A stretch of 64,000 bases of DNA from an uncultured Chloroflexia bacterium. Lineage in GTDB: Bacteria > Chloroflexota > Anaerolineae > JAAYZQ01. Under the pieces are notes generated by a model. That model was given only the letters and a program-made list of their open reading frames with translations. It searched no databases and was not told the origin of the DNA. This document shows positions 1 through 64,000 of this stretch, piece after piece. The DNA lies in NCBI GenBank assembly GCA_963700285.1, contig CAVOXA010000001.1, positions 320,001 through 384,000 of the forward strand, given 5' to 3'. Made by a program: the position numbers and the translations under genes. Within the stretch, counting starts at the first letter, position 1. Every line of letters begins with the position of its first letter.

Positions 1-1159
1 CGAAGCAACTCTGATAGATCTTTTCGTATCCTGCCAGGTTGATGTCCCGCGGATTGCCAACGGTTTGGGGATCATCGTAGGCCAGTTGGGCCAGCATGGG
101 GATATCTTCCTGTGGGATGTTCATCTCGGACAGCGTGGGAATGTCCAGGTCCGCAGAAAGTCGCGCCACGGCATCTACGGCCAGTTCCGCCGCATCCCAC
201 ACAGGCAGCCCCCAGGTATACTCACCCAGAGCCTGGGCGATGCGCGCGTACTTTTGGGGCTCACCCATATAGTTGTAGGCCATCACCGGCGCCAGAAGAG
301 ATGCGGTCAGCGCCCCGTGGGGCAAATTGTAGTAGCCGCCTGCTGTCTGGCTCATGGCGTGCACTGCGCCGGCGCTCTCCGTGCCGTAGCTCATGCCGGC
401 CAGCATGGAGGCCATGGACATTTTATAGCGCGCTTCCTCGTTGTGTCCCTGGGCGTAGGCCAGACGCAGCCACTGCCCGATGGTCTCAATGGCCCACAGA
501 GCCACCGCATCGGGCCAGGGCTGGGCATAGCCGCAGGTGTAGCATTCGATGGCGTGGGTCAGTGCATCCATCCCTGTGCCCGCAGTGATGTGTGGTGGAA
601 GCCCCAGGGTCAGGCGTGGATCGATGAGGGCCACGTGGGCCGCGATCAAGCCGGTGCCGCCGACGTTGTACTTGATCTTGCGCTTGGGGTCGGTAATGAC
701 AGCCCACAGCGTCACCTCGCTGCCGGTGCCTGATGTTGTGGGCACACAGACGAGGGGCGGAATGCGCTTGACAATGGGCTGCGGATCTGCCCACTCAAAG
801 TCAAGGATGGAGCCGCCGTGTACGGCTACGACTCCGATTGACTTGGCGGTATCCATCGGGCTGCCGCCGCCAAAACCGATGAGGCCATCACAGCCCTCGG
901 CCCGGTAGAGTCCGGCGGCATCGTCGACCAGCTTGATCTCCGGATTGGGGACTACGCCGTCAAAGAGAACATAGTCCAGGTTGCCGGCCTTAAGGCTCTT
1001 GACCGCTTCGTCGACCAGGCCCGCGGCTACCAGTCCATCGTCTGTTACCAGCATGGGGCGTTTGCTGCCCAGCGCCTTGATCTCGTCGGCCAGACAGGTG
1101 ATGGCCCCTGGGGCGTGCTTGACCACGGTCGGCACCTCAAAAGAACGCAGATTAATCAT
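1..1159 (-). CDS. Iron-containing alcohol dehydrogenase, GbsB-like (choline dehydrogenase); 3' end runs off the window
   Basis: Not in the ORF track. Translated by hand from ATG 1159 (GGAGG RBS): MINLRSFEVPTVVKH...GGGSPMDTAK...PTTSGTGSEVTLWAVITD...DALTHAIECYT...YGTESAGAVHAMSQT...DPQTVGNPRD. Closely resembles Bacillus GbsB as I recall it. Confidence 0.85.
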   Translation of the reverse strand, partial: MINLRSFEVPTVVKHAPGAITCLADEIKALGSKRPMLVTDDGLVAAGLVDEAVKSLKAGNLDYVLFDGVVPNPEIKLVDDAAGLYRAEGCDGLIGFGGGSPMDTAKSIGVVAVHGGSILDFEWADPQPIVKRIPPLVCVPTTSGTGSEVTLWAVITDPKRKIKYNVGGTGLIAAHVALIDPRLTLGLPPHITAGTGMDALTHAIECYTCGYAQPWPDAVALWAIETIGQWLRLAYAQGHNEEARYKMSMASMLAGMSYGTESAGAVHAMSQTAGGYYNLPHGALTASLLAPVMAYNYMGEPQKYARIAQALGEYTWGLPVWDAAELAVDAVARLSADLDIPTLSEMNIPQEDIPMLAQLAYDDPQTVGNPRDINLAGYEKIYQSCF

Positions 1160-1259
1160 GATCCCAAATCCTCCATATTGAGCAGGTTTGACTATCGTAC
1201 CGGCATGATGCTTGCCGTCCACCCTAGGTGACAATGATGGCAAAAAAGAACAGACGATA

Positions 1260-2018
1260 TCAGGTCCTTTGTACTTCTTCTACTTCCTCGTACCAGCGCA
1301 TGCGGGTACCGACCCTGGCTCGCATCTTCCAGGCCATAGTTTTCGGGGCCTCATCCATGGCCATTTGCAGGGCGATCAGGCGTCTCTTGATGGTCTGCAC
1401 GTCCTCGTCGTCCAGGTCGATCTGGTCCTCATCCAAAAAGTCGCGCAACTTCTGGATGGTCATGGACACAGTGGTATAGAGCCCCCAGTCTTTGCTGCAG
1501 AGTTTGGAAATCAGGTCTGAATTGATGGTCTCCTCATCCACGGGGCCCACCCTGTGATCCAAGAGCAGGGCCAGCAGGTCGAGTATGTCCTTACGGTTTA
1601 ACTCGACGATCTGGGCCTTGGAGAGAAAGAGCTCGGCTAGAGGAATGGTCAGTGGCTCGACTTCCAACCGGTCAGCGAGGGGCAGGGTGTGGCACATGGT
1701 AAAGTCGCCGATAAAGACGTCTATCTGCCGTCCCTGTGCTTCGTCATACCAGAGCTGCCGCCTGTCGCCGCTGAGCGTGTTAAAAGTTTTGTTTGGGGTG
1801 TAGCCCATGTCCGGCAAAAAGCTGATGAGTTTCTTGGCCCCTGCTTTGTTGGTGACAAAGTCGATGTCGGGGTATTTGCGTTCTAGAGAGCGATGGCTGG
1901 CGTTGGTAGAGTGGACCTTGATGGCCAGGCCCCCGATGACGCGCAGGAAGATGACCTCTTGCTGGGCCGCGGTAATGAGACGATACATCTCGTCTTCAAG
2001 ATTGGCTAGTGTAGTCAT
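1260..2018 (-). CDS. Conserved hypothetical protein, nucleotidyltransferase-fold-like
   Basis: IGGLAI...YPDIDF (GG + DxD signature) and a later IDVF strand; GGGGAG RBS before ATG 2018. Confidence 0.65.
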   Translation of the reverse strand: MTTLANLEDEMYRLITAAQQEVIFLRVIGGLAIKVHSTNASHRSLERKYPDIDFVTNKAGAKKLISFLPDMGYTPNKTFNTLSGDRRQLWYDEAQGRQIDVFIGDFTMCHTLPLADRLEVEPLTIPLAELFLSKAQIVELNRKDILDLLALLLDHRVGPVDEETINSDLISKLCSKDWGLYTTVSMTIQKLRDFLDEDQIDLDDEDVQTIKRRLIALQMAMDEAPKTMAWKMRARVGTRMRWYEEVEEVQRT

Positions 2019-2095
2019 GGGCTCCCCTCTGTTGCCTGGCATTACCTTGGGGCAGGGAGTCAGCTCCCTGCCCCCAACAATCGTTTCTCGGATTC

Positions 2096-3745
2096 CTATT
2101 CGACGGGAATCTCCTTATAGATCTTGTCGATGTCAATCCCCTCGCGCCTGCGGTACCACTTGAAGCCCAGGTAGAGGCCGAGGGCCAGCAGGTACATGGC
2201 CAGCATGTAGATGACCGAACTGGTATTGGACAGGCCGATGCCATACAGGCCATTCGGGTCTATGAGCCACTGGTACAAGAGGTAGCCCAGGAAGGCGCCA
2301 AAGATGACGCCTGCGATGCTGATGAGGGGGACGCCCAAGATCTTGTACTTGGCGATGGGCGATGCGTTGTACAGGTCCTTCTTGATCCAGGGCAGGAGGA
2401 TAGCGGCAATAGTAGAACCTAAATAGGTAACGGCGATGACCAGCGTGGAGCACAGGGTCAATGTCTGGAAGTTAAAGATGTTCCAGGCAAAGAGGGCGGC
2501 CACGATGAGGGATGGAACCACCATCAGCACCAGCGCTATGATCGGCGTCCGTGTACGGGGGTCCACCTCGGCCACTTTTTCTGGCAGCAGGCGGTCAAAA
2601 GCGGCGGCAAAGATGACGCGGGTGGAACTGAGAAAGACCGTACCCGACCAGCCGAACCACCAGGCGCTCATGGCCAGGATGACGATGAACTGGAGTATGC
2701 GGCTGGGGGTCATAAAGACGGCCAGCAGCGCGGGGTAGGGCCAGATGGGCAGCGGAGGTACCTGCTCGGTATAACCCCAGCGATAGTTCCACCAGGCCCC
2801 ATTGGCGTTCATATACCAGTCCCAAGTGATCGTCTTCGAGATCAGCAGGAAAAAGACGGCGCCCAGGATGGTGGTACCGATCAGCGCCCAGCCCATTCCC
2901 CAGAAGTTGCGCTTGAAATCGGTCGCGCCGCGTACCTCGCCATACAGCGTCGCCCCCCAGTTGGGCCACAGGTTAAAAAAGACGATGTAGGGGATTGCCA
3001 GAAAGATGACGCCCAGCGTGCCGCCAAAGAGGGGGGCGATGGCGCCGGCTTCCTGTCCGGCAGCGACGGTCTTGTCGTAGACGTTTTCGGCGGCGTCAAA
3101 CATCTCTGGCGCCTGGGCATTCAGGCCAGCCTGGAAGGACGCGTTGTTGCCCAAGAGCAGGAAAAGCAAGACGATGGCCAACGCGACGATGCTGATCCAG
3201 AAACACCATTTCTGGATGCGGGAATACCACTTCATGCCGATGGCAATATAGATGCCGACAATGATGCACACGATCACGGCCGTGACGAACAGGCCGATGG
3301 GCGTGTTGCTGAACCAAAGCGCCGCTCCGGTGGCGCCCAGGATGCCCAACAGCGGGGTGAAAAACAACTGGCGGAGCATGTCGGCATAGAGCGGCACCCA
3401 CAGCCAGAGGATAAACCACCAGCCGGTGACGGCCAGCACAAAGCCAATGCCGCCACCTAAAATGCGGCTCTGCCAGACATAGTCCCCTCCAGCGCGGGGC
3501 ATCACGGCGATCAAGGCGGCATAGACCACCACCTCGAAGATGATGAATATCCCGCTGACGATGAGGGTAGGCATCAGCCCACCCTCAAAATAGTACATCT
3601 GGCTGAAACTGTATAGGCCCAAGGTGATGAGGTTGATGGAAAAGAAGGCGTAGATGAAGGCGTCAAAGACCGACCACGACCGCACCAGTCCCGTCGCCTT
3701 GCGCAAAAACAGACTTGTCTCCTGGCTCTTGGCTTCTTCGGACAT
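2096..3745 (-). CDS. APC-family amino acid/amine permease
   Basis: 549 aa with about 12 hydrophobic segments; FLRKATGLVR, MPRAGGDY and SRVIFAAAFDRLLP-type motifs. Confidence 0.9.
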   Translation of the reverse strand: MSEEAKSQETSLFLRKATGLVRSWSVFDAFIYAFFSINLITLGLYSFSQMYYFEGGLMPTLIVSGIFIIFEVVVYAALIAVMPRAGGDYVWQSRILGGGIGFVLAVTGWWFILWLWVPLYADMLRQLFFTPLLGILGATGAALWFSNTPIGLFVTAVIVCIIVGIYIAIGMKWYSRIQKWCFWISIVALAIVLLFLLLGNNASFQAGLNAQAPEMFDAAENVYDKTVAAGQEAGAIAPLFGGTLGVIFLAIPYIVFFNLWPNWGATLYGEVRGATDFKRNFWGMGWALIGTTILGAVFFLLISKTITWDWYMNANGAWWNYRWGYTEQVPPLPIWPYPALLAVFMTPSRILQFIVILAMSAWWFGWSGTVFLSSTRVIFAAAFDRLLPEKVAEVDPRTRTPIIALVLMVVPSLIVAALFAWNIFNFQTLTLCSTLVIAVTYLGSTIAAILLPWIKKDLYNASPIAKYKILGVPLISIAGVIFGAFLGYLLYQWLIDPNGLYGIGLSNTSSVIYMLAMYLLALGLYLGFKWYRRREGIDIDKIYKEIPVE

Positions 3746-3986
3746 TGGAACCGCTCCTTTCTACACAAGAAATGGCTAGCTGATGTAGCAACGTTGCCCG
3801 CAGGTCACGGCTGCAAACTGCGGCTGCATTCCGCATCATGGGAATGCCTCCAATCCGCTAGACAGGTCTTTTGCTGATAGGCGCCTCCTTGTCTTCTAAC
3901 CCGCTCACCGAGTTTCCCCGGCGACGTGTTGGCCTGCCCTCCCGGACAAGAACCCCCCGCAGCCCATTTTACCTTCAGGCTGAGGA

Positions 3987-4928
3987 CTAGCCAGTGGTCA
4001 AGATGTAGCTCTTGACCTTGTTGCGGGCCAGTGTGACCACTGCGCCAAGCAAGCGGCCCTGCTCGTACATGCTGCCGGGGTTGATACACAGCGTCTGACC
4101 GACCCGGATAGCCCCTTTGCCCTCGTGGATGTGCCCGTGCAAGCCCAGTATCGGCCTGTATTCCTGAATGATGTCACGAACAGCGCGACTCCCGACAGGA
4201 ACCAGGGATCTTCCCCCAAGTTTTGGCGTCAGTTCCTCATCCAACTCGGGCACGTCGTCGAGCGTCGTTCCGTACGGCGGTACGTGTAGGTTGAATACGC
4301 TGGTCCTGGGGTTCTTGAGCTGGGAGAGCATGGCATCGTAGCGGATCCTCAGCGCTTCGTCGTCCTCCTCGCGGTAGGTGTGCCAGGGAGTGATGTTGCT
4401 CCAGCCGGAACTGATCATCTCGTGGTCCCGGTCTAGTTCCATGACCTCGCCCTCGACCAATTGCACGTGCTTTGAGGTCCGGATTAGATCGTCCAGCTCA
4501 AACATATCGTCATTACCGGGCGCGACGTAGCAGCGTAGGCCGGAGCCCTCCAGCTTTTCATCGGCGTAGGCCAACCACTGCTCAGCCGTCTTGAGTACCT
4601 GGGTGTGAAAGATCTTGTCCACACTCTCAGGTTGTTCGCTGAGTTCAGCGATCTCCTCAGAGGTGGTACGGTAGGGATAGTAGCCCCGACTTTTGATGTG
4701 CTTTTCCATCTCCAGCACCTGATCTTCGCCCCTCAGGATCGACTCCTGCTCCAGTAGGACCGCTTTGTAGGTGTCACCTTTTTGATGGATGATGGGCACA
4801 ATGGCTTTGCCGGTCATGTCGCCGCCCAGGATGATGATATCTGCCCCATAGAATTTGCCGGCGCTGATGAACTTTTTCCAGCAGATATCAGAGCCGTGTA
4901 CATCGGTGGCGAAGAACAGTGTGGTCAT
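3987..4928 (-). CDS. Calcineurin-like (Icc-related) metallophosphoesterase
   Basis: Motifs DVHG, GGD, GNDD, HVPP, HGHIHE; GGAGGGAGG RBS before ATG 4928. Confidence 0.9.
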   Translation of the reverse strand: MTTLFFATDVHGSDICWKKFISAGKFYGADIIILGGDMTGKAIVPIIHQKGDTYKAVLLEQESILRGEDQVLEMEKHIKSRGYYPYRTTSEEIAELSEQPESVDKIFHTQVLKTAEQWLAYADEKLEGSGLRCYVAPGNDDMFELDDLIRTSKHVQLVEGEVMELDRDHEMISSGWSNITPWHTYREEDDEALRIRYDAMLSQLKNPRTSVFNLHVPPYGTTLDDVPELDEELTPKLGGRSLVPVGSRAVRDIIQEYRPILGLHGHIHEGKGAIRVGQTLCINPGSMYEQGRLLGAVVTLARNKVKSYILTTG

Positions 4929-4970
4929 GATCCTCCCTCCAGTTGCAGGACAGCGCCGAATTCTTGTCAA

Positions 4971-5024
4971 AGTTGAGGTTAAAGATTGAGCCTGAGCCTG
5001 AGGCGTACGCCCTTAACCTTGACT
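4971..5024. repeat. Intergenic imperfect inverted repeat with CCTGAG hexamer repeats (REP-like)
   Basis: AGTTGAGGTTAA (4971-4982) and TTAACCTTGACT (5013-5024) flank GAGCCTGAGCCTGAG. Confidence 0.5.
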
Positions 5025-5888
5025 CTACCCGGCCTTCTGTCTCTTGCGATAAGCCTTGAGATAGCGCATGGCATAATCATCGCGGCCCAGCGCCAGATCG
5101 GCGGCCAGGATATAAGACCCAACTTTGGCGGCATCGACGATGGGGCAATTCAGGCCGCGGGCAATGGCCATGGCCAGGAACACGCCGTTGATGGTCTCTC
5201 GGTCAGGAAGGCCAAAGGAGACATTGCTGGCGCCCAAGGCCAAGTTGACCCCCAATTCCTCCTTGACCATACGGATGGCTTCCAGCGTGACCCAGCCGGC
5301 CTGGGAATCAGCCCCAACTGTAAGAGCCAGGCAGTCGATGAGGATATCTTCGCGGCCGATGCCATGGGCTGCGGCCCTGTCGACGATCTTTGTGGCGACA
5401 GCCAGCCGTGCCTGCGGCGTTGGTGGAATGCCATCATCGTCCATGGCCAGGCCGATCACGGCCGTACCATACTCTGCCACCAGTGGCAGCACCCTGGCCA
5501 GGCTTGCCTCCTCACCGTTGACCGAGTTGATCAATACCTTACCGTCAGGGTTTATCTCCTTGTGTGCCGCCAGTGCGGCTGCCATCGCCACACCATCCGC
5601 CGTGTCGATGGCGATAGGCACATCTACCGTCTCTAGCACCAGTCTGACAGCTTTGGGCAGCAGGTCCGCTTCGTCGACGCCAGCGGCGCCAACATTGACA
5701 TCTAGAATGTGGGCGCCTGCCTCGACCTGGGCCAATGCCTCTTGGCGGACGATCTCCAGATCTCCGGCTGCCAGTGCGGCGGCCAGTTTCTTCTTGCCGG
5801 TAGGATTGATCCGCTCGCCGAGCATAGCGGTTGGCCGGCCGGTGCCAATGACTACCTGTTTTGCCATACCTTTGAGAATTGTATCCAT
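5025..5888 (-). CDS. Pterin-binding methyltetrahydrofolate:corrinoid methyltransferase (AcsE/MtgA-like; stand-alone MetH folate domain)
   Basis: GERINPTGKK, LDVN, IDT, INSVNG, GASNVSFGLP; GAGGAG RBS before ATG 5888. Confidence 0.85.
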   Translation of the reverse strand: MDTILKGMAKQVVIGTGRPTAMLGERINPTGKKKLAAALAAGDLEIVRQEALAQVEAGAHILDVNVGAAGVDEADLLPKAVRLVLETVDVPIAIDTADGVAMAAALAAHKEINPDGKVLINSVNGEEASLARVLPLVAEYGTAVIGLAMDDDGIPPTPQARLAVATKIVDRAAAHGIGREDILIDCLALTVGADSQAGWVTLEAIRMVKEELGVNLALGASNVSFGLPDRETINGVFLAMAIARGLNCPIVDAAKVGSYILAADLALGRDDYAMRYLKAYRKRQKAG

Positions 5889-5955
5889 GAATCGACTCCT
5901 CTCAGTCAGAATGATTGATTTTGGACAGAGCCAAAGCTGATAGCTGCTGTGATGC

Positions 5956-6600
5956 TTACAAGACAGCCTTGATCTCTCGCTGAAAGTCGGCGACATGCCT
6001 TTGCAGTAGAGTCTCGGCGCGGGCTCCGTCGCAATCCAGCAAGGCGGCGGTGATGGCTGTATGCTGCTCCATGGCCCCCCTGACGTCGCCGATGCGGTCG
6101 AGGGTTAGATGCCAGATGCGATGGCTCAAGGCGTGGAGGTGGGCAAGGGTATCGGCGAGAAACTCGTTGTCGGCGGCCTGATATATCAGCTCGTGGAAGC
6201 GTTCGTCGATATCCATCAGGGCCCGATTGTCGCCGTTGGGGATCTGCTCGAGTTCGGCGATCACGGCCCGCATCTGAGCCAACTGGTGCGGAGTGGCGCG
6301 CTCGGCAGCAAGACGGGCGCAAAAGCCTTCCAGCACCATGCGCATCTCAAAGATCTTTTGCAGGTCAGTGATGCCAATATCGGCGACGAACATGCCTCGC
6401 CTGGGGGCGGAAAGGAGGAGGCCCTCCGATGCGAGCCGCTGCAGGGCTTCACGGATGGGCGTACGCCCCAGGTGGAGGTTCTCCATCAGTGCTTGTTCAT
6501 CGATGGTGGACAGGGGGGGGAGCTCCAGAGTGATGATCTTGTGCCTGATCAGTTGATAGGCTTTGTCGCTGAGCCGCACAGGTTTCTCCTCTCTGAGCAA
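5956..6600 (-). CDS. GntR family (FadR/FCD) transcriptional regulator
   Basis: N-terminal wHTH (GRTPIREAL) plus FCD domain (DERFH...N...EQH); TTG start with GGGGG RBS. Confidence 0.9.
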   Translation of the reverse strand: MLREEKPVRLSDKAYQLIRHKIITLELPPLSTIDEQALMENLHLGRTPIREALQRLASEGLLLSAPRRGMFVADIGITDLQKIFEMRMVLEGFCARLAAERATPHQLAQMRAVIAELEQIPNGDNRALMDIDERFHELIYQAADNEFLADTLAHLHALSHRIWHLTLDRIGDVRGAMEQHTAITAALLDCDGARAETLLQRHVADFQREIKAVL

Positions 6601-6731
6601 GTCCCCCTACAGCAGGCTTCACTGCCCCGACTGGATCCCAGTTCTGCAAAAAGAGACGTTGTGCCAGCGAACCCAGTCAAGCACTGGGGTGAAGCGCTTG
6701 GAATACTCTAAATATATTCACAATACATTCC

Positions 6732-6761
6732 TAGTATACCATACATTGCTGAGGTTGTCAA
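6732..6761 (-). promoter_or_regulatory. Sigma70 promoter of the GntR operon with an overlapping candidate GntR operator
   Basis: Minus strand TTGACA (6761-6756)-N17-TATACT (6738-6733). Near-palindrome TAGTATACCA (6732-6741) resembles FadR-type TnGTnnACnA sites; flanking ATACATT direct repeats. Confidence 0.7.
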
Positions 6762-6882
6762 GTACAAATGACGGAAGAATCCAAGGCTGAACCGGTCTGA
6801 GAAGCAGGTCCAGACTGGTCATGGCCACGAAATGGCGAACTGGGTCGGGCCCGGGGAAGTCGGGCAAGGTTGACGAACCAGG

Positions 6883-7560
6883 TTAGGTGGCGCCATACAC
6901 TTTGAGCAGATCGACCCTGGCCTGTGGCGTAACCAGCAGGACGTTGTCCCGGATGTTCTCCAAGTGGTTCTGTACCTTCCCTTGCCCGATTCCAGGTGGC
7001 GCATAGGCCGTAAAAAGAACACTGTGGGTCTCAAGAGTGATCTGGGTCCGCAGGTCGGGTCCGTAGAGTACACTGGAAAGGATACCCTGCGCATCGGCGA
7101 TCATCATGTCACCCGCCTTGAGCTGTTGTTCCTGGCCATTGATCCGGACGAATCGTTCGCTGCCGTCCGCCACGTCGATGCCTGCCGGCAGTTGGACCGC
7201 TGCCAGATCGTGTCCCGCTGTCAACAGCAAATCCTGCAGCTCAGCCATGAACATGGCTTCTACCAGAGCTGCGACGCGGGGGATCGATTTCCCCTTGAGG
7301 ACGACCGACTCGAGCTGTAATTGGAGGTGGTAGGTCTTTTTGAACTGTCTGTAGAAGGCATGGTAGGCCTGTAACACGGGCAGACTTTTCAGCTCCGCTC
7401 TGTCATAGCCGGCATAGCGGGCTCGCAGTTGTTCCTCCAGATCTGCCTTCTTCCGTTCGAGGCCAGGATGCTGGCTGGGGTTGGCAACGTCGCCTATGGC
7501 CAACACACCGACTGCAGCTCCCGGGTAAGTTGTCTTCCACTTTTCCGAAACTGTGAACAT
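6883..7560 (-). CDS. Stand-alone B3/B4 domain protein (PheRS beta editing-domain-like)
   Basis: AYHAFYRQF, GHDL and D..GILS motifs; GGAGG RBS before ATG 7560. Confidence 0.8.
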   Translation of the reverse strand: MFTVSEKWKTTYPGAAVGVLAIGDVANPSQHPGLERKKADLEEQLRARYAGYDRAELKSLPVLQAYHAFYRQFKKTYHLQLQLESVVLKGKSIPRVAALVEAMFMAELQDLLLTAGHDLAAVQLPAGIDVADGSERFVRINGQEQQLKAGDMMIADAQGILSSVLYGPDLRTQITLETHSVLFTAYAPPGIGQGKVQNHLENIRDNVLLVTPQARVDLLKVYGAT

Positions 7561-7609
7561 CGCACACCTCCAGTGCTCCATCCAGTAGTTGGTATTGGGA
7601 TGGAGTCGG

Positions 7610-8239
7610 TTACGCTTCTTCCCGCTGGGCCAAGATCTGCAGCCACTTTGGATAGCCGTAGGAATCCTGGAACGGCAGTGGAGGTGGGCCGGTTGCCCCA
7701 AGGAGTTGTTCCGCCGCAAGTGAAAGGTGCCCTTGTAGATTGGCCTCGCCGCCAAAGGCCTCGAAGCCGAGAGTCCACCATTCGCTCCCTGATACACGGA
7801 TGCTTGTCAGCTCCAGGTCACACCCCTGGTCTGGGTACTCAAGGGCAGGCATGGCAATCAGTTTCCTGTCAGCAGTGATGCGGTATCTCGACAGCTGACG
7901 CTCCTTGCGGACGCCAACCCAACCCGACGCTGGCACTGTCATGCCGGCAAGATCGCTGGCCTCGCTGGCGAGAGCAAAGCTCCACTTGCGCCAGTGTTCT
8001 ACCATGCCAATCACCCGTTCCTGGAGGCGTACGGCTCCCAACTGGCGTTGGCGTTGTTTGACTTCAATCCGCCCCTCGCGCAGCTTGATGCCGAGCGAGT
8101 CGCCCTCGGAAATTCGGAGGTAATGGTCCACCCTTGGCAATGGTTCCGCAGGCTCGCCTCCGCTCCCATAGAGCCACGACAGGACATCCGGGGGCACTGC
8201 ACCTTTGAAGAACCACCTCACCTCCAGCGTCGCGATCAT
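7610..8239 (-). CDS. Hypothetical protein, CYTH-like
   Basis: Starts MIATLEVRWFF; D.YL, GIKLREG, E.W.KW, KER, ELT, WWTLGFEA pattern. Confidence 0.6.
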   Translation of the reverse strand: MIATLEVRWFFKGAVPPDVLSWLYGSGGEPAEPLPRVDHYLRISEGDSLGIKLREGRIEVKQRQRQLGAVRLQERVIGMVEHWRKWSFALASEASDLAGMTVPASGWVGVRKERQLSRYRITADRKLIAMPALEYPDQGCDLELTSIRVSGSEWWTLGFEAFGGEANLQGHLSLAAEQLLGATGPPPLPFQDSYGYPKWLQILAQREEA

Positions 8240-8351
8240 GCAGTCTCGATCCAGTTTCGAGTCGGGTTGTTCCTGCAGGACGGCGGCAAAACTCTCCACC
8301 GCACGAGCCAGCGAACTGTGGACGGCTGGCGGCTGGGCCACGATCTGCCTC

Positions 8352-9410
8352 CTAGAAGCGCGGGGTACCGGATTGCGCCTCGACAGCAATCTCTCGCACG
8401 ATGGCCAGGGTTTCCCCAATCTGAGCTGACGAAACATCCAGATGTGTCACGGCGCGCGCCTGCGAACCGCCTATGACTGAGACGCGCGCTCCGCGGGCTA
8501 TCAGCAACTCGTTGAATTGCTCTGCCGTCAGGCCCAGCCCACCCACGTCAAAGAAAACCAGGTTCGTGTCAACCGGTTGAACTTTGATCCCCTCTACTTC
8601 GTCTAGGCCCAGGGCCAACGTCTTGGCGTTGGCATTGTCCTCAGCGAGACGCTCGACATGGTGCTGCAGGGCATAGACGGCACCCGCAGCGATGATGCCG
8701 GACTGGCGCATTGCTCCCCCGAATAGGTGTTTCCAACGCCAAGCTTCTTGGATGAAACTCTGGGAGCCTGCCAGCGCGGCCCCAACGGGAGCCCCCAACC
8801 CCTTGCTAAAGTCGATCCAGACCGAGTCAAAGGGGGCGGCATATTCCCTGGCCGGGATGCCGGTAGCCACCACGGCGTTGAACAGGCGCGCCCCATCCAT
8901 GTGTCGCCCCAGGCCGTGTTCCTCAGCCACGGCGCAGACCTCCTGGATCGTCTCCAGCGGCCAGATGGAGCCGCCGCCTAAGTTGGATGTCTGTTCAACC
9001 ACAATCAGTCTGGAGCGAGGATGGTAGTTGCTGGGTGGGCGGATTGCCGTCCTGAGCTGCGCCGCGGAGAACACGCCTCGCTCTCCGGGGAGGGGATAGG
9101 CCAGAGCCCCGCAGAGCGCCGCCGGGCCGCCTGTCTCAAAGTGCCTGGTGTGCCCTGTCTCGTCCATGATGATTTCGTCACTGGGCTGACAATGGACGCG
9201 CAGCGCGATCGCGTTGCACATCGTACCGGACGGCAGGTATACAGCGTCTTCTTTGCCCAACAAGTCGCAGACCATTTCGACGAGCTGGTTTACGGTCGGG
9301 TCTTCCCGCTTTTGCTCGTCACCCACTTTTGCTGTGGCCATATAGTCCCGCATGGCCGGTGTCGGGCGCGTGGCAGTGTCGCTTGAAAGATCGATGCGGA
9401 TTTCGGGCAT
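8352..9410 (-). CDS. ltaE: Low-specificity L-threonine aldolase family (PLP)
   Basis: DLSSDTAT, PSGTMCN, HMDGARLFNA, SKGLGAPVG. Confidence 0.85.
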   Translation of the reverse strand: MPEIRIDLSSDTATRPTPAMRDYMATAKVGDEQKREDPTVNQLVEMVCDLLGKEDAVYLPSGTMCNAIALRVHCQPSDEIIMDETGHTRHFETGGPAALCGALAYPLPGERGVFSAAQLRTAIRPPSNYHPRSRLIVVEQTSNLGGGSIWPLETIQEVCAVAEEHGLGRHMDGARLFNAVVATGIPAREYAAPFDSVWIDFSKGLGAPVGAALAGSQSFIQEAWRWKHLFGGAMRQSGIIAAGAVYALQHHVERLAEDNANAKTLALGLDEVEGIKVQPVDTNLVFFDVGGLGLTAEQFNELLIARGARVSVIGGSQARAVTHLDVSSAQIGETLAIVREIAVEAQSGTPRF

Positions 9411-9439
9411 TAAAAGTCCACCTCCCTGGCAGCAATGGC

Positions 9440-9898
9440 TCAGGTGGTCATCACAAAGACCGCGCCCGCCGCCTTTGGTTCAAAATCGACGGACCATCTT
9501 GTGTACTTGTCGAACCGGGCTCCATGCAGATCGGCTTCGTTCAAGTCTGCTTGCTGAAAATTGGCCCCCACGAGGTGGGCATCCTGCAGGTCAGCGCCGC
9601 GTAGGTCGGCCTGGACGAAATTGGCCTTGGCCAAGTTGGCCAGCCGCAGCTTGGCCCCCCTCAAACAGGCCCTGGACAGTTCGGCCTCCATGAGGGTAGC
9701 CCCCGAAAGATCCACGCCAGCAAGATCAGCAGCCGCCACGTTGGTATTGGTCAGATCCGCATCGCGCAGGTCGGCCCCGCTCAGATCTGCCTTGTAGAGA
9801 CCCAAACCAGACAGGTCTTGGCCATGCAAGTCCAGGCGCTCACCCCGCGCGCGAGCCAGCGCAGCCAGGTCCCTAACATCTGCTACCGTCAATTTCAT
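9440..9898 (-). CDS. Pentapeptide repeat protein
   Basis: Repeated A(D/N)LxG units (ADLSGADLRDADLTN...); GGAGG RBS before ATG 9898. Confidence 0.85.
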   Translation of the reverse strand: MKLTVADVRDLAALARARGERLDLHGQDLSGLGLYKADLSGADLRDADLTNTNVAAADLAGVDLSGATLMEAELSRACLRGAKLRLANLAKANFVQADLRGADLQDAHLVGANFQQADLNEADLHGARFDKYTRWSVDFEPKAAGAVFVMTT

Positions 9899-10064
9899 CT
9901 TTCTTCGGACCTCCCCTTTTTGAGCCTGCCCTACCTGTGCATCAGTGAAACCGTGGGCAGTCGTTGGAAATCTATTGTACCACAGAAGCCCCGGCGTGCA
10001 CAATCCATCTGGAGCGTTCTGCGCGGGGGCGAATCTCTGCTCCCCAGAGGTCGGGTCGCGGCAT

Positions 10065-10093
10065 TTGACAGGATCTTGCATCTGTGTTATGAT
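10065..10093 (+). promoter_or_regulatory. Sigma70 promoter of the aromatic biosynthesis operon
   Basis: TTGACA (10065-10070)-N17-TATGAT (10088-10093) with extended -10 TG. Confidence 0.75.
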
Positions 10094-10186
10094 TGTGCAA
10101 CTTCTGGTAGGGATGGAAGGATGGTTCATCGAGCGCTGGACAGAAACCGGATAGATGATTCGTCACTGGCTGTTGGCTGGGGCGAG

Positions 10187-10303
10187 ATGCAGGGTCTTTC
10201 CAAGAGCCTTGGGGTTTGTGACTGGTATTTTGGCTACTTTTATTTTACCGGTGTGTACGCACCGGTCGGTTGCCCTGCGCCAGGGGGGTCTTGCCAGGAG
10301 TAG
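10187..10303 (+). CDS. Putative aromatic amino acid attenuator leader peptide (38 aa, WYFGYFYF)
   Basis: MQGLSKSLGVCDWYFGYFYFTGVYAPVGCPAPGGSCQE*; 7 of 8 codons at 10223-10246 are Trp/Tyr/Phe; lies between the promoter and a terminator. Confidence 0.8.
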   Translation: MQGLSKSLGVCDWYFGYFYFTGVYAPVGCPAPGGSCQE

Positions 10304-10325
10304 ATTCGAAGCAAGAAGAACCTTA

Positions 10326-10365
10326 AACGAGCGTGGTGTAACCGGCACCACGCTCGTTCTTTATT
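10326..10365 (+). terminator. Attenuator terminator upstream of aroH
   Basis: Perfect 13-bp stem AACGAGCGTGGTG/CACCACGCTCGTT, 7-nt loop, CTTTATT tail. Confidence 0.8.
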
Positions 10366-10380
10366 GCCTGGGAGTATGCC

Positions 10381-10773
10381 ATGTCCCATGATGGAAGGTG
10401 TGCAGTACAATGTCGAGGCATACGTGGCGCGATCACGGTCGAGCATGATTCAGCCACGGCGATCCTGGAGGCAACGCGCGAACTACTGGGCCGTATCGTC
10501 GACGCAAACGGGGTAGTTGTCGAGGATCTGGCCAGCGCCATCTTTACTGTCACACCAGACCTGACCGCTGCGTACCCGGCAGCGGCGGCCCGAGATCTGG
10601 GCTGGCAGCACGTGGCACTGCTGGATGCTCAGGAGATCCCGGTACCGGGCAGCCTACCTCGTTGTGTTCGTGTACTGCTTCATTGGAATACCGGCACACC
10701 GCAGGCAGAGATCTGCCACGTGTACCTCCGGGGTGCGGCCTCACTACGGCCAGACCTAACGAGCAGGAAGTGA
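10381..10773 (+). CDS. aroH: Chorismate mutase, AroH class
   Basis: [37 protein letters not shown]. Confidence 0.95.
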
Positions 10774-10819
10774 GTGGCCTGGACTGAGAACCATCAGAAT
10801 TGAAGGGAGGAAAAGAACC

Positions 10820-11659
10820 ATGACCACAGTCGCATTCCAAGGGGTACGAGGGGCCTATTCCGAGGAAGCAACCTTTCAGTTCTTTGGCCCGGACGTCGAA
10901 ACGCTGCCATGCCAGAGTTTCGAGGGCATCTTTGAGGCGGTCGAGTCTCGGGCGGCCGACTATGGCGTGCAGCCGGTAGAGAACTCGACGGCCGGATCGA
11001 TCAATCGTGCCTATGATCTGTTGCAGTCTCACGATCTCCGGGTCTGGGGGGAGGTCATTCTTAGGATCCAGCATGCATTATTGGCGCCGAAGGGGATGGC
11101 GTTGGGTGATGTCGTTCGGGTACGTTCTCAGCCCGAGGCCCTGGCCCAGTGCAAGCGCTACCTGAGCAATCACGGCTGGACCCCCGAAGCCACCTACGAT
11201 ACAGCGGGCAGCGCCCGAGACCTGGCTGCCAAGGCTGAGCCCGGGGTGGCGGCCATTGCCAGCCGGCTGGCGGGCCAGCTCTATGGCCTCGAGGAGCTGG
11301 ACTATGGCATCGAGGACTCGCCAAACAACTACACGCGCTTTTTCGTCCTCAGCATCAACGATGCACCGCGGGCACAGCGCAGCAAGACCTCGCTGGTCTT
11401 TGCCTCACGCCATCAACCCGGTGCTCTGTACGAGTGTATCGGTGAATTCTCCAAGCGACACGTTAACTTGAGCAAGCTCGAGTCGCGTCCGCGGCCGAAT
11501 CGGCCGTGGCAATACAGCTACTACCTGGACTTTGATGGCCACTGTCAGGATCCAGAGTGCGAAGCCGCGCTAATGGGGCTGCTGCGTCGCTCTTCGTTCG
11601 TCAAGTTGCTGGGTTCGTATCCTGCGGCGACGACCCCTACGCTTGACGAGACGGACTGA
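10820..11659 (+). CDS. pheA: Prephenate dehydratase
   Basis: [16 protein letters not shown] domain with ESRP. Confidence 0.95.
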
Positions 11660-11691
11660 TGCCCGGAGCAGCGATAGTTGGAGGGAAGGCT

Positions 11692-12705
11692 ATGATCGTC
11701 ATTATGAAGCAAGGAGCAACCCGGGCTCAGGTGGTCAATGTCACGGCCCGTATTGAGCAGCTTGGCTGTACGGCGCACATCTCGGAGGGAGAGGAGCGCA
11801 CCATCATTGGCATCATCGGCAATGGGCGCCCGATAGACCGGGGAGCCGTTGAGCGGATGGACGGGGTCGAACAAACGGTACAGGTGCTGCGACCTTTCAA
11901 ACTGGCCAGCCGGGATTTTCACCCGCAGGACACTGTTGTTCCCATCAACGGAGTATCCGTCGGCGCCAAGAACTTGGTGGTCATAGCTGGCCCGTGTGCG
12001 GTCGAGGGGCGCTCGGAACTGATGGAGGCCGCGCAACTGGTCAAGGACGCCGGTGCCCAAATGCTGCGCGGTGGCGCCTTCAAGCCACGTACTTCGCCCT
12101 ATAGCTTTCAGGGAATGGGGGAAGAGGGACTGCGCATTCTAGCCGATGCTCGCCGGGAGACAGGGCTGCCCATCGTGACCGAGGTCATGGCCCCGGAGCA
12201 GGTGCCTTTGGTGACGACCTATGCCGATGTCCTGCAGATCGGGGCCCGAAACATGCAGAACTATGCCCTGTTGCACGCTGTAGGCGAGGCGCAGCGGCCT
12301 GTTCTGCTGAAGCGGGGAATGATGTCTACCATCGAAGAACTGCTGATGTCGGCTGAATACATCCTGTCCCATGGCAACAACCGGGTGATGCTGTGCGAGC
12401 GTGGGATCCGTACTTTTGAACAATACACGCGGAACACGCTTGACATCAATGCCATCCCGCTGCTCAAGCAGCTCAGCCATCTACCCGTCATCGTAGATCC
12501 AAGCCACGGAACCGGCAAGTGGGAACTGGTGGAGGCTGTCTCCAAGGCAGCCGTGGCAGCCGGGGCGGATGGGCTGATCATCGAGGTCCACCCACACCCC
12601 AGCCAGGCCATGTCCGATGGAGCCCAGTCCCTCAAGCCAGAGACCTTTGCCCGGCTGATGGACGATCTTGGCGCCATCGCTCGCGCTGTGGGTCGGGAGT
12701 TTTGA
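11692..12705 (+). CDS. aroF: DAHP synthase (type I-beta, N-terminal regulatory domain)
   Basis: [32 protein letters not shown]. Confidence 0.95.
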
Positions 12706-13619
12706 TGATGGCGCAACTGGAACAGGAACGTTCCCCAGTCGACCAGTATCCGCTGACTGAAGGCCGGCTACAGCATGCCCAGGTCACCATCGTGGGTTTG
12801 GGTCTGATGGGCGGCTCACTGGCTGGCGCGCTACGGGGCAAATGCCGGGCTGTTGTCGGGATGGCCCGTCGCGCCGAGGTGCTTGAAACTGCGCTGGCCC
12901 AGAACCTCATCGATTGGGGCACGGCCGACTTGGCGGAGGGTTTGCGCCAGGCGGACGTTGTTGTTCTGGCAACACCGGTGCGCGTCATTCTTCGTCAGTT
13001 GGCCGAGCTTTCACCTCTCTTGCCCCGGGGCTGCCTGTTGTTGGATCTGGGCAGCACAAAGGCCGAGATCGTCGCCGAGATGGCGAGACTACCGGAGCAT
13101 ATCCAGCCCTTGGGTGGACACCCGATGTGCGGTAAGGAGGTGTCAGGGATCGAGGTGGCCGATCCGGCTCTCTATCAGGGCACTACCTTTATCCTGTGTC
13201 CGTTGCCGCGCACCTCCGGTTGGGCGCTGAACCTGGGCTGCCAACTGGTCGAGGCCGTCGGTGCCCAGGCACTGGTGCTAGAAGCGGAGCGCCAAGACTC
13301 CCTCGTCGCCACTCTGAGCCACCTGCCCTACATGTTGGCCTGCGCGCTGGTTGGCACCGCAGATACCCTGACCTCTCCTGATCCGGCAGCTTGGGAGATC
13401 GTAGCTGGAGGCTATCGCGATACGTCGCGTGTGGCGGGCAGCGACGTGAAGATGATGGTCGATATCCTGATGACCAACCGAGAAGAAGTCGTGCGTTCGG
13501 TAGAAGCCTGCCAGGCCCAGCTCGGCCGCCTGGCGACTCTTGTACAAGCGGGCGCAGAGGATGAACTGCAAGCTACGCTGAGCGCCATTCGTGAAGAGAG
13601 GAGGCGAATGTACCCGTGA
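12705..13619 (+). CDS. tyrA: Prephenate/arogenate dehydrogenase
   Basis: GLGLMGGS, DLGSTK, GHPMCG, SHLP; overlaps the aroF stop (TGATG). Confidence 0.9.
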   Translation: MMAQLEQERSPVDQYPLTEGRLQHAQVTIVGLGLMGGSLAGALRGKCRAVVGMARRAEVLETALAQNLIDWGTADLAEGLRQADVVVLATPVRVILRQLAELSPLLPRGCLLLDLGSTKAEIVAEMARLPEHIQPLGGHPMCGKEVSGIEVADPALYQGTTFILCPLPRTSGWALNLGCQLVEAVGAQALVLEAERQDSLVATLSHLPYMLACALVGTADTLTSPDPAAWEIVAGGYRDTSRVAGSDVKMMVDILMTNREEVVRSVEACQAQLGRLATLVQAGAEDELQATLSAIREERRRMYP

Positions 13620-14959
13620 GCCGGCTCTGCGTGCAAGGCGCCGCGCCTCTGTGTGGGCGCATCCAGGTCCCAGGCGACAAGTCAGTCTCGCATCGCTCAC
13701 TGTTGTTGGGTTCCCTTGCAGAGGGGAAAAGCCGCGTGGAACGTTTTTTACCTGCTGCCGATTGCCGCGCTACGCTGAGTGCCGTGCGCGCGTTGGGTGT
13801 GGAGGTCGAGGAGCTGGGTCCATCGACGCTGATTCTCAGGGGCCGGGGACTGCGAGGCTTGCAGGAACCGGATGATGTCGTAGATTGCAGCCGCTCGGGT
13901 ACGACGATGCGGCTGCTGGCTGGAATCCTCGCCGGCCAGCCCTTCTTAACTGTTCTCTCAGGTGATGTCCAACTGAGGCGGCGGCCCATGGGGCGCATTG
14001 CAGAACCGTTGCGGCGCATGGGTGCGACGGTCCTGGGCCGGGACGGTGACCGCCTGCCGCCCCTGGCCATTCAGGGAGGTTCCCTTCAGGGCCTGGACTA
14101 TACGCTTCCAGTGGCCAGTGCTCAAGTCAAGAGTGCTCTATTGCTGGCCGGCCTGTACGCCGGAGGGCCCACGAGCCTGTGCGTGCCCGGGCCTGCGCGG
14201 GATCACACGGAACGGATGCTGGTGGCGATGGGAGCCAGGTTGGAGACTGAAGACTGGGGGTTGGCTGCTGGTGGACAGCGTTTACGGCTTGAGCCTGGCC
14301 ATTTCTTGCAAGCACTGGACCTTGCTGTGCCAGGGGATTTTTCGTCGGCGGCCTATTTCCTGGTAGCAGCAAGTCTTGTGCCCGGCTCGGAGGTCCTGAT
14401 CGAGGGCGTGGGTGTGAATCCCACCCGTACCGGACTGCTGGATGTGCTGCAGGCCATGGGCGCCGACGTCGTGCTGGAAGACACACGGATGGTGGGCGGC
14501 GAGCCTGTGGCGGATCTGGCGGTGCGCGCTTCGGACCTGGTCGCCACGGAGGTGAGCGGTCAGCTGGTGGTGCGGGCCATCGACGAGTTTCCTGTCCTGG
14601 CCGTAGCTGCCACCCAGGCCCGGGGAGAAACGGTGGTGCGTGACGCGGCCGAGCTGCGAGTGAAAGAGACCGACCGGATTGCTACCACGGTGCAGGAATT
14701 GCGCCGGCTGGGAGCCGAGATCGAGGCTCAGCCAGATGGTTTTGTCGTTCATGGTCCAACACCTCTGCGGAGCTCTGATCTCGCCGAAGGACAAGGATCC
14801 ATGGTTTGCAGCCATGGTGACCATCGTCTGGCGATGGCCCTGACCGTGGCCGGGTTGATTGCCAGGGGTGAGACCTGCGTACAGGACACGGACTGTATTG
14901 CCGACTCTTTCCCCGGCTTTGCGGCAGCGTTGGCAAGGCTGGGGGGAAACTTGCGATGA
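13616..14959 (+). CDS. aroA: EPSP synthase
   Basis: PGDKSVSHR, SGTTMRL, SAQVKS, RDHTE, KETDR, GDHR. Confidence 0.95.
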   Translation: MSRLCVQGAAPLCGRIQVPGDKSVSHRSLLLGSLAEGKSRVERFLPAADCRATLSAVRALGVEVEELGPSTLILRGRGLRGLQEPDDVVDCSRSGTTMRLLAGILAGQPFLTVLSGDVQLRRRPMGRIAEPLRRMGATVLGRDGDRLPPLAIQGGSLQGLDYTLPVASAQVKSALLLAGLYAGGPTSLCVPGPARDHTERMLVAMGARLETEDWGLAAGGQRLRLEPGHFLQALDLAVPGDFSSAAYFLVAASLVPGSEVLIEGVGVNPTRTGLLDVLQAMGADVVLEDTRMVGGEPVADLAVRASDLVATEVSGQLVVRAIDEFPVLAVAATQARGETVVRDAAELRVKETDRIATTVQELRRLGAEIEAQPDGFVVHGPTPLRSSDLAEGQGSMVCSHGDHRLAMALTVAGLIARGETCVQDTDCIADSFPGFAAALARLGGNLR

Positions 14960-15906
14960 CCGCCACTCCCGCGCAGCTTGTGACCGGCCCAGCCCCAGGG
15001 GTTGAGGACTCAATCTTTCGGGTTGGACTGGTGGGCTGGCCGGTAGAACACAGCGTTTCGCCGGCCATGCACAACGCTGCCTTTGATGCGCTGGATCTCA
15101 ACTGGCGCTATTTTCCTCTACCAACACCTCCCGACAAGGTGGAAGTTACCCTGGCCCAACTTCGTGAGCATGGGTACCGGGGAGCCAACGTCACCCTGCC
15201 CCACAAGCGGACCGTCATGCCCTACTTGGACGAACTCACGGATGCGGCGCGTGCCATTGGCGCAGTGAATACCATCCTTGCTGATGGCGCGCTGTTGGTC
15301 GGTCACAACACGGACGGGGATGGCTTCTTGATCGCGCTGAGGGCGGCGGGTTTTGATCCTGCTGGCCAGCGGGCACTGGTGTTGGGCGCTGGCGGTGGGG
15401 CACGGTCCGTGATCTATGCCCTGGCTCAAGCTGGTTGTTCGGTCACCCTCCACAACCGGACAGTGCAGCGGGCTACAAGTCTTGTGCAGGACATGCAGGC
15501 CGCGTGCCTCCAGCCAGCAGGCTCCTGGCTAACGCAGGCGACTAGCTTACAGGATCTGGATCTGGATGCCTACAGCCTATTGGTCAATACAACCTCGGTG
15601 GGGATGTGGCCCAACGTGGACGCCTCTCCGTGGCCGGAGGCTCCGGCAATGCCGTCGCATTGGACGGTCTTTGACCTGGTTTATAACCCTGAGGAAACCT
15701 GCCTTCTATCCGGGGCGCGCGCTGCTGGAGCCATGCCGGTCAGGGGCCTGGGCATGCTCGTACACCAGGGCGCCCTGGCCTTTGAGTTGTGGACAGGGCA
15801 AACGGCGCCGGTGGAAGTCATGTATACTGCTGCCAGGGAGGCACTGGGGCCAACGGGCAGGCGACCGGCAGTGGGCAGCCCTTGGGTGTTGGCTAGCGAA
15901 CACTGA
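14956..15906 (+). CDS. aroE: Shikimate dehydrogenase
   Basis: HSVSP, NVTLPHK, GAVNT, NTD, GAGGGAR. Confidence 0.95.
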   Translation: MTATPAQLVTGPAPGVEDSIFRVGLVGWPVEHSVSPAMHNAAFDALDLNWRYFPLPTPPDKVEVTLAQLREHGYRGANVTLPHKRTVMPYLDELTDAARAIGAVNTILADGALLVGHNTDGDGFLIALRAAGFDPAGQRALVLGAGGGARSVIYALAQAGCSVTLHNRTVQRATSLVQDMQAACLQPAGSWLTQATSLQDLDLDAYSLLVNTTSVGMWPNVDASPWPEAPAMPSHWTVFDLVYNPEETCLLSGARAAGAMPVRGLGMLVHQGALAFELWTGQTAPVEVMYTAAREALGPTGRRPAVGSPWVLASEH

Positions 15907-15958
15907 ATGTCCAAGGCAGGAAATCGAGTATCGAATATTGACCTCGCGGAGGCTTGAG

Positions 15959-17125
15959 ATGTTGCGCTTTTTGACTGCTGGCGAGTCCCATGGCCCGGGT
16001 CTGACGGCAATCCTGGAAGGCTTGCCCGCGGGCATATGCCTGCGAGAAGATGACATAAACGTCCAGTTGGGCAAGAGACAGAAGGGATTTGGCAGCGGTG
16101 GCCGGATGCGGATCGAGCAGGATCAGATCCGTTTCACCGGCGGCTTGTTGGGCGGCAAGACCACGGGGGCCCCGCTGGCCATGCAATTCGAGAACAAAGA
16201 CTGGGCCAACTGGCGCGAACGCGATATCTCACCCATGACCATCCCCCGGCCGGGTCACGCCGACCTGACGGGGGCGATCAAGTATGGCTATCGGGACCTG
16301 CGGCTGGCATTGGAGCGGGCCAGCGCCCGGGAGACGGCTGCCCGCGTGGCGGTCGGCGCGGTCTGCCAGCAACTGCTGGCAGAGGTCGGCATCATCGTCG
16401 GCAGTTATGTCGTGCGGATTGGCAGCGCCTCGGCGGCGCTTCCTGAGGAACTGAGCTACACCGAGCGGTTCGCCCAGGCTGAGGAAAGCAACGTGCGTTG
16501 TCCGGATCCGGTTGCCGGGGAGGCCATGTACGCCTGCATCCGCGAGGCAATGGCCGCCAAAGATACCCTGGGCGGTGTATTTGAGGTCGTCGCACTTGGG
16601 CTGCCACCCGGGTTGGGCAGCCACGTCCACTGGGACCGACGGCTCGATGCCCGCTTGATGGGGGCTGTGGGTTCCATCCAGGCCGTCAAGGGCGTGGAGA
16701 TCGGCCCCGCGTTTGAGAATGCGGCCAAACGTGGTACAGAGGTGCACGACGAGATCCTGGAGGAAGAGGAACTGCTTGTCCGGCCGACCAACCGCGCCGG
16801 CGGTTTTGAAGGCGGTATCACTACCGGGCAGCCGGTGGTCGTGCGGGCGGCGATGAAACCTATCTCAACGACGCTGACTCCTCTGCGGTCGGTCGATCTG
16901 GCCACCGGCCAGCCGGCTGCGACACGCTATGAACGGTCGGATACCTGTGCCGTGCCTCGCGCAGCCGTCGTGGGTGAGGCGATGGTCGCGTTTGTCCTGG
17001 CCGATGCCCTTCTGGACAAATTGGGGGGAGACAGCCTGGCTGAGATGCGACCCCGTTTCACCGCTCTCCGGCGCGGTACCCTCCGAGATCTGGAGATGGA
17101 CAATGTATCCTGGCGATTCTCCTAG
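15959..17125 (+). CDS. aroC: Chorismate synthase
   Basis: LTAGESHG, PRPGHAD, ERASARET, ERSD; GGAGG RBS. Confidence 0.95.
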   Translation: MLRFLTAGESHGPGLTAILEGLPAGICLREDDINVQLGKRQKGFGSGGRMRIEQDQIRFTGGLLGGKTTGAPLAMQFENKDWANWRERDISPMTIPRPGHADLTGAIKYGYRDLRLALERASARETAARVAVGAVCQQLLAEVGIIVGSYVVRIGSASAALPEELSYTERFAQAEESNVRCPDPVAGEAMYACIREAMAAKDTLGGVFEVVALGLPPGLGSHVHWDRRLDARLMGAVGSIQAVKGVEIGPAFENAAKRGTEVHDEILEEEELLVRPTNRAGGFEGGITTGQPVVVRAAMKPISTTLTPLRSVDLATGQPAATRYERSDTCAVPRAAVVGEAMVAFVLADALLDKLGGDSLAEMRPRFTALRRGTLRDLEMDNVSWRFS

Positions 17126-18704
17126 ACTGGGAACCAAGAACCTGATCCTCACCGGTTTCATGGGCACCGGCAAGACGGCTGTGGGACAGGATTTGGCCCG
17201 CCGCCTGGGCAGAGAGTTCCTGGATATGGATGCCCTCATCGCAGATCGAGAGGGCATGAGCGTGGCCGAAATCTTTGGCCGAAGGGGCGAGGAGCGCTTC
17301 CGCCTCCTGGAGGTCGAGCTCTGCCGGGAGCTGGCTGCCAAACAGAATCTCGTGATCGCCAGCGGGGGTGGAGCACTGTTACCGGAGGCTAACGCGGAAA
17401 TCTTGAGCGCCAGCGGTCCGATTGTGTGCCTCAGCGCCTCGCCAGACGAGATCCTGCGCAGGCTGGAGGGCGTCCGGGACCGGCCCCTGCTCGAAGCTCC
17501 TGACCGGGAGGCCCGCATCGCCGCACTGCTGATGCAGCGGGAGGAGGCCTACGAGCGTATCCCGTTGCAGATTGATACCACGGGACGGACAGTCGCCCAG
17601 GTTGCCGATCAGGTCTTGGCCCTGGCGGGTACCGCTTCGTTCCAGCGCATACCTGTGAGCCATCCAGGCGGCGAATATCCGATCTATCTGGGTGGAGGCC
17701 TGCTGGCCCAGGCTGGAGACCTATTACGAACACGGGACGTAGGCGACCAGATTGTGCTGGTTTCCACGCCCCCTGTGGGCGAGCGCTACGCTGCGACGGT
17801 CACCGGTAGTTTGGAGCGCGCAGGTTACCGCGTGGCCACCAGTACCGTGCCAGATGGTGAGGTTCACAAGACGCTGGAAACGGTGCGGGTGCTCTACGAT
17901 ACTTTTATCGAGGCCGGGCTGGACCGGCGCGGGGCGTTGCTGGCCCTGGGTGGGGGAGTCGTAGGCGACATGGCGGGTTTTGCTGCGGCCACCTACCTTC
18001 GGGGCGTAGCCTTGGTTCAGTGCCCCACCAGCTTGTTGTCGATGGTGGACAGTAGTATCGGTGGCAAGGTGGCTGTGGATCACCCGCGGGGTAAGAACCT
18101 GATCGGTGCCTTCAAACAGCCCGAGTTGGTGATTATTGATCCCGAGACGCTGTCCACCCTTCCTGCCAGAGAGGTTGCCAGTGGCCTGGCCGAGGTTGTG
18201 AAGACGGGCCTAATTGGTGATCCTGATTTGTTTGAACAGATTGAGCGATACGGACCGGCCCCGATACGCTGGATCATCGAGCGGGCACTGCGGGTCAAGG
18301 CCGGTGTTGTTCAAGAGGATCCCTACGAGCGTGGCCGCCGGGCGGTGCTCAACTTGGGACACACCTTTGGTCACGCGTTGGAGCTGTTGAGCGACTACAG
18401 GCTGTCCCACGGCGAGGGGGTCAGTATTGGGCTGGTGGCGGCGTCGCGGCTGTCAGCCAGGCTGGGGCTTTGCAGCCCGGCTCTTGCCAGACGTGTTGAG
18501 CAAGTACTGGCGCGTCTGGACCTGCCAACGCGGTATCGGGGCCATGCACCAGAGCAGATCTGGCAGGCCATGGCCACGGACAAGAAGCGCAGGGGAAAGA
18601 CATTGCGCTTTATCCTGCTTCGAGCTGTAGGTGAGGTCCTGACGACTGACCAGGTGAGACAGGAGGACGTGTTGGCTGTTTTGGAGATGTTGAGCGAAGG
18701 CTGA
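17103..18704 (+). CDS. aroKB: Bifunctional shikimate kinase / 3-dehydroquinate synthase fusion
   Basis: N-terminal GFMGTGKT P-loop; C-terminal GGGVVGD, GGKVAV, LNLGHTFGHA, HGE. Confidence 0.92.
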   Translation: MYPGDSPRLGTKNLILTGFMGTGKTAVGQDLARRLGREFLDMDALIADREGMSVAEIFGRRGEERFRLLEVELCRELAAKQNLVIASGGGALLPEANAEILSASGPIVCLSASPDEILRRLEGVRDRPLLEAPDREARIAALLMQREEAYERIPLQIDTTGRTVAQVADQVLALAGTASFQRIPVSHPGGEYPIYLGGGLLAQAGDLLRTRDVGDQIVLVSTPPVGERYAATVTGSLERAGYRVATSTVPDGEVHKTLETVRVLYDTFIEAGLDRRGALLALGGGVVGDMAGFAAATYLRGVALVQCPTSLLSMVDSSIGGKVAVDHPRGKNLIGAFKQPELVIIDPETLSTLPAREVASGLAEVVKTGLIGDPDLFEQIERYGPAPIRWIIERALRVKAGVVQEDPYERGRRAVLNLGHTFGHALELLSDYRLSHGEGVSIGLVAASRLSARLGLCSPALARRVEQVLARLDLPTRYRGHAPEQIWQAMATDKKRRGKTLRFILLRAVGEVLTTDQVRQEDVLAVLEMLSEG

Positions 18705-18756
18705 GGCGTGGGGCGTGACAGGCGATGCGTACATTGCGCAATAGGGGAGAAAAACG

Positions 18757-19224
18757 ATGTGGCAGATACAGGTGATCCACGGACCCAATCTGAATCTCTT
18801 TGGGAGGCGCGAGCCTGCTATCTATGGCCGAGTGACACTGGCTGAGATCGATGAGCGATTGCAGGCCCAGGCTGCTGAGGCCGGGGTAGCGTTGCGGACT
18901 TTTCAATCCAACCATGAGGGAGCCATCGTCGATGTCGTGCAGCAAGCGGCCGGATGGGCTCATGGCCTGGTGATCAATCCCGGCGCCCATACCCACTACT
19001 CCTATGCCATTCGGGACGCCATCGCGGGTGTTGCTCTGCCGGCTGTGGAGGTGCACCTGTCCAACGTCCACGCCCGCGAACCCTTCCGGCGCACGTCGGT
19101 CATCGCGCCGGTGTGCGTGGGACAGATCTGCGGCTTTGGCTGGCGGAGCTATGGGCTGGGACTGGAAGCACTGCTAGACCACCTTCAAGATGCAATGGCC
19201 AGCGGCAAAGCAGAATCTCGGTGA
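18757..19224 (+). CDS. aroQ: Type II 3-dehydroquinate dehydratase
   Basis: HGPNLN, REP.IYG, QSNHEG, EVHLSN. Confidence 0.95.
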
Positions 19225-19273
19225 AGGGTGCTGCTCTTTGGGCAGTTGGACCGCGCTCGATAGGAGGGGAACG

Positions 19274-20692
19274 GTGGGAACACTGATCGTCAAGTTTGGC
19301 GGTACCTCGGTCGGTAGCGCCGAGGCCCTTACTCAGGCATCTGGTATTGTGCAGGCACAGGCCAGGGACTGGGATCGCCTGGTGGTGGTCGTCTCGGCCA
19401 TGAGAGGGGTGACAGATTCCTTGATCCGTGGCGCGCGTACGGCTGCTTCCGGCGACGATCAAGTCTATCGATCTACGGTCACGGATCTGCGCGTACTCCA
19501 CTATCGGGCCGTGGATGCCCTGCTCCTTTCTGACAGCGAACGCACCCAATTGCTGGCGAGGGTAGACGAGTACCTGGACGAGTTCTCCGCTTTTTGCCAC
19601 AGTGTCTACATTTTGGGCGAGGCCACGTCGCGGGCCATGGATGCAGTCACCTCGTTGGGTGAGCGGATTAACGCACGCCTCATGGCTGCTCTGCTGCGCC
19701 AGGGTGGCCTGCGCAGTGAGGCTGTGGATGCCACCGCGGTGATCGTCACCGACGATACCTTTCAAAACGCCGTCCCGCTGATGGAGGCCAGCCGAACTCA
19801 GGCTTCCGCACGTCTGGGCCCGTTGTTAGACGAGGGCGTGGTGCCGGTCGTGACCGGTTTTATCGGAGCCACGGAGAAGGGTATCACGACGACCTTGGGG
19901 CGGGGCGGCAGTGACTATAGCGCGGCGATTCTGGGGGCTTGCCTGGACGCCGATGAAGTCTGGACCTGGACAGACGTGGACGGTGTGATGACGGCTGACC
20001 CGAATATGGTAGCGGAGGCGCGGGTGATCCCTACGCTTTCGTACAGCGAGGTAGGCGAGCTTGCCTACTTTGGGGCCAAGGTGCTGCATCCGCGGACCAT
20101 CCGTCCCGTCGTGGAGCGTGGCATTCCACTCCGGGTCAAGAATACCTTCAATCCGGCCTCTCCTGGTACCCGCATTGTCCGCGAGCCGGAAAGCACGCCT
20201 GGGACCGTCAAGGCGGTGACTGCCATCAAAGGCCTGAGCCTGGTGACGGTGGAGGGTCGAGGTATGATGGGGGTACCGGGCATCGCTGCACGTACTTTTT
20301 CGGCGGTCGCCAGTCAGGGCACCAGCGTGTTGATGATCTCCCAGTCCTCGTCGGAGCAGTCTATCTCATTTGTCATCCCTATGGATGCGGTCGTACCAGT
20401 GGTCAAGGCCATTGAGCGAGAGATGGCCTTGGAGCTGGCCCGACGGGACATAGATCGTGTCTGGTCGCTGGACGATGTGGTGATCGTGAGCGCGGTGGGA
20501 ACGGGCATGCGTGGTACTCCAGGTGTTGCTCAGCGCATCTTTGGCGCACTGGGTGAGGGGGATATCAATGTGATCGCGATTGCCCAGGGTTCATCAGAAT
20601 GCAGCATATCGCTCGTGGTCAAAGCCGAGGCTGCGGTCGACGCCGTGCGAAGGATTCACGATCAGGTGCTGCTTATCAATGGAGTATCTTGA
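19274..20692 (+). CDS. lysC: Aspartate kinase (monofunctional, two ACT domains)
   Basis: KFGGTSV, VVSAM, TLGRGGSDYSA, DVDGV, SQSSSE; GTG start with AGGAGG RBS. Confidence 0.92.
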   Translation: MGTLIVKFGGTSVGSAEALTQASGIVQAQARDWDRLVVVVSAMRGVTDSLIRGARTAASGDDQVYRSTVTDLRVLHYRAVDALLLSDSERTQLLARVDEYLDEFSAFCHSVYILGEATSRAMDAVTSLGERINARLMAALLRQGGLRSEAVDATAVIVTDDTFQNAVPLMEASRTQASARLGPLLDEGVVPVVTGFIGATEKGITTTLGRGGSDYSAAILGACLDADEVWTWTDVDGVMTADPNMVAEARVIPTLSYSEVGELAYFGAKVLHPRTIRPVVERGIPLRVKNTFNPASPGTRIVREPESTPGTVKAVTAIKGLSLVTVEGRGMMGVPGIAARTFSAVASQGTSVLMISQSSSEQSISFVIPMDAVVPVVKAIEREMALELARRDIDRVWSLDDVVIVSAVGTGMRGTPGVAQRIFGALGEGDINVIAIAQGSSECSISLVVKAEAAVDAVRRIHDQVLLINGVS

Positions 20693-20715
20693 CTGATTCC
20701 GGGAGGTTACACTGG

Positions 20716-21849
20716 ATGAAGAACTATGGCTACGCATCCGTCCAGGAATTCCTCGACGATCGTATTGTCTATCGAAACCTGGTACCCTCTGATCCCCGGT
20801 TGCCACCGGTGTCAGAGGTGCGCCGGAAGATAGGGTTGCCACCTGGCCTGGTCCCGCGCAAAACTGCACCAGAGTACGCCCAGGTCATCGTCCATCTGCT
20901 CCAGCAGGCGCGGGCTCTCGATATGCCTGGCATCCCTATCCAGCGCCTGGTCTACGTAGGCGACACACCCATGAACGATGGAACGGCATTCACAAATATC
21001 AGTGATGCGGGAAACTGGCCGGGTCTGGCCTTTATTGGTTCTGATCGCGATGAACCGGCTCGCGTGGAACTGGTCGAACGTGAGAGGGGGATGCTCTACG
21101 TGGCGAACCGCTGGGGGGCGCTCTCGGACTTTCGGCAGTTCTGTCGCGACCGGAGCTTTCCGGTGGACGAGGGGACGGCCGTCATTGTTGACCTGGACAA
21201 GACGGCCGTGGGGGCGCGAGGACGCAACGATCATGTCATCGATCAAGCCCGTGTTGAGGCTGTGCGCCGGACGGTTGGCGATCTGTTGGGCGATGAGTTT
21301 GACCCGGAGAGCTTTCAGACAGCCTATGACTGCCTGAACCAACTCGAGTTCCACCCGTTCACCGCCGACAATCAAGACTATTTGGCCTACATCTGCCTGA
21401 TCTTGGGCAGTGGCCTGTATTCATTGGACGGCCTGGTGGCCGACGTGCGGGCGGATCGGGTGGCAGCCTTTCAACAGTTTATCGCTAAAGTGGACGATCA
21501 GGCTGGCGAGTTGCCTGCCAGTCTGCGGCAGATACACAGCGACATCCATGACCGTGTGTTGCAAGGCGATCCGACCCCTTTCAAGGCGTTTCGTTACACA
21601 GAGTATCTGGTCACAGTGGAAAAGATGGGTTGGTTGGCGGAAAGTGCAACGATTGATGCGTTGCTTGCGGACGAGCTTGTCATCACACAGGAGGTGCGAG
21701 AGACGGCACTGACCTGGCTTGGCCAAGGGGCATTGCTCTTTGGTCTCTCGGACAAACCTGATGAGGCATCCATCCCGACCAGTGACCTTGCCGCTCAAGG
21801 ATACCGGCCGATCCACCGAATGGATACTCGCGCTGTAGGAACTGTATGA
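20716..21849 (+). CDS. Hypothetical 377-aa protein, circularly permuted HAD-like
   Basis: YVGDTPMND (res 80-88) precedes VIVDLDKT (res 156-163); FGLSDKP near the C-terminus; GGGAGG RBS. Confidence 0.7.
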
Positions 21850-21934
21850 TGACCCAGGATGGGTGAAGAAGAGCAGGGCATGGCTTGCACCTCGGGAGGC
21901 CTGGCTTTCTTTGCCCGGTTTGGAGGTGGCGTTC

Positions 21935-23257
21935 ATGGGCTACAATAGCTGGCTCGAATGTGTCCGCGGCTGCGGCCGTCGATACTCCATCTATGATGTG
22001 GTCTATCGCTGCGAGGATTGCGGTGGCTTGTTGGATGTGGAGCACGATCTGGACGCACTCAAGGATCGCAGCGCCGCTGACTGGCGACAGCTTTTTGACC
22101 GCCGGATACGGACCAATGAGTGGCCCTACGGGAGTGGTGTATGGGGCAAGAAGGAGTGGGTCTGCCCCGAGGTGGCCAACGACAACGTCGTCTCGATGTA
22201 TGAGGGGCACACCAACTGTTTCTGGGCAGAGCGCCTTGGGAAGGAGATCGGCGTGTCCGACCTTTGGGTCAAGCTGTCGGGGAATAGCCACACCGGTTCC
22301 TTCAAAGACCTGGGGATGACGGTGTTGATCTCTGTAGTACGGCAGATGATGGCTGATGGAAAACCGATTCGCGCCGTCGCCTGTGCATCCACCGGTGATA
22401 CCTCGGCAGCGCTGGCAGCCTACGGCGCTGCTGCTGGCATCCCTACGATCGTGTTTCTGCCCCGTGGCAGAGTCTCTACCGCCCAGTTGGTACAGCCCAT
22501 CGCGCACGGCGCGCTGGTACTGGCGTTGGATACCGACTTTGATGGTTGCATGCGCATTGTGCGCGAGGTCACCGCAGATCAGACCATCTACCTGGCAAAC
22601 TCGATGAACTCGCTGCGGATGGAGGGACAAAAGACAGTCGGCATTGAGATAGCTCAGCAATTCGATTGGCAGGCTCCGGACTGGCTCATCATCCCAGCGG
22701 GCAATCTGGGCAACGTTAGCGCCCTGGGCAAGGGACTGCTGATGATGCGGGAATTGGGTCTGATAGATAGGCTGCCGCGCATTGCCTGCGCCCAGGCGGC
22801 CCACGCCAACCCCCTCTACCTCAGCTATCTCACGGGCTTTGAAGAGTACATGTCTGTGTCCGCGGCCGAGACCCTGGCCACCGCCATCCAGATCGGTGAG
22901 CCGGTGAGCTATGAGCGAGCTGTCAAGGTGCTGCAGGCCTTTGACGGCGTGGTCGAGCAGGCTACCGAAGATGAACTGGCCAATGCTGCTGCTGCTGCCG
23001 ACCGTGCGGGCCTGTATAGTTGTCCTCAAACCGGTGTGGCTCTGGCGGTACTGGATAAATTGATTGCTCGTGGAGAGATTCTGCCTGAACATCGCGTGGT
23101 TGTCATCTCTACTGCCCATGGCCTCAAGTTCACTCGCTTCAAGGTCGGATATCACGAACAAGCACAGGTGGAAGTCGTGGCCCAGCACGCCAATCCGCCG
23201 GTGGAGCTGCCGGCTGACACCAGATCTGTGCTCCGGGCCATCGAGCAGGCTCTTTGA
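21935..23257 (+). CDS. thrC: Threonine synthase
   Basis: [30 protein letters not shown]. Confidence 0.93.
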
Positions 23258-23402
23258 ACGAACTTCTGACAGATTGCCTGGAACCGAAAGGTTTGTGTCA
23301 GGCTCGCATTCACTTTCGTGAGGACGACGCACAGTTCTGGTGATAACCGGTCAATTCTGGCCATGCCAGGCATGCCCGAAAGCCCTCAGCCAAAATGCTG
23401 AC

Positions 23403-23431
23403 TTGACAAATACCGCGGACTGTGGTATAAG
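23403..23431 (+). promoter_or_regulatory. Sigma70 promoter of the ilv-leu operon
   Basis: TTGACA (23403-23408)-N17-TATAAG (23426-23431) with extended -10 TG. Confidence 0.75.
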
Positions 23432-23493
23432 AGCGCGATGTGAAGGTGACTGAGTCATGGCTCCAGTGGGCCGTGGCCGAAAGTGAGAGTGCA

Positions 23494-23598
23494 GTGCTCC
23501 AAGCCTTATACCTTGCCCAACTGGTCATCGTTATTCTGTTGTTGGTTGAGCTCCTTGGGATTAAGGAGCAATTGGCCGTTGGGAGGGTTTCTGCATAG
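23494..23598 (+). CDS. Putative Ile/Leu/Val attenuator leader peptide
   Basis: GTG start: MLQALYLAQLVIVILLLVELLGIKEQLAVGRVSA*; nine consecutive I/L/V codons at 23521-23547. In-frame GTGs at 23440, 23446 and 23473 are alternative starts. Confidence 0.78.
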   Translation: MLQALYLAQLVIVILLLVELLGIKEQLAVGRVSA

Positions 23599-23623
23599 CA
23601 GATACACACAGCAAACAGGCGAG

Positions 23624-23650
23624 GGCCTCCCACAAGGGAGGCCTTTTTTT
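23624..23650 (+). terminator. Attenuator intrinsic terminator upstream of ilvD
   Basis: GGCCTCCC-ACAA-GGGAGGCC followed by T7. Confidence 0.9.
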
Positions 23651-23717
23651 GCGCTAGACCTGTTTCCGTCGGCCGCCGATGGGCAGGGGTAGAAAGACAG
23701 AGCCAGAGAGGAGAAAA

Positions 23718-25382
23718 ATGAGAAGCGACGCTGTCAAGCGCGGGGTGGAGCGGGCACCCCACCGGTCGTTGTTGAGGGCATTGGGCTGCACCGACCGGGA
23801 GATGGATCAACCATTCATTGGTGTCATCAATTCCTATAACGAGGCGATCCCTGGCCATATGGGGCTGCGGCCGATCGCAGATGCTGTCAAAGCGGGAGTT
23901 CGTATGGCTGGCGGCACTCCCTTTGAGAGCAACACCATTGGCGTGTGCGATGGACTGGCCATGAACCACATGGGTATGAAGTACTCGCTGCCCAGCCGCG
24001 AACTGATCGCCGATTCTGTCGAGGTCGTTGCGCAGGCGCATGCTTTTGACGCGCTGGTCTTGATTCCAAATTGTGACAAGATCATCCCCGGCATGCTGAT
24101 GGCTGCTGCCCGGCTCAACTTGCCGGCGATCGTCGTCAGTGGCGGGCCGATGCTCGCCGGCCGCCTGGATGGCCGGCAGGTTGATCTGGCCGACGTTTTT
24201 ATGGCCGTGGGGGCCGTAGCCCGTGGCGAGATGGACGAAGAGGAATTGAGTCGCCTGGAGCAAGCGGCTTGTCCCGGCTGTGGCTCCTGTTCAGGGATGT
24301 TTACGGCCAATACCATGAACTGTCTGACCGAGTCGTTGGGTCTGGGACTGCCTGGCAATGGGACGATCCCGGCGATTCACGCTGCCCGGTTGGCACTGGC
24401 CAAGCAGGCAGGCATGCAGGTCATGGAGCTGCTGGCTCGCGACATCAAGCCCCTGGACATCCTTACCCCCGCTGCCTTTCGCAATGCTTTTGCTGCCGAC
24501 ATGGCCCTTGGCGGTTCGACCAACTCGGTGCTGCACTTGATGGCTATCGCCCATGAGGCCGGAGTCCACATTCCGCTGCACGAACTCAATGACTACAGTG
24601 ACCGCACCCCGCATCTCTGCAAGATGAGCCCAGCGGCGGGAGGCCACCATATCGAGGATCTGAACGACGCTGGCGGCATCCCGGCGGTGATGCGGCGGCT
24701 TCTGGATGGTGATCTGCTAGAGGGCGATGCCCTCACGGTCACAGGACGAAGTGTGGCTGGCAATCTGGCCAGGGTCAAGGTTCGTGACGAACGTGTGATT
24801 CGCCCCCTCGATGCGCCCTATGCTGCTACCGGCGGCTTGGCCATCCTCTTTGGCAACCTCGCGCCGGATGGTGCTGTAGTCAAGCAGGCGGTGGTCGCGC
24901 CCGAGATGCGCCAGCACAGGGGCCCGGCACGTGTCTTTGAATCGGAAGAATCAGCTACAGCGGCCATCATGGCCAGGGAGTTTTCCGAAGGAGACGTGCT
25001 GGTCATCCGGTACGAAGGACCCAAGGGCGGCCCGGGCATGCGCGAGATGCTTACGGCAACCTCGCTACTTTCAGGCATGGGCTTGGATGACAAGGTGGCC
25101 CTGTTGACCGACGGGCGCTTTTCAGGCGCGACCCGAGGGGCGGCGATTGGTCACATCTCGCCCGAAGCGGCCGAGCGCGGACCGCTGGCGGTGGTTCGCG
25201 ATGGCGATCCCATCCGCATTGACATCCCCAACCGGACGCTTGACCTGGATCTGCCTGTGGCCGAGATCGACCAGCGCTTGGCAGATCTGCCGGTCTGGGA
25301 ACCGCCGATCCGGTCCGGCTACCTGCGTCGCTACGCCCAGGCTGTCACCTCGGCCTGCACTGGGGCGGTCTTTCAGGAGTGA
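23718..25382 (+). CDS. ilvD: Dihydroxy-acid dehydratase
   Basis: CDG, NCDK, FTANTMN, GGSTN, GPGMREM, TDGRFSG. Confidence 0.97.
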
Positions 25383-25424
25383 CCGTCCTGTGCCACATAA
25401 TCTGAAACACGAGGAGAGGATATT

Positions 25425-27129
25425 ATGAGACTGACAGGAGCACAAGCGGTCTGGGAGAGCGTTGTGCGTGAAGGTGTCGACCTGATCTTTGGGATCTCGG
25501 GTGGAGCCGTGATCCACCTGTATCACGCCTTGCCCGAATTCCCCATCCGTCACGTGCTTACGCGTCATGAGCAGGGTGCGGCTCACGCTGCTGATGGTTA
25601 CGCTCGGGCCACGGGCAAGGTTGGTGTCTGCATTGCCACCTCTGGCCCTGGGGCTACCAACCTGGTCACCGGTCTAGCGACAGCACAGATGGACTCTTCG
25701 CCCATGGTGGCCATCACCGGGCAGGTCGTGACGCCTCTCATTGGCACTGATGCCTTTCAAGAGACGGACATCACGGGCATCACCATGCCTATCACCAAGC
25801 ACAGCTACCTGGTCACCGACGTCGAGGACATACCGACCGTGATGAAAGAAGCCTTCCACATTGCCAGGAGCGGCCGGCCAGGCCCGGTGCTCGTCGATAT
25901 CGCCAAGGATGCCCAAGCTGCCGAACTGGACTATGTATACCCCGACGACGTGTATCTCCCGGGGTATCAGGCTGCCCGATTCGGACCTGTCCGCCGAAAT
26001 CGAGGAGATGGCGCGGATGATCGACGAAGCGAGTAGACCGCTGATCATCGCTGGGCATGGTGTGATCCTGGCAGGGGCCGAGGATGCGCTGCTCCAATTG
26101 GTTGAGCGGGGTAAGGTACCGGTGATCACCACGTTGTTGGGCATCGGGTCCATGCCGGAGATGCATCCGCTTTGCCTGGGCATGGCCGGGATGCATGGCG
26201 AGGCGTACACCAATCTGGCGATATCGGAGGCAGATTTGCTGATCTCCTTGGGCAGCCGCTTCGACGATCGCCTCACCGGACCCGTCAGCCAGTTCGGAGA
26301 GCATGCGCGCATCGTCCACGTGGATATCGACCCCGTCGAGATCGGCAAGACGGTCTGGCCGGATCTGGCGCTGGTGGGCGACCTGAAAGATGTTTTGCCA
26401 GCGCTTGTTCCGCTGGTTGGGAATGGCGGAGACGTGGACGCGCGCCGGCAGGGGCGGGAGGAGTGGCTGGCTCGCATCCAGGAATGGCGTGGAGAGTCGG
26501 CCAAGCGGGACATCGTGGAGCAGGAAACCGACGAAATGGTGCCCCAATACGTCATACGCCAACTGTGGGAAGCGACCCGCGGCGAGGCGCTGGTAGTCTC
26601 GGATGTTGGGCAGAACCAGATGTGGGAGGCGCAGTACTTTATCCATCATCGCAGGCGGGGGCTGCTTTCCTCCGGCGGTCTGGGTACGATGGGTTTTGCC
26701 CTTCCAGCGGCCATCGGCGCCCAAATGGGACGCCCTGATGAGCTGGTGTGGGTTACCGTGGGCGATGGCGGGTTTCAGATGAATATCCAGGAACTGGCGA
26801 CTGTTGCCCAGGAAAAGCTGCCCATCAAGATCGCTATTCTGAACAATGGCTACCTGGGGATGGTGCGCCAGTGGCAGCAGTTGTTCTTTGAAGGGCGCTA
26901 TTCCGGAACACCGCTGTTGGGACCGGATTTTGCCAAGGTTGCCGAGGCCTATGGCATAGCCGGTATCACAGTCCGGAATAAAACCGAGGTCGTGTCGGCC
27001 ATTAACGAGGCCAACTCTATTGAGGGACCTGTGTTGTTGGATTTTCTCGTTGAGCAGGAAGAGAACGTCTATCCCATGGTTGCCCCCGGTGGTCCTGTTC
27101 ACGATATGATCCGCCGACCGAGACCTTAG
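25425..27129 (+). CDS. ilvB: Acetolactate synthase large subunit; +1 frameshift near 25968
   Basis: N-half ([14 protein letters not shown]) and C-half ([24 protein letters not shown]) are in different frames; removing one base at TATCAGGCTG restores PGYRLPD. Confidence 0.9.
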
Positions 27130-27155
27130 GAGGAGTGAGAATGGAGGATAAGAAG

Positions 27156-27662
27156 ATGATGCAACACACGCTGATCGCCCACATGGAGAACAAGCCAGGC
27201 GTGCTCAACAGGGTTTCCGGTCTGTTCCGGCGACGCAACTATAACATTGAGGCCCTGAGCGTCGGCCATAGTGAGACACCCGGCATCTCGCGTATGACGA
27301 TTGTTGTCAACGGCGATAACCGTATCGTCGAGCAGGTGGTCAAACAACTGTACAAACTGGTGAACGTGACAGAGGTTGCGGACGTCAGCGATCAGCCTTC
27401 GGTGATCCGTGAACTGGCGCTGATCAAGGTGCAGGCCAGGCCGGGTACCCGTATGGAGATCATCGAACTGGCCAAGGTTTTTCGGGGGCGGGTAGTGGAT
27501 GTTGGCTCGGAAGCGATGACCATCGAGATCTCTGGGCCGGAGGAACGGGTGAATTCCCTGGTGCGGCTGCTGCAACCCTATGGCATCAAAGAGCTGGCGC
27601 GCACGGGCCGGATGGCAATGGTGCGCAGCGACGATGGAAGAGAGCCGCTCCTGGAGACATGA
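27156..27662 (+). CDS. ilvN: Acetolactate synthase small regulatory subunit
   Basis: ENKPGVLNRVSGLFRRRNYNI, RELALIKV, ARTG; start could be 27141. Confidence 0.95.
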   Translation: MMQHTLIAHMENKPGVLNRVSGLFRRRNYNIEALSVGHSETPGISRMTIVVNGDNRIVEQVVKQLYKLVNVTEVADVSDQPSVIRELALIKVQARPGTRMEIIELAKVFRGRVVDVGSEAMTIEISGPEERVNSLVRLLQPYGIKELARTGRMAMVRSDDGREPLLET

Positions 27663-27779
27663 TGGGGTATTAGAACCAGGTACTCGGATCTTGCATCCGT
27701 GAGCGATTGGTTGCCACTCGATGGCGGATCTAACTGCAGCACAAATACAAAAGCATACATAACTGGGAGGAAATCAAGC

Positions 27780-28787
27780 ATGGCGAACATTTACTACGAC
27801 AAGGACGCAGACCTCGGGCTGCTTGCCGAGAAAAAGATCGCTGTCATCGGCTATGGCAGCCAGGGGCACGCCCACGCCCTCAACCTACAGGACAGCGGTT
27901 GCCAGGTGGCAGTCGGTCTGTACGCGGGGAGTCGCTCTTGGGAGGCAGCTCAAAAGGCGGGATTGACCGTTATGCCGGTCGCGGAGGCGTCGGCCTGGGC
28001 GGACGTTGTTATGATCCTGGTACCCGAACCGGTCCAGCCAGTACTCTACGAAGAAGCCATTGCCCCCGGGCTCAAAGATGGTGACACACTCATGTTTGCC
28101 CACGGCTTCAACATCCGCTACTATCAGGTTGTGCCCCCGCCCAATGTGGACGTAAGCATGATCGCTCCCAAGTCGCCAGGGCACCGTGTGCGTGAGTTGT
28201 ACCAGGAAGGACAGGGCACACCGGCTCTGCTGGCCGTCTATCAGGACGTCACCGGAAAGGCCAAAGAGATGGCCTTGGCCTATGCCAAGGGGATCGGCTG
28301 CGCCCGGGCTGGGGTTCTTGAGACCACCTTCTCCGAAGAGACCGAAACAGACCTGTTTGGTGAGCAGGCGGTGCTTTGCGGTGGTGTCACGGAATTGATC
28401 AAGGCCGGGTTTGAGACCTTGGTCGAAGCCGGATACCAGCCCGAAATCGCCTACTTTGAGTGCCTGCACGAGCTCAAGCTCATCGTGGATTTGATCCAGC
28501 AGGGTGGCTTGACATACATGCGCTACTCGGTCAGTGACACTGCCGAGCATGGTGACTATACGGGCGGCCGGCGTGTTGTCAACGACGATACCCGAGCCGA
28601 AATGCGCCGTATGCTAGCAGAGGTCCAGGATGGAACGTACGCCCGGTCCTGGATTCTGGAGAACCAGGCTGGCCGGCCCTTCTTCAATACCATGCGCTTG
28701 CGCGAACAGGAGCATCTCATCGAAAAGGTTGGACGGAAATTGCGGGCCATGATGCCTTGGATGGATCCCAAAGAAGTGACCTGGTAG
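27780..28787 (+). CDS. ilvC: Ketol-acid reductoisomerase
   Basis: [30 protein letters not shown]. Confidence 0.97.
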
Positions 28788-28880
28788 ACCGGTGAATTGG
28801 TGGATTGGGTGATGGGTTGCCCAACGTGGTGTTGTCTGGTGCACCCATCTACCAATGTCCAATCCACCAATCGACCGGTC
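28787..28880. repeat. Long imperfect intergenic hairpin built from ATTGG/CCAAT units
   Basis: GACCGGTgaATTGGTGGATTGG ... CCAATCCACCAATcgACCGGTC. Confidence 0.7.
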
Positions 28881-28909
28881 ACACCGCTTGATCAGGAAAG
28901 GTACATATC

Positions 28910-30499
28910 ATGTCAGCAGGAACGGATCGCGTATATGTCTTTGACACAACACTGCGCGATGGCGAGCAGTCGCCGGGAGCGGCGCTGACCGTCAATGAGA
29001 AGCTTGAAATCGCCCATGTACTCGAGGACCTCGGGGTCGACGTCATCGAAGCGGGTTTCCCCATTTCTTCGCCGGGTGACTTTCGGGCGGTACAGCGCAT
29101 CTCCCAAGAGATACGCAATTGTACTATCTGTGGCCTAACCCGAGCTAACAAGAAGGACATCGATGTCGCGGCCGAGGCGCTGCAAGATGCTGCATACCCC
29201 CGCATCCATACCGGGCTGGGCGTTTCCGACGTACACATTGAGTACAAGCTGCGCACCACGCGAGAAAAGGCGCTGGAGCTGGGCGTTGAAGCCGTTCGAC
29301 ACGCCAAGAGCTATGTCGAGGACGTACAATACTACCCCGAGGACGCTGGACGCGCGGATCCGGAGTATCTCTACCGGGTGGTAGAAGCAGTGATAGACGC
29401 CGGCGCTACGGTAGTCAATATCCCGGACACCACTGGTTATTCCACGCCTGACGAGTTTGGCGCCCTGATCCGGGGCATTGTTGAGAACGTACCCAACGTC
29501 CACCGGGCAATCATCGCGGTACACTGTCACGACGACTTGGGCATGGCTACGGCTAACACACTGGCCGGCGTACGCAACGGCGCCCGGCAGGTGGAGGTTA
29601 CGGTCAACGGTATCGGCGAGCGGGCGGGCAACACCTCGTTGGAGGAGGTGGTCATGGCTCTCCAGACGCGACGGCATGTTTTTGAGCTTGAGACCCGCAT
29701 CATCCCCCGGCACCTTTATCCTGTCAGCCGCCTCGTCAGCCAGTTGACGGGTATCCCGGTGCAGCCAAACAAGGCGGTCGTCGGAGCCAATGCCTTTGCC
29801 CACTCGTCGGGCATCCACCAGGACGGTGTGCTCAAGGAACGTACGACCTACGAGATCATCAATCCCAGGGACGTCGGCGTGCCTGACTCGGAGATTGTGC
29901 TTTCGGCGCGATCGGGCCGGGCTGGGTTGCGGCACCGGCTTGTTGAGTTGGGCTATGCATTAGAGGAAGAGCAGTTTGAGAAGGTCTACGAGCGTTTTCT
30001 GACCGTGGCCGACAAAAAAAAGACAGTGGCCACGCGCGATCTGGAAGCAATTGTGGCCGACGAAGTGCAGATGTTCTTCGAGGAAACCTATCATCTGGAG
30101 CACGTCCAGATATCGTGCGGCGATCACAGTATCCCCACGGCTACGGTCTCAATCCGGGGGCCAGAGGATGAGATGTACTGTGATGCTGACCACGGTACCG
30201 GTCCCGTGGACGCCGTCTACCGGGCTATCAACCGCGTCATCCGCGAGCCCAATGAACTCATCGAGTTCTCCATCCAGGCCGTGACAGAAGGTATCAATGC
30301 TGTGGGCCGGGTGACTGTGCGCATCCAGGCCGACGAACCGGTGACGGACAATGGGTACGAACGACGGGTGTTCAGTGGGCGCAGCTCTGACACGGACATC
30401 GTGGTGGCTGCTGCCAAGGCCTACATGTTCGCTCTCAACCGGCTGATCGCTGCCCGGCGTGAGGGAGAAGAGCGCACGGAAACGGCTGTGACAGGCTAA
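28910..30499 (+). CDS. leuA: 2-isopropylmalate synthase
   Basis: DTTLRDGEQ, HCHDD, GERAGN, HSSGIHQDG, regulatory domain GPVDA. Confidence 0.95.
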   Translation: MSAGTDRVYVFDTTLRDGEQSPGAALTVNEKLEIAHVLEDLGVDVIEAGFPISSPGDFRAVQRISQEIRNCTICGLTRANKKDIDVAAEALQDAAYPRIHTGLGVSDVHIEYKLRTTREKALELGVEAVRHAKSYVEDVQYYPEDAGRADPEYLYRVVEAVIDAGATVVNIPDTTGYSTPDEFGALIRGIVENVPNVHRAIIAVHCHDDLGMATANTLAGVRNGARQVEVTVNGIGERAGNTSLEEVVMALQTRRHVFELETRIIPRHLYPVSRLVSQLTGIPVQPNKAVVGANAFAHSSGIHQDGVLKERTTYEIINPRDVGVPDSEIVLSARSGRAGLRHRLVELGYALEEEQFEKVYERFLTVADKKKTVATRDLEAIVADEVQMFFEETYHLEHVQISCGDHSIPTATVSIRGPEDEMYCDADHGTGPVDAVYRAINRVIREPNELIEFSIQAVTEGINAVGRVTVRIQADEPVTDNGYERRVFSGRSSDTDIVVAAAKAYMFALNRLIAARREGEERTETAVTG

Positions 30500-30540
30500 A
30501 CCATGGGAAAAATCAGAATAGAAAACGGGGATTCAATCCA

Positions 30541-31806
30541 ATGAGATATACAATGGCAGAAAAGATTCTGGCGGCGCACGCCGAGGAAGAATATGTGCGC
30601 GCTGGCCAGTTCGTCGAGGTGGATGTAGACATCGTGCTCAGCAACGATATCACTGCGCCCATCTCGATCCGCGAGTTTGAGAAGCTGGGAGTTGATCAAG
30701 TCTTTGATCCGGATCGGGTGGTGCTGGTGGCCGACCACTTTGCACCCAACAAAGACATTAAATCCGCCGAACAATGTCTTGCTATGCGCAGGTTTGCCCG
30801 AGCCCAGGAGCTACCGCACCATTTTGAGGGTGGTCGTATGGGGATCGAACACGTGCTACTGCCCGAGCAGGGATTGGTATTGCCTGGCGACATTGTGGTG
30901 GGTGCTGACTCACATACCTGCACCTACGGCGCCTTGGGTTCCTTTGCTACCGGCATGGGCAGTACCGACATTGCCGTGACCATGGCCACGGGACGCACCT
31001 GGATGCGCGTGCCGGAGACCATCCGCATCCTGTATCATGGTGAGCTAAGGCCGTGGGTTGGTGGCAAGGACCTCATTTTGTACACCATTGGACTGCTTGG
31101 TGTTGGCGGGGCGCGATACCAAGCCATCGAGTTCGCCGGACCGGCCATGGACTCCCTGTCTATGGATGGACGGTTGACCATGGCAAACATGGCTATCGAG
31201 GCCGGTGCCAAGACGGGGCTTTTTGCTGTGGATGACACGACCCTGGACTATGTTGAGGGCCGCGCTACGCGACCCTATCACGTCTATCATGCTGACCAGG
31301 ACGCAGCCTATGTCGCGAGCCTTGAAATTGATGTGAGTACCATCGAGCCGCAGGTTGCCTTTCCGCATTTGCCAGAGAACGCCCGACCTGTGAGCCAGGC
31401 AGGTGATGTCAAGATCGATCAAGCAGTCATCGGTTCCTGTACGAACGGCCGCATGGAGGACCTGGAGGCTGCAGCCGCGGTGCTGCGTGGCCGCCAAGTA
31501 CATCCCGACGTACGTTGTATTGTCATACCCGGCAGCCAGCAGGTCTACATGGACGCTCTGCGTGCAGGTCTTGTTGAGGTCTTTCTTGCGGCGGGTGCAG
31601 TATTTAGCACGCCGACCTGTGGCCCATGCCTGGGCGGCCACATGGGGGTTTTGGCCGGTGGAGAGCGAGCGGTGAGTACCACTAACCGCAACTTTCGCGG
31701 GCGAATGGGGCATCGTGACAGTGAGGTCTACCTGGCCGGGCCCGCTGTAGCTGCGGCTTCGGCGGTGGCAGGACGTGTCGCTGGTCCAGAGGAGGTGCTG
31801 GCGTGA
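30541..31806 (+). CDS. leuC: 3-isopropylmalate dehydratase large subunit
   Basis: DHF, DSHTCT, GSCTNGR, CGPCLG, TNRNF. Confidence 0.95.
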
Positions 31807-32297
31807 AACTGAGGGGACAGGTCTGGAAGTACGGCGACAATGTTGATACGGATGTCATCATTCCGGCGCGCTACCTGAATCTACACACGGCTGAGGAACT
31901 GGCGCCACATTGCATGGAGGACATTGACGCTGGTTTTGCCAAAGCGGTGCAGCCAGGGGACATGATCGTCGCCGGTGAGAACTTTGGCAGTGGTTCGTCG
32001 CGCGAACACGCGCCGCTGGCCATGAAGGGGGCAGGCGTGAGTTGTGTCATAGCGCACAGCTTTGCCCGTATCTTCTATCGCAATGCCATCAACGTCGGCT
32101 TGCCGATCCTGGAATCTCCGGAGGCTGTGGACGGTACAGAGCACGGACACCAACTGGAGATCGATCTGGAGGTAGGCAGGATTCACAACCTGAGCACAGG
32201 AGAGGTTTATCAGGCTGAAGCCTATCCGCCCTTCATGATGAAGATCATCGCTGCTGGGGGGTTGGTGCCATACACCCAGTTGGGCCTGAGCGCGTAG
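31803..32297 (+). CDS. leuD: 3-isopropylmalate dehydratase small subunit
   Basis: [27 protein letters not shown]. Confidence 0.95.
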
Positions 32298-32305
32298 CAT
32301 CAAGA

Positions 32306-33439
32306 ATGTCAACCACCCCAGGAGCAGAATACGTGATCGAACGAGACGAGAAAAATGATCTTGAAGAGTCTGGAGGACCTATCCGTATAGCCGTGCTAGC
32401 CGGTGATGGTATCGGCCTCGAGGTGACCGACGAGGCCGAAAAGGTACTGCGCGCCGTTGGAGAGCGCTTTGGACATCAGTTCGAGTTGGTGCCTGGATTG
32501 GTGGGCGGCGCTGCCATGGATGAGACTGGGGATCCACTGCCGGAAGAGACGCTAGCTTTGTGCCGGTCTTCCAGGGCGATCCTTTTTGGCGCGGTGGGCG
32601 ATCCAAAGTATGACGATCCACAGGCAAACGCGAGACCGGAGCAGGCGCTCCTGGGTCTGCGCAAGGAACTGGGGTTGTTCGCCAACCTGCGCCCGGTGTG
32701 GGTGCATCCTGATATGGCTGATTCTTCTCCTCTGAAACCCGAGTTGGTGCAGGGAGTGGACCTCATCGTCGTCCGTGAGCTGACCGGTGGCATCTACTTC
32801 GGACAGCCCCGGACAGAGGGCGCTCAGCGGGCGGTGGATACGATGGTCTACACTTACGAGGAGGTTGAGCGCATTGCTCATGTCGCCTTTCGTATCGCCC
32901 GGAGACGCCGGCGCAAGGTTACGTCGGTGGATAAGGCCAATGTGCTGGCCTGTTCGCGCCTCTGGCGCTGGACGGTTGATGCTGTAGCACAAGAGTACCC
33001 CGACGTCGTCCTGGAGCATCTGTTGGTAGATGCAACCACGATGCACCTCATCAATCGGCCCCGTGACTTTGACGTAATTGTCACCGGTAATATGTTCGGG
33101 GATATTCTGAGCGACGAAACGTCGGTGCTGGCCGGGTCAATGGGGCTGCTGCCGTCGGCTTCGCTCGGAGAGGGAAGCTCAGGCATGTACGAGCCGATCC
33201 ATGGCTCCGCGCCTGATATTGCCGGAAAGGGCATCGCCAATCCGTTGGCGGCTATCCTTAGCGCGGCCATGCTCCTGCGCCACTCACTGGATCTGGAGGC
33301 AGAAGCAGTTGCGGTAGAAAATGCCGTGAATGTCGTTCTCGCCGCCGGGCATCGCACGGTCGATCTTGCCCGTCCTGGCCAGAGGGCGGCTTCGACCCAG
33401 GAAATGGGTGACCTAGTCAGTGGTGTGCTAGGGGCTTGA
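32306..33439 (+). CDS. leuB: 3-isopropylmalate dehydrogenase
   Basis: [37 protein letters not shown]; exact start uncertain. Confidence 0.95.
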
Positions 33440-33449
33440 TGAACAAGCT

Positions 33450-33487
33450 GAGGACGAAGGATACAGGACACAGGATCCTTCGTCCTC
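33450..33487. repeat. Intergenic 13-bp stem hairpin (REP-like, no U-tract)
   Basis: GAGGACGAAGGAT ... ATCCTTCGTCCTC. Confidence 0.7.
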
Positions 33488-33569
33488 TACTTATCACTCC
33501 CTGTCACGTGGTGGCAGGAATGAAAATCTGAATCCAGACGAGCCGAGGCTCACAGGGAAGGAGAAGACG

Positions 33570-34499
33570 ATGGCAGATCACAAAGCAGAGAAGGTTTGGT
33601 TCAATGGAGAATTGGTTCCGTGGGACGAGGCGACAGTCCATGTCACAGCCCACGTGATGCACTATGGATCCAGCGTGTTCGAGGGGATTCGGGCCTATGC
33701 CAGCGAGGATGGCCCGGCAGTCTTTTGCCTGGACGCCCACATACTGCGTTTGTTCAACTCGGCCAAGATCTACCGCATGGAGATCCCGTACACCCCGGAA
33801 GAGATCAAACAGGCGATCCTGGACACCATCCTCGCCAACGGGCACAGCTCGTGCTACATCCGGCCCCTGGTATTCCGCGGGGCTGGATCGCTTGGTGTGA
33901 ATCCACTTGCCAGCCCGGTCGATACTGTCATTCTAACCTTTGAGTGGGGGGCCTATCTAGGTCCCGAAGCCATCGAGCAGGGGGTTGACGTGGGCGTGAG
34001 TTCGTGGCGGCGTATGGCGCCCGGTACCTTTCCCGCTGCAGCCAAGATCGGCGGGCAGTACATCAACTCACAGTTTATCACCATGGAGGCGGTCGGGCAC
34101 GGCTATGTGGAGGGCATCGCGCTGGACGTGAATGGTCTGGTCAGTGAAGGGAGTGGTGAGAACATCTTTGTGGTTTCCAATGGCACCATCGTCACTCCCT
34201 CCTTTGCTTCTTCTATCTTGCAGGGGATCACGCGGACCTGCGTGATCCAACTGTGTCAGGACCTGGGATACCCGCTGCGGGAGGAATCGATCCCCCGTGA
34301 GCTGCTCTACCTGGCCGATGAGGTGTTCTTTAGCGGTACTGCGGCCGAGATCACGCCTGTTCGTTCTATCGATAGAATTGCCATTGGCAGTGGCCGGCGC
34401 GGTCCCATCACTGAACATCTGCAGTCCGAGTTCTTTGGCATCACCCAGGGCAAGATCCCCGACCGTCATGGCTGGCTGACGCCGTGCCGAGCGGTTTAG
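33570..34499 (+). CDS. ilvE: Branched-chain amino acid aminotransferase
   Basis: [39 protein letters not shown]. Confidence 0.95.
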
Positions 34500-34548
34500 A
34501 GGTGTTGTCCCCCAGGATGACTGCCAGTACTTTGGGAATGAGGAGCCT

Positions 34549-36114
34549 ATGACCCTCAAGCTTTATGACACAACCTTGCGCGATGGTAGCCAACGGGAGG
34601 GCATCTCGTTCTCAGTAGAGGACAAGCTCAAGATCGCCCGACAGTTGGACCGGTTGGGCATGAGTTACGTGGAAGGCGGCTGGCCTGGATCAAATCCCAA
34701 GGACATGGCCTTCTTTGAGCGGGCTCCTGATCTGCGCCTGGAACGAGCTGTCGTAACAGCTTTTGGCAGTACACGGCGGGCGGGCACAACGGCTGAGCAG
34801 GATGCCAACATTCAGGCTCTGCTTGCTGCTGGCACGCCTGCCGTGGCGGTGTTTGGCAAGAGCTGGGATCTTCATGTCCATCACGTGCTTGGCACCACGC
34901 TGGAAGAGAACCTACGTATGATCGCCGATAGTGTGCGCTATCTGAAAGCGCAAGGGCGCGAGGTGATCTACGATGCTGAGCATTTCTTCGATGGCTACGA
35001 CGCTGACCCAGCCTACGCGCTGCGGACATTGGCTGCGGCTGCTGAGGCTGGGGCTGACGTGCTGGTGTTGTGTGATACCAACGGCGGCGCGTTGCCCTCG
35101 GTCCTGGCTCATGTTGTCAGCCTGGTACAGCAAGCCACGACTACGCCCTTGGGCATCCATACGCACAATGACAGTGGGATGGGCGTGGCAAACGCCGTCG
35201 TAGCTGTCGAGCGGGGAGTTGTCCATGTACAGGGCACGATCAATGGCTACGGCGAGCGCTGTGGCAATGCTGACCTTTGTGCCATCATTCCAACCTTGAA
35301 GCTCAAGATGGGCCACGATTGTGTCACCGACGAGCAGTTGACCGGTCTGACTGAGACCGCCCGCTACGTCAGCGAGCTGGCAAACTTGAAATTGGATGCG
35401 CACCTGCCCTACGTCGGCCACAGCGCCTTTGCGCACAAGGGGGGAATGCACGTCAATGCCCTGGTAAAGTGCGAGGAGAGTTACCAGCATATCAAACCCG
35501 AACTGGTTGGCAACCAGTCGCGCGTCGTCGTGTCCGAGTTGTCGGGCAAGAGCAACATTGCCTACAAGGTAAGTGAGTTCGGTCTGGAGTTGGCCGGTGA
35601 AACCCAGCTGGCCCAGCCTATTCTGAGCCGTATCAAGGAATTGGAGAGCCAGGGGTTCCAGTTCGAGGGGGCAGAGGGATCCGTGGAGCTGCTCATCAGG
35701 CGGGCCCGGCCGGACTATGTCCCGCCCTTTGAGCTTTTGGATTTTCATGTCCTGGTGCATGGCAGTGAAGGGGCTAGCATGGCGGCTGAGGCGACGGTCA
35801 AGGTGCGGGTGGGCGATGAGGTGATGCACACAGCCGCCGATGGCAACGGCCCAGTCAATGCTCTGAATACCGCTGTCCGGAAAGCGTTGTTGCCTTTTTA
35901 TCCCGGACTGGCTGATGTCCACCTTATGGACTACAAGGTTCGTATCCTGGATAGTGAGGCAGGTACGGCGGCTCAGACCCGGGTACTGATAGACTCGGCC
36001 GAGGGGCACCGTACTTGGAGCACTGTCGGCAGTTCGACAAACATCATAGAGGCCAGTTGGCAGGCACTGGCTGACAGCCTGGAATACGCTTTGTTGAATG
36101 GTGGAAATGTTTGA
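34549..36114 (+). CDS. cimA: Citramalate synthase
   Basis: DTTLRDGSQREG, GWPGSNPKD, AEHFFDG, HKGGMH, DYKVRIL, WSTVG. Confidence 0.9.
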   Translation: MTLKLYDTTLRDGSQREGISFSVEDKLKIARQLDRLGMSYVEGGWPGSNPKDMAFFERAPDLRLERAVVTAFGSTRRAGTTAEQDANIQALLAAGTPAVAVFGKSWDLHVHHVLGTTLEENLRMIADSVRYLKAQGREVIYDAEHFFDGYDADPAYALRTLAAAAEAGADVLVLCDTNGGALPSVLAHVVSLVQQATTTPLGIHTHNDSGMGVANAVVAVERGVVHVQGTINGYGERCGNADLCAIIPTLKLKMGHDCVTDEQLTGLTETARYVSELANLKLDAHLPYVGHSAFAHKGGMHVNALVKCEESYQHIKPELVGNQSRVVVSELSGKSNIAYKVSEFGLELAGETQLAQPILSRIKELESQGFQFEGAEGSVELLIRRARPDYVPPFELLDFHVLVHGSEGASMAAEATVKVRVGDEVMHTAADGNGPVNALNTAVRKALLPFYPGLADVHLMDYKVRILDSEAGTAAQTRVLIDSAEGHRTWSTVGSSTNIIEASWQALADSLEYALLNGGNV

Positions 36115-36144
36115 ACTGATGCGACCGTGTCGCTACTTCAGGGA

Positions 36145-36173
36145 TTGACAGGGCGTGGGCTTTGCTGTACAAT
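36145..36173 (+). promoter_or_regulatory. Sigma70 promoter for the LeuA-like paralogue
   Basis: TTGACA (36145-36150)-N17-TACAAT (36168-36173). Confidence 0.75.
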
Positions 36174-36203
36174 CGTCAATGAAATGCCTCATCAGCGGAG
36201 GGT

Positions 36204-37880
36204 ATGATGGAGAGGGTCAGGATCTTTGATGCGACCTTGTATGGCGGTGGACAGGCGCCCGGTGTGGGTCTCGACATCGAGGAGAAGCTAGAAATCGCAC
36301 GCTTGCTGGAGCAGATGGGCATAGACGTCATCCAGGCAGGCTTTCCCATCTCCTCGCCACGGGCCTTCGAATCGGTGCAGAGACTTGCCCGAGAGATCCA
36401 AGACAGCGTGGTGTGTGCTCTGGCCCGCGCTCGACAGGAGGACATTGACGTTGCCCTTGCCGCCCTCAGGGGTGCGGCACAGCCGCGCATCCAGGTTGGG
36501 CTCGGTGTCTCTGACTCGTACGTCGTGGGCAAGCTTAAAAGCACGCGTGAGGCTGTGCTGTCTATGGGCGTCGACGCTGTCCGCTATGCGCGCCGCTATG
36601 TGGACGATGTACAATACTATGCCGCTGATGCCTGCCGGGCTGACATCGAGTACCTGTACGCTGTGTTGGAGGCCGTAATTGAAGCTGGGGCAGGAACGGT
36701 GAACATTGCAGATGCCATCGGCTTCTACATACCCTCCGAATGGGGTGCACTGATCTGCGGCATCCGAGAAAACGTGCCCAACATTGACAAAGCAATCATT
36801 TCGGTTCATTGCCACAATGACCTGGGCTTGGCTACGGCAAATGCGCTGGAGGCGCTGAACCATGGCGCCCGCCAGGTTGAATGTGCCGTCAATGGCATCG
36901 GAGAACGAACTGGCACGGCTCGCCTGGAGGAGATGGTGGTCGCCCTCAGGGCTCGAGGCTCAGTCCTGGGCCTGGACACCGGCGTCGAGTCGCATTTGAT
37001 CTACCCGCTCAGCCAGTTGGTCAGCCATCTGACAGGTCTTTCCATCCAGCCGACCAAGGCCATCGTGGGCGACAAAGCGTTCGCCTATACTTCGGGTATG
37101 TACCAAGATGGCGTGTTGCGGGGGCGGACCGATGGCGAGATTATCGATCCGGCGGAGATCGGAATTGTGGAAACACGGGATGGGGTTGCCCTGCTGACAG
37201 GGCGCCAAGGGCTGCGCCGCCGGCTGAGTGAGATGGGCTATAGTCTGGACGATGTGCAGTTTGAACAGATCTACAATCGGTTCCGGGCCATGGCCAAGAA
37301 AAAGCCTAACCTGGAGATTCGTGACCTGGAGGCCATCGTCAGTGGTGAGACGGCCCTGTTCCTGGAAGAGACCTATGAGTTGGAGCAGGTCCAGATCACC
37401 TGCGGTACCAATACGCTGCCCGTGGCCGCTGTTTGCCTGCGGGGTCCAGAGGAGGACCCGAGCTGGGCAACAAGCTATGGTAACGGCCCGGTGGATGCCA
37501 CCTTTAGGGCCATCGACCTTCTCGCTGGCGTGCCAAATGACTTGCTAGAGTACTCGGTGCAATCCATGACCGAAGGTGTGGACGCACTGGCCAATGTGGC
37601 GGTTCGGATCCAAGGAGAAATACCTGCCGCTGATTCGCGCCGGGCAGAAAAGCGCGTGTTCCTGGGCCGGGGCGTCGATACAGACATCTTGGTCGCCAGT
37701 GCAAAAGCCTATCTCTTTGCACTCAATCGTTTGCTGGCCGCAAGGCGAGCTACCAGCCGGCGACAGGTCATCACTGACGAGGTGAGACAAGCGCTGGAAG
37801 AGATGGACGCCCGGTATGGCACAGCGCATTCAGGTGACCTGATGGGCTGGAGTGCCCTGAGGGGGGAGGATCTGATCTGA
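36204..37880 (+). CDS. LeuA paralogue with degenerate active site (putative pseudoenzyme)
   Basis: Collinear with leuA 28910 but has DATLYGGGQ instead of DTTLRDGEQ; intact 558-aa ORF. Confidence 0.85.
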   Translation: MMERVRIFDATLYGGGQAPGVGLDIEEKLEIARLLEQMGIDVIQAGFPISSPRAFESVQRLAREIQDSVVCALARARQEDIDVALAALRGAAQPRIQVGLGVSDSYVVGKLKSTREAVLSMGVDAVRYARRYVDDVQYYAADACRADIEYLYAVLEAVIEAGAGTVNIADAIGFYIPSEWGALICGIRENVPNIDKAIISVHCHNDLGLATANALEALNHGARQVECAVNGIGERTGTARLEEMVVALRARGSVLGLDTGVESHLIYPLSQLVSHLTGLSIQPTKAIVGDKAFAYTSGMYQDGVLRGRTDGEIIDPAEIGIVETRDGVALLTGRQGLRRRLSEMGYSLDDVQFEQIYNRFRAMAKKKPNLEIRDLEAIVSGETALFLEETYELEQVQITCGTNTLPVAAVCLRGPEEDPSWATSYGNGPVDATFRAIDLLAGVPNDLLEYSVQSMTEGVDALANVAVRIQGEIPAADSRRAEKRVFLGRGVDTDILVASAKAYLFALNRLLAARRATSRRQVITDEVRQALEEMDARYGTAHSGDLMGWSALRGEDLI

Positions 37881-37882
37881 AA

Positions 37883-38881
37883 ATGGAAGACTGGATGTTT
37901 GAAGAGGAATGGGAGTGGGATCCTGAGGAGGATGATCGGGTCTTGTACGAAATGGCCGAGGAACTCTCTGACCGTTTGTTCCTAAGCGACAACGACCTGC
38001 TGCCAGATGCTGGTGCCGACTATAACCTGGGCTACCTGGGCCCCGAGGACTGGTGGCCACTCTCGATCCAATTGGTCGAGATGGTAGACCTGGAGGCTAT
38101 CGTCGATCTGATGGAGGCCCTGAATGAGCAATTGGGTCTCCCTGACCTTCCCACGGAGATACTAGAGGCCCCCCTCAATTTTCTGACAAGTGTGCTGGAA
38201 GGCAACCTGCCCCTGGAGCCCTCAGGGCGACGCGTGGGTAGCCGGCGCCTGGTCAAGATCGCCCTGCTCATGACCCGCTTGCTGCGGGAATTTCCGGCCC
38301 CTGCACAGGCAGCGGTCCGCGCTTGGGCTGACGTGCACCGGAAGCTGGCCAATCACTATGACCTGCCCGACTTCCATGAGGAGGACATGGATGAGTTCTT
38401 GCTCGCACCTGATCTGCCCCCGGCAGTTGCGGGATTCAGCTTGATGTTGGCCATGACCTTGATGCGCTGGCCTGAGCGAGCTGAGGGTGTGCCCCTGCCT
38501 TCGGGCTTTCTCGACCCTGACCTGTACGACGAGGTGTATGCCCAGTGGGAGTCGTTGCCCGATAGCCCTACGGTAACAGAAGAAGGGGTGGGAGAGGCCG
38601 AGGCGCTTTTTGCTCAAGGTCAGCTCGCGCATGCTTTGGCTCAGTTGGGTACGGTTGAGGGACTGGATCCCGACGAGGCCGAGGATGGGGATGTGGCCGT
38701 GGCCTATTCTCGCCTGAGCCGGGCGATCCTATGGATGCATGACCAATGTCGCCATTGTCCTGAGCGCGAGGAGATTGCCTGCCGGGCAATTACTGACTGG
38801 CCTGAGCATCCGGTACTCCTCTTGGATGTGGCCAGTGAGATCTCTAATACGGGCCGGATCAAGGGCTGTGTGCGCATGTAG
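37883..38881 (+). CDS. Hypothetical acidic protein with C-terminal Cys cluster
   Basis: 332 aa, very D/E-rich; CRHC-x7-C...C near the C-terminus; starts 2 nt after the upstream stop. Confidence 0.75.
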   Translation: MEDWMFEEEWEWDPEEDDRVLYEMAEELSDRLFLSDNDLLPDAGADYNLGYLGPEDWWPLSIQLVEMVDLEAIVDLMEALNEQLGLPDLPTEILEAPLNFLTSVLEGNLPLEPSGRRVGSRRLVKIALLMTRLLREFPAPAQAAVRAWADVHRKLANHYDLPDFHEEDMDEFLLAPDLPPAVAGFSLMLAMTLMRWPERAEGVPLPSGFLDPDLYDEVYAQWESLPDSPTVTEEGVGEAEALFAQGQLAHALAQLGTVEGLDPDEAEDGDVAVAYSRLSRAILWMHDQCRHCPEREEIACRAITDWPEHPVLLLDVASEISNTGRIKGCVRM

Positions 38882-39049
38882 GCATTCCCTACAGTCATGC
38901 GCGGCCCTCAACCTCGCACCGCCTTGATGGATCTGTTGCCGCAGTACGCCGACAGCCTTCTCGAATGCCCCTAGTCCTTGGGGATTCCGGGCCTTGATCC
39001 ACAAGATGTCGTATACTCAGGTTCTGATGTTGGCGACACTCTGACGAGG

Positions 39050-39078
39050 TTGACAGGACTACGATCACAGGCTATAAT
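39050..39078 (+). promoter_or_regulatory. Perfect consensus sigma70 promoter
   Basis: TTGACA (39050-39055)-N17-TATAAT (39073-39078). Confidence 0.85.
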
Positions 39079-39129
39079 GACTTGCTTTTTGCCTTCTGTC
39101 TTCCGCTCTAGCCGGTCTTCTGTGAGACG

Positions 39130-39775
39130 ATGGATTCTTACGCATTGTTGGTGGTCGGACGCACCCAATCGTTGGCTGAGCATCTGCGCAGGACGCTCGA
39201 CGCGGAGCAATACCGCATCCGCTGGGTGCCCAGTACTGCCCAGGCGCAGGCGCTCGATTTTTGGCCCTCTCTGCTCGATCCTTGACCTGCCGCCTTCGGG
39301 TGGTGCCCGCAGCGTGCCGCGCCTGAAACTTCGCTTTGAGGTTCCCGTGTTGGCTCTGCTTCAGCCCGGTCAATCTGTTCCTGGCCAGGTGGATGCTTTC
39401 TTGCCCCGGCCTTTCACAGTGGACCAATTGGTCGAGGCGATCCAGGCGACCTTGATGGCTTATACGCCCCACGTTGTGCAAGCAAAGGGTATGTCTCTGG
39501 ACACGAGAACGAGACGGCTCCAGGTTGATGGTGTCTTCTACCAGCTTCCTCCCATCGCCTGCCAGATACTTGCTCTGCTCATGGCTCGGGCTGGCAAGGC
39601 CGTGCCGCGTGACGAATTGTTCCACCGTATCTGGCAAACAGACGACGGGGACAATACGCGGGTACTGGATGTGCATATCGCTCATCTCCGCCGTTTGCTC
39701 GAAGTCGATCCCCGCCGTCCAAAACTGATCCTCACGGAACGACGGGTCGGCTACCGCCTTCAACCCCCTGACTGA
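39130..39775 (+). CDS. OmpR-type winged-helix regulator with atypical receiver domain; +1 frameshift near 39277
   Basis: MDSYALLVVG...PSLL then ILDLPP...; C-terminus RVLDVHIAHLRRLLE...ILTERRVGYR. Confidence 0.75.
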
Positions 39776-39949
39776 CCGGCTGCAAATCTTCGGTCCATAT
39801 GCGCAGCGCCCAAGGGCACGGCAGCCTGGTATCTCTGTTAACCGTCTTGAAGGAACACTCAGATAGAAATGACTGTCGACAAACGGAACCGGTTGGCGCC
39901 AATGGAAAAGATAACGATCGAGCAAATGACCTCCTTTAGGAGATAGTAC

Positions 39950-41014
39950 ATGAGGATAATGATGAAGCATTGGGAAATATGTGTTGTGCTTGGACTGGGC
40001 TTTCTGGTTGCCACAGGGTCTTGGTTGGTGCTGAGCGAGGGGCTGTCAGCGCAACAGCAGGTCAGTGAGCCTGCCCCGCGAGTTCCACCCTTTGGAGGGA
40101 GTGGCAGATCGATGACCGAGGTGCTGGCCAGTCCCGAGCAGATCTACCTGCCTTTGGTTGCAAACCAGATCCCTCCGAATCTGCCCAAGATCGCCTTTGA
40201 GACGGCACGTGATGGCAACTATGAGATATACTTGATGAACCCTGACGGCTCAGAGCAAACCAACCTGACCAGGCATCCGGCCAAGGACGCGGCTCCTGCT
40301 TGGTCGCCCGATGGGCAGCGGCTCGCCTTTGTTTCTGATCGGGATGGGAACGAAGAGATCTATATCATGAACCGCGACGGTTCTGGGATCGTGCGCCTCA
40401 CCCATAACATAGATGCTCTCGATGGCTGGCCTACCTGGTCACCCGATGGGCTAAAGATCGCGTTCCAGTCGGATCGTAGCGGCGGCACGAAGCCCAAGTT
40501 CGACATCTATGTCATGAATGCCGATGGTTCTGGCCAGACAGCTCTTACGACCCACCCTGCCCATGACCGCTGGCCTGCCTGGTCGCCGGATGGTGCCTGG
40601 ATCACATTTACCTCCAATCGCCTTGTCGTAAAGAAGCTCTATCTGATGAGGCCTGATGGCAGCAGGCAGACATTGCTCTCGCAGCTCAATGTTGGTTACG
40701 ACGACCGTTACTCAACCTGGTCTCCAGATGGACGGATCACCTTCGTCTCTAGCCGCGAGGCGCCCAGTGACGGCAGTACGGATGAAGAGATCTATATGAT
40801 GGGGACGAATGGCTCGAACGTGCGGCAGCTCACCGACAACGATGCTGGGGACTGGCTGGCTCGCTGGGCGCCCGACGGCGCGCGGTTCGTATTCTACTCC
40901 GACCGGGATGGTGAATACCACAAGAATATCGTTGTCAAAATCCTATCCAGCTCGGCAGAGATCAGGCTCACTGACAATACGTGGAACGACGAGTACCCGG
41001 TCTGGTCACCGTAG
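39950..41014 (+). CDS. Secreted TolB-like (PD40) beta-propeller protein
   Basis: Signal-like N-terminus, IYLPLV motif, repeated PAWSPDG units. Confidence 0.85.
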
Positions 41015-41028
41015 TGGGGGGGGCCGAG

Positions 41029-42471
41029 ATGATTGCACTGCCCCAGAAGGGGAAAACTGCCGAGAACGTTCTGTCGGCCATGGCAGATTTGCGCGAGAAC
41101 GATGCGAGGTGGCGGGAAGGTAGGACGTGGAGCCTGGTCTTTCACGCTGGCGACGAGATCGCAGACCTGCTCAAACAAGCCTACACCATGTTCTTCTCGG
41201 AGAATGGTCTGAATCCCATGGCTTTTCCCAGCCTCAAGAGGTTTGAAGCCGAAGTCGTGGCGATGACGGCGGATCTGTTGGGTGGCGACCAGGAGACGGT
41301 GGGGAACATGACTTCGGGGGGGACCGAGAGCATCCTGATGGCGGTCAAGACTGCCCGCGATTGGGCCCGCGCCAAAAAGCCGAGCGCTGCCGAGCCCGAG
41401 ATGATCTTGCCCGCGACTGCCCATCCAGCCTTTGAAAAGGCGGCCCATTACTTTGATGTCAGGCCGGTGCGTATCCCGGTCAGAGCTGACTTTCGAGCCC
41501 ATGTAGCTGCTGCCAAAGCTGCGGTCTCACCCAATACAATCCTGATGGCAGGCTCTGCTCCCTCCTATCCCCAAGGGGTCATCGATCCCATTGCCGAGCT
41601 GGCCCAGATCGCACAGGAACAAGGGATCCTGTTCCACGTGGATGCCTGTGTAGGGGGTTTTATGCTCCCCTTTGTACGAGATCTGGGCTATCCGGTGCCC
41701 GACTTTGATTTTCGCGTGCCCGGCGTCACCTCCATCTCCGTTGACCTGCACAAGTACGCCTATGCGGCCAAAGGATCGTCCCTGATCCTTTACAGGGATC
41801 CGGCCCTCCGCCGCTATCAGTTTTGTGTGCAGACCGATTGGTCTGGCGGCATCTATGCCTCACCCACGATGACGGGTACCCGGCCGGGTGGTGCCATCGC
41901 GGCCGCCTGGGCCATCATGAATCATCTGGGCAAAGCTGGGTACCTGGCGATAGCCGATACCGTCATGCAGGCAACGACAGAACTCAGGGATGGGGTCACG
42001 GCCATCGCTGGCGTAGAAGTCCTGGGCGACCCGGAGATGAGCATTCTGGCCATCGGCTCCGAGCGACTGAATGTCTATGAGATCGGGGACGAACTGACCC
42101 AGCGTGGTTGGCACCTGGACCGGCAGCAGCATCCGCCCAGCCTGCACTTGACTGTGACCTATGCCCACGCTCCCGTGGTCCCTCATTTCCTTCATGATCT
42201 CAACGAGGCGGTGGACCAGGCCAAGAAGCTGAGCAGAAACAGGTTGGCCAATTCCATTCAAGTAGGGTTGGTGCGAACAGCGGTGAGGTTGTTGCCTGAA
42301 AAGCTGGTGAGTGACCTCGCCGGACGCGCGTCGGCCTTGACGGGAACAGAAGGTGGCCAAATTCCTAGCCGCTCGGCGGCCATGTATGGCATGATGGCCT
42401 CTCTACCCAATCAGGGAGATATTGATGAACTGGTCCTTGACCTGTTGGATCAATTGACCCGGCTGGACTGA
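41029..42471 (+). CDS. PLP-dependent sphingosine-1-phosphate lyase-like protein (group II decarboxylase fold)
   Basis: TSGGTESI, AHPAFEKA, HVDACVGG, SVDLHKY, GIYASPT..GTRPG. Confidence 0.8.
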   Translation: MIALPQKGKTAENVLSAMADLRENDARWREGRTWSLVFHAGDEIADLLKQAYTMFFSENGLNPMAFPSLKRFEAEVVAMTADLLGGDQETVGNMTSGGTESILMAVKTARDWARAKKPSAAEPEMILPATAHPAFEKAAHYFDVRPVRIPVRADFRAHVAAAKAAVSPNTILMAGSAPSYPQGVIDPIAELAQIAQEQGILFHVDACVGGFMLPFVRDLGYPVPDFDFRVPGVTSISVDLHKYAYAAKGSSLILYRDPALRRYQFCVQTDWSGGIYASPTMTGTRPGGAIAAAWAIMNHLGKAGYLAIADTVMQATTELRDGVTAIAGVEVLGDPEMSILAIGSERLNVYEIGDELTQRGWHLDRQQHPPSLHLTVTYAHAPVVPHFLHDLNEAVDQAKKLSRNRLANSIQVGLVRTAVRLLPEKLVSDLAGRASALTGTEGGQIPSRSAAMYGMMASLPNQGDIDELVLDLLDQLTRLD

Positions 42472-42532
42472 TTGACTTGGCCGCTAGGCTTGATCCCATC
42501 TCGAGTCCGTGCTGCACGGCGAGGGAGTGCCT

Positions 42533-43741
42533 GTGAGAACCATGGTCCTGGACGTCTCGACTTCAAAGATCCTGCTCACCCGGCTCCTGGGGCGTGTCTC
42601 CAGGGGGGCCTACTTTGGACCAACTTCGCCTCTGCGCCTGGTGACCCTGGCGGACCCGCCGCTGCCTGCGCAGGATTGGGTGCGCGTGCAGAACCGGTTG
42701 TGCGGCATCTGTGGCAGCGATCTCCACCAGCTCTTTGTCGATGCGAGCCTGGATGTAGCACCGGTAGCGCTACCCAGCCATCATCGCATCTACCTGGGCC
42801 ACGAGATGGTTGGTGAGATCGTGGAGACCGGCGATGCAGTCGAGGGTTTCGAGATGGGAGATAGGGTGGTACGTTGGGGCCGGGCCGACGACTGTCGGGC
42901 CCGTGGTCGCAAAGAGCTCTGTCCTGCCTGCGCCCGTGGGCATCGCGTGCTGTGCCAGTTCGCCTCCGAGCCGAAGGAACACCGGCCCATCGGCGGCGGC
43001 TTTGGTGATACCTTTATCACACCGGCCAGCACACTCCTGCCTGTCGTGGATGGTCTGACCGACGAACAGGCCATTTTCACGGAACCGGTGGCGGTGGCCA
43101 TCCACGCTGCCTGGCGGCGCCCGCCGGATGCTGGATGACCAGGTGCTGGTCCTGGGCTGCGGCACAATCGGGTTCCTGCTGATCCAGGTACTGCGGATCC
43201 TGCAGCCTGCTTGTGAGATTACGGCCCTGGCCCAGTTCCCATGGCAGGCAGAGATGGCCCAGGACTTGGGTGTGGCGCACGTTTTTCTGGCGAGCGACGA
43301 TGGCTTTGCCGAGGCGGCTCGCCTGACCGGCGCTCAGGTCGTACGAGGGGTGGGCTGGCAACAGGATGCTTTTGGGCGGCTTTGACCTGGTCTTATGATG
43401 TGGTCGGAACGTCCGGTACCCTGAACAATGCGCTGCGCTGGACGCGGGCTGGGGGAACGGTGGTTCTCGTTGGCGTGAACCTCCACCGTATGAAGCTGGA
43501 CGTCACGCCGGTCTGGTACCAGGAGGTGGATCTGATCGGCGCCGTGGGGCACGATGTCGTGACATGGGAAGGCGAGAGCATCTCTACCTTTGAGCTGGCG
43601 ATGCGTTGGCTACAAACAGGAGACGTGCTCTGCGAAAAGTTGCTGACACATCGCTTCTCCCTGGATGCCTACCCGCGGGCTTTTGGCGTTGCGATGGATA
43701 AAGCCAGGTGCCGCTCGATCAAGGTGGCGTTTGAGATGTGA
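42533..43741 (+). CDS. Zinc-binding (MDR) dehydrogenase with three apparent +1 frameshifts (~43136, ~43356, ~43393)
   Basis: CGICGSD, GHE, EP.AVA.H, GCGTIG, YDVVG, THRF pieces across frames. Confidence 0.75.
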
Positions 43742-43831
43742 GACCAGCCTACAGATACCAGGGATGGAGCCGGTTTAACACAGGTCAATATCTCCAACAC
43801 CCAGTATCCGATCTCTCTGCAGGAGGAGAAC

Positions 43832-45182
43832 ATGGCAACATCAATGCTGGCAGTACCGTCGACCCGGCGCGAGCGCTGGGCCTGGTATCTGTATGATTTT
43901 GGCAATTCGGCCTACGCTTCCGTCGTCCTGTTGGCGGTCTATTCGGCCTACTTTCAGGGGCAGGTCGTCGGCGGGGCTGAGGGCACCCGGCAATGGGGAA
44001 GGGCCGTCTTCTTTGCCATGCTGATCGTGGCCCTGAGTGCGCCGGTATTGGGGGCGATCGCTGACTTTTCCGGGACCAAGAAGCGTTTTCTCCTTTTCTT
44101 CACAGCCATGGCCTGCATCTTTACGGCCAGCCTCTTTTTTGCCAAACCAGGCTATGTGCTGCTCGGTACGGGCTTTTTCATTCTGGCCGAGATTGGCTAT
44201 CGCAGCGCCCAGGTGTTCTACAACGGCCTGCTACCCGAGATCGCGACGCAGGAGGAAGTGGGGCGCGTTTCGGGCTATGGCTGGGCCATCGGTACAGCCG
44301 GCGGCATCGTCTGTCTGCTGCTCATCCTGCCGCTCATCGTGCTATTCGGCGACAAGCTTGCGGATGATACCCTCATCGTCCGCCTGTCGATGGTCATTAC
44401 GGCTGTCTTTTTCGCCGTCTCTGCCGTGCCCATCTTTCTCTGGCTGCAGGAGCGGGCCGAGCCACGAGTGCTGCCCCCTGGCGAGAACTATTTGAGTGTC
44501 GCCTTCAAGCGGTTATGGCAGACCATCAAGAACGTGGGCCATTACAAAGAGTTTGTCAAGTTCATCATCGCCTTTCTGATCTATAATGACGGCATCATCA
44601 TGGCCCTGGACTTTGCGGCCATCATTGGCGCGGTGCTCTTCGGGATGGATCAGCAAATGCTCATTGTTTTTGTCATTGTGGTCCAAATAACGAATGTCAT
44701 CGGTGCCTTTGTTTTTGGGTACCTGGTGGACCGCATCGGGGGTAAGCCATCCCTTATCGCATCGCTCCTGCTGATGATCGTCGTTGTGATCTGGCTGTTC
44801 CTTAACCAGACGCAGATCCGGGTTCTTCCTCATCGGGGCCGTGGCTGGCTTTGCTATGGCCGGGGCGCAGTCGGTCAGCCGGACGATGGTCGCCATGTTT
44901 GCTCCGCCTGGGCAGAGTGCAGAGTTCTATGGCTTTTTTGCTTTTGCCGGACGGACCTCGTCCTTCATCGGTCCTTTGGTCTATGGCACACTCGCCGCCG
45001 AGGCTGCACTCTGGTTCCAGGCTCGAGGCCAGGACGTTGTGCTGGCCGAAGAGTCAGGGCAACGGTTGGCGATCCTCTCCATTGGCGTGTTTATTCTCTT
45101 GGGTTTAATCGTTTTGGGGTTTGTTGACGAGGGAAAGGCACGCAAGGCGGCACTAGCAGATGTTCCAGATCGTACCACATAG
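43832..45182 (+). CDS. MFS transporter (UMF1/BtlA-like); +1 frameshift near 44819
   Basis: WYLYDFGNS, GAIAD, YNDG; C-part QSVSRT...EFYGF...GPL is in another frame. Confidence 0.85.
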
Positions 45183-45200
45183 GAGGCAATACCAAATATC

Positions 45201-46109
45201 ATGGTTTCTCAAATTGACCTGACGAGATGCGGTCCCCGTTTTTCGCGCCTGGCGCTGGGGTTGTGGCGCCTGGCAGATTGGCATATGGATGATGGCCAGC
45301 TTTTGGATCTGATCCATGCCTGCCTGGAGGTAGGGATCACCACCTTTGACCATGCTGACATCTATGGTAACTATGCCTGCGAGGAGCTCTTTGGCCGGGC
45401 TTTGCTCCAGAGTCCCTCCCTGCGGGAAGAAATGCAGATAGTGACCAAGTGTGGCATCATGCTGGTGTCGGACAGGCGACCCAAGCATGGCTTCAAGCAT
45501 TACGATACGAGCCGGGAGCACATCATCGCTTCGGTCGAGAACTCGCTGCGGATGCTGGGGACGGACCGGATCGACCTCCTTTTGATCCATCGTCCCGATC
45601 TGCTCATGGACCCCGACGAGGTCGCCCGGGCGTTCACCGCCTTGAGGGAAGCGGGCAAGGTGCTGTATTTTGGCGTCTCGAACTTTACGCCATCGCAGTT
45701 TGATCTTCTCGCCTCACGGCTCGATTTCCCTTTGGTCACCAACCAGATCGAGCTGTCGGTCCTGAATATGGAGGTGCTGCACGATGGCACGGTCGATCAA
45801 TGCCAGAAATTGGGCGTCTCTCCCATGGCTTGGTCGCCACTGGCTGAGGGGCGTCTCTTTCGGGATGACACAGAGCAAGCCCAGCGGCTGCGCGGGGCGC
45901 TCGCCACGATTGGCGAGCAGTTGGGTGGGGCGTCGATGGATCAGGTCGCGCTGGCCTGGATCCTGCGGCATCCGGCCATGATCGTGCCTGTCCTGGGTAC
46001 GGGTAAGGTCGAAAGAGTGCAGAGTGCTGCCGATGCTGAATCGCTGGTCCTGACCCGCGAGCAGTGGTTCACGATCTGGAGTGCGTCGAAGGGGGTTCCG
46101 GTTCCCTGA
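45201..46109 (+). CDS. Aldo/keto reductase (YdhF/YcsN-like)
   Basis: FDHADIYG, TKCG, LIHRPD, GVSNF, AWSPL. Confidence 0.9.
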   Translation: MVSQIDLTRCGPRFSRLALGLWRLADWHMDDGQLLDLIHACLEVGITTFDHADIYGNYACEELFGRALLQSPSLREEMQIVTKCGIMLVSDRRPKHGFKHYDTSREHIIASVENSLRMLGTDRIDLLLIHRPDLLMDPDEVARAFTALREAGKVLYFGVSNFTPSQFDLLASRLDFPLVTNQIELSVLNMEVLHDGTVDQCQKLGVSPMAWSPLAEGRLFRDDTEQAQRLRGALATIGEQLGGASMDQVALAWILRHPAMIVPVLGTGKVERVQSAADAESLVLTREQWFTIWSASKGVPVP

Positions 46110-46264
46110 GAAGAAACACGGCGCGAGTTTCTGAGAAGAGCGGATGGGCAGGATTGGCGGATTCGGGCATCGCTGGGTACAGTGAGGCATTTTTGGGTCG
46201 CCCTTTGTCGCGGCGGCCGTATGGTGATTCTGGACATTGAGCAAAGAGAGGTGGAGGGTATCGC

Positions 46265-47977
46265 ATGGCGGAAATGACCGGTGGTGAGTTGTTGCTCAAG
46301 TGCCTGAAGGAAGAAGGCGTGACCGTGCTGTTCGGTATTTTGGATGGCAGTTTTAACCCCTTCTTGGCCAAGCTGGACGACTATGGCATGCGTTTTGTCA
46401 ATTCCCGCCATGAGGCGGCGGCGGCGCACATGGCCGAGGCTTGGTCCCGAATCCGGGGAGAGCCAGCTGTTGTCATCAGCGGCATCGGCCCCGGCGCAGC
46501 CAATATGGTTTCGGGCATCATCACCGCTTATGCCGAGGGCAGCCCGCTGGTTGCCATCAGCAGCCAGAGACGGCGCAATATCATCTATCCTGATCGCGGA
46601 GGCGCGTTCCAGAACGTAGACCTGCTGGGCTTGTACGGTCCGGTGACCAAGTGGAGCGCCAGCGTGCGTCAATGGCGCCGCCTGCCCGAGCTGATCCGCC
46701 GAGCCTATCGGGAAGCCACCACCGGCCGTCCGGGTCCGGTCTATCTGGAGATTCCAGAGGACATCATGCGGGCCAGCGGCAACCCTGAGAAAGTGGAGGT
46801 TTGGCCGCGTTCGGGGTACAGGGCGGGCAGGCCCGGCGCGGGCGATCCGGCGTTGGTGGACCGAGCTGCTGATATGCTGGCCGCGGCCGAGCGTCCCCTG
46901 CTGCACGCGGGGGCGGGGGTTTCGTGGGCCGGGGCCTGGGACGAGTTTCTTGCCGTGGCTGACTACCTGGCGGCGGCGATGACCACCAGCCTCAGTGCGC
47001 GCGGTGTCGTTCCCGAAGACCACCCTCGCTACTACCACGCGCTGAACCGGGAGGCGCTGGAAGCCGCCCGTACGGAGGCCGACGTCGTGCTCGTCGTGGG
47101 CGGGCGCCTGGGCGAATTGGATGGTTGGGGACGAGCGCCGTCGTGGGGCGATGCGTCCCAGCAAAAGACCATCCACGTGGACCTGGATCCGGCCTCCATC
47201 GGCCTGAATCGCCCTGTAGACGTGGGTATCGTGGGTGATGCCAAGGATGTCTTGGGCGCTTTGTTGGCGGCCGTGAAGCAGTGTACGGTACCGAAAGATG
47301 AACACGCGGGCTTTGAGAGATACGCGGTGCTCACCCAGGCGTGGCGGGATCAACTCGAGATGGCACTCCAGGCGGGCGAGGGCGAGATCAACCCCGGCCG
47401 GTTGGTGCAGGTTGTTCGGGGCTTTTTCCCGCGCGATGCGATCACAGTCATGGATGGAGGCAATACCAGCCTGTGGAGTGCCAGCTACAATCCCATCCTG
47501 GCGCCACGCAGCTACCTCTATACGGCCAAGTTCGGGCACCTAGGTACTGGGCTGCCCTATGCCATCGGGGCCAAGCTGGCAGCTCCAGACCGGCCGGTCT
47601 ATCTGATCTCCGGGGATGGGGCCATTGGTTTCAATATCCAGGAACTGGAGACGGCGCGACGCTACGGTGCGGCGATCACCGTGGTCGTCGCCTGCGACCG
47701 GGGCTGGGGGATGGAGCGCTCATCGCAGATGTTTGCCCAGATTGATGGCTTGGTAGAGTGCGACCTCTACCCCGAGACGCGCTACGATCGGATTGCCGAG
47801 GCCATTGGTTGCCACGGGGAACTGGTAGAAAAGATCGATGAGCTGCGCCCCGCCCTGGAACGTGCCGCGGCTTCGGGCAAACCAGCCTTGATCCAGGCGA
47901 TGGTCGATCCGATGAACAACCTGGCGCCTCCGGGCATCCTGGTGTTCACTTCGATGGTCTATCGGGCAGAGGATTAG
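46265..47977 (+). CDS. Thiamine pyrophosphate-dependent enzyme (IlvB-like / 2-hydroxyacyl-CoA lyase-like)
   Basis: RHEAAA, GPGAAN, GPVYLEIP, GHLGTG, SGDGAIGF. Confidence 0.85.
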   Translation: MAEMTGGELLLKCLKEEGVTVLFGILDGSFNPFLAKLDDYGMRFVNSRHEAAAAHMAEAWSRIRGEPAVVISGIGPGAANMVSGIITAYAEGSPLVAISSQRRRNIIYPDRGGAFQNVDLLGLYGPVTKWSASVRQWRRLPELIRRAYREATTGRPGPVYLEIPEDIMRASGNPEKVEVWPRSGYRAGRPGAGDPALVDRAADMLAAAERPLLHAGAGVSWAGAWDEFLAVADYLAAAMTTSLSARGVVPEDHPRYYHALNREALEAARTEADVVLVVGGRLGELDGWGRAPSWGDASQQKTIHVDLDPASIGLNRPVDVGIVGDAKDVLGALLAAVKQCTVPKDEHAGFERYAVLTQAWRDQLEMALQAGEGEINPGRLVQVVRGFFPRDAITVMDGGNTSLWSASYNPILAPRSYLYTAKFGHLGTGLPYAIGAKLAAPDRPVYLISGDGAIGFNIQELETARRYGAAITVVVACDRGWGMERSSQMFAQIDGLVECDLYPETRYDRIAEAIGCHGELVEKIDELRPALERAAASGKPALIQAMVDPMNNLAPPGILVFTSMVYRAED

Positions 47978-48025
47978 GGGATTGGGGAGCGGGGAAACCA
48001 GGAGTCGGAGGGTCTAGGGGGAGAG

Positions 48026-48858
48026 ATGGAGCTTGGGCTAAGAGACAAGGTAGCGGTTGTCACGGGTGCGGGGCGCAAGGGGGGCATTGGAGCGGCGGTT
48101 GGGCTGGAGCTGGCTCGGAATGGGGCTCACGTGGTCGTGAGTGATATCTGTGCGCCGCCGACGGAACTGCCCCATGCTGGTTGCGGTGAGTGGACGGAGC
48201 TGGTCGCTGTCGCCGAGGAGATCGAGCTCTAGGTGTGAAGGGGCTGCCTGTGCGCGTGGATGTGACCGACGCTGATTCGGTCCAGGCGATGGTGGCGGAG
48301 ACCAGGAAGAGCTTTGGCCGGCTGGACATCTTGGTGAACAACGCGGGTGTGGCCATCGGTCCGGCGCCGGTGGTCCAGATGGCCGAAGAGGCATGGCGGC
48401 GTACCCTGGAGATCAATGCCACGGGCACCTTTCTGTGCAGCCAAGCCATGCTGCCGCTGATGATCGAGGGTAGACAGGGGGGGCGCATCATCAACATGTC
48501 CTCCCTGGCCGCCGAGCGACCCAAGCCCTACGTCTCGGCCTACGCGGCCAGCAAGGCGGCCGTCGTGGCCCTCACCCGCTCGCTGGCCCAGGAAGTAGCC
48601 GAGTTCGGGATCACCGTCAACGCGGTCCTACCTGGTGACGTAGACACGGCGCTGAAGCAGTGGGGTTTGCAGCTCGAGGCACTGGTTACCCAGCAGGACT
48701 ATGACCAGGTTATGGCCGCGGCCGTGGCCAAGGTACCGCTGGGGCGCTTTGCGACGCCGGCGGACGTGGCCTACCTGGTGGCCTACCTGGCGTCGGATCG
48801 GGCCAGTTTCATCACGGGCCAGGCTTACAATCTTACTGGGGGTAGGGAGTTAACATAG
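48026..48858 (+). CDS. SDR oxidoreductase; -1 frameshift near 48226
   Basis: VTGAG...GIG in one frame; VNNAG and YAASK in the next. Confidence 0.8.
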
Positions 48859-48895
48859 GTTTGGATTATCGCCTGTTGTTCCCCTCTTTTGTGGC

Positions 48896-49651
48896 TCACT
48901 GGGCTACATAGCCGCCGTCCACCACCAGGGCATGCCCGGTCACATACGACGCTGCGTCGCTACACAGCCAAACTACTGCCTCTGCCACCTCTTCTGGTGC
49001 CCCTGGTCGCCCGATCGGTTCCTTGGACACGACTCGTTCTCGCCGCACAGGATCGCCGAGCGTGTTTGCTGTCATGGGAGTGTGGATCAGGCCGGGGCAT
49101 ACCTCATTCACGCGAATCCCTTCTCTTGCATAGTCCAGCGCCCCTGCCTTGGTCAGGCCGCTGACCCCGTGCTTGCTGGCAACATAGGGCGCTTCGCCGG
49201 TCATGCCAACCACCCCCCATATGGAAGACATGTTGACGATGGCCCCGCTGCCTTGCTCGAGCATCTGGATCAACTCGTATTTCATACACAGCCAGACGCC
49301 CTTGAGGTTGATGCCCAGGAGTCGATCCCACTCTTCTTCAGAGACCATGTGCACGCGACCTTCTATCGAAATGCCGGCATTGTTGAACGCCGCATCCAGC
49401 CGGCCGTAGACCTGGGCGGCTCGGTTGACCAGTGCTTCCACCTCAGTTGCCTGGGCCACGTCGGTTCTCACAAAGATGGCTTCTCCGCCCCCGTCCTCGA
49501 TCAGGCGAACCGTCCCTTCACCTCCCGCGACGTTTACATCGGCGATGACGACCTTTGCGCCCTCGGCCGCGAATCTGAGCGCCGTGGCCCGACCTATCCC
49601 TGAGCTGCCGCCTGTTACCAAAGCGACCCTGCCCTCCAATTGACCTGTCAC
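48896..49651 (-). CDS. SDR oxidoreductase
   Basis: TGGSSGIG, FNNAG, YVASKHG, VDGG; GTG start at 49651. Confidence 0.9.
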   Translation of the reverse strand: MTGQLEGRVALVTGGSSGIGRATALRFAAEGAKVVIADVNVAGGEGTVRLIEDGGGEAIFVRTDVAQATEVEALVNRAAQVYGRLDAAFNNAGISIEGRVHMVSEEEWDRLLGINLKGVWLCMKYELIQMLEQGSGAIVNMSSIWGVVGMTGEAPYVASKHGVSGLTKAGALDYAREGIRVNEVCPGLIHTPMTANTLGDPVRRERVVSKEPIGRPGAPEEVAEAVVWLCSDAASYVTGHALVVDGGYVAQ

Positions 49652-49857
49652 TTGTAGCCTTCTCCTTTCTATCCTTCTGCACGCCCTCGCCTCTCCGCAA
49701 AGATCGCGGGTTCGCTGGCCACGGCAAGGGCGTTCACGCTGCTCTTTCCATCGTATGGTTTCCCTGGTGGGTTCCATGCATTGTACTCGCGTATGGCGTG
49801 CAATGCAAGTGCCCAATCTTCCAGCTGTTCCGGCCCTGATCACTTGCCGATTTCCCC

Positions 49858-49905
49858 TTGACAAATGAACAGCTATCTGATAGAATATGAACCGGGAGTT
49901 CATAT
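49858..49905 (+). promoter_or_regulatory. Sigma70 promoter and palindromic TetR operator
   Basis: TTGACA (49858-49863)-N17-TAGAAT (49881-49886); ATATGAAC-N5-GTTCATAT at 49885-49905; extra half-site ATGAAC in the spacer. Confidence 0.8.
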
Positions 49906-50631
49906 ATGATAGAACTGTCAGAGTGGACGCGTATCCATGCCTACATCCTCCACTTCGAAGAGGAGGGTTTGGTAACCCGTACCTTCCGGCGGCTGGACCC
50001 GGGGCGGCAGCAGGTGATCCTCAGCGCCATCGTCGAGGAGGCTGTAGAAAAGGGCCCAACGGCAGTCAGCGTCAAGCGGGTCGCCGCGCGGGCGGGGGTT
50101 TCGGTCGGCGCCTTGTACACCTATTTCCCCGACCGGGACGCCATGCTGGCCTTTGCCGTCCAGGTCTGTGCGCGTTTTGTGGTTGGGGCCTTTGAAGAGT
50201 TCCGGCCCTACCTGGCGGCTCTCCCGCTGCGCGAAGCGCTGGCCATGTACCTAGCCGGCGGCATCGAGTGGAGCCGCTACTACAACGACCTGGTGCGTCT
50301 CTTTGCCCGGGCTGCCTATCACGGCGATCCAGAGTTGGACGAACAACTCGTCCGTCCTGTATCTGACAAGATGCGGGAGATGGTTCATGATATCCTAAGC
50401 CAGGCCGCTGAGCGAGGTGAGATCCGGGAGGATGTGGATCTGGAGGCCGCCACGCGCATCGTCCACACGTTGATGATCGCCGTCGGGGACAGCCAGCTGC
50501 TGCCCTATCTCAACACCTACTTCCAGGTGACGGATGAGGATATGCCACCAGATCGAGCATTGGCGTCATTGATTTCACTCGTCCTGGATGGCATTGGCGG
50601 AGAAGGATCACGGGGGCACTCTGATGGATGA
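49906..50631 (+). CDS. TetR/AcrR family regulator
   Basis: HTH SVKRVAARAGVSVGALYTYF. Confidence 0.9.
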   Translation: MIELSEWTRIHAYILHFEEEGLVTRTFRRLDPGRQQVILSAIVEEAVEKGPTAVSVKRVAARAGVSVGALYTYFPDRDAMLAFAVQVCARFVVGAFEEFRPYLAALPLREALAMYLAGGIEWSRYYNDLVRLFARAAYHGDPELDEQLVRPVSDKMREMVHDILSQAAERGEIREDVDLEAATRIVHTLMIAVGDSQLLPYLNTYFQVTDEDMPPDRALASLISLVLDGIGGEGSRGHSDG

Positions 50632-50676
50632 GACTCTCTCTGCCCAATAGACAGCGTGTGTTCGCGAGGTAGACCT

Positions 50677-51093
50677 ATGCGAGTTCTTGCATATCTTGCG
50701 GCTGTGCTGATGCTCTTGCTTGCTGCTTCTGTCGTGTTCCGGAGGGTACGCCGTGACTACTTGGATCGTGGCAAGCTGACCGGTTGGACTTTGGCCTTGC
50801 AGTTGGCCCTTTTCATCTTCTATGGACTGCTCGTACAATGGGGGCTCATTGAAGTGGGCTAGCTCAGGTGGCATGCTACTGGCCTGTCCCTCATCTTGGG
50901 CCTCGTAAGTGGGGCTGGAGGGATCGCAATCCTGATTGCTGCGCTCGGTGTGTTCGCCTCCTTGCGGCGCATGGTTGGTCGGGAGGTGACTGACTTGAAA
51001 CAGTTGGGCGTGTACTCCTGGACGCGGGATCCCCAAGCGCGAGTCGCGGTGAAAAAGACACTGCATGCCTCATCTGAGAGGAGAATGAAGTGA
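50677..51093 (+). pseudogene. Membrane methyltransferase (PEMT/ICMT-like) remnant
   Basis: In-frame TAG at 50860; GVYSWTRDPQ resembles GxYxxxR(N/H)PxY, after which the expected membrane helices are missing. Confidence 0.55.
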
Positions 51094-51095
51094 GC

Positions 51096-51330
51096 GTGTG
51101 GGAAGCACTGTTCTGGATCTACCTGGTCAACGCGATCCTGTTGATCAGTCACGAGATAGACTCGGCATATGAGCCTGGGCGGCCTCTTTGCCTTTGGCAT
51201 CCATACCTACTTTCTTCGCTAGGGTCGGGATGAGTTCAAGGCCCCCATGTCACAGTTCATCCTCGTCGCCACCCTCGTCTTGTCGCTAATGCAGGCCGCG
51301 CTGACCGTGGATTTCCTCTTGCAGATCTGA
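51096..51330 (+). pseudogene. Small membrane protein remnant (HEIDSAY family) with internal deletion and stop
   Basis: WIYLVNAILLISHEIDSAY, then a jump to another frame GGLFAFGIHTYFLR*GRDEF... Confidence 0.5.
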
Positions 51331-51344
51331 AAGGAGAGTCGGAA

Positions 51345-52247
51345 ATGAAACTGACGGGCATCCATTTTCTACTGAGCTACAGGTGTACGGATGAGTGCGA
51401 TCACTGCTTTCTGTGGAGCAGCCCCTGGGCCAAGGGGACGATGACGCTGGCCCAGATCCAGGATGTGCTCCACCAAACCATAGCGGTGGGTACAGTGGAT
51501 ATGGTTTACTTTGAGGGGGGCGAGCCCTTCCTGTTCTATCCGATCATGCTCGCTGGCCTCCGGGAGGCGGCGTCGCTGGGTATCAAACGGGGCATCGTCA
51601 CCAACAACTATTGGGCAACGTCGGTCGAGGATGCCGTCGAATGGCTGCGGCCCGTTGCCGAGATCGGCCTTGACGATCTAAGCCTGTCCAGCGACCTGTT
51701 CCACGGCGAGGCAGTGATGATGCAGTCCGCGCTGAACGCGATGGAGGCTGCGAAACGATTGGGTCTGCCTGACAGCGTGATCACCATCGATGTCCCGGAG
51801 GGGTGCTGCGCCGATACCCAGGATGGCAAGGGAGAGCCCATTGCAGGTGGTCCGGTTCGCTTCAGGGGACGGGCTGTGGCCAGGCTCGCAGAGGGCATGC
51901 CGCGCCAGCCCTGGACTGGGTTCACGCGGTGCCCGGACGAGGATTTCGCCGACCCCGGCCGTGTTCACGTCGACGCTTTTGGCCATGTGCACGTGTGCCA
52001 GGGCTTGGTTATGGGCAACGTCTGGCAACGTCCTTTGGCAGAGATCGTGGCCGGGTATGATCCCGGGGCTCACCCCATCATCGGACCACTGATGGAGGGC
52101 GGGCCCGCTGCTCTCGTGGACCGCTACGACCTCCCTCATGAGGAGGGCTATATTGATGCTTGCCATCTGTGCTACGTGGCTCGGGACGCGCTGCGTGGCC
52201 AGTTTCCGGGAGTCCTGGCTCCCCCCACGGTCTACGGCGAGCTGTGA
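51345..52247 (+). CDS. Radical SAM protein
   Basis: CTDECDHC (CxxxCxxC), GGEPF, C-terminal CQG and DACHLC. Confidence 0.9.
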   Translation: MKLTGIHFLLSYRCTDECDHCFLWSSPWAKGTMTLAQIQDVLHQTIAVGTVDMVYFEGGEPFLFYPIMLAGLREAASLGIKRGIVTNNYWATSVEDAVEWLRPVAEIGLDDLSLSSDLFHGEAVMMQSALNAMEAAKRLGLPDSVITIDVPEGCCADTQDGKGEPIAGGPVRFRGRAVARLAEGMPRQPWTGFTRCPDEDFADPGRVHVDAFGHVHVCQGLVMGNVWQRPLAEIVAGYDPGAHPIIGPLMEGGPAALVDRYDLPHEEGYIDACHLCYVARDALRGQFPGVLAPPTVYGEL

Positions 52248-52366
52248 GCCATCCAGTGGTCTTGACCTAGATCAGATACCGTGGGGGCGGTTCTCCATAG
52301 CCGCCGGTCTCAGTAGTCAAGGCTTGTCTGTGCAAGGTTGGGAGAGGTGCTGACGGGAGGGAAAAG

Positions 52367-53893
52367 GTGAGCGAAAAACAGGTCATCATCATCGGCGCTG
52401 GGCTGGCAGGTCTGGCTACCGGCTGCTACGCCCAGATGAACGGCTATCAGAGTCGCATCTTTGAGTATCACATCCACCCGGGTGGGGTTGCCGCCGCCTG
52501 GCGGCGCGGGGAGTATCTTTTCGACGGCGGCATCCATTTTGTCATGGGCCACAGGCCCGGCACGGGTCTGCATGATCTGTACCAGCAGTTGGGCATCGTC
52601 CCTGCTGTTGGATTCAAGGATCTGAAGACCTATGGCCGGTTCGTCGATGAGGCTAGCGGGCACACGGTGACGGTAACCAGGGACCTGGATCGCCTGGCCC
52701 GTGATCTGAAGGCCCTTTCCCCTGCTGATGCGGTCATCGTGGATGAGGTGATCGCCGGCGCAAGGGCCTTCCAGGGCGGCGACATGAGCGAGATGGGAAT
52801 GAGCAAACCCCCTGAGCTGACGTCTCCCGTGGACCAGCTCAGGGATCTGTGGGCCATGCGCCGCCTCTTCAAGTACGTGATCGGCAAGTATGGCCAGCCG
52901 GTTGCTACCTATACGCAGGCTGTTCAGGCCCGCTGGCTGCGCGACTGCATCGAGGGCCTGTTCTTGCCGGATGTACCCGTCTATTTTGTATTTATGCTCC
53001 TTGGCCTGCTGGCTGATGGCCAGTTGGGCCTGATCGATGGTAGTTGCGCGGACTTGGTCCGGGCTGTCGAGGAGCGCTACCTCTCGCTGGGCGGGGAGGT
53101 AACCTACAATGCTCGGGTTGAGGAGATCTTGGTGGAGGACGACAAAGCTGTGGGCATCCGCCTGGCCGATGGTGCGCCACAACCTCTAGAACGCCGCGCC
53201 GATGCCGTGGTTTCGGCGGCCGATGGCCACAGCACCATCTTTGAGATGTTGGGCGGGCGCTATGTGAACGACAAGATCAGAAATCGCTACCAGACCTGGT
53301 CCCGGTTCCGGCCGCTCTTGATGGCTAACTATGGCGTCGCCCGGGAGTACCCTGGCGATGCCAGTTTTGTCTCCATCCGGCTTGAGCGGCCCCTCACCAT
53401 TGGCGATCATCAGGTAGACGGACTCATGATCCGGAACTTTTGCTACAGCGAAAAGTTCGCCCCCCAGGGCAAGACGGTGGTCCAGGCGGAGATGGAGACC
53501 GACTGGGACTATTGGAACGATCTGCGCCGGGATGACCGGGTTGGCTACGAGGCTGAGAAGGAACGGCTGGCGGAGGAGATCCTGGAGCGGCTGGAGCCCT
53601 ACTACCCCGGCATCTCTGTGGCGGTGGAGGAGACCGATGTGTCCACACCCTACACCTGGTGGCGCTACACGCTGAACGACAGGGGCTCCTGGGAGGGCTG
53701 GCTGATGACGCCCTCCGCCATCAGGACGCCCGTGGAGCGGACCTTGCCCGGACTGGCCGGCTTCTATATGGCTGGCCAGTGGGTGATGCCTGGGGGCGGG
53801 GTCCCGCCGGTCCTCTACTCCGGGCGCCACGTTGTACAGCTTCTTTGCAAGGAGGATGGCAAGTCTTTTTTGATAGAGCCTCTTGTGCTATGA
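52367..53893 (+). CDS. FAD-dependent oxidoreductase, phytoene desaturase-like family
   Basis: IIGAGLAG, FDGG, STP.T..RYT, YMAGQWVMPGGGVP. Confidence 0.85.
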   Translation: MSEKQVIIIGAGLAGLATGCYAQMNGYQSRIFEYHIHPGGVAAAWRRGEYLFDGGIHFVMGHRPGTGLHDLYQQLGIVPAVGFKDLKTYGRFVDEASGHTVTVTRDLDRLARDLKALSPADAVIVDEVIAGARAFQGGDMSEMGMSKPPELTSPVDQLRDLWAMRRLFKYVIGKYGQPVATYTQAVQARWLRDCIEGLFLPDVPVYFVFMLLGLLADGQLGLIDGSCADLVRAVEERYLSLGGEVTYNARVEEILVEDDKAVGIRLADGAPQPLERRADAVVSAADGHSTIFEMLGGRYVNDKIRNRYQTWSRFRPLLMANYGVAREYPGDASFVSIRLERPLTIGDHQVDGLMIRNFCYSEKFAPQGKTVVQAEMETDWDYWNDLRRDDRVGYEAEKERLAEEILERLEPYYPGISVAVEETDVSTPYTWWRYTLNDRGSWEGWLMTPSAIRTPVERTLPGLAGFYMAGQWVMPGGGVPPVLYSGRHVVQLLCKEDGKSFLIEPLVL

Positions 53894-53953
53894 TACAGTC
53901 TGCCGGGTAGTCCAGTTCCGGCGGACCAGTTTGTTTGCAGAAAGGTTCATACC

Positions 53954-54754
53954 GTGAGCGAAAGCCAGGCCGGTCATCGTGTCGTACCTTTTCCGCGGAT
54001 GCGCCAGGTCTACGTGGATACCTTGCACCTGGGACACCGCAAGCACACCGTCCACGCTTTGATCGAGGCCGACGTCACCAATGCCCGGCGCGCCATTGCC
54101 GAACACAAGACCCGCACGGAAGAGACCCTATCCTTCACCGCCTTCGTCCTCTCTTGCCTGGGCCAGGCCGTGGACCGAAACCTCTACATGCACGCCTACC
54201 GCAACTGGCGCAACCAATTGGTCCTCTTTGACGAGGTGGACGTGGCGACCATGATCGAGGTCCAGGCCGGCGATGAGCGCTTCCCGCTGGCTCACGTCAT
54301 CCGCGCCGTCAACAAGCGCACCTTCCGCGAGATCCACGACGAGATCCGCGGCCACCAGGCGGCGCGGGAGCGGCAGCCCAATCCGTACGAACGCCTGCTC
54401 CCCCTCTACACCCTGGTACCAGGTCCTATCCGGCGGCTGGTGTGGAAGGCTCTCTTTCGTTGCCCTCACCTGGCCAAGAAGAACGTCGGTACCACCCTCC
54501 TGACCGCCGTTGGCATGTTTGGTGAGGGCGCCGGCTGGGGGATCACCATGCCCCTCTACACCCTGGGCGTCACCCTGGGCAGCATTGTCCAGAGGCCAGT
54601 GCTGGCCGGTGATCAGATCGAGAAGCGCGAGCACCTGTGCATCACCCTGAGCTTTGACCATGACATCGTGGACGGCGCTCCGGCCGCTCGCTTTGCCCAG
54701 CACTTTAAAGAACTGCTTGAGAATGGCTACGGCCTCGGGGTGAGCAACTTGTAA
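53954..54754 (+). CDS. Stand-alone 2-oxoacid dehydrogenase acyltransferase catalytic domain protein
   Basis: FDHDIVDGAPAARF; no lipoyl domain. Confidence 0.85.
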   Translation: MSESQAGHRVVPFPRMRQVYVDTLHLGHRKHTVHALIEADVTNARRAIAEHKTRTEETLSFTAFVLSCLGQAVDRNLYMHAYRNWRNQLVLFDEVDVATMIEVQAGDERFPLAHVIRAVNKRTFREIHDEIRGHQAARERQPNPYERLLPLYTLVPGPIRRLVWKALFRCPHLAKKNVGTTLLTAVGMFGEGAGWGITMPLYTLGVTLGSIVQRPVLAGDQIEKREHLCITLSFDHDIVDGAPAARFAQHFKELLENGYGLGVSNL

Positions 54755-54775
54755 GACAGGAAGTCACTATCGGCT

Positions 54776-55681
54776 GTGTGCTGGAAAACTGAGTTGGAAT
54801 CGATCGTTCTCAGAGACATAGATGCCCCACGGCGCCTGCTGGTTGCCTTTGCTCACCCCGACGATGAGTCGTTTGGCCCGGCGGGGACAATCGTGCATTA
54901 TGCCAGCCAGGGTGTAGCCGTCCACTATGTCTGCGCCACGCGGGGTGAGGCCGGCGATGTGGCTCCGGAATCGCTCGAGGGATACAACTCTCTGGCTGAA
55001 TTGCGCACCGAGGAGCTGCGCTGCGCGGCGGGCCACCTTGGACTGGCCGCGTTGTACTTTTTAAACTATCACGACTCTGGCATGGAGAATACGCCACATA
55101 ACCAGAACCCGGCCTCCTTGATGCAGGCTCCCCTGGAGGAGGTCGCGGCCAAGATAACCCGGCTGATCCGGCAGATCCAGCCACAGGTGGTTCTAACCCA
55201 CGATCCGACCGGCGGCTACTTTCATCCCGATCACATCAAGATGCACCAGGCCACGACCCTGGCCTTCCATGCGGCCGGCAGTCCTGACCGATTCCCCGAC
55301 CAGCTAGCACCAGGCCTGGCCCCCTACCAGCCGCACAAGCTGTACTATACGGCTTTCCCTCGCCGGCTGGTAAGACTCTTTGTGAAGGTACTGCCCCTGT
55401 TTGGACAGAACCCGGAGGCATTTGGGCGGAACAACGATGTTAATATCAGGCGCATTGCTGAGGTTGACCAGGCCGTGACGACCAGGATCGGGATTCGGTC
55501 CTACTTGGCAGTCAGCCAGAAGGCCGCTCAGTGTCATGCCAGCCAGACCGGCGGCAGCAGCAGCTGGGCGCTCGATCTGATGGGGAGGCTCGTTCGTTTC
55601 GACACGTTTTCGCGCGTGGTCCCGCCCTTTGAGCGTGGCGGGGTAGAGCGCGATCTGTTTGCGGGGGTTGGCGGCGGGTGA
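54776..55681 (+). CDS. PIG-L family deacetylase (MshB/Mca-like)
   Basis: AHPDDES, ATRGEAG, HPDH, HASQ; start uncertain. Confidence 0.85.
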   Translation: MCWKTELESIVLRDIDAPRRLLVAFAHPDDESFGPAGTIVHYASQGVAVHYVCATRGEAGDVAPESLEGYNSLAELRTEELRCAAGHLGLAALYFLNYHDSGMENTPHNQNPASLMQAPLEEVAAKITRLIRQIQPQVVLTHDPTGGYFHPDHIKMHQATTLAFHAAGSPDRFPDQLAPGLAPYQPHKLYYTAFPRRLVRLFVKVLPLFGQNPEAFGRNNDVNIRRIAEVDQAVTTRIGIRSYLAVSQKAAQCHASQTGGSSSWALDLMGRLVRFDTFSRVVPPFERGGVERDLFAGVGGG

Positions 55682-55868
55682 GGATCAATCCAGGTGGCTG
55701 CGGACGGTCCCTGATCGACTGGCAAAAAGCCCGGCGCCTACGCCCGGGCCACCGCCTGACGGCGGTCGTGAACTACTTGGGGCGTCCGGACGCGCTGACC
55801 CTCAAGGGTGATAGCAGGTGGGAGATCGCTCGTGGGTTGGTCCGCACGAGTAATTCGGAGAAACTACC

Positions 55869-57251
55869 ATGATCCAGCGAATCGTACTGTTCGGCGCGTC
55901 CGGTGACCTCACCGCGCGCCTGTTGATGCCGGGCATCGCCCAGGTAGCTGCTGAAGGCCTGCTGCCCGATGGGTTCAGCATTCTGGGCTCGTCGACTAGG
56001 GATTGGACTCCCGAGGATTTCCGCGAGCGGATGGCGGCGGCCCTCGACCGGCATGATTCGGCTCTCGCCCCCGAGGTCATGCGGGAGGTCGTCGACAAAC
56101 TCGACTTTCGCAGCGCCGATATCACCAACCCCGTTGACGTGAGAGCCGTTGTGGGAGACCTCCACGAACCAACGCTTGTCTACCTCGCCTTGCCGACGGG
56201 CCTGCTTGAAAGGGCATTGACTGCCCTGTCCAACGCGACTCTGACGGCAAATGACGCCATCGCCATCGAGAAGCCTTTTGGAACCGACCTGGCATCCGCA
56301 CGGCGGCTAAATGAGATACTCCGGACTGCGCTGCCGGACCCCGCCATCTATCGCATTGACCACATTCTGGCCGACGAGTTGGTCCGGCGTATTCTTGCGC
56401 TCCGCTTTTCGAATCGCGTCTTTGAGCCGCTTCTGTGCGCACAGCACGTCGAACGGGTCGACATTAGCTGGCTCGAAACCCTTGCGCTCGAAGGACGGGC
56501 GTCCTACTATGACCGGGCCGGGGCACTGAAGGATGCAATCCAGAACCACTTTCTTGAAGCCTTCAGTTTCGTGGTCCTGGAGCAGCCGGTGAGCCTCAGC
56601 GACGCTACCTTCGGGGAAAGCCGCGTCGAGGCGCTGCGCGCTGTGGCGACGCCAACGGCTGAGATGATCCGCAAGGGGACCCTTCGCGCGCGCTACACGG
56701 CAGGCACCATCGGAACGCGCGTCGTACCCGCCTACGTTGACGAGCCCGGCGTGGATCCAGCCCGCAACACAGAGACCTATGCGGCCGTCGATCTGGAAAT
56801 GCGAAACCCCCGCTGGGCGGGGACCCGTTTCACGCTGAGACACGGAAAGGCATTGGCCCAGGACACTGCCGAGATCGCGATCTACTTCAGACGAGCGCAT
56901 GACTACCTTGGCAACGCGCTGGTCGATGCTGCGCCCAACATCCTCCGCATCGGGCTGATGGAACCCTACGTCCGCTTGGAGATTGTACTTGACGGTCCTG
57001 AGCTTGTACCCGTCAGCCAGACATTAGAGATGCTCTCGCCCAAACCGCGGCGGACAGCCTACGCGAACCTTGTTGCTGGGATGCTGAGCAACTGCTCGAC
57101 GATGTTCGTTCGCGGCGACGAGGCCGAAGAAGCGTGGCGCATTTTCGACCCCATCGTCAAGGCCTGGGCCAACGATGAGGTACCGCTGCAGACCTATCCC
57201 GCCGGTGGCGAGCCACCCGTGGCCCAGACTGACCCGACACCACCTGGCTAG
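55869..57251 (+). CDS. zwf: Glucose-6-phosphate dehydrogenase (divergent)
   Basis: FGASGDL, YLALP, EKPFG, YRIDH, QNH, TETY. Confidence 0.85.
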   Translation: MIQRIVLFGASGDLTARLLMPGIAQVAAEGLLPDGFSILGSSTRDWTPEDFRERMAAALDRHDSALAPEVMREVVDKLDFRSADITNPVDVRAVVGDLHEPTLVYLALPTGLLERALTALSNATLTANDAIAIEKPFGTDLASARRLNEILRTALPDPAIYRIDHILADELVRRILALRFSNRVFEPLLCAQHVERVDISWLETLALEGRASYYDRAGALKDAIQNHFLEAFSFVVLEQPVSLSDATFGESRVEALRAVATPTAEMIRKGTLRARYTAGTIGTRVVPAYVDEPGVDPARNTETYAAVDLEMRNPRWAGTRFTLRHGKALAQDTAEIAIYFRRAHDYLGNALVDAAPNILRIGLMEPYVRLEIVLDGPELVPVSQTLEMLSPKPRRTAYANLVAGMLSNCSTMFVRGDEAEEAWRIFDPIVKAWANDEVPLQTYPAGGEPPVAQTDPTPPG

Positions 57252-57276
57252 CCCTTCGGTGGGTGAGTACCCCCGA

Positions 57277-57305
57277 TTGACAGCCCGCCTTCGACAAGGT
57301 ACAAT
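57277..57305 (+). promoter_or_regulatory. Sigma70 promoter upstream of the mttB-like gene
   Basis: TTGACA (57277-57282)-N17-TACAAT (57300-57305). Confidence 0.7.
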
Positions 57306-57354
57306 TATCCCTGAAATACCCTGTCTGTGCAGGTCTGAAAGGACGCCTGATCCG

Positions 57355-58803
57355 ATGCCATACAAATCGGTTTCACTGCTGGACCAAGACACCCTGCAAA
57401 GGATCCAAGGCGAGTCCCTCCGCCTGCTAGAGGATGTGGGCGTCCATGTCGGCGACCCCGAAGCCGTCAAGACCTTGAGAAGAGCAGGCGCAAGGATCGA
57501 TGGGCAATCCGGTGTGGTCCGCCTGCCCAGGGCCATGGTCCTTGAGGCTGTGGACCAGCTTACCGGGTCGTTCAGCCTCTTTGACCTGTGCGGCCTTCCG
57601 CTGCCCCTACCCGGCGACAGGCCCCGGGCCGGATCGCGGGTGAGAATGCCCAATTTTCTGGATTACGGAGCCGTAGAAAATCGCCCGGTGCGCCGCCAGG
57701 ACAGCATCAACCTCTGCCGGCTGACGAGCGCCTTGACCCGCTACGAGTGGTCGGTCGTGATCGACGCTCCCGCTTCTGATGGGCTGCCTGAGATAGACTA
57801 TCCTGAGGTTATGGCCTTGGCCCTGGCCATCATGGGTCACCCGGTGCTGACGGCGCCGACCACGGAAGCCGGTATGCAGATGTGTATCGAGCTGGCTGCT
57901 GCCGCGTCTGCATCGGGCGACCTGGATCAAGGGCCCAATCTCATGGTCTGCGTGAACACGACCAGCCCCCTCCAGATGGCCTACGAGGAATGCCGTGTCC
58001 TGCGTCGCGCCGTAGAGGCTGGGGTGCCCATCGATGTAGAGCCGATGACAGCCGCGGGGGCCACGACGCCCTTTACCCTGGCCGGCACGCTGATGGTCGA
58101 AAATGCCGAAGTACTTTTTATGTTGTGCCTGGCCAACAGTATCAGGCCGGGAGCCAAGGCCATGGAGAGTACCGTGGGCTCGGTCATGAACATGAAGGGC
58201 GCGAACCTCTCCCTGGCCGCCCCAGAGTCGATGCTGCTGGCCAGCGCCGAGGCGGCCATGACCCGCCTGCACGGGCTGCCGGTCATGCGTATGGGCGGCT
58301 ACAGCGATCCCTACTATCTGGACATTCAGGCCGGTATTGAAAAGGCAGCCTTTACCATGATGATCGCCTTGAGTGGTGCGGACCTAGTATTGATGGGTGG
58401 ACCGCTGAGGAATGCCGCCCATCAGAGCTACGAGTCGCTGGTCATCGACCATGACATTTGGGAATTCATCGAGCGCTGTACCACCGAGATCGTGGTGGAC
58501 ACCGAGCGGCTGGCCTATGAGACGGCTGTAGAAGTGGGCATTGGCGGTTCATACTTTGAGGCGGACCACACCCTGGCCTGGCTGCGCAGCGGCGAGCATT
58601 ACTATGGCGGCTCATTTGATCGCAGCGGGCGACCTGGGGAGCAGTACACCATGCTGGCGCGGGCCCACGCGCGCGTGCAAGAGATCCTGAACCAGCCGCT
58701 CACGTACGGCGCACCAGCGGATGCCGTGGAACGTATCAAGCAGTACCTGCGCGACATGGCCGCATCCCGCGCTGTCGCTGCGCCCGATTGGGCGCTGGGT
58801 TAG
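57355..58803 (+). CDS. Trimethylamine methyltransferase (MttB) superfamily protein, non-pyrrolysine
   Basis: NTTSPL, GATTPFTLAG...NAE, D.QAG.EK; no internal amber codon. Confidence 0.8.
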   Translation: MPYKSVSLLDQDTLQRIQGESLRLLEDVGVHVGDPEAVKTLRRAGARIDGQSGVVRLPRAMVLEAVDQLTGSFSLFDLCGLPLPLPGDRPRAGSRVRMPNFLDYGAVENRPVRRQDSINLCRLTSALTRYEWSVVIDAPASDGLPEIDYPEVMALALAIMGHPVLTAPTTEAGMQMCIELAAAASASGDLDQGPNLMVCVNTTSPLQMAYEECRVLRRAVEAGVPIDVEPMTAAGATTPFTLAGTLMVENAEVLFMLCLANSIRPGAKAMESTVGSVMNMKGANLSLAAPESMLLASAEAAMTRLHGLPVMRMGGYSDPYYLDIQAGIEKAAFTMMIALSGADLVLMGGPLRNAAHQSYESLVIDHDIWEFIERCTTEIVVDTERLAYETAVEVGIGGSYFEADHTLAWLRSGEHYYGGSFDRSGRPGEQYTMLARAHARVQEILNQPLTYGAPADAVERIKQYLRDMAASRAVAAPDWALG

Positions 58804-58816
58804 GAGGAGGGCTCCT

Positions 58817-60193
58817 GTGACAACGCATCCAACCGCACAGCGGATCATCGACGACTATCTGAACCGGACGCCACGATCGTGGGCCCACTGCGAACTTGCC
58901 AGCCGCGTTCTCCCCGGGGGTGACACGCGGCGGTCGGTCTACTTTGAGCCCTATCCCACCTACATGGAGCGGGGCGAAGGCTGTGTCCTCTATGACGCTG
59001 ACGGGAACCGCTACATCGACTTTAGCAACAACTATACGAGCCTCATTCACGGACACGCGCCCCCGGCTGTCGTTGAGGCGGTCCAGGCCCAGGTCGCCGA
59101 GGGGACGCTGTTTGGATCGCCGGCGGCCTGCCAGTACGAGCTGGCGGGCATGCTGTGCGCTCGGATCCCGAGTGTGGAGCGTGTCCGCTTTTGCAATTCG
59201 GGTACCGAGGCGACGATGATGGCTATGCGGCTGGCTCGGGCCTACAGTGGCAAGGACGTGATCCTGAAGATGGATGGCGGCTACCACGGGACGCATGATT
59301 TTGCTGAGGTGAATATCACGCCCTCGGCTGATGCGCAAGGCCCGCCTGTCCTTCGCAAAGAGAGCCAGGGTGTCCCGGATGCTCTCCTGGAGTCGATGAT
59401 GGTCGTGCCTTTCAACGACTTGGACGCCGTTGAGGAAACGCTCAGTGCCTACAACCATCGCATCGCGGCCGTCATTGTGGAGCCGATGATGAATGCCGGC
59501 GGCCTGGTGCCCCCCCGGCTTGGCTTCCTCGCCGGGCTGAGGGAACTGGCCGACAAGTATGGGGTGCTACTTGTCTTTGACGAGGTAGTGACCTTCCGCC
59601 TGAGCCTGGGGGGCTGGCAGTTGCTGGATGGGGTCAGGCCCGACATCACCGCCCTGGGCAAGATCATTGGTGGCGGCTTTCCAGTGGGCGCCATCGGCGG
59701 CCGGACTGAGGTCATGGATCTCTTTAACCCGACGCGCCCCGATGGGCTCAGGCATTCAGGCACCTTTAATGGGAACAGCGTTACCATGGTTGCCGGCATC
59801 GCCACGCTAAAGCACTATGGGCAGAGCGAGATCGACCGCATCAATCGGCTCGGTGATCGACTGCGACAGGGCATCACCGAGGCGTTCGGAGCACAAGGCT
59901 TGCAAGTCAACGTCACGGGCCGCGGCTCGCTGGCCTACATCCACTGGACCGGCGGCGAGATCCACACCGCGGTGGACGCTGCCCGGGCAGCCAGGGATGC
60001 GGGCCAACTGCTGATGCTGCTGCAGTTGGGTTTGCTCAACCAGGGCATCTGGTTGCCCTACCGCGGCGAGCTGGCCATATCTACGCCCATGACCGAGCGG
60101 GAGATCGATCGTGCCACGGAGGCTGTGTATACTGTGCTTGGCCTGCTGATGCCCTACGTTGAGGAAGTGGCGCCTCACCTGTTCCTATCCTGA
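58817..60193 (+). CDS. Class III aminotransferase, glutamate-1-semialdehyde aminomutase-like
   Basis: PGGDTR, NSGTEATM, YHG, FDEVVT, LGKIIGGG, SGTFNGN. Confidence 0.85.
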   Translation: MTTHPTAQRIIDDYLNRTPRSWAHCELASRVLPGGDTRRSVYFEPYPTYMERGEGCVLYDADGNRYIDFSNNYTSLIHGHAPPAVVEAVQAQVAEGTLFGSPAACQYELAGMLCARIPSVERVRFCNSGTEATMMAMRLARAYSGKDVILKMDGGYHGTHDFAEVNITPSADAQGPPVLRKESQGVPDALLESMMVVPFNDLDAVEETLSAYNHRIAAVIVEPMMNAGGLVPPRLGFLAGLRELADKYGVLLVFDEVVTFRLSLGGWQLLDGVRPDITALGKIIGGGFPVGAIGGRTEVMDLFNPTRPDGLRHSGTFNGNSVTMVAGIATLKHYGQSEIDRINRLGDRLRQGITEAFGAQGLQVNVTGRGSLAYIHWTGGEIHTAVDAARAARDAGQLLMLLQLGLLNQGIWLPYRGELAISTPMTEREIDRATEAVYTVLGLLMPYVEEVAPHLFLS

Positions 60194-60271
60194 GCGCAGT
60201 CGAAGGGGATCCCAGTCGAGCAGATGGGGATTCCCTTCGTGCTCCTTCGACGACTCAGGACGTGCTCAGGG
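60188..60271. repeat. REP-like nested inverted repeat
   Basis: TCCTGAG..GTCGAAGG ... CCTTCGAC..CTCAGGA enclosing CGAAGGGGATCCC/GGGATTCCCTTCG. Confidence 0.65.
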
Positions 60272-60387
60272 CATGTCTGTATGCTGCGCTTCGTTCAGCA
60301 TGACAGGACGGTTTTCCAGTAGCAGGGCCATAGTGCTGGCATGTACCCTAAGGGTGTGTGACGACGCTGACTGAAGCAGGGAAAGAT

Positions 60388-61035
60388 ATGCTGGAAATCA
60401 TCGATCTGACAAGAGTACTGGATGAGCATCTGCTCATCTATACACATGGTGACTATTCTGATCCACCTCTTGAGGCGGAAACTTGGTGTACGATTCAGAG
60501 CCAGGGATTCAAGGTCTCGCGTCTGTCGATGGGGACTCAAACCGGCACGCACATTGATGCGCCTTCTCACTTTGCAGAAGGCGGGACAGCGTTGGAGGCG
60601 CTGCCTCTTGATACGCTGATCGGCAGATATCTGTGGGTGGACCTCCACGAAACGATGCAAAAGATAGCATGTGGCTTTCAGCCAACCTATCACGGCGAAA
60701 CGATTCTATTCTTGACCTCGTCTGCCCAAACTGTGACCCGAGTATCCGAGGAGGTTTTGAATACGTTGCTCGAGTTGCCGTGTGCCGTCTGGCTGAGCGT
60801 ATTTGGCGTTGGGGTTACAGGCAGGGGAATGTTCTATTTTCATCAAGCGCTGGCTGAGGCTGGAAAGTACTTGGTTGAGGATGTAGATGAAGGGGCGGCC
60901 ATGCGGGTCAGGCCCGGTGGAGAGCTCATTGCGCTGCCGCTGCGGCTCACAGGGGTGTCTGGGTCGCCGTGCCGTGTGGTCGTCCGGCAGCCAATCATGG
61001 ACGATCCTGCAGCGCGCCAGACCTTCCCGCTCTAG
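60388..61035 (+). CDS. Cyclase / kynurenine formamidase-like protein
   Basis: IDLT, TQTGTHIDAPSH, LPLRL.G..GSPCR. Confidence 0.8.
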   Translation: MLEIIDLTRVLDEHLLIYTHGDYSDPPLEAETWCTIQSQGFKVSRLSMGTQTGTHIDAPSHFAEGGTALEALPLDTLIGRYLWVDLHETMQKIACGFQPTYHGETILFLTSSAQTVTRVSEEVLNTLLELPCAVWLSVFGVGVTGRGMFYFHQALAEAGKYLVEDVDEGAAMRVRPGGELIALPLRLTGVSGSPCRVVVRQPIMDDPAARQTFPL

Positions 61036-61165
61036 CCATTTCGGTCTGCCTTTTGCTGCTGGCCGCCCTCATATCGTCCGCGCCCGATATCCAGAAAAAG
61101 ACAGCCTGGCGTCAGGCGCATTCGAAAGAATGATTGTATGCTAGATGCCAGAGAGGAGGCTTTCA

Positions 61166-61615
61166 ATGAAGACGCTGGTCGTCTATGACTCGGTCTATGG
61201 GAATACAGAGATCATCGCACGGGCTGTCGGTGGTGCGTTTCCCGGTGAGGTGCAGGTGCTGCGCGTAGGTCAGGTGAATGCTGGCGAATTGGAGAGCGTT
61301 GACCTGCTCATCATCGGCTCGCCAACCCACGGAGCCTTGCCAACGGAGGCGGTCCAGGGCCTGGTTGAAAAGCTAGGGGCGCCAACTCGTGAGGGTGCTC
61401 GAGTGGCCACCTTCGATACCCGATTGTCGTGGGGATTCCTCCGGCGCTATGGTTTTGCCGCGGATAGGATGGTGGAGGCGCTCAAGGGCAGGGGCTGGAC
61501 GCTCGCAAGCGAACCGGCTGGCTTTTTCGTCAGGGGCCTCAAAAAGGGGCCGCTCAAGAAGGGCGAGGTCGAGCGTGCTGCCGGCTGGGCACGGGTACTT
61601 GCCAGGAGCAGCTAA
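61166..61615 (+). CDS. Flavodoxin family protein
   Basis: VYDSVYGNTE, GSPTHG, FDTR. Confidence 0.85.
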   Translation: MKTLVVYDSVYGNTEIIARAVGGAFPGEVQVLRVGQVNAGELESVDLLIIGSPTHGALPTEAVQGLVEKLGAPTREGARVATFDTRLSWGFLRRYGFAADRMVEALKGRGWTLASEPAGFFVRGLKKGPLKKGEVERAAGWARVLARSS

Positions 61616-61639
61616 GGCAATGGCGCCACAAGGTGCAGC

Positions 61640-62551
61640 GTGATTCCTGTAGTCTCAACAGACAAGCTATCAAAACACTATGGTCCGGTGCATGCGGTTG
61701 ACTCGGTCACCCTGAGGGTTGAGCAGGGAGAGATCTATGGTTTCCTTGGCCTGAACGGTGCGGGCAAGACGACAACGATCCGGGCCCTATTGGGTATGAT
61801 CCGTCCGACTGAAGGCTCGGTCAAGGTGCTTGGTCAAGCGGTTGGGCCGAACGGGCGCGGGCCGTGGCGGCGGGTTGGCCATTTGGTCGAAAGGCCCGCC
61901 GCTTATCCAGAACTAAGCGTGCGGGAGAACCTCGAGATCGCCCGGCGACTGCAGGCGGTGTCAGATAGAAAAGTCACATCCCGGGTCATTGAGCGCCTCA
62001 GCCTTGCCCCTTACGCGGACCGAAAGGCCGGTACGCTCTCGACGGGCAATTTCCAGCGCCTGGGACTGGCGCGCGCATTGCTGCATGAGCCTGAGCTGCT
62101 GATCCTCGACGAACCTGCCAATGGGCTCGACCCGGCGGGTGTGGTTGAGATACGCGATCTCCTGACGGGCCTCGCCCGTGAGCAGGGTGTGACCGTGTTC
62201 ATGTCGAGCCATATCCTTACGGAGGTGGCCCGCCTCGCCACGCGCATCGGCATCATCCACAACGGCCACCTGCTGGAGGAACTTGATGCGGACGAGCTGG
62301 AGGCATCGAGACTGCAGCGTCTGGAAATCCGGGCGCGCAATCTGGACGTTGCTCAAGCCGCGCTGACCCAAGCCGGTTTTTCCGTGAGAGTGATAGAGGG
62401 TACGCTCATCTTGAGCGAAGCGCGCGCCATCCGTGAGCCGGAAGCGGTGGCAACCCTCCTGGTCAAAGCGGGCGCACCCCCGTCGAGATTGGCCGTGGAG
62501 CAAGAGCATCTCGAAGGCCATTTCCTGCGCCTGACGGGCCGAGAACCATGA
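61640..62551 (+). CDS. ABC transporter ATP-binding protein (BcrA/lantibiotic-immunity type)
   Basis: GLNGAGKT, LSTGN, LILDEPANGLDP, SSH. Confidence 0.92.
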   Translation: MIPVVSTDKLSKHYGPVHAVDSVTLRVEQGEIYGFLGLNGAGKTTTIRALLGMIRPTEGSVKVLGQAVGPNGRGPWRRVGHLVERPAAYPELSVRENLEIARRLQAVSDRKVTSRVIERLSLAPYADRKAGTLSTGNFQRLGLARALLHEPELLILDEPANGLDPAGVVEIRDLLTGLAREQGVTVFMSSHILTEVARLATRIGIIHNGHLLEELDADELEASRLQRLEIRARNLDVAQAALTQAGFSVRVIEGTLILSEARAIREPEAVATLLVKAGAPPSRLAVEQEHLEGHFLRLTGREP

Positions 62552-63339
62552 AAAGCATTCTTGCATCTTTCTGGGCTGAGGGGCTCAAAGTACGCCGCTC
62601 CAAAGTATCCCTGTTGTCGGCCGTGGCATTCTCTATCCTGCCTCTTGTCAGCGGGCTGTTCATGGTGATTCTAAAGGATCCCGAGGCTGCCCGTTCGATG
62701 GGCCTGATCAGCGTGAAATCCCAACTCGTCGCGGGTGCCGCCGACTGGCCTACCCATTTTGAGGTGCTCTTGCAGGGGATGGCCATTGCCGGGGCCATCC
62801 TGTTTGCATTCATCACCGCCTGGGTTTTTGGCCGCGAGTTTTCCGACCATACGGTCAAAGAACTGCTTGCTCTCCCCACCCCGCGGGGGGCCATTGTCGC
62901 TGCCAAGTTTCTTGTGATGGCGCTCTGGATCCTGGGCCTCACCCTCTTGGTCTTTGTGCTTGGGCTGGGTGTGGGAGCGGTCGTTGGGATTCCAGACTGG
63001 TCAGTTGAGTTGGGGTGGTCATCGTTTTGGTCTCTCTTGCTCGTCTCTTTCCTGGGCTTCATGCTCGTGCCTTTTGTTGCTTTCTTTGCTAGCGTAGGAC
63101 GTGGCTACCTGCCTGCGCTGGGCTGGGCCTTTCTCACGTTGGTCCTGGCTCAGATCGTGGGCATCCTGGGTTGGGGTGATTGGTTTCCCTGGTCCGTGCC
63201 GGTGCTGGTCAGCGGCATGGCCGGGCCGGACGGAGCCGGGCAGGTTGGGATACACAGCTACACTCTCATGCTGTTGGCATTCGTGTTTGGCGTCGGAGCA
63301 ACATTTGCCTGGTGGCGGGGCGCAGACCAGGCGCGCTAG
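62548..63339 (+). CDS. ABC-2 type permease
   Basis: About six TM segments; GREFSDHTVKELLALP...AKF; overlaps the ATPase stop. Confidence 0.88.
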   Translation: MKSILASFWAEGLKVRRSKVSLLSAVAFSILPLVSGLFMVILKDPEAARSMGLISVKSQLVAGAADWPTHFEVLLQGMAIAGAILFAFITAWVFGREFSDHTVKELLALPTPRGAIVAAKFLVMALWILGLTLLVFVLGLGVGAVVGIPDWSVELGWSSFWSLLLVSFLGFMLVPFVAFFASVGRGYLPALGWAFLTLVLAQIVGILGWGDWFPWSVPVLVSGMAGPDGAGQVGIHSYTLMLLAFVFGVGATFAWWRGADQAR

Positions 63340-63578
63340 CCGTAGCTGATCCAGAGCCATCTTTGATGGCTGCGACCCGCTTCACACGACATCTCTTCGA
63401 TGTACGCGGTGCCGCGCCAGCCTGTAGGTCATTGCTGGCGTGGGGACGCGCCGGCGGTACCCAACAAAACCCCCTTCATCGTGTCACGGAAATCCCCACT
63501 TCCGACTGTTGCTAGCCGAGAGGAGCTGTGCTACAATCTGACTGCGTTGGCAGAGAGATTCTCCTGGAGGTGTATCGA

Positions 63579-64000
63579 ATGTCTCAGATGCACGATGTAT
63601 TCTATCCGGACAGTACTGGCAAGGACACATTTCTTGGCCTGCCGGCGTGTGATGATCTGGCCCAACTGGAGGCGGCGGTGGCCATCATCGGCGTGCCAAC
63701 CGCCACGCCATACCCTGGCTTTGGCAATTTCTCGGCCACGACAGCGGCTGCCCTTCGAGCCGCGATGTCCTATTATACGCCTCTCAGCGGGCACTATGAT
63801 TTTGAGATTGGCGGCTCATTGCTGGATGGCCAGTTTGGACCAGTTGTCGACGCTGGAGATCTGGCGACGAGTGAGTCGGATTATGCCAGCAATCGGACGA
63901 TCATTACCAACGCCGTCAAGCAGATTTTGCAGGCCGGGGCGGCTCCCATCGTGATCGGGGGCGATGATTCCGTCCCCATTCCAGTTTTCCAAGCCTATGA
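63579..64000 (+). CDS. Arginase/agmatinase (ureohydrolase) family protein, partial
   Basis: Translated by hand from ATG 63579 (GGAGG RBS): TFLGLP...AIIGVP...VVDAGDL...PIVIGGDDSV; runs off the window. Confidence 0.8.
   Translation, partial: MSQMHDVFYPDSTGKDTFLGLPACDDLAQLEAAVAIIGVPTATPYPGFGNFSATTAAALRAAMSYYTPLSGHYDFEIGGSLLDGQFGPVVDAGDLATSESDYASNRTIITNAVKQILQAGAAPIVIGGDDSVPIPVFQAY

Follow-up and report, generated by a model that had tools for sequence, protein, structure and literature searches.

In the E. coli pheL-pheA and trpL attenuators, a leader ORF carrying control codons precedes competing 1:2, 2:3 and 3:4 helices and an intrinsic terminator, and each of the two leaders senses one amino acid. 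Attenuators that read several amino acids are also established, as in thrL (Thr/Ile) and ilvL (Ile/Leu/Val), so OR-gate attenuation as such is not new. The element described here lies upstream of an aroH-led operon in the genome of an uncultured Chloroflexia bacterium (G000) and is predicted to read Tyr and Phe. It shares with pheL-pheA and trpL the leader ORF, the competing helices and the terminator, and, like thrL and ilvL, would act as an OR gate that takes several end products of one branched pathway as inputs, although the amino acids differ. It appears to work by the textbook mechanism of trpL and pheL, while forming an uncatalogued family outside their Rfam families (Phe_leader and Trp_leader). 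It differs from both in that the leader stop lies beyond segment 2, the 5' arm of the predicted antiterminator, and in its weak protector (1:2) helix in G000; unlike in trpL, nascent G000 RNA without a ribosome is computed to prefer the antiterminator over the protector.

The first-pass annotation of this DNA knew of no described example of a leader combining aromatic amino acids, but C. glutamicum provides a precedent. As described in the passages on it in PMC4046766 and PMC11802643, the aroR leader contains Phe-Tyr-Phe ahead of aroF, and the latter source, citing Neshat 2014, reports a response to Phe and not to Tyr supply despite the Tyr codon. Judged by these descriptions, the Chloroflexota leaders resemble aroR in placing mixed Phe/Tyr codons before shikimate-pathway genes and in their ribosome-mediated mode of attenuation, whereas aroR has three control codons (F-Y-F) with a reported Phe response only and the Chloroflexota leaders, in another phylum, have about seven, are Tyr-dominated, and are long frames placed ahead of aroH and the entire pathway. 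In Shewanella, too, a link to Tyr has been proposed for the attenuation of an aro gene: Table 3 of PMC2659441 lists an aroF 5'-UTR motif as an "attenuator sensing tyr-tRNA"; that entry is a prediction resting on a 1980 E. coli citation, and the Table 3 passage gives no codon run. In the literature searched, outside the surveys Vitreschak 2004 and Lopatovskaya 2010, we found no description of a Chloroflexota aromatic leader family and no demonstration of Tyr-codon attenuation; the relevant portions of PMC4833913, PMC3082878 and PMC3223726 contain nothing on such a family.

The leader and the operon it precedes

The window (the whole 64,000-nucleotide stretch that was analysed) contains the following features of the leader region and operon.

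10065..10093, + strand: sigma-70-type promoter (TTGACA-17-TATGAT), from a motif scan; most homologous leaders are preceded by a similar TTGAC...TA---T site
10121..10303, + strand: 60-codon leader peptide gene, most likely starting at ATG 10121 (G001 comparison, anti-SD pairing)
10223..10225, + strand: single Trp codon adjoining the Tyr/Phe run; can pair with 10262-10264 in the predicted 1:2 helix; optional in the family
10226..10246, + strand: Tyr/Phe control run Y-F-G-Y-F-Y-F, conserved in 153/171 loci
10247..10266, + strand: 8-bp hairpin following the run, a candidate for a pause hairpin (folding; identical in G001)
10263..10285, + strand: segment 2, 5' arm of the predicted antiterminator (folding, covariation)
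10289..10316, + strand: inner hairpin that includes the leader stop codon and lies within the predicted antiterminator (folding)
10326..10365, + strand: predicted intrinsic terminator (stem 10326-10358) and T-rich tail; its 5' arm and loop form segment 3 (folding, covariation)
10381..10773, + strand: aroH, chorismate mutase (TIGR01796, over cut-off)
10820..11659, + strand: pheA, prephenate dehydratase (family profile)
11659..12705, + strand: aroF, DAHP synthase (family profile)
12705..13619, + strand: tyrA, prephenate dehydrogenase (below family cut-offs, E 9e-57)
13616..14959, + strand: aroA, EPSP synthase (family profile)
14956..15906, + strand: aroE, shikimate dehydrogenase (family profile)
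15959..17125, + strand: aroC, chorismate synthase (family profile)
17115..18704, + strand: aroK-aroB fusion (family profile)
18757..19224, + strand: aroQ, type II dehydroquinase, with which the conserved block ends (family profile)
19274..23257, + strand: lysC, a 378-aa gene and thrC (gaps 13-49 nt)

The promoter claimed in the first-pass annotation is present, matching the consensus at 11 of 12 positions and ranking first among the 5 sites found in 8-24 kb, where shuffled sequences give 4.2 sites of any quality. The codons at 10223-10246 read W-Y-F-G-Y-F-Y-F, as had been noted, and the frame ends at TAG 10301-10303; shuffling the bases of the leader 5000 times never gave seven aromatic codons in eight. 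The 38-codon ORF previously assigned to this leader exists, but its start at ATG 10187 was dropped, as this position is AGG in G001 (a genome of the same genus, locus L002) and its pairing with a generic anti-SD motif is weaker (-4.7 kcal/mol, against -8.0 kcal/mol for the in-frame ATG 10121). Because ATG 10121 is retained in G001 and pairs more strongly, the leader, judged from this comparison, most likely consists of 60 codons with ATG 10187 as an internal codon. The leader peptide has no Pfam match.

A 13-codon ORF at 10113-10154 (W-F...W) overlaps the leader start. It was considered as a separate Trp sensor and set aside, since G001 has C-I where its first W and F stand in G000. The RNA runs X1 and X2 are available as assembled contigs that hold small shares only; X1 contains one exact 190-nt contig covering the leader only (10123-10312, depth 6), and X2 one exact pheA contig. 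Since these contigs show neither ends nor levels, we regard the leader contig as a weak hint and do not take them as proof of expression.

Downstream of the leader, the gene order is aroH, pheA, aroF, tyrA, aroA, aroE, aroC, aroK-aroB, aroQ, and no gap exceeds 52 nt. As no strong terminator-like site was found between aroH and thrC, read-through into lysC-thrC, and hence their co-transcription, is possible in G000. The suggestion in the first-pass annotation that lysC-thrC may belong to the controlled unit did not hold up in relatives: in the sister genome G001 (L129 7900-9450) lysC and thrC are short fragments, with the gene between them kept at about 90% identity, and in the stretches fetched from G011, G057 and G163 neither gene follows the block, so lysC-thrC does not belong to the conserved part of the system. 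The 378-aa gene (20713-21849) has no NCBIfam or Pfam match. On the other side of the promoter lies a divergent pentapeptide-repeat gene (9440-9895, - strand; below family cut-offs), which is also found in G001.

The three RNA structures that had been pointed out from the sequence were all recovered. The terminator stem at 10326-10358 contains 13 Watson-Crick pairs and one G-U pair (-24.6 kcal/mol) and is followed by the T-rich tail; a hand check of the antiterminator pairing between 10265-10280 and 10331-10346 gave 15 of 16 positions, with a duplex of -24.2 kcal/mol over the region; and the hairpin at 10247-10266 has 8 bp and -12.2 kcal/mol. Using an assumed 15-nt ribosome footprint, we simulated folding of the G000 leader and observed antiterminator probabilities of 0.89-1.0 for A-sites at 10220-10250 and of 0.21 or less for A-sites from 10256 on. 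This model places the switch point just past the control run, with the Trp codon within the window, and agrees with the proposed geometry in which a stalled ribosome would leave the antiterminator arm free and a ribosome translating onward would cover it. In simulated RNA without a ribosome, a transcript ending at 10346 adopts the antiterminator fold with a probability of 0.975 (-50.3 kcal/mol vs -32.7 kcal/mol for the protector), while in the full-length RNA the terminator wins (-66.2 vs -53.6 kcal/mol). By these computations the protector helix is weak in G000 and loses to the antiterminator in nascent RNA.

Recurrence of the leader in relatives and the codons it carries

The first-pass annotation had suggested looking upstream of aroH in related genomes for conserved aromatic uORFs and covarying stems. 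Anaerolineae are among the named close relatives of G000, which puts this organism in Chloroflexota. We searched 61 relatives and 301 genomes of the class for aroH and fetched the upstream DNA of the top matches and of matches hand-picked across families, among the matches listed. A detector requiring 5 or more Tyr/Phe among 10 codons, a stop no more than 45 codons away and then a hairpin with a T-run found a leader and terminator before aroH at 118/131 loci (after removal of 8 duplicates and of 2 loci that were too short) and at 35/40 further loci. Together, 153/171 relatives' loci carry the Tyr/Phe leader and 18/171 have no detected leader; the same detector scored 6/10,602 control regions of the own genome. 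The leaders of the first set have a median length of 48 codons and end at most 250 nt from aroH in 117/118 cases, and the frame and codon run are kept despite a mean column identity of 42%. Among 57 loci, aroH is followed by pheA in 29 and by aroF in 26.

A covariance model of the leader matched 34/141 phylum genomes. Of the 26 matching loci examined, 19 are full Tyr/Phe leaders (16 outside the class), most of them before aroH or aroF, and 7 are terminator-only matches. The own genome contains no second copy at E below 0.01, and four family members without aroH gave weak partial matches only. Rfam gave 0 matches in the window, and the leaders of 5 loci gave none at E<=1; the T-box model RF00230 did not match at the leader in the window or at the 5 leader loci, with the trp leader of G001 as a positive control (98.5 bits). 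Two loci stand apart: L196 (G025) has a leader with F-F-Y-F-W-F-S-Y-F before a different first gene, which we take to be a class I-alpha DAHP synthase, and L216 (G015) has a similar terminator hairpin, no aromatic run, and a following gene that we presume to be hisS-like.

The RNA structures recur with the frame. Across the 118 leaders, pairing between the segment that follows the run and the terminator 5' arm and loop has a median of -19 kcal/mol, and this segment begins a median of 15 nt after the last control codon; the leader stop is 24-36 nt upstream of the terminator (10th-90th percentile). This antiterminator beats shuffles in 77/118 leaders and an upstream control segment in 107/118, the protector helix reaches a z below -1.64 in 48/118, and segment 2 ranks its own terminator in the top 5 of 118 in 40 cases, where about 5 are expected. 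Of the 81 leaders with typical spacing, 40 were aligned, and in this alignment we counted 34 two-sided compensatory changes in the antiterminator, 38 in the terminator and 53 in the protector; for each helix 0/500 shuffles gave a count as high and all slid controls were lower, although these controls overstate the support because the structures were drawn from the same sequences and kin are not independent.

The 150 codon clusters of the full set contain 545 Tyr, 491 Phe and 13 Trp codons; the 118 runs of the first set comprise 1041 codons, with 442 Tyr, 353 Phe and 12 Trp. Both synonymous codons of Tyr and of Phe are used (TTT 283, TAT 238, TAC 204, TTC 70), so the meaning of the codons is kept and not a base string. 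Tyr and Phe occur together in 145/150 runs; in the first set, 113 runs have both, 5 are Tyr-only and none is Phe-only, and conservation of the Tyr codons is as strong as that of the Phe codons. Other codons beginning with U are rare (TGC 7, TCG 7, TCT 4, TTG 2 of 1041). Read from these sequences, the conserved signal is Tyr plus Phe, with Trp optional.

The tryptophan codon and tryptophan synthesis

A Trp codon lies inside the run in 12/118 leaders of the first set (13/150 in the full set) and within -4 to +2 codons of it in 45/118. Inside runs, Trp (12) is more frequent than Cys (7), although Cys is a single step away from both Tyr and Phe, and 9/12 of the Trp codons inside runs have no partner in the 1:2 helix. 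Trp at -3/-4 ('W-R') was rejected as a control codon: it is paired in the 1:2 helix in 16/19 cases and is not linked to trpA (24/104 vs 5/46, p 0.12), and for both reasons we regard it as a by-product of RNA pairing.

We scored trpA in 155 genomes, 150 of them with a detected leader. A Trp codon inside the run occurs in 13/104 trpA-bearing and 0/46 trpA-lacking genomes, and one inside or adjacent in 32/104 and 3/46, where 'adjacent' was defined after the data had been seen and trpA absence may be false in incomplete genomes. The first set alone gave 10/52 vs 0/33 inside the run; the second set alone was not significant (inside 3/52 vs 0/13; inside or adjacent 12/52 vs 0/13, p 0.10). With one genome per family the median one-sided p values were 0.058 and 0.004, permutation within families gave p 0.68 and 0.23, and independent pairs on a tree of 120 aroH residues were too few and lent no support. 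The link between Trp codon and trpA across the family is thus suggestive and not phylogenetically proven.

G000 (89% complete) has no match to the trpE, chorismate-binding, trpA or IGPS (trpC) families, and its matches to trpD and trpB are below cut-off only. The flanks of the G001 trp operon map to one G000 contig (G000:C10 179012-197096), with unrelated genes and no N between them. As this syntenic site lies gap-free on one contig and holds other genes, the trp operon appears, from the sequence comparison, to have been lost recently from G000 and not merely left unassembled. Elsewhere on that contig, at about 762900-763160, a T-box-like sequence precedes a trpS-like gene and then a sub-cut-off trpB-like gene. 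In G001 the trp operon is preceded by its own T-box (L142 2814-3131, 98.5 bits). In G057 (L131 8516-11502) the aro operon continues immediately after aroE with a trpB-like PALP gene and trpA; the leader run of this operon is without Trp, and no T-box was found at gathering score. Since trpE/D/C/A are lacking at the syntenic site, the G000 Trp codon, which is kept in G001, likely serves no Trp synthesis and is probably a leftover from a Trp-making ancestor. Lying inside the predicted switching window, it could still act, and stalling at it would then induce a pathway that likely does not lead to Trp here.

Proposed mechanism and alternative readings

The control codons match end products of the operon, an intrinsic terminator precedes the first gene, and the antiterminator is computed to exclude the terminator and to be left open by a ribosome stalled at the control codons. 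Conservation, covariation and the modelled switch geometry agree with the earlier proposal of an attenuator ahead of the shikimate/Phe/Tyr operon, and we consider it very likely that the element is a functional attenuator. Its probable mode of action is that of a ribosome-coupled transcription attenuator that reads Tyr and Phe charging, gates aroH-aroQ and carries a leftover Trp codon. When Tyr and Phe are plentiful, the ribosome would cross segment 2 to the stop codon and cover that segment, the terminator would form, and the transcript would end near 10365. When Tyr or Phe is short, the ribosome would stall within 10226-10246, segment 2 (about 15-20 nt beyond the run) would capture segment 3, and the polymerase would read on. 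The signals sensed would be charged tRNA-Tyr and tRNA-Phe, and the operon gated would comprise the nine genes aroH-aroQ. Elsewhere in the family, Trp may be an optional extra input in some Trp-making lineages.

The three-way Trp/Tyr/Phe gate claimed in the first-pass annotation, by which Trp shortage would induce G000 as Tyr or Phe shortage does, is an unlikely selected function here. The position of TGG 10223 in the simulated switching window and its retention in G001 speak for such a gate, as do the excess of Trp over Cys inside runs, the mostly unpaired state of these Trp codons and the uneven distribution of Trp inside or next to the run between trpA-bearing and trpA-lacking genomes. However, the G000 signal is a single codon at the run edge that can pair in the 1:2 helix, in a genome with other genes where trpE/A/C/D would lie; Trp is inside the run in few leaders of the family; the G001 trp operon has its own T-box; the G057 run lacks Trp despite trpB-trpA in the same operon and no T-box; and the second set alone, the within-family test and the tree pairs gave no significant link. 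A sensor that is effectively Phe-only, like pheL or aroR, with Tyr codons as tolerated filler, is a very unlikely alternative. The lack of a Tyr response in aroR, as stated in the passage of PMC11802643, is its precedent; against it, Tyr codons outnumber Phe codons in the runs, Tyr-only runs occur without Phe-only counterparts, and tyrA belongs to the operon.

A further reading takes every control codon's initial U as the signal. A37 modification, by MiaA, is shared by the tRNAs that read codons beginning with U, and with the weak G000 protector of our model any upstream slowing could give read-through, so that the leader might report this modification or general translation speed; the rarity of other U-start codons in the runs and the match between codons and end products make this highly improbable. 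That the element is a T-box, another riboswitch or a constitutive terminator with a chance uORF is scarcely credible: T-boxes are used in this lineage, but Rfam found none in the window or at the 5 leader loci, and the frame and codon run persist in the diverged alignment. We therefore retain the attenuator that reads Tyr and Phe. A broader reading, which we hold tentatively and at somewhat below even chances, is that this Chloroflexota-wide family is re-tuned from genome to genome, with Tyr and Phe always read, Trp gained repeatedly and only in Trp-making lineages, where three-way OR gates would result, and a vestigial Trp codon in G000. On the aroH tree the Trp codon changes 10 or more times, in 11 families. 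If true, re-tuning would open the sensing of Tyr-tRNA by an attenuator to direct test and would show, as a natural experiment, how regulatory codons track metabolism. The Tyr-dominated and Tyr-only leaders make Tyr-codon attenuation testable. The family is missing from Rfam and could be modelled at once; in a large class whose members are mostly uncultured, it is the likely regulator of aromatic amino acid synthesis.

The window also contains a second putative leader-peptide attenuator, of the known Ile/Leu/Val type, at 23403-23650 before ilvD and an ilv-leu block. It comprises a promoter-like site, a 52-codon ORF from GTG 23440 (23440-23597) with the run L-V-I-V-I-L-L-L-V, a possible antiterminator and a predicted terminator of -25.8 kcal/mol.

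What the first reader, a model, noticed from the sequence alone, without database searches (positions are those of the whole stretch)
20716..21849. Circularly permuted HAD protein in the thrB slot: candidate new homoserine phosphorylating enzyme
Seen: the gene sits between lysC and thrC, and the window has no GHMP- or APH-type homoserine kinase and no hom. HAD-like motifs occur out of order: K49 (motif III-like), YVGDTPMND 80-88 (motif IV), VIVDLDKT 156-163 (motif I, DxDxT), then a long segment that could be a cap, then LFGLSDKP near the C-terminus (motif II-like). Established: the canonical order is I-II-III-IV, and Pseudomonas ThrH is a HAD that phosphorylates homoserine by phosphotransfer. 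Inference: a permuted HAD supplies O-phosphohomoserine, or acts as a phosphoserine/phosphohomoserine phosphatase.
Basis: partly seen in the sequence, partly recalled or inferred. Interest (0 to 1): 0.8.

Follow-up and report, generated by a model that had tools for sequence, protein, structure and literature searches.

The report
Permuted HAD enzyme replacing homoserine kinase
An unnamed, strongly conserved gene family of Chloroflexota bacteria sits in threonine-synthesis operons, almost never shares a genome with the usual homoserine kinase gene, and carries phosphatase-type (HAD) motifs in rotated order, so it likely supplies that missing step by a predicted, untested phosphate transfer.

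Summary
Window 20716-21849 encodes a 377-aa protein with no Pfam, NCBIfam or PDB family match and at least 3,452 homologues, mostly Anaerolineae. Its four HAD-like motifs lie in the order III-IV-I-II and are nearly invariant in 279 homologues. The fold model is confident (pLDDT 97), and the HAD likeness is supported, but only by weak matches (Z under 8); motif convergence in 3D could not be measured. Function evidence is strong but indirect. Of 301 genomes of the class, 137 carry the gene and 113 carry thrB; only 2 carry both (51 expected). Carriers keep hom (131 of 137) and thrC (79 of 80) and almost never have another homoserine kinase type. The typical operon is hom-lysC-asd-X-thrC, with a threonine T-box in 11 loci, and one lineage has a LysC-X fusion. 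Best reading: a homoserine phosphotransferase acting through phospho-Asp159 (0.78); the phosphate donor is unknown. No enzyme test exists. This scan reported the same family and reading four times before on other DNA. My paper searches found no description of it.

The parts
19274..20692 (+). lysC, aspartate kinase with two ACT domains; upstream operon partner
   Evidence: PF00696 E 1e-52 and ACT domains; TIGR00657 424 bits; start codon chosen by inspection of the ORF
20716..21849 (+). Gene X, 377 aa: unnamed family, inferred circularly permuted HAD-fold homoserine phosphotransferase
20854..20862 (+). P47-R48-K49, motif III-like lysine before helix 52-69
   Evidence: K49 in 275 of 279 homologues; aligned to the HAD K-P motif by hhalign at only 9% probability
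20953..20979 (+). YVGDTPMND 80-88, motif IV (GDxxxxD; predicted Mg2+ ligands D83 and D88) at the end of strand 77-82
   Evidence: signature as defined in PMC8475336
21181..21204 (+). VIVDLDKT 156-163, motif I (DxDxT; D159 predicted nucleophile, D161 predicted acid/base) at the end of strand 154-159
   Evidence: homologue P0228 matches PF00702 from this point
21229..21675 (+). Residues 172-320: all-helical insertion after motif I, in the C1-cap position, with near-invariant R179, T216-x-D218-N219-Q220-D221, F292-R293-x-x-E296 (inferred substrate site)
   Evidence: secondary structure; conservation
21736..21759 (+). LFGLSDKP 341-348, motif II-like (S345) at the end of strand 340-344
   Evidence: S or T in 278 of 279 homologues
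21935..23257 (+). thrC, threonine synthase; consumes O-phosphohomoserine
   Evidence: TIGR00260 206 bits against cut-off 167; PF00291

Best explanation
Gene X encodes a conserved, unnamed enzyme with HAD motifs in rotated order that likely replaces homoserine kinase, making O-phosphohomoserine for ThrC by a predicted two-step phosphate transfer through Asp159. Shown: the motifs, their conservation, the operon position, the threonine T-box in related operons, and the near-complete exclusion with thrB. Inferred from HAD chemistry (PMC8475336): D159 attacks a phosphorylated donor; Mg2+ is held by D159, D161 and D83/D88; S345 and K49 steady the phosphate; the helical cap (172-320) closes over the site. 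Its conserved Arg and Asp/Glu residues would grip the carboxylate and amine of an amino acid, so homoserine rather than water would take the phosphate from phospho-D159. The donor is not shown. I commit to an amino-acid phosphate rather than ATP, most likely phosphoserine as in ThrH; beta-aspartyl phosphate from LysC is the close second. The chain is inferred to be cut between the third core strand and the motif III lysine, with the old ends joined by the hairpin and helix at 110-150.
For: Profile over the same 301 class genomes (300 at least 90% complete, plus G000 at 89%): X 137, thrB 113, both 2, neither 53; 51 expected in both if independent. By family: 35 with X, 22 with thrB, 5 with both, 6 with neither, of 58; 13 expected in both (my tally, tested). 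In three mixed families (f9, f14, f49) the X genome lacks thrB while relatives have it. Phylum sample: 13 carriers outside the class, none with thrB. Carriers keep hom (131 of 137) and thrC (79 of 80 tested). HomK is over cut-off in 1 of 301 genomes and APH-type ThrB in 0 of 301. All 6 X-less genomes of family f20 and the one of f52 carry ThrH. Five well-assembled genomes with neither gene have only borderline or no thrC matches (best 173 bits, against 198 or more in the 79 carriers with a match). Context: same strand and within 6 kb of lysC 49, asd 46, thrC 45, hom 7, any of them 61, of 80 loci; X directly follows asd, lysC or hom in 20 of 20 further loci. A T-box lies upstream of the X operon in 11 loci, with the Thr codon ACC read in 10. 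An in-frame LysC-X fusion appears in 4 records of one cluster. Fold: pLDDT 97.4, with each acidic or hydroxyl motif at the end of a core strand. Homologue P0228 hits PF00702 over cut-off, residues 145-353 against profile 3-142. HAD 6iah aligns to model 154-373 from its own residue 1 (Z 6.8, rmsd 4.0, 149 aligned, rank 2). The N-terminal half's top row of 48,161 chains is HAD 2o2x (Z 5.7, rmsd 4.8, 97 aligned). Coevolution ranks motif IV strand with motif I strand (parallel, nominal p 0.012) and N-terminal strand with C-terminal strand (p 0.008) highest of 28 strand pairs.
Against: There is no biochemical or genetic test. All structural HAD matches are weak (Z under 8, tied with unrelated alpha/beta folds), and hhalign against 9 HADs gave about 9% probability with no gain from rotating the alignment. 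The coevolution p-values are uncorrected, with an effective depth of 185. Thirty-six of 301 genomes have hom but no X and no detected kinase of any known type, so a thrB gap is not always filled by X. Two genomes have both X and thrB (G182, G246). Eight of 80 carriers also have a ThrH match (6 over cut-off). Nineteen of 80 loci have no same-strand pathway gene within reach, some because contigs are short. Related genomes are not independent, so the genome-level statistic overstates. The T-box search was seeded with three Thr T-boxes and favours them. The window itself has no T-box. In thrB genomes thrB lies beside thrC (10 of 20), not behind asd, so this is not a swap in the same slot.
Confidence: 0.78

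Rival explanations
1. X is a HAD phosphatase, for example a SerB substitute or an O-phosphohomoserine or aspartyl-phosphate phosphatase, and does not make O-phosphohomoserine in vivo.
For: About 80% of HAD enzymes are phosphatases (PMC8475336). X has the full DxD pair. ThrH itself is both phosphatase and transferase (PMC1079889).
Against: A phosphohomoserine phosphatase needs a kinase, yet X excludes thrB (2 of 301). A SerB role gives no reason to exclude thrB or to sit under a Thr T-box between asd and thrC.
Confidence: 0.09
2. X does replace ThrB but is not descended from HADs by permutation. It is a separate flavodoxin- or receiver-like alpha/beta fold with convergent acidic motifs, possibly using ATP directly.
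For: Foldseek gave no match at E 0.001 or better for the whole model or the N-terminal half. Most top VIA rows are non-HAD alpha/beta domains spanning model 45-345. No unpermuted relative was found among the 271 proteins then held.
Against: All four HAD signatures are present with the right local structure. Motif IV matches the published GDxxxxD form. A homologue passes the PF00702 cut-off, and four HAD-clan Pfams appear among weak member hits. Two distant homologues are named 'YigB (HAD superfamily)' by their source. Order-dependent aligners are expected to miss a permutation.
Confidence: 0.07
3. X is an accessory or regulatory protein of the aspartate pathway, and the exclusion with thrB mainly reflects shared ancestry; these organisms use a kinase not yet recognised.
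For: The tightest links are to lysC and asd. Thirty-six genomes have hom and no detected kinase or X. In some lineages the cluster lies behind a SAM riboswitch (L113, L120).
Against: Exclusion holds within three mixed families and outside the class. The catalytic-type residues are nearly invariant. X-less members of two X-rich families carry ThrH.
Confidence: 0.06

Closest known systems
ThrH of Pseudomonas aeruginosa, phosphoserine:homoserine phosphotransferase / phosphoserine phosphatase (TIGR02137)
   Same: HAD-type enzyme that makes O-phosphohomoserine without ATP, presumably through a phospho-enzyme (PMC1079889 passages). This is the mechanism inferred for X.
   Different: X has no match to TIGR02137 or any NCBIfam model. 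It is 377 aa against a 203-position model, has motifs in the order III-IV-I-II and a roughly 150-residue helical cap, and can co-occur with ThrH.
HomK / ThrB2 / BT2402 (TIGR02535)
   Same: Non-orthologous ThrB substitute found by operon position and complementary distribution, later confirmed by thrB complementation (GapMind 2026; PMC9026213).
   Different: [quoted passage not shown] Over cut-off in 1 of 301 genomes here.
ThrB homoserine kinases, GHMP type (TIGR00191) and APH type (TIGR00938)
   Same: The same pathway step is inferred for X.
   Different: ATP-dependent kinases of other folds; no sequence match to X; nearly mutually exclusive with it.
C1-capped HAD phosphatases (PF00702, PF13419)
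   Same: DxDxT, S/T, K and GDxxxxD signatures, and a helical insertion right after motif I.
   Different: Motif order is rotated; X itself scores no Pfam HAD match; the cap matches no solved structure convincingly.
CheY-type receiver domains
   Same: HADs and CheY share a Mg2+ site and phosphate-binding residues in a non-sequential relation (passage in PMC10400377). A HAD cut where X is inferred to be cut would have the receiver-like strand order (topology recalled, not measured).
   Different: X keeps the HAD DxD, a large cap and a lysine before the first core strand. No receiver domain appeared among the listed fold matches, which is inconclusive.

Membership tests
HAD superfamily | Motif I DxDx(T/V) at the end of a core strand | tested here: met
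   D159-L-D161-K-T163 at the end of strand 154-159; 278, 278 and 276 of 279
HAD superfamily | Motif II S/T at the end of a core strand | tested here: met
   S345 after strand 340-344; S or T in 278 of 279
HAD superfamily | Motif III conserved K/R | tested here: inconclusive
   K49 in 275 of 279 and weakly aligned to HAD K-P. K162 and K347 are also conserved, so the assignment needs coordinates.
HAD superfamily | Motif IV DD, GDxxxD or GDxxxxD | tested here: met
   G82-D83-x4-D88; 279, 277 and 278 of 279; definition from PMC8475336
HAD superfamily | Canonical sequence order I-II-III-IV | tested here: not met
   Order is III-IV-I-II in X; no reversed-order relative among 271 proteins. Hence filed as a permuted variant, not a canonical member.
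HAD superfamily | Rossmannoid core with the four motifs meeting at one site | tested here: inconclusive
   Alpha/beta core predicted; HAD rows at Z 6.8 and 5.7; weak coevolution; model coordinates not available
HAD superfamily | Mg2+-dependent phospho-aspartate intermediate | not testable with these tools
   needs biochemistry
ThrH (TIGR02137) | Score above the TIGR02137 cut-off (223 bits) | tested here: not met
   No NCBIfam family at E 1 or better; no match in the own genome
ThrH (TIGR02137) | Phosphoserine:homoserine phosphotransferase activity | not testable with these tools
   needs an enzyme assay
ThrB GHMP (TIGR00191) or APH type (TIGR00938) | Family HMM match | tested here: not met
HomK (TIGR02535) | Family HMM match to the phosphoglycerate-mutase-like model | tested here: not met
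Non-orthologous ThrB replacement (functional class) | Complementary distribution with thrB in genomes that keep hom and thrC | tested here: met
Non-orthologous ThrB replacement (functional class) | Clustering or co-regulation with thr genes | tested here: met
Non-orthologous ThrB replacement (functional class) | Rescue of a thrB mutant | not testable with these tools
   needs a complementation assay

The most novel reading that the evidence does not exclude
X is a natural circularly permuted HAD with receiver-domain (CheY-like) strand order that phosphorylates homoserine using beta-aspartyl phosphate, the product of its neighbour and occasional fusion partner LysC. Donor and product are near-isosteric four-carbon amino acids, so one cap site could serve both half-reactions. 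LysC plus X would form a new ATP-driven route to O-phosphohomoserine, feeding threonine and, in lineages where a cystathionine gamma-synthase-like gene leads the cluster, possibly methionine.
Probability: 0.2. Interest if true: 0.88.

Novelty: new variant of a known kind. Interest (0 to 1): 0.68.

Why it matters
GapMind 2026 lists thrB among the four steps behind most remaining pathway gaps: it is missing in 16 of 208 prototrophs. Its main text and six supplementary files do not mention Chloroflexota or Anaerolineae by the terms I searched. If X is the enzyme, 137 of 301 sampled genomes of this class, plus at least two further families of the phylum, have a complete threonine pathway that annotation tools now show as broken. 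That bears on predicted auxotrophy in sludge, sediment and soil communities. It would be a further independent solution to homoserine phosphorylation, beside the two ThrB kinases, ThrH and HomK, and one complementation test would settle it. For structural biology it offers a natural permuted HAD with a cap unlike solved structures.

Tried and rejected
Sequence searches of the PDB with the protein and with alignments A1, A2 and A3 gave nothing significant; the best HAD row was 2hcf at E 0.34. The retroviral capsid rows there (E 0.1 or worse) are chance. Foldseek found nothing at E 0.001 or better for the whole model or residues 25-152, and listed no HAD. The VIA second look at Foldseek's chains gave only generic alpha/beta rows. 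No receiver domain appeared in any listed fold rows; that absence is inconclusive. Profile comparison with 9 HAD_2 proteins of the own genome reached about 9% probability at every rotation tried, so it does not test the permutation. The ESM Atlas gave three unnamed clusters at 0.98 and HAD clusters only at 0.76-0.77, which are leads only; residues 150-377 gave no usable named hit. The apparent asd-X fusion in L021 is an assembly gap of Ns and was rejected. The apparent second copy of X upstream in many loci was asd, joined by my clustering. SerA as a test of the donor was inconclusive: full-length SerA is over cut-off in 57 of 80 carriers and not in G000, but 21 of the other 23 have shorter SerA-like matches. 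The gene context of the distant 25-35% homologues was not obtained, because the alignment was too diverse for the locus scan. No complex prediction was run, since no binding is claimed. Ridder and Dijkstra 1999 and one recalled HAD/receiver paper were not held. Paper searches that found no description of the family: (0 papers with Anaerolineae + threonine + homoserine kinase). Most subscription journals are outside that library.

Full report
OBSERVATION. Window 20716-21849 (+) is a 377-aa ORF between an aspartate kinase gene and thrC, at the end of a same-strand run of aro-like genes (those names are from my reading of the translations). It has no Pfam hit better than E 0.12, no NCBIfam hit and no PDB sequence hit. 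The genome (G000, 89% complete) has no match over cut-off to thrB, APH-type ThrB, ThrH or HomK; the weak matches are other enzymes. hom lies on another contig.

FAMILY. The protein search returned 3,452 homologues among the 7,998 candidates scored, named only 'hypothetical protein' where named, from Chloroflexota/Anaerolineae records. The 50%-cluster library gave 351 representatives, of which the best 150 were listed, down to about 28% identity. In GTDB genomes, 241 stretches encode a relative and 80 were kept; 77 of their titles are Chloroflexota, the others a Gemmatimonadota bin, a Thermotogae bin and an unclassified bacterium. Of 301 aligned rows with under 25% gaps, 279 remained at 95% identity. 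In these the HAD-like residues are nearly invariant, as is a second set: R20, R48, R170, R179, T216, D218, N219, D221, R293, E296. A distant subgroup changes K162 to N/Q/H and often K347 to R but keeps D83, D88, D159, D161 and K49.

FOLD. AlphaFold2 on a 122-sequence alignment gave pLDDT 97.4 and pTM 0.93. Strands 77-82, 154-159 and 340-344 end in motif IV, motif I and motif II; K49 precedes helix 52-69; residues 172-320 are almost all helix and follow motif I, where a C1 cap inserts. Motif definitions are from passages of PMC8475336. Homologue P0228 matches PF00702 just over its cut-off with its second half against the first three quarters of the profile; 2 of 122 members hit that family. The wide structure search aligned HAD 6iah from its residue 1 to model residue 154 onward (Z 6.8, rank 2). 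The separately folded residues 25-152 (pLDDT 94.6) had HAD 2o2x as top row (Z 5.7). Both scores are below the tool's threshold of trust and tied with unrelated folds, and Foldseek found nothing. Coevolution weakly supports pairing of the motif IV and motif I strands and closeness of the two termini (nominal p 0.012 and 0.008 among 28 strand pairs, uncorrected). I put the permuted-HAD reading at about 0.88. From recalled topology, a HAD sheet 5-4-1-2-3 cut between strand 3 and the motif III lysine becomes 2-1-3-4-5, the flavodoxin/receiver order; a passage of PMC10400377 notes the non-sequential HAD/CheY relation.

GENE CONTEXT. In 80 loci, X is on the same strand and within 6 kb of lysC in 49, asd in 46, thrC in 45 and hom in 7; 61 have at least one and 19 have none. 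The fullest form is hom-lysC-asd-X-thrC, which is pathway order with X where homoserine kinase acts. In 20 further loci that I chose for family spread, X directly follows asd, lysC or hom every time. Rfam found T-boxes upstream of the X operon in 3 of 11 loci scanned and none in 10 others. A profile seeded with those three found one upstream of the X operon in 11 of the 120 loci searched, with specifier ACC (Thr) read in 10. Two loci carry a SAM riboswitch upstream instead: L120 (metX-lysC-hom-asd-X) and L113 (a cystathionine gamma-synthase-like gene, lysC, asd, X); L117 has the same kind of gene before lysC-X. The window has no Rfam match. Four records of one Anaerolineaceae cluster, from three sources, hold LysC and X in one frame.

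DISTRIBUTION. The same 301 class genomes were searched for X and thrB: 135 X only, 111 thrB only, 2 both, 53 neither. Kin are not independent; at family level, 5 of 58 families contain both against 13 expected, and in three of those five no single genome has both. hom is found in 131 of 137 carriers and thrC in 79 of 80 carriers tested. HomK passes its cut-off in 1 of 301 genomes, a carrier, and APH-type ThrB in none. ThrH matches 8 of 80 carriers tested and 7 of the 53 with neither gene, including all 6 X-less members of family f20. Of those 53, 10 lack hom, 7 have ThrH and 36 remain unexplained; five well-assembled ones have only borderline or no thrC matches. In a 151-genome phylum sample, 15 carry X, 13 of them outside the class, and none of those 13 has thrB. 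In 20 thrB genomes, thrB lies beside thrC in 10 and never beside asd or lysC.

MECHANISM. The profile and context point to the homoserine-to-O-phosphohomoserine step. The motifs point to a HAD phospho-aspartate cycle in which homoserine accepts the phosphate, as described for ThrH (passages of PMC1079889). The donor is open. My rough split of the 0.78 is phosphoserine 0.3, beta-aspartyl phosphate 0.25, other donors 0.23. The aspartyl-phosphate idea rests on the lysC/asd linkage, the fusion and the likeness of donor and product; pathway-order operons explain the linkage equally well, and the SerA test did not discriminate.

KNOWN WORK. GapMind 2026 (passages and Appendix 3 of the preprint; term search of six supplementary files of PMC13759103) confirms HomK and states that thrB is still missing in 16 of 208 prototrophs; I did not see the list of those genomes. 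PMC9026213 (passages) describes ThrB2 and 50 genomes lacking both isozymes. Other papers were seen only as search listings. Four earlier notes of this scan describe the same family with the same reading on other genomes. They are not independent support; I took the T-box lead from them and tested it here.

VERDICT. A real, conserved, unannotated enzyme family. It works like ThrH by inference but is not a member of that family, and it is best filed as a new permuted variant of the HAD superfamily that likely replaces ThrB. Interest 0.68.

Noticed in passing
window 25425-27129: The acetolactate synthase large-subunit-like gene is split over two overlapping ORFs (25425-26036 and 25861-27129), likely a frameshift or sequencing indel.
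   Followed up: no
G000 C9:346691-347789 (L081) and C4:85817-88283: The genome's hom is broken into two frames, and a second lysC-asd pair on C4 is also frameshifted. Several such breaks suggest assembly indels.
   Followed up: partly
L001 and L024: One closely related MAG holds two copies of this aro-lysC-X region; in L024 lysC is truncated, X is frameshifted and thrC is missing.
   Followed up: no
P0255, P0256, P0258, P0260, P0233: Distant homologues (about 28-31% identity) carry 230-430-residue N-terminal extensions with no Pfam match. Their gene context is unknown and they may do something else.
   Followed up: partly
P0167: One protein fuses X to a C-terminal JAB/desampylase-like domain. 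From recall, Mec of the sulfur-carrier route from O-phosphohomoserine to homocysteine is a JAB protein. It is a single sequence and may be a read-through artefact.
   Followed up: partly
L113 2285-7466, L117 2273-6091, L120 32-7429: X clusters led by methionine genes or SAM riboswitches: SAM-CGS-like-lysC-asd-X, CGS-like-lysC-X, and SAM-metX-lysC-hom-asd-X. O-phosphohomoserine could feed methionine there, as with plant cystathionine gamma-synthase (recalled).
   Followed up: partly
L039 9620-10828 and 10 other loci; L013 8846-9955 and 3 others: Genes resembling glycine C-acetyltransferase (11 loci) and threonine dehydrogenase (4 loci) recur on the opposite strand near the operon (names recalled from sequence, not scanned).
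   Followed up: no
L022 7148-7618 and related loci: A small hydrophobic ORF of about 156 aa recurs near X; its cluster spans 22 loci.
   Followed up: no
36 of the 301 class genomes (for example G185, G064, G290): These have hom but no X, ThrB, APH-ThrB, HomK or ThrH. The few checked have only borderline thrC matches and may be threonine auxotrophs.
   Followed up: partly
L004, L010: Close homologues (71% and 64%) in records titled Gemmatimonadota and Thermotogae; could be transfer or mis-binning.
   Followed up: no

Follow-up and report, generated by a model that had tools for sequence, protein, structure and literature searches.

The open reading frame (ORF) considered here occupies positions 36207-37880 on the forward strand of the window, that is, of the whole stretch of 64,000 nucleotides at G000:C1:320001-384000, and closes the cluster ilvD-ilvB-ilvN-ilvC-leuA-leuC-leuD-leuB-ilvE-cimA, in which leuA and cimA were named by NCBIfam and the remaining genes from reading their translations. 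Its sequence, alignment, Pfam domains and orthologues identify it as the coding sequence of a LeuA-derived pseudoenzyme of 557 amino acids. Of the two possible starts, 36204 and the ATG at 36207, the latter is the likelier because of its spacing from the ribosome-binding site GGAGG (36197-36201, forward strand, 5 nt before the ATG) and because the orthologues are 557 amino acids long. An intact, tail-less leuA that scores above the cut-offs of both TIGR00973 and NF002086 lies in the same operon (28910-30499, forward strand), 5.7 kb upstream of the ORF and separated from it by five genes, and the usual upstream neighbour, the citramalate synthase gene cimA, is found at 34549-36114 on the same strand; in three relatives cimA is missing from this slot. 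Altogether, the source genome contains four LeuA-like genes, namely, leuA, cimA, the ORF, and a gene at G000:C1:978051-979199. The last of these, a fourth DRE-TIM gene with an intact LRDGEQ motif and no regulatory domain, is homocitrate-synthase-like by reading.

The operon is preceded by a predicted attenuator (23494-23650, forward strand), in which a leader peptide rich in Leu, Val and Ile (23494-23598) and a hairpin plus T-run (23624-23650) are placed before ilvD, the hairpin having been called by inspection of the sequence and not listed by the terminator scanner. Between cimA and the ORF there is a sigma-70-type promoter-like site, TTGACA-17-TACAAT (36145-36173, forward strand), with 11 of 12 consensus matches. 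Sites of such quality number three in 16.8 kb, this one included. Among the sequences upstream of orthologues, 5 of the 18 that are distinct have a similar site, a count that has no shuffle control and from which 3 of 21 rows repeating a relative's DNA were left out. The sequence-only reading had credited the gene with its own promoter outside the attenuator; the promoter-like site is indeed there, but operon read-through into the ORF is possible too, because the terminator scan found no terminator between cimA and the ORF. Across four RNA runs, five contigs of 151 nt fall within the ORF, with 0-1 differences (X1, X2, X4; two at identical coordinates), in a screen in which five runs contained 5-7% of the sequence words; these contigs are a weak sign of transcription and do not demonstrate it.

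The surroundings of the gene show several further peculiarities. The ilvB gene (25425-27129) is split across two frames here and whole in a genome of the same genus (G001), so that an assembly indel is the probable cause. Only 2 nt past the stop codon of the ORF starts an acidic 332-residue ORF (37883-38881), present as a single genome copy and 80% identical in G001. It had been proposed as a partner of the pseudoenzyme, which is contradicted by its occurrence beside the gene only in the same-genus genome, among the loci examined, and by the lack of any Pfam or NCBIfam match. Further on, a perfect TTGACA-17-TATAAT (39050-39078) falls within the listed ORF of a winged-helix regulator (38978-39775), the N-terminal part of which has no receiver-domain match; the true start of this regulator is probably downstream, or the gene is frameshifted.

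Catalytic residues, leucine site and tail

The ORF product is 55% identical to the product of leuA over 518 columns, and all seven motif changes that had been noted are present: LRDGEQ>LYGGGQ, VIEAG>VIQAG, YPEDA>YAADA, IPDTTG>IADAIG, GERAGN>GERTGT, AHSSGIHQDG>AYTSGMYQDG and TYEII>DGEII, the N>T change in GERAGN and the letters DGEII being variable within the pseudoenzyme family. In particular, YGGGQ (aa 12-16; 36240-36254, forward strand) replaces RDGEQ, removing the catalytic arginine and the metal-binding aspartate, and both histidines of subdomain I are replaced by tyrosine in AYTSGMYQDG (aa 293-302; 37083-37112, forward strand), a segment that in IPMS dimers covers the active site of the partner subunit (PMC9860122). 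As had also been noted, the frame is open and the motifs HCHND, GNGPVDA and TDILVASAKAY are kept. In the metal-binding motif HCHND (aa 201-205; 36807-36821, forward strand), H201 is found in 168 of 173 orthologues (Q in 5) and H203 in all 173.

When residues are numbered via an alignment with 6E1J, the Brassica methylthioalkylmalate synthase (MAMS), six of the nine named active-site residues are replaced (R89>Y12, D90>G13, E227>A140, T257>A170, H388>Y299 and Y399>G310) and three, Q93, H288 and H290, are kept; position 310 varies across the family, and the five other replacements are fixed residues. The Glu-Tyr-His triad and the substrate-binding threonine are thus gone, their places being taken by A140, the variable residue 310, Y299 and A170. 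PMC11532901 lists the MAMS mutants R89A/K/Q, E227A, T257A, H388A/Q/D/E and Y399S as inactive, and the ORF bears the equivalents of two of these very changes, E227A and T257A. Because the replaced residues include changes that inactivate MAMS, there is a strong case that the ORF product has lost IPMS activity. More generally, 73 positions reach a conservation of at least 90% across 107 diverse intact LeuAs; the family has lost 14 of these, 11 in favour of a new residue that is fixed, whereas three small intact LeuA clades have each lost 0 of 73. Of the named active-site residues six of nine are lost, compared with 14 of the 89 remaining conserved residues (Fisher p=0.002), and the RD of the DRE helix is present in 122 of 149 LeuA-like representatives, fragments included. 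The earlier impression that the changes concentrate at the most conserved positions holds in comparison with intact enzymes only: within the family, variable positions change more often (93 of 239) than these do (14 of 73). Side chains that carry a charge or can ionise are lost through the fixed changes (R>Y, D>G, E>G, E>Q, H>Q, H>Y, E>A).

Could the protein still be an isopropylmalate synthase that works by an altered mechanism? It does pass NF002086 (601 bits versus a cut-off of 532), and the source records of close homologues, which carry Anaerolineae organism names, call them 2-isopropylmalate synthase; but it falls under TIGR00973 (580 bits versus 599), and the loss of six of nine catalytic residues makes this reading, like that of a young pseudogene, barely credible. 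The family is LeuA by descent and fold, mislabelled as the enzyme in databases.

The rest of the LeuA architecture is in place. The TIM barrel, subdomains I and II and the C-terminal LeuA_dimer domain are all present, the three LeuA Pfam domains follow in the order PF00682-PF22617-PF08502, and the barrel fold is kept, with a TM-score of 0.95 to 3eeg. The allosteric domain responsible for leucine binding and dimerisation (aa about 386-515; 37362-37751, forward strand; PF08502, E 2.7e-29) contains GNGPVDA at 37479-37499; N426, G427, P428, A431 and T455 are each found in 173 of 173 orthologues and D430 in 172 of 173. The leucine-site motifs are steadier in the family than in the intact enzymes, with GNGP invariant; the N426 column is Asn in 173 of 173 family members and in 0 of 28 tail-less intact LeuAs. 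Going by motif likeness, we take these residues to be putative leucine contacts of the ORF product, which is predicted to bind leucine. Specifically, D430 and T455 appear to be the counterparts of the Asp433-Thr461 contact that PMC9860122 describes for leucine-bound Neisseria IPMS. The idea that an active LeuA has lost its leucine site and borrows that of the pseudoenzyme was dismissed, as Thr/Ala/Ser variants of the motif occur in paralogue-free genomes too.

The product ends in a tail (aa 516-557; 37752-37877, forward strand) with a predicted long helix and the conserved pattern G-x-x-H-x-G-D-F-x-G-W-x-x-x-R-x-E. At a threshold of at least 0.9, no tail homologues were found in the ESM Atlas, and a search restricted to proteins of LeuA length gave 6 matches among 35 candidates, all of LeuA type. 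The AlphaFold monomer has a mean pLDDT of 73.5, with 51-70 in the tail and less than 50 in subdomain I, so that no docking site can be read from it. The retained leucine-site motifs, along with the failure to find a partner, could also be reconciled with a passive buffer or scaffold for leucine (or CoA) that has no signalling output; since such a role leaves the fixed barrel residues, the conserved tail and the loss of the gene in LeuA-less relatives unexplained, we regard it as very improbable.

Orthologues, origin and distribution

The first homologue search listed at least 120 proteins of 72-100% identity, nearly all of 557 amino acids and all with YGG-Q. Combined with a second search started from the deepest member (G048) and with the genome copies, it gave a family set of 173 distinct sequences. 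The motif is carried by 155 of 155 examined search matches; Y12 and G13 are present in all 172 sequences that cover these positions, and Q96, S104, Y105, T295, Y299, G306, H203, D205, E225, E233 and R234 in 173 of 173, conservation being inflated by the similarity ranking of the homologue lists. The deepest member, at 61% identity, shows the same new residues but still has His294. When clustered at 50% among the best 150 representatives, the family forms one full-length cluster and two fragments. The dN/dS ratio of the pseudoenzyme, 0.029-0.193 in 13 genome pairs, is far below 1, as against 0.045-0.139 for leuA in 10 pairs; it exceeds the leuA value in 8 of 10 matched pairs, with several dS values above 1. 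The gene is under purifying selection, and broken copies were seen only in G001, an indel-rich assembly, and G632. Both the 173 orthologues with nearly invariant new residues and the low dN/dS exclude a young pseudogene and support the earlier proposal of selection for a role other than IPMS over random decay.

The origin of the family turned out to differ from the first impression, which was that the gene had arisen by duplication of the leuA nearby. In families f3 and f41, seven genomes, each with a single LeuA-type match, encode a catalytically intact LeuA with the same tail, which is hence no novelty of the ORF. In a tree of 40 rows computed without the tail and motif columns, the family and the tailed intact LeuAs form one clade (100/99), AU tests reject joining the family to the tail-less clade in which the neighbouring leuA falls (p=0.0004 and 0.0005), and a quick tree of 58 rows agrees with the tailed-LeuA grouping. 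It follows that the tail predates the catalytic loss. These data fit an ancient duplication and differential loss as well as the transfer of a leuA that already had the tail. Eight residues are common to the pseudoenzyme and the tailed intact LeuAs and missing from the tail-less clade. The tailed LeuAs themselves (L013:2681-4348, L066, L067, L068, L069) have a conserved 40-residue C-terminal tail of no known family, and their genes lie 5' of leuC in the five loci that extend far enough to reveal the arrangement.

The pseudoenzyme was found in 24 genomes from five Anaerolineae families. A second LeuA is present in 22 of these 24 carriers, and of 10 close relatives that lack LeuA none has the pseudoenzyme. 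For two carriers and eight of the second LeuAs the assignment is by identity alone; kin are not independent in these counts, and most of the genomes are incomplete. Within its own order, 16 of 23 genomes are carriers, 15 of the 16 with a second LeuA-type match, and the 7 non-carriers show no LeuA-like match at 1e-25. The five of these 7 that were tested have no ilvC and only LeuC-like (37-54%) and LeuB-like (39-42%) matches; in G003, G014, G015, G017 and G233, which lack both LeuA and ilvC, a linked pair of LeuC-like and LeuB-like genes (45-49% and about 40% identity) is kept. Carriers in four other orders amount to 2 of 3, 3 of 4, 2 of 22 and 1 of 1 genomes; there are 12 among 221 genomes of the class and none among 400 further genomes of the phylum. 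A scan of named genomes, dominated by ordinary LeuA, gave one family member among the best 80 loci (labelled Ardenticatenales). The gene is thus gained and lost along with the ilv-leu pathway; its role is dispensable elsewhere, since 152 genomes of the class have a LeuA-type match and 140 of them show no pseudoenzyme. The two carriers without a second LeuA are G008, which is 71% complete and whose contig begins inside the operon, and G042, which is 84% complete and in which the copy is intact while leuA, leuB, leuC, ilvC and ilvD all gave no match. In G632 only aa 1-195 of the paralogue (L185:3149-3769) and the last 160 residues of leuA (L186:8030-8515) remain, 2.3 Mb apart, which possibly reflects co-decay or else assembly joins.

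Because, in the relatives checked, loss of LeuA goes along with loss of ilvC and leuB, co-occurrence cannot name a partner. The usual 5' neighbour is cimA or ilvE, and the gene stands alone in G009, G042, G048, G087, G179 and G204, being retained in G087, G179 and G204 even though it has moved away from the operon. CimA, which had been considered as a partner, fails on this account: no cimA match was obtained in G002, G005, G006, G018 and G236, and ilvE abuts the gene in G002, G005 and G018. The downstream neighbours vary, often being a gene of the cystathionine-lyase family or lysC; no constant neighbour other than ilv-leu genes was seen at the loci examined, and no acyl-CoA ligase among the 8 neighbours scanned against NCBIfam. 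In the deepest-branching member, G048, the gene lies just 3' of a gene for the gamma subunit of a 2-oxoacid:ferredoxin oxidoreductase (L036:2312-2881), a single case.

Possible functions and known systems

When considering what a dead LeuA could do, the architecture of the enzyme is important. According to PMC9860122, IPMS is a swapped dimer in which either chain has its accessory and its regulatory domains lying on the barrel of the other, His297 and Tyr313 touch the barrel of the partner, and leucine exerts its inhibition by making the dimer stiffer. In the ORF the equivalents of His297 and Tyr313 are Y294 and a variable residue, and the general-base histidine is Y299. Because subdomain I of each chain completes the active site of the other, mixed dimers of the pseudoenzyme with LeuA would have both sites crippled, and a dominant-negative subunit made from its own promoter could soak up LeuA when the latter is low, sharpening the attenuator switch. 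Such poisoning, which we rank second and consider rather unlikely, would fit the replacement of the partner-contacting residues, the heterodimers formed by yeast IPMS paralogues (PMC7418496), the tight co-occurrence with leuA, the remnants of both genes in G632 (unless these are assembly joins), and a promoter-like site outside the leader. It is weakened, however, by co-resident LeuAs that are 45-57% identical to the ORF with no sign of re-adaptation, by G042, which has no LeuA, and by the lack of a clear reason for fixing new residues in the pseudoenzyme's own barrel. The one candidate for an adaptation of LeuA, His338Ala, failed the controls: of the 13 carriers examined 10 have it, yet 25 of 122 diverse representatives have Ala as well, and the test failed to reject a single origin (p=0.15). 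The opposite effect, activation of LeuA in a heterodimer, appears unlikely from the sequences, because the residues that would be lent to the active site of the partner are lost as well; nor does the distribution suit an obligate activator, as LeuAs of the same clade exist in families f9, f19, f43 and f52 with no detected copy.

The barrel is the best-conserved domain of the pseudoenzyme (77% identity in nine genomes versus 83% for LeuA), and, along with Y12 (172 of 172), residues H203, D205, E225, E233, R234, Y105, Y299 and Q96 are invariant in 173 sequences. This conservation could point to a pathway-linked enzyme with new chemistry, for instance, a thioesterase or a metabolite-repair enzyme employing the two kept histidines and the new tyrosines. 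Yet the fixed changes remove charged and ionisable groups, subdomain I is relaxed (72% versus 97%), and the loci examined show no dedicated pathway neighbours, so that we place this possibility third and deem it improbable.

We rank first, albeit tentatively and with somewhat less than even confidence, a non-catalytic leucine-binding dimer of the pseudoenzyme with itself, which would tune ilv-leu enzymes by protein contact. An own dimer with a rebuilt pocket is favoured because 11 of the family's 15 new invariant residues map to the barrel and to subdomain I and so to either side of the swapped interface; because the co-resident LeuA may come from a distant clade (45-48% identity in G048, G179 and G204) with no rise in dN/dS (0.099); and because eight residues accompany the tail and do not occur in LeuA without it. 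The evolution of such a regulator can be envisaged as follows. The tailed ancestor would have done two jobs, catalysis and tail-dependent regulation, and, once another LeuA provided catalysis, the tailed copy would have retained the regulatory job alone. Leucine, bound between both regulatory domains, would make the dimer more rigid, as it does in Neisseria IPMS; the stiffening would shift the subdomains and the tail such that an enzyme of the pathway is bound or released, the likeliest candidates being the active LeuA dimer and acetohydroxyacid synthase, while the former active site would either be shut by the new tyrosines or accommodate a second ligand. Several points count against this tuning of the pathway by a leucine-binding dimer: apart from ilv-leu genes the gene has no constant neighbour; the joint loss of LeuA, ilvC and leuB keeps co-occurrence from naming a partner; the role is dispensable in most LeuA-bearing genomes of the class; H201/H203, Q16, E233 and R234 are retained although a pure sensor could do without them; and G042 has an intact copy with no ilv-leu match.

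Dead LeuAs are not confined to this family. An independent pseudoenzyme from Alphaproteobacteria, as judged by source names, forms a cluster of 21 proteins (P0237 and P0310-P0323; loci L154-L160) in which LFAGDH/R, DCPND and GARAG replace the catalytic motifs, with the trans His and Tyr and GKGPVDA kept; it occurs at 7 of 20 loci, with 73-99% identity. It seems to have degenerated in place, because its flanking genes and their order are those around the intact leuA of a relative (L161). Full-length LeuA-like proteins with several catalytic residues replaced and regulatory motifs mostly kept (P0144, P0149, P0151, P0185, P0201, P0263 and P0269) are possibly more independent pseudoenzyme families. 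A broader conjecture, to which we attach only limited credence, is that LeuA itself has an unrecognised, tail-borne, non-catalytic job in leucine signalling, which was split off here as a sensor with two inputs, with the alphaproteobacterial dead LeuA as a repeated invention. The two inputs would be leucine at the regulatory domain and a second metabolite in the rebuilt, tyrosine-lined barrel.

Pseudoenzyme regulators of amino-acid synthesis, such as HisZ and prozyme, are known. None was found described for isopropylmalate synthase, nor was this family, in a search of the open-access literature. The availability of evolutionary intermediates, namely, the tailed active enzymes and the deep-branching, partly changed member, makes the conversion of an enzyme into a regulator, and with it IPMS allostery, directly testable with heterologously expressed proteins, and the tailed intact LeuAs allow the function of the tail to be tested separately in an active enzyme. 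In addition, calls of leucine prototrophy in metagenome-derived genomes are affected, since a protein stripped of its catalytic residues is still named LeuA by curated profiles.

Compared with known systems, the ORF product resembles bacterial LeuA (NF002086, TIGR00973; PDB 3eeg, 3rmj, 3ewb, 1sr9/3fig) in domain order, fold, HxH and leucine-site motifs and differs from it in the replacement of the active-site Arg, Asp, Glu, Thr, His and Tyr, the 42-residue tail, and the co-residence with an intact LeuA. The closest counterparts, the tailed intact LeuAs of f3 and f41, share the tail, the clade and the eight residues, but keep LRDGEQ, HSSGIHQDG and TYEI, are encoded 5' of leuC, and are the sole LeuA found in their genomes. 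In the yeast Leu4-Leu9 heterodimer, paralogous IPMS chains tune leucine control, but both chains are active, unlike the ORF, for which a mixed dimer is hypothetical (PMC7418496). The features of pseudoenzyme regulators that the ORF displays are a kept fold with lost catalytic residues, purifying selection and, with the exception of G042, co-occurrence with the pathway. HisZ is a paralogue of aminoacyl-tRNA synthetases. As in the HisZ-HisG short form and the trypanosome prozyme, a non-catalytic protein would control a biosynthetic enzyme; prozyme is, moreover, a dead paralogue of its own target, and both HisZ and prozyme activate their partners (PMC9734150, PMC10795190, PMC5201418). The ORF differs from these activators because it has lost the residues that one chain lends to the other and because sister LeuAs occur without it, so that, should it control an enzyme of the pathway, it would probably do so otherwise than by activation.
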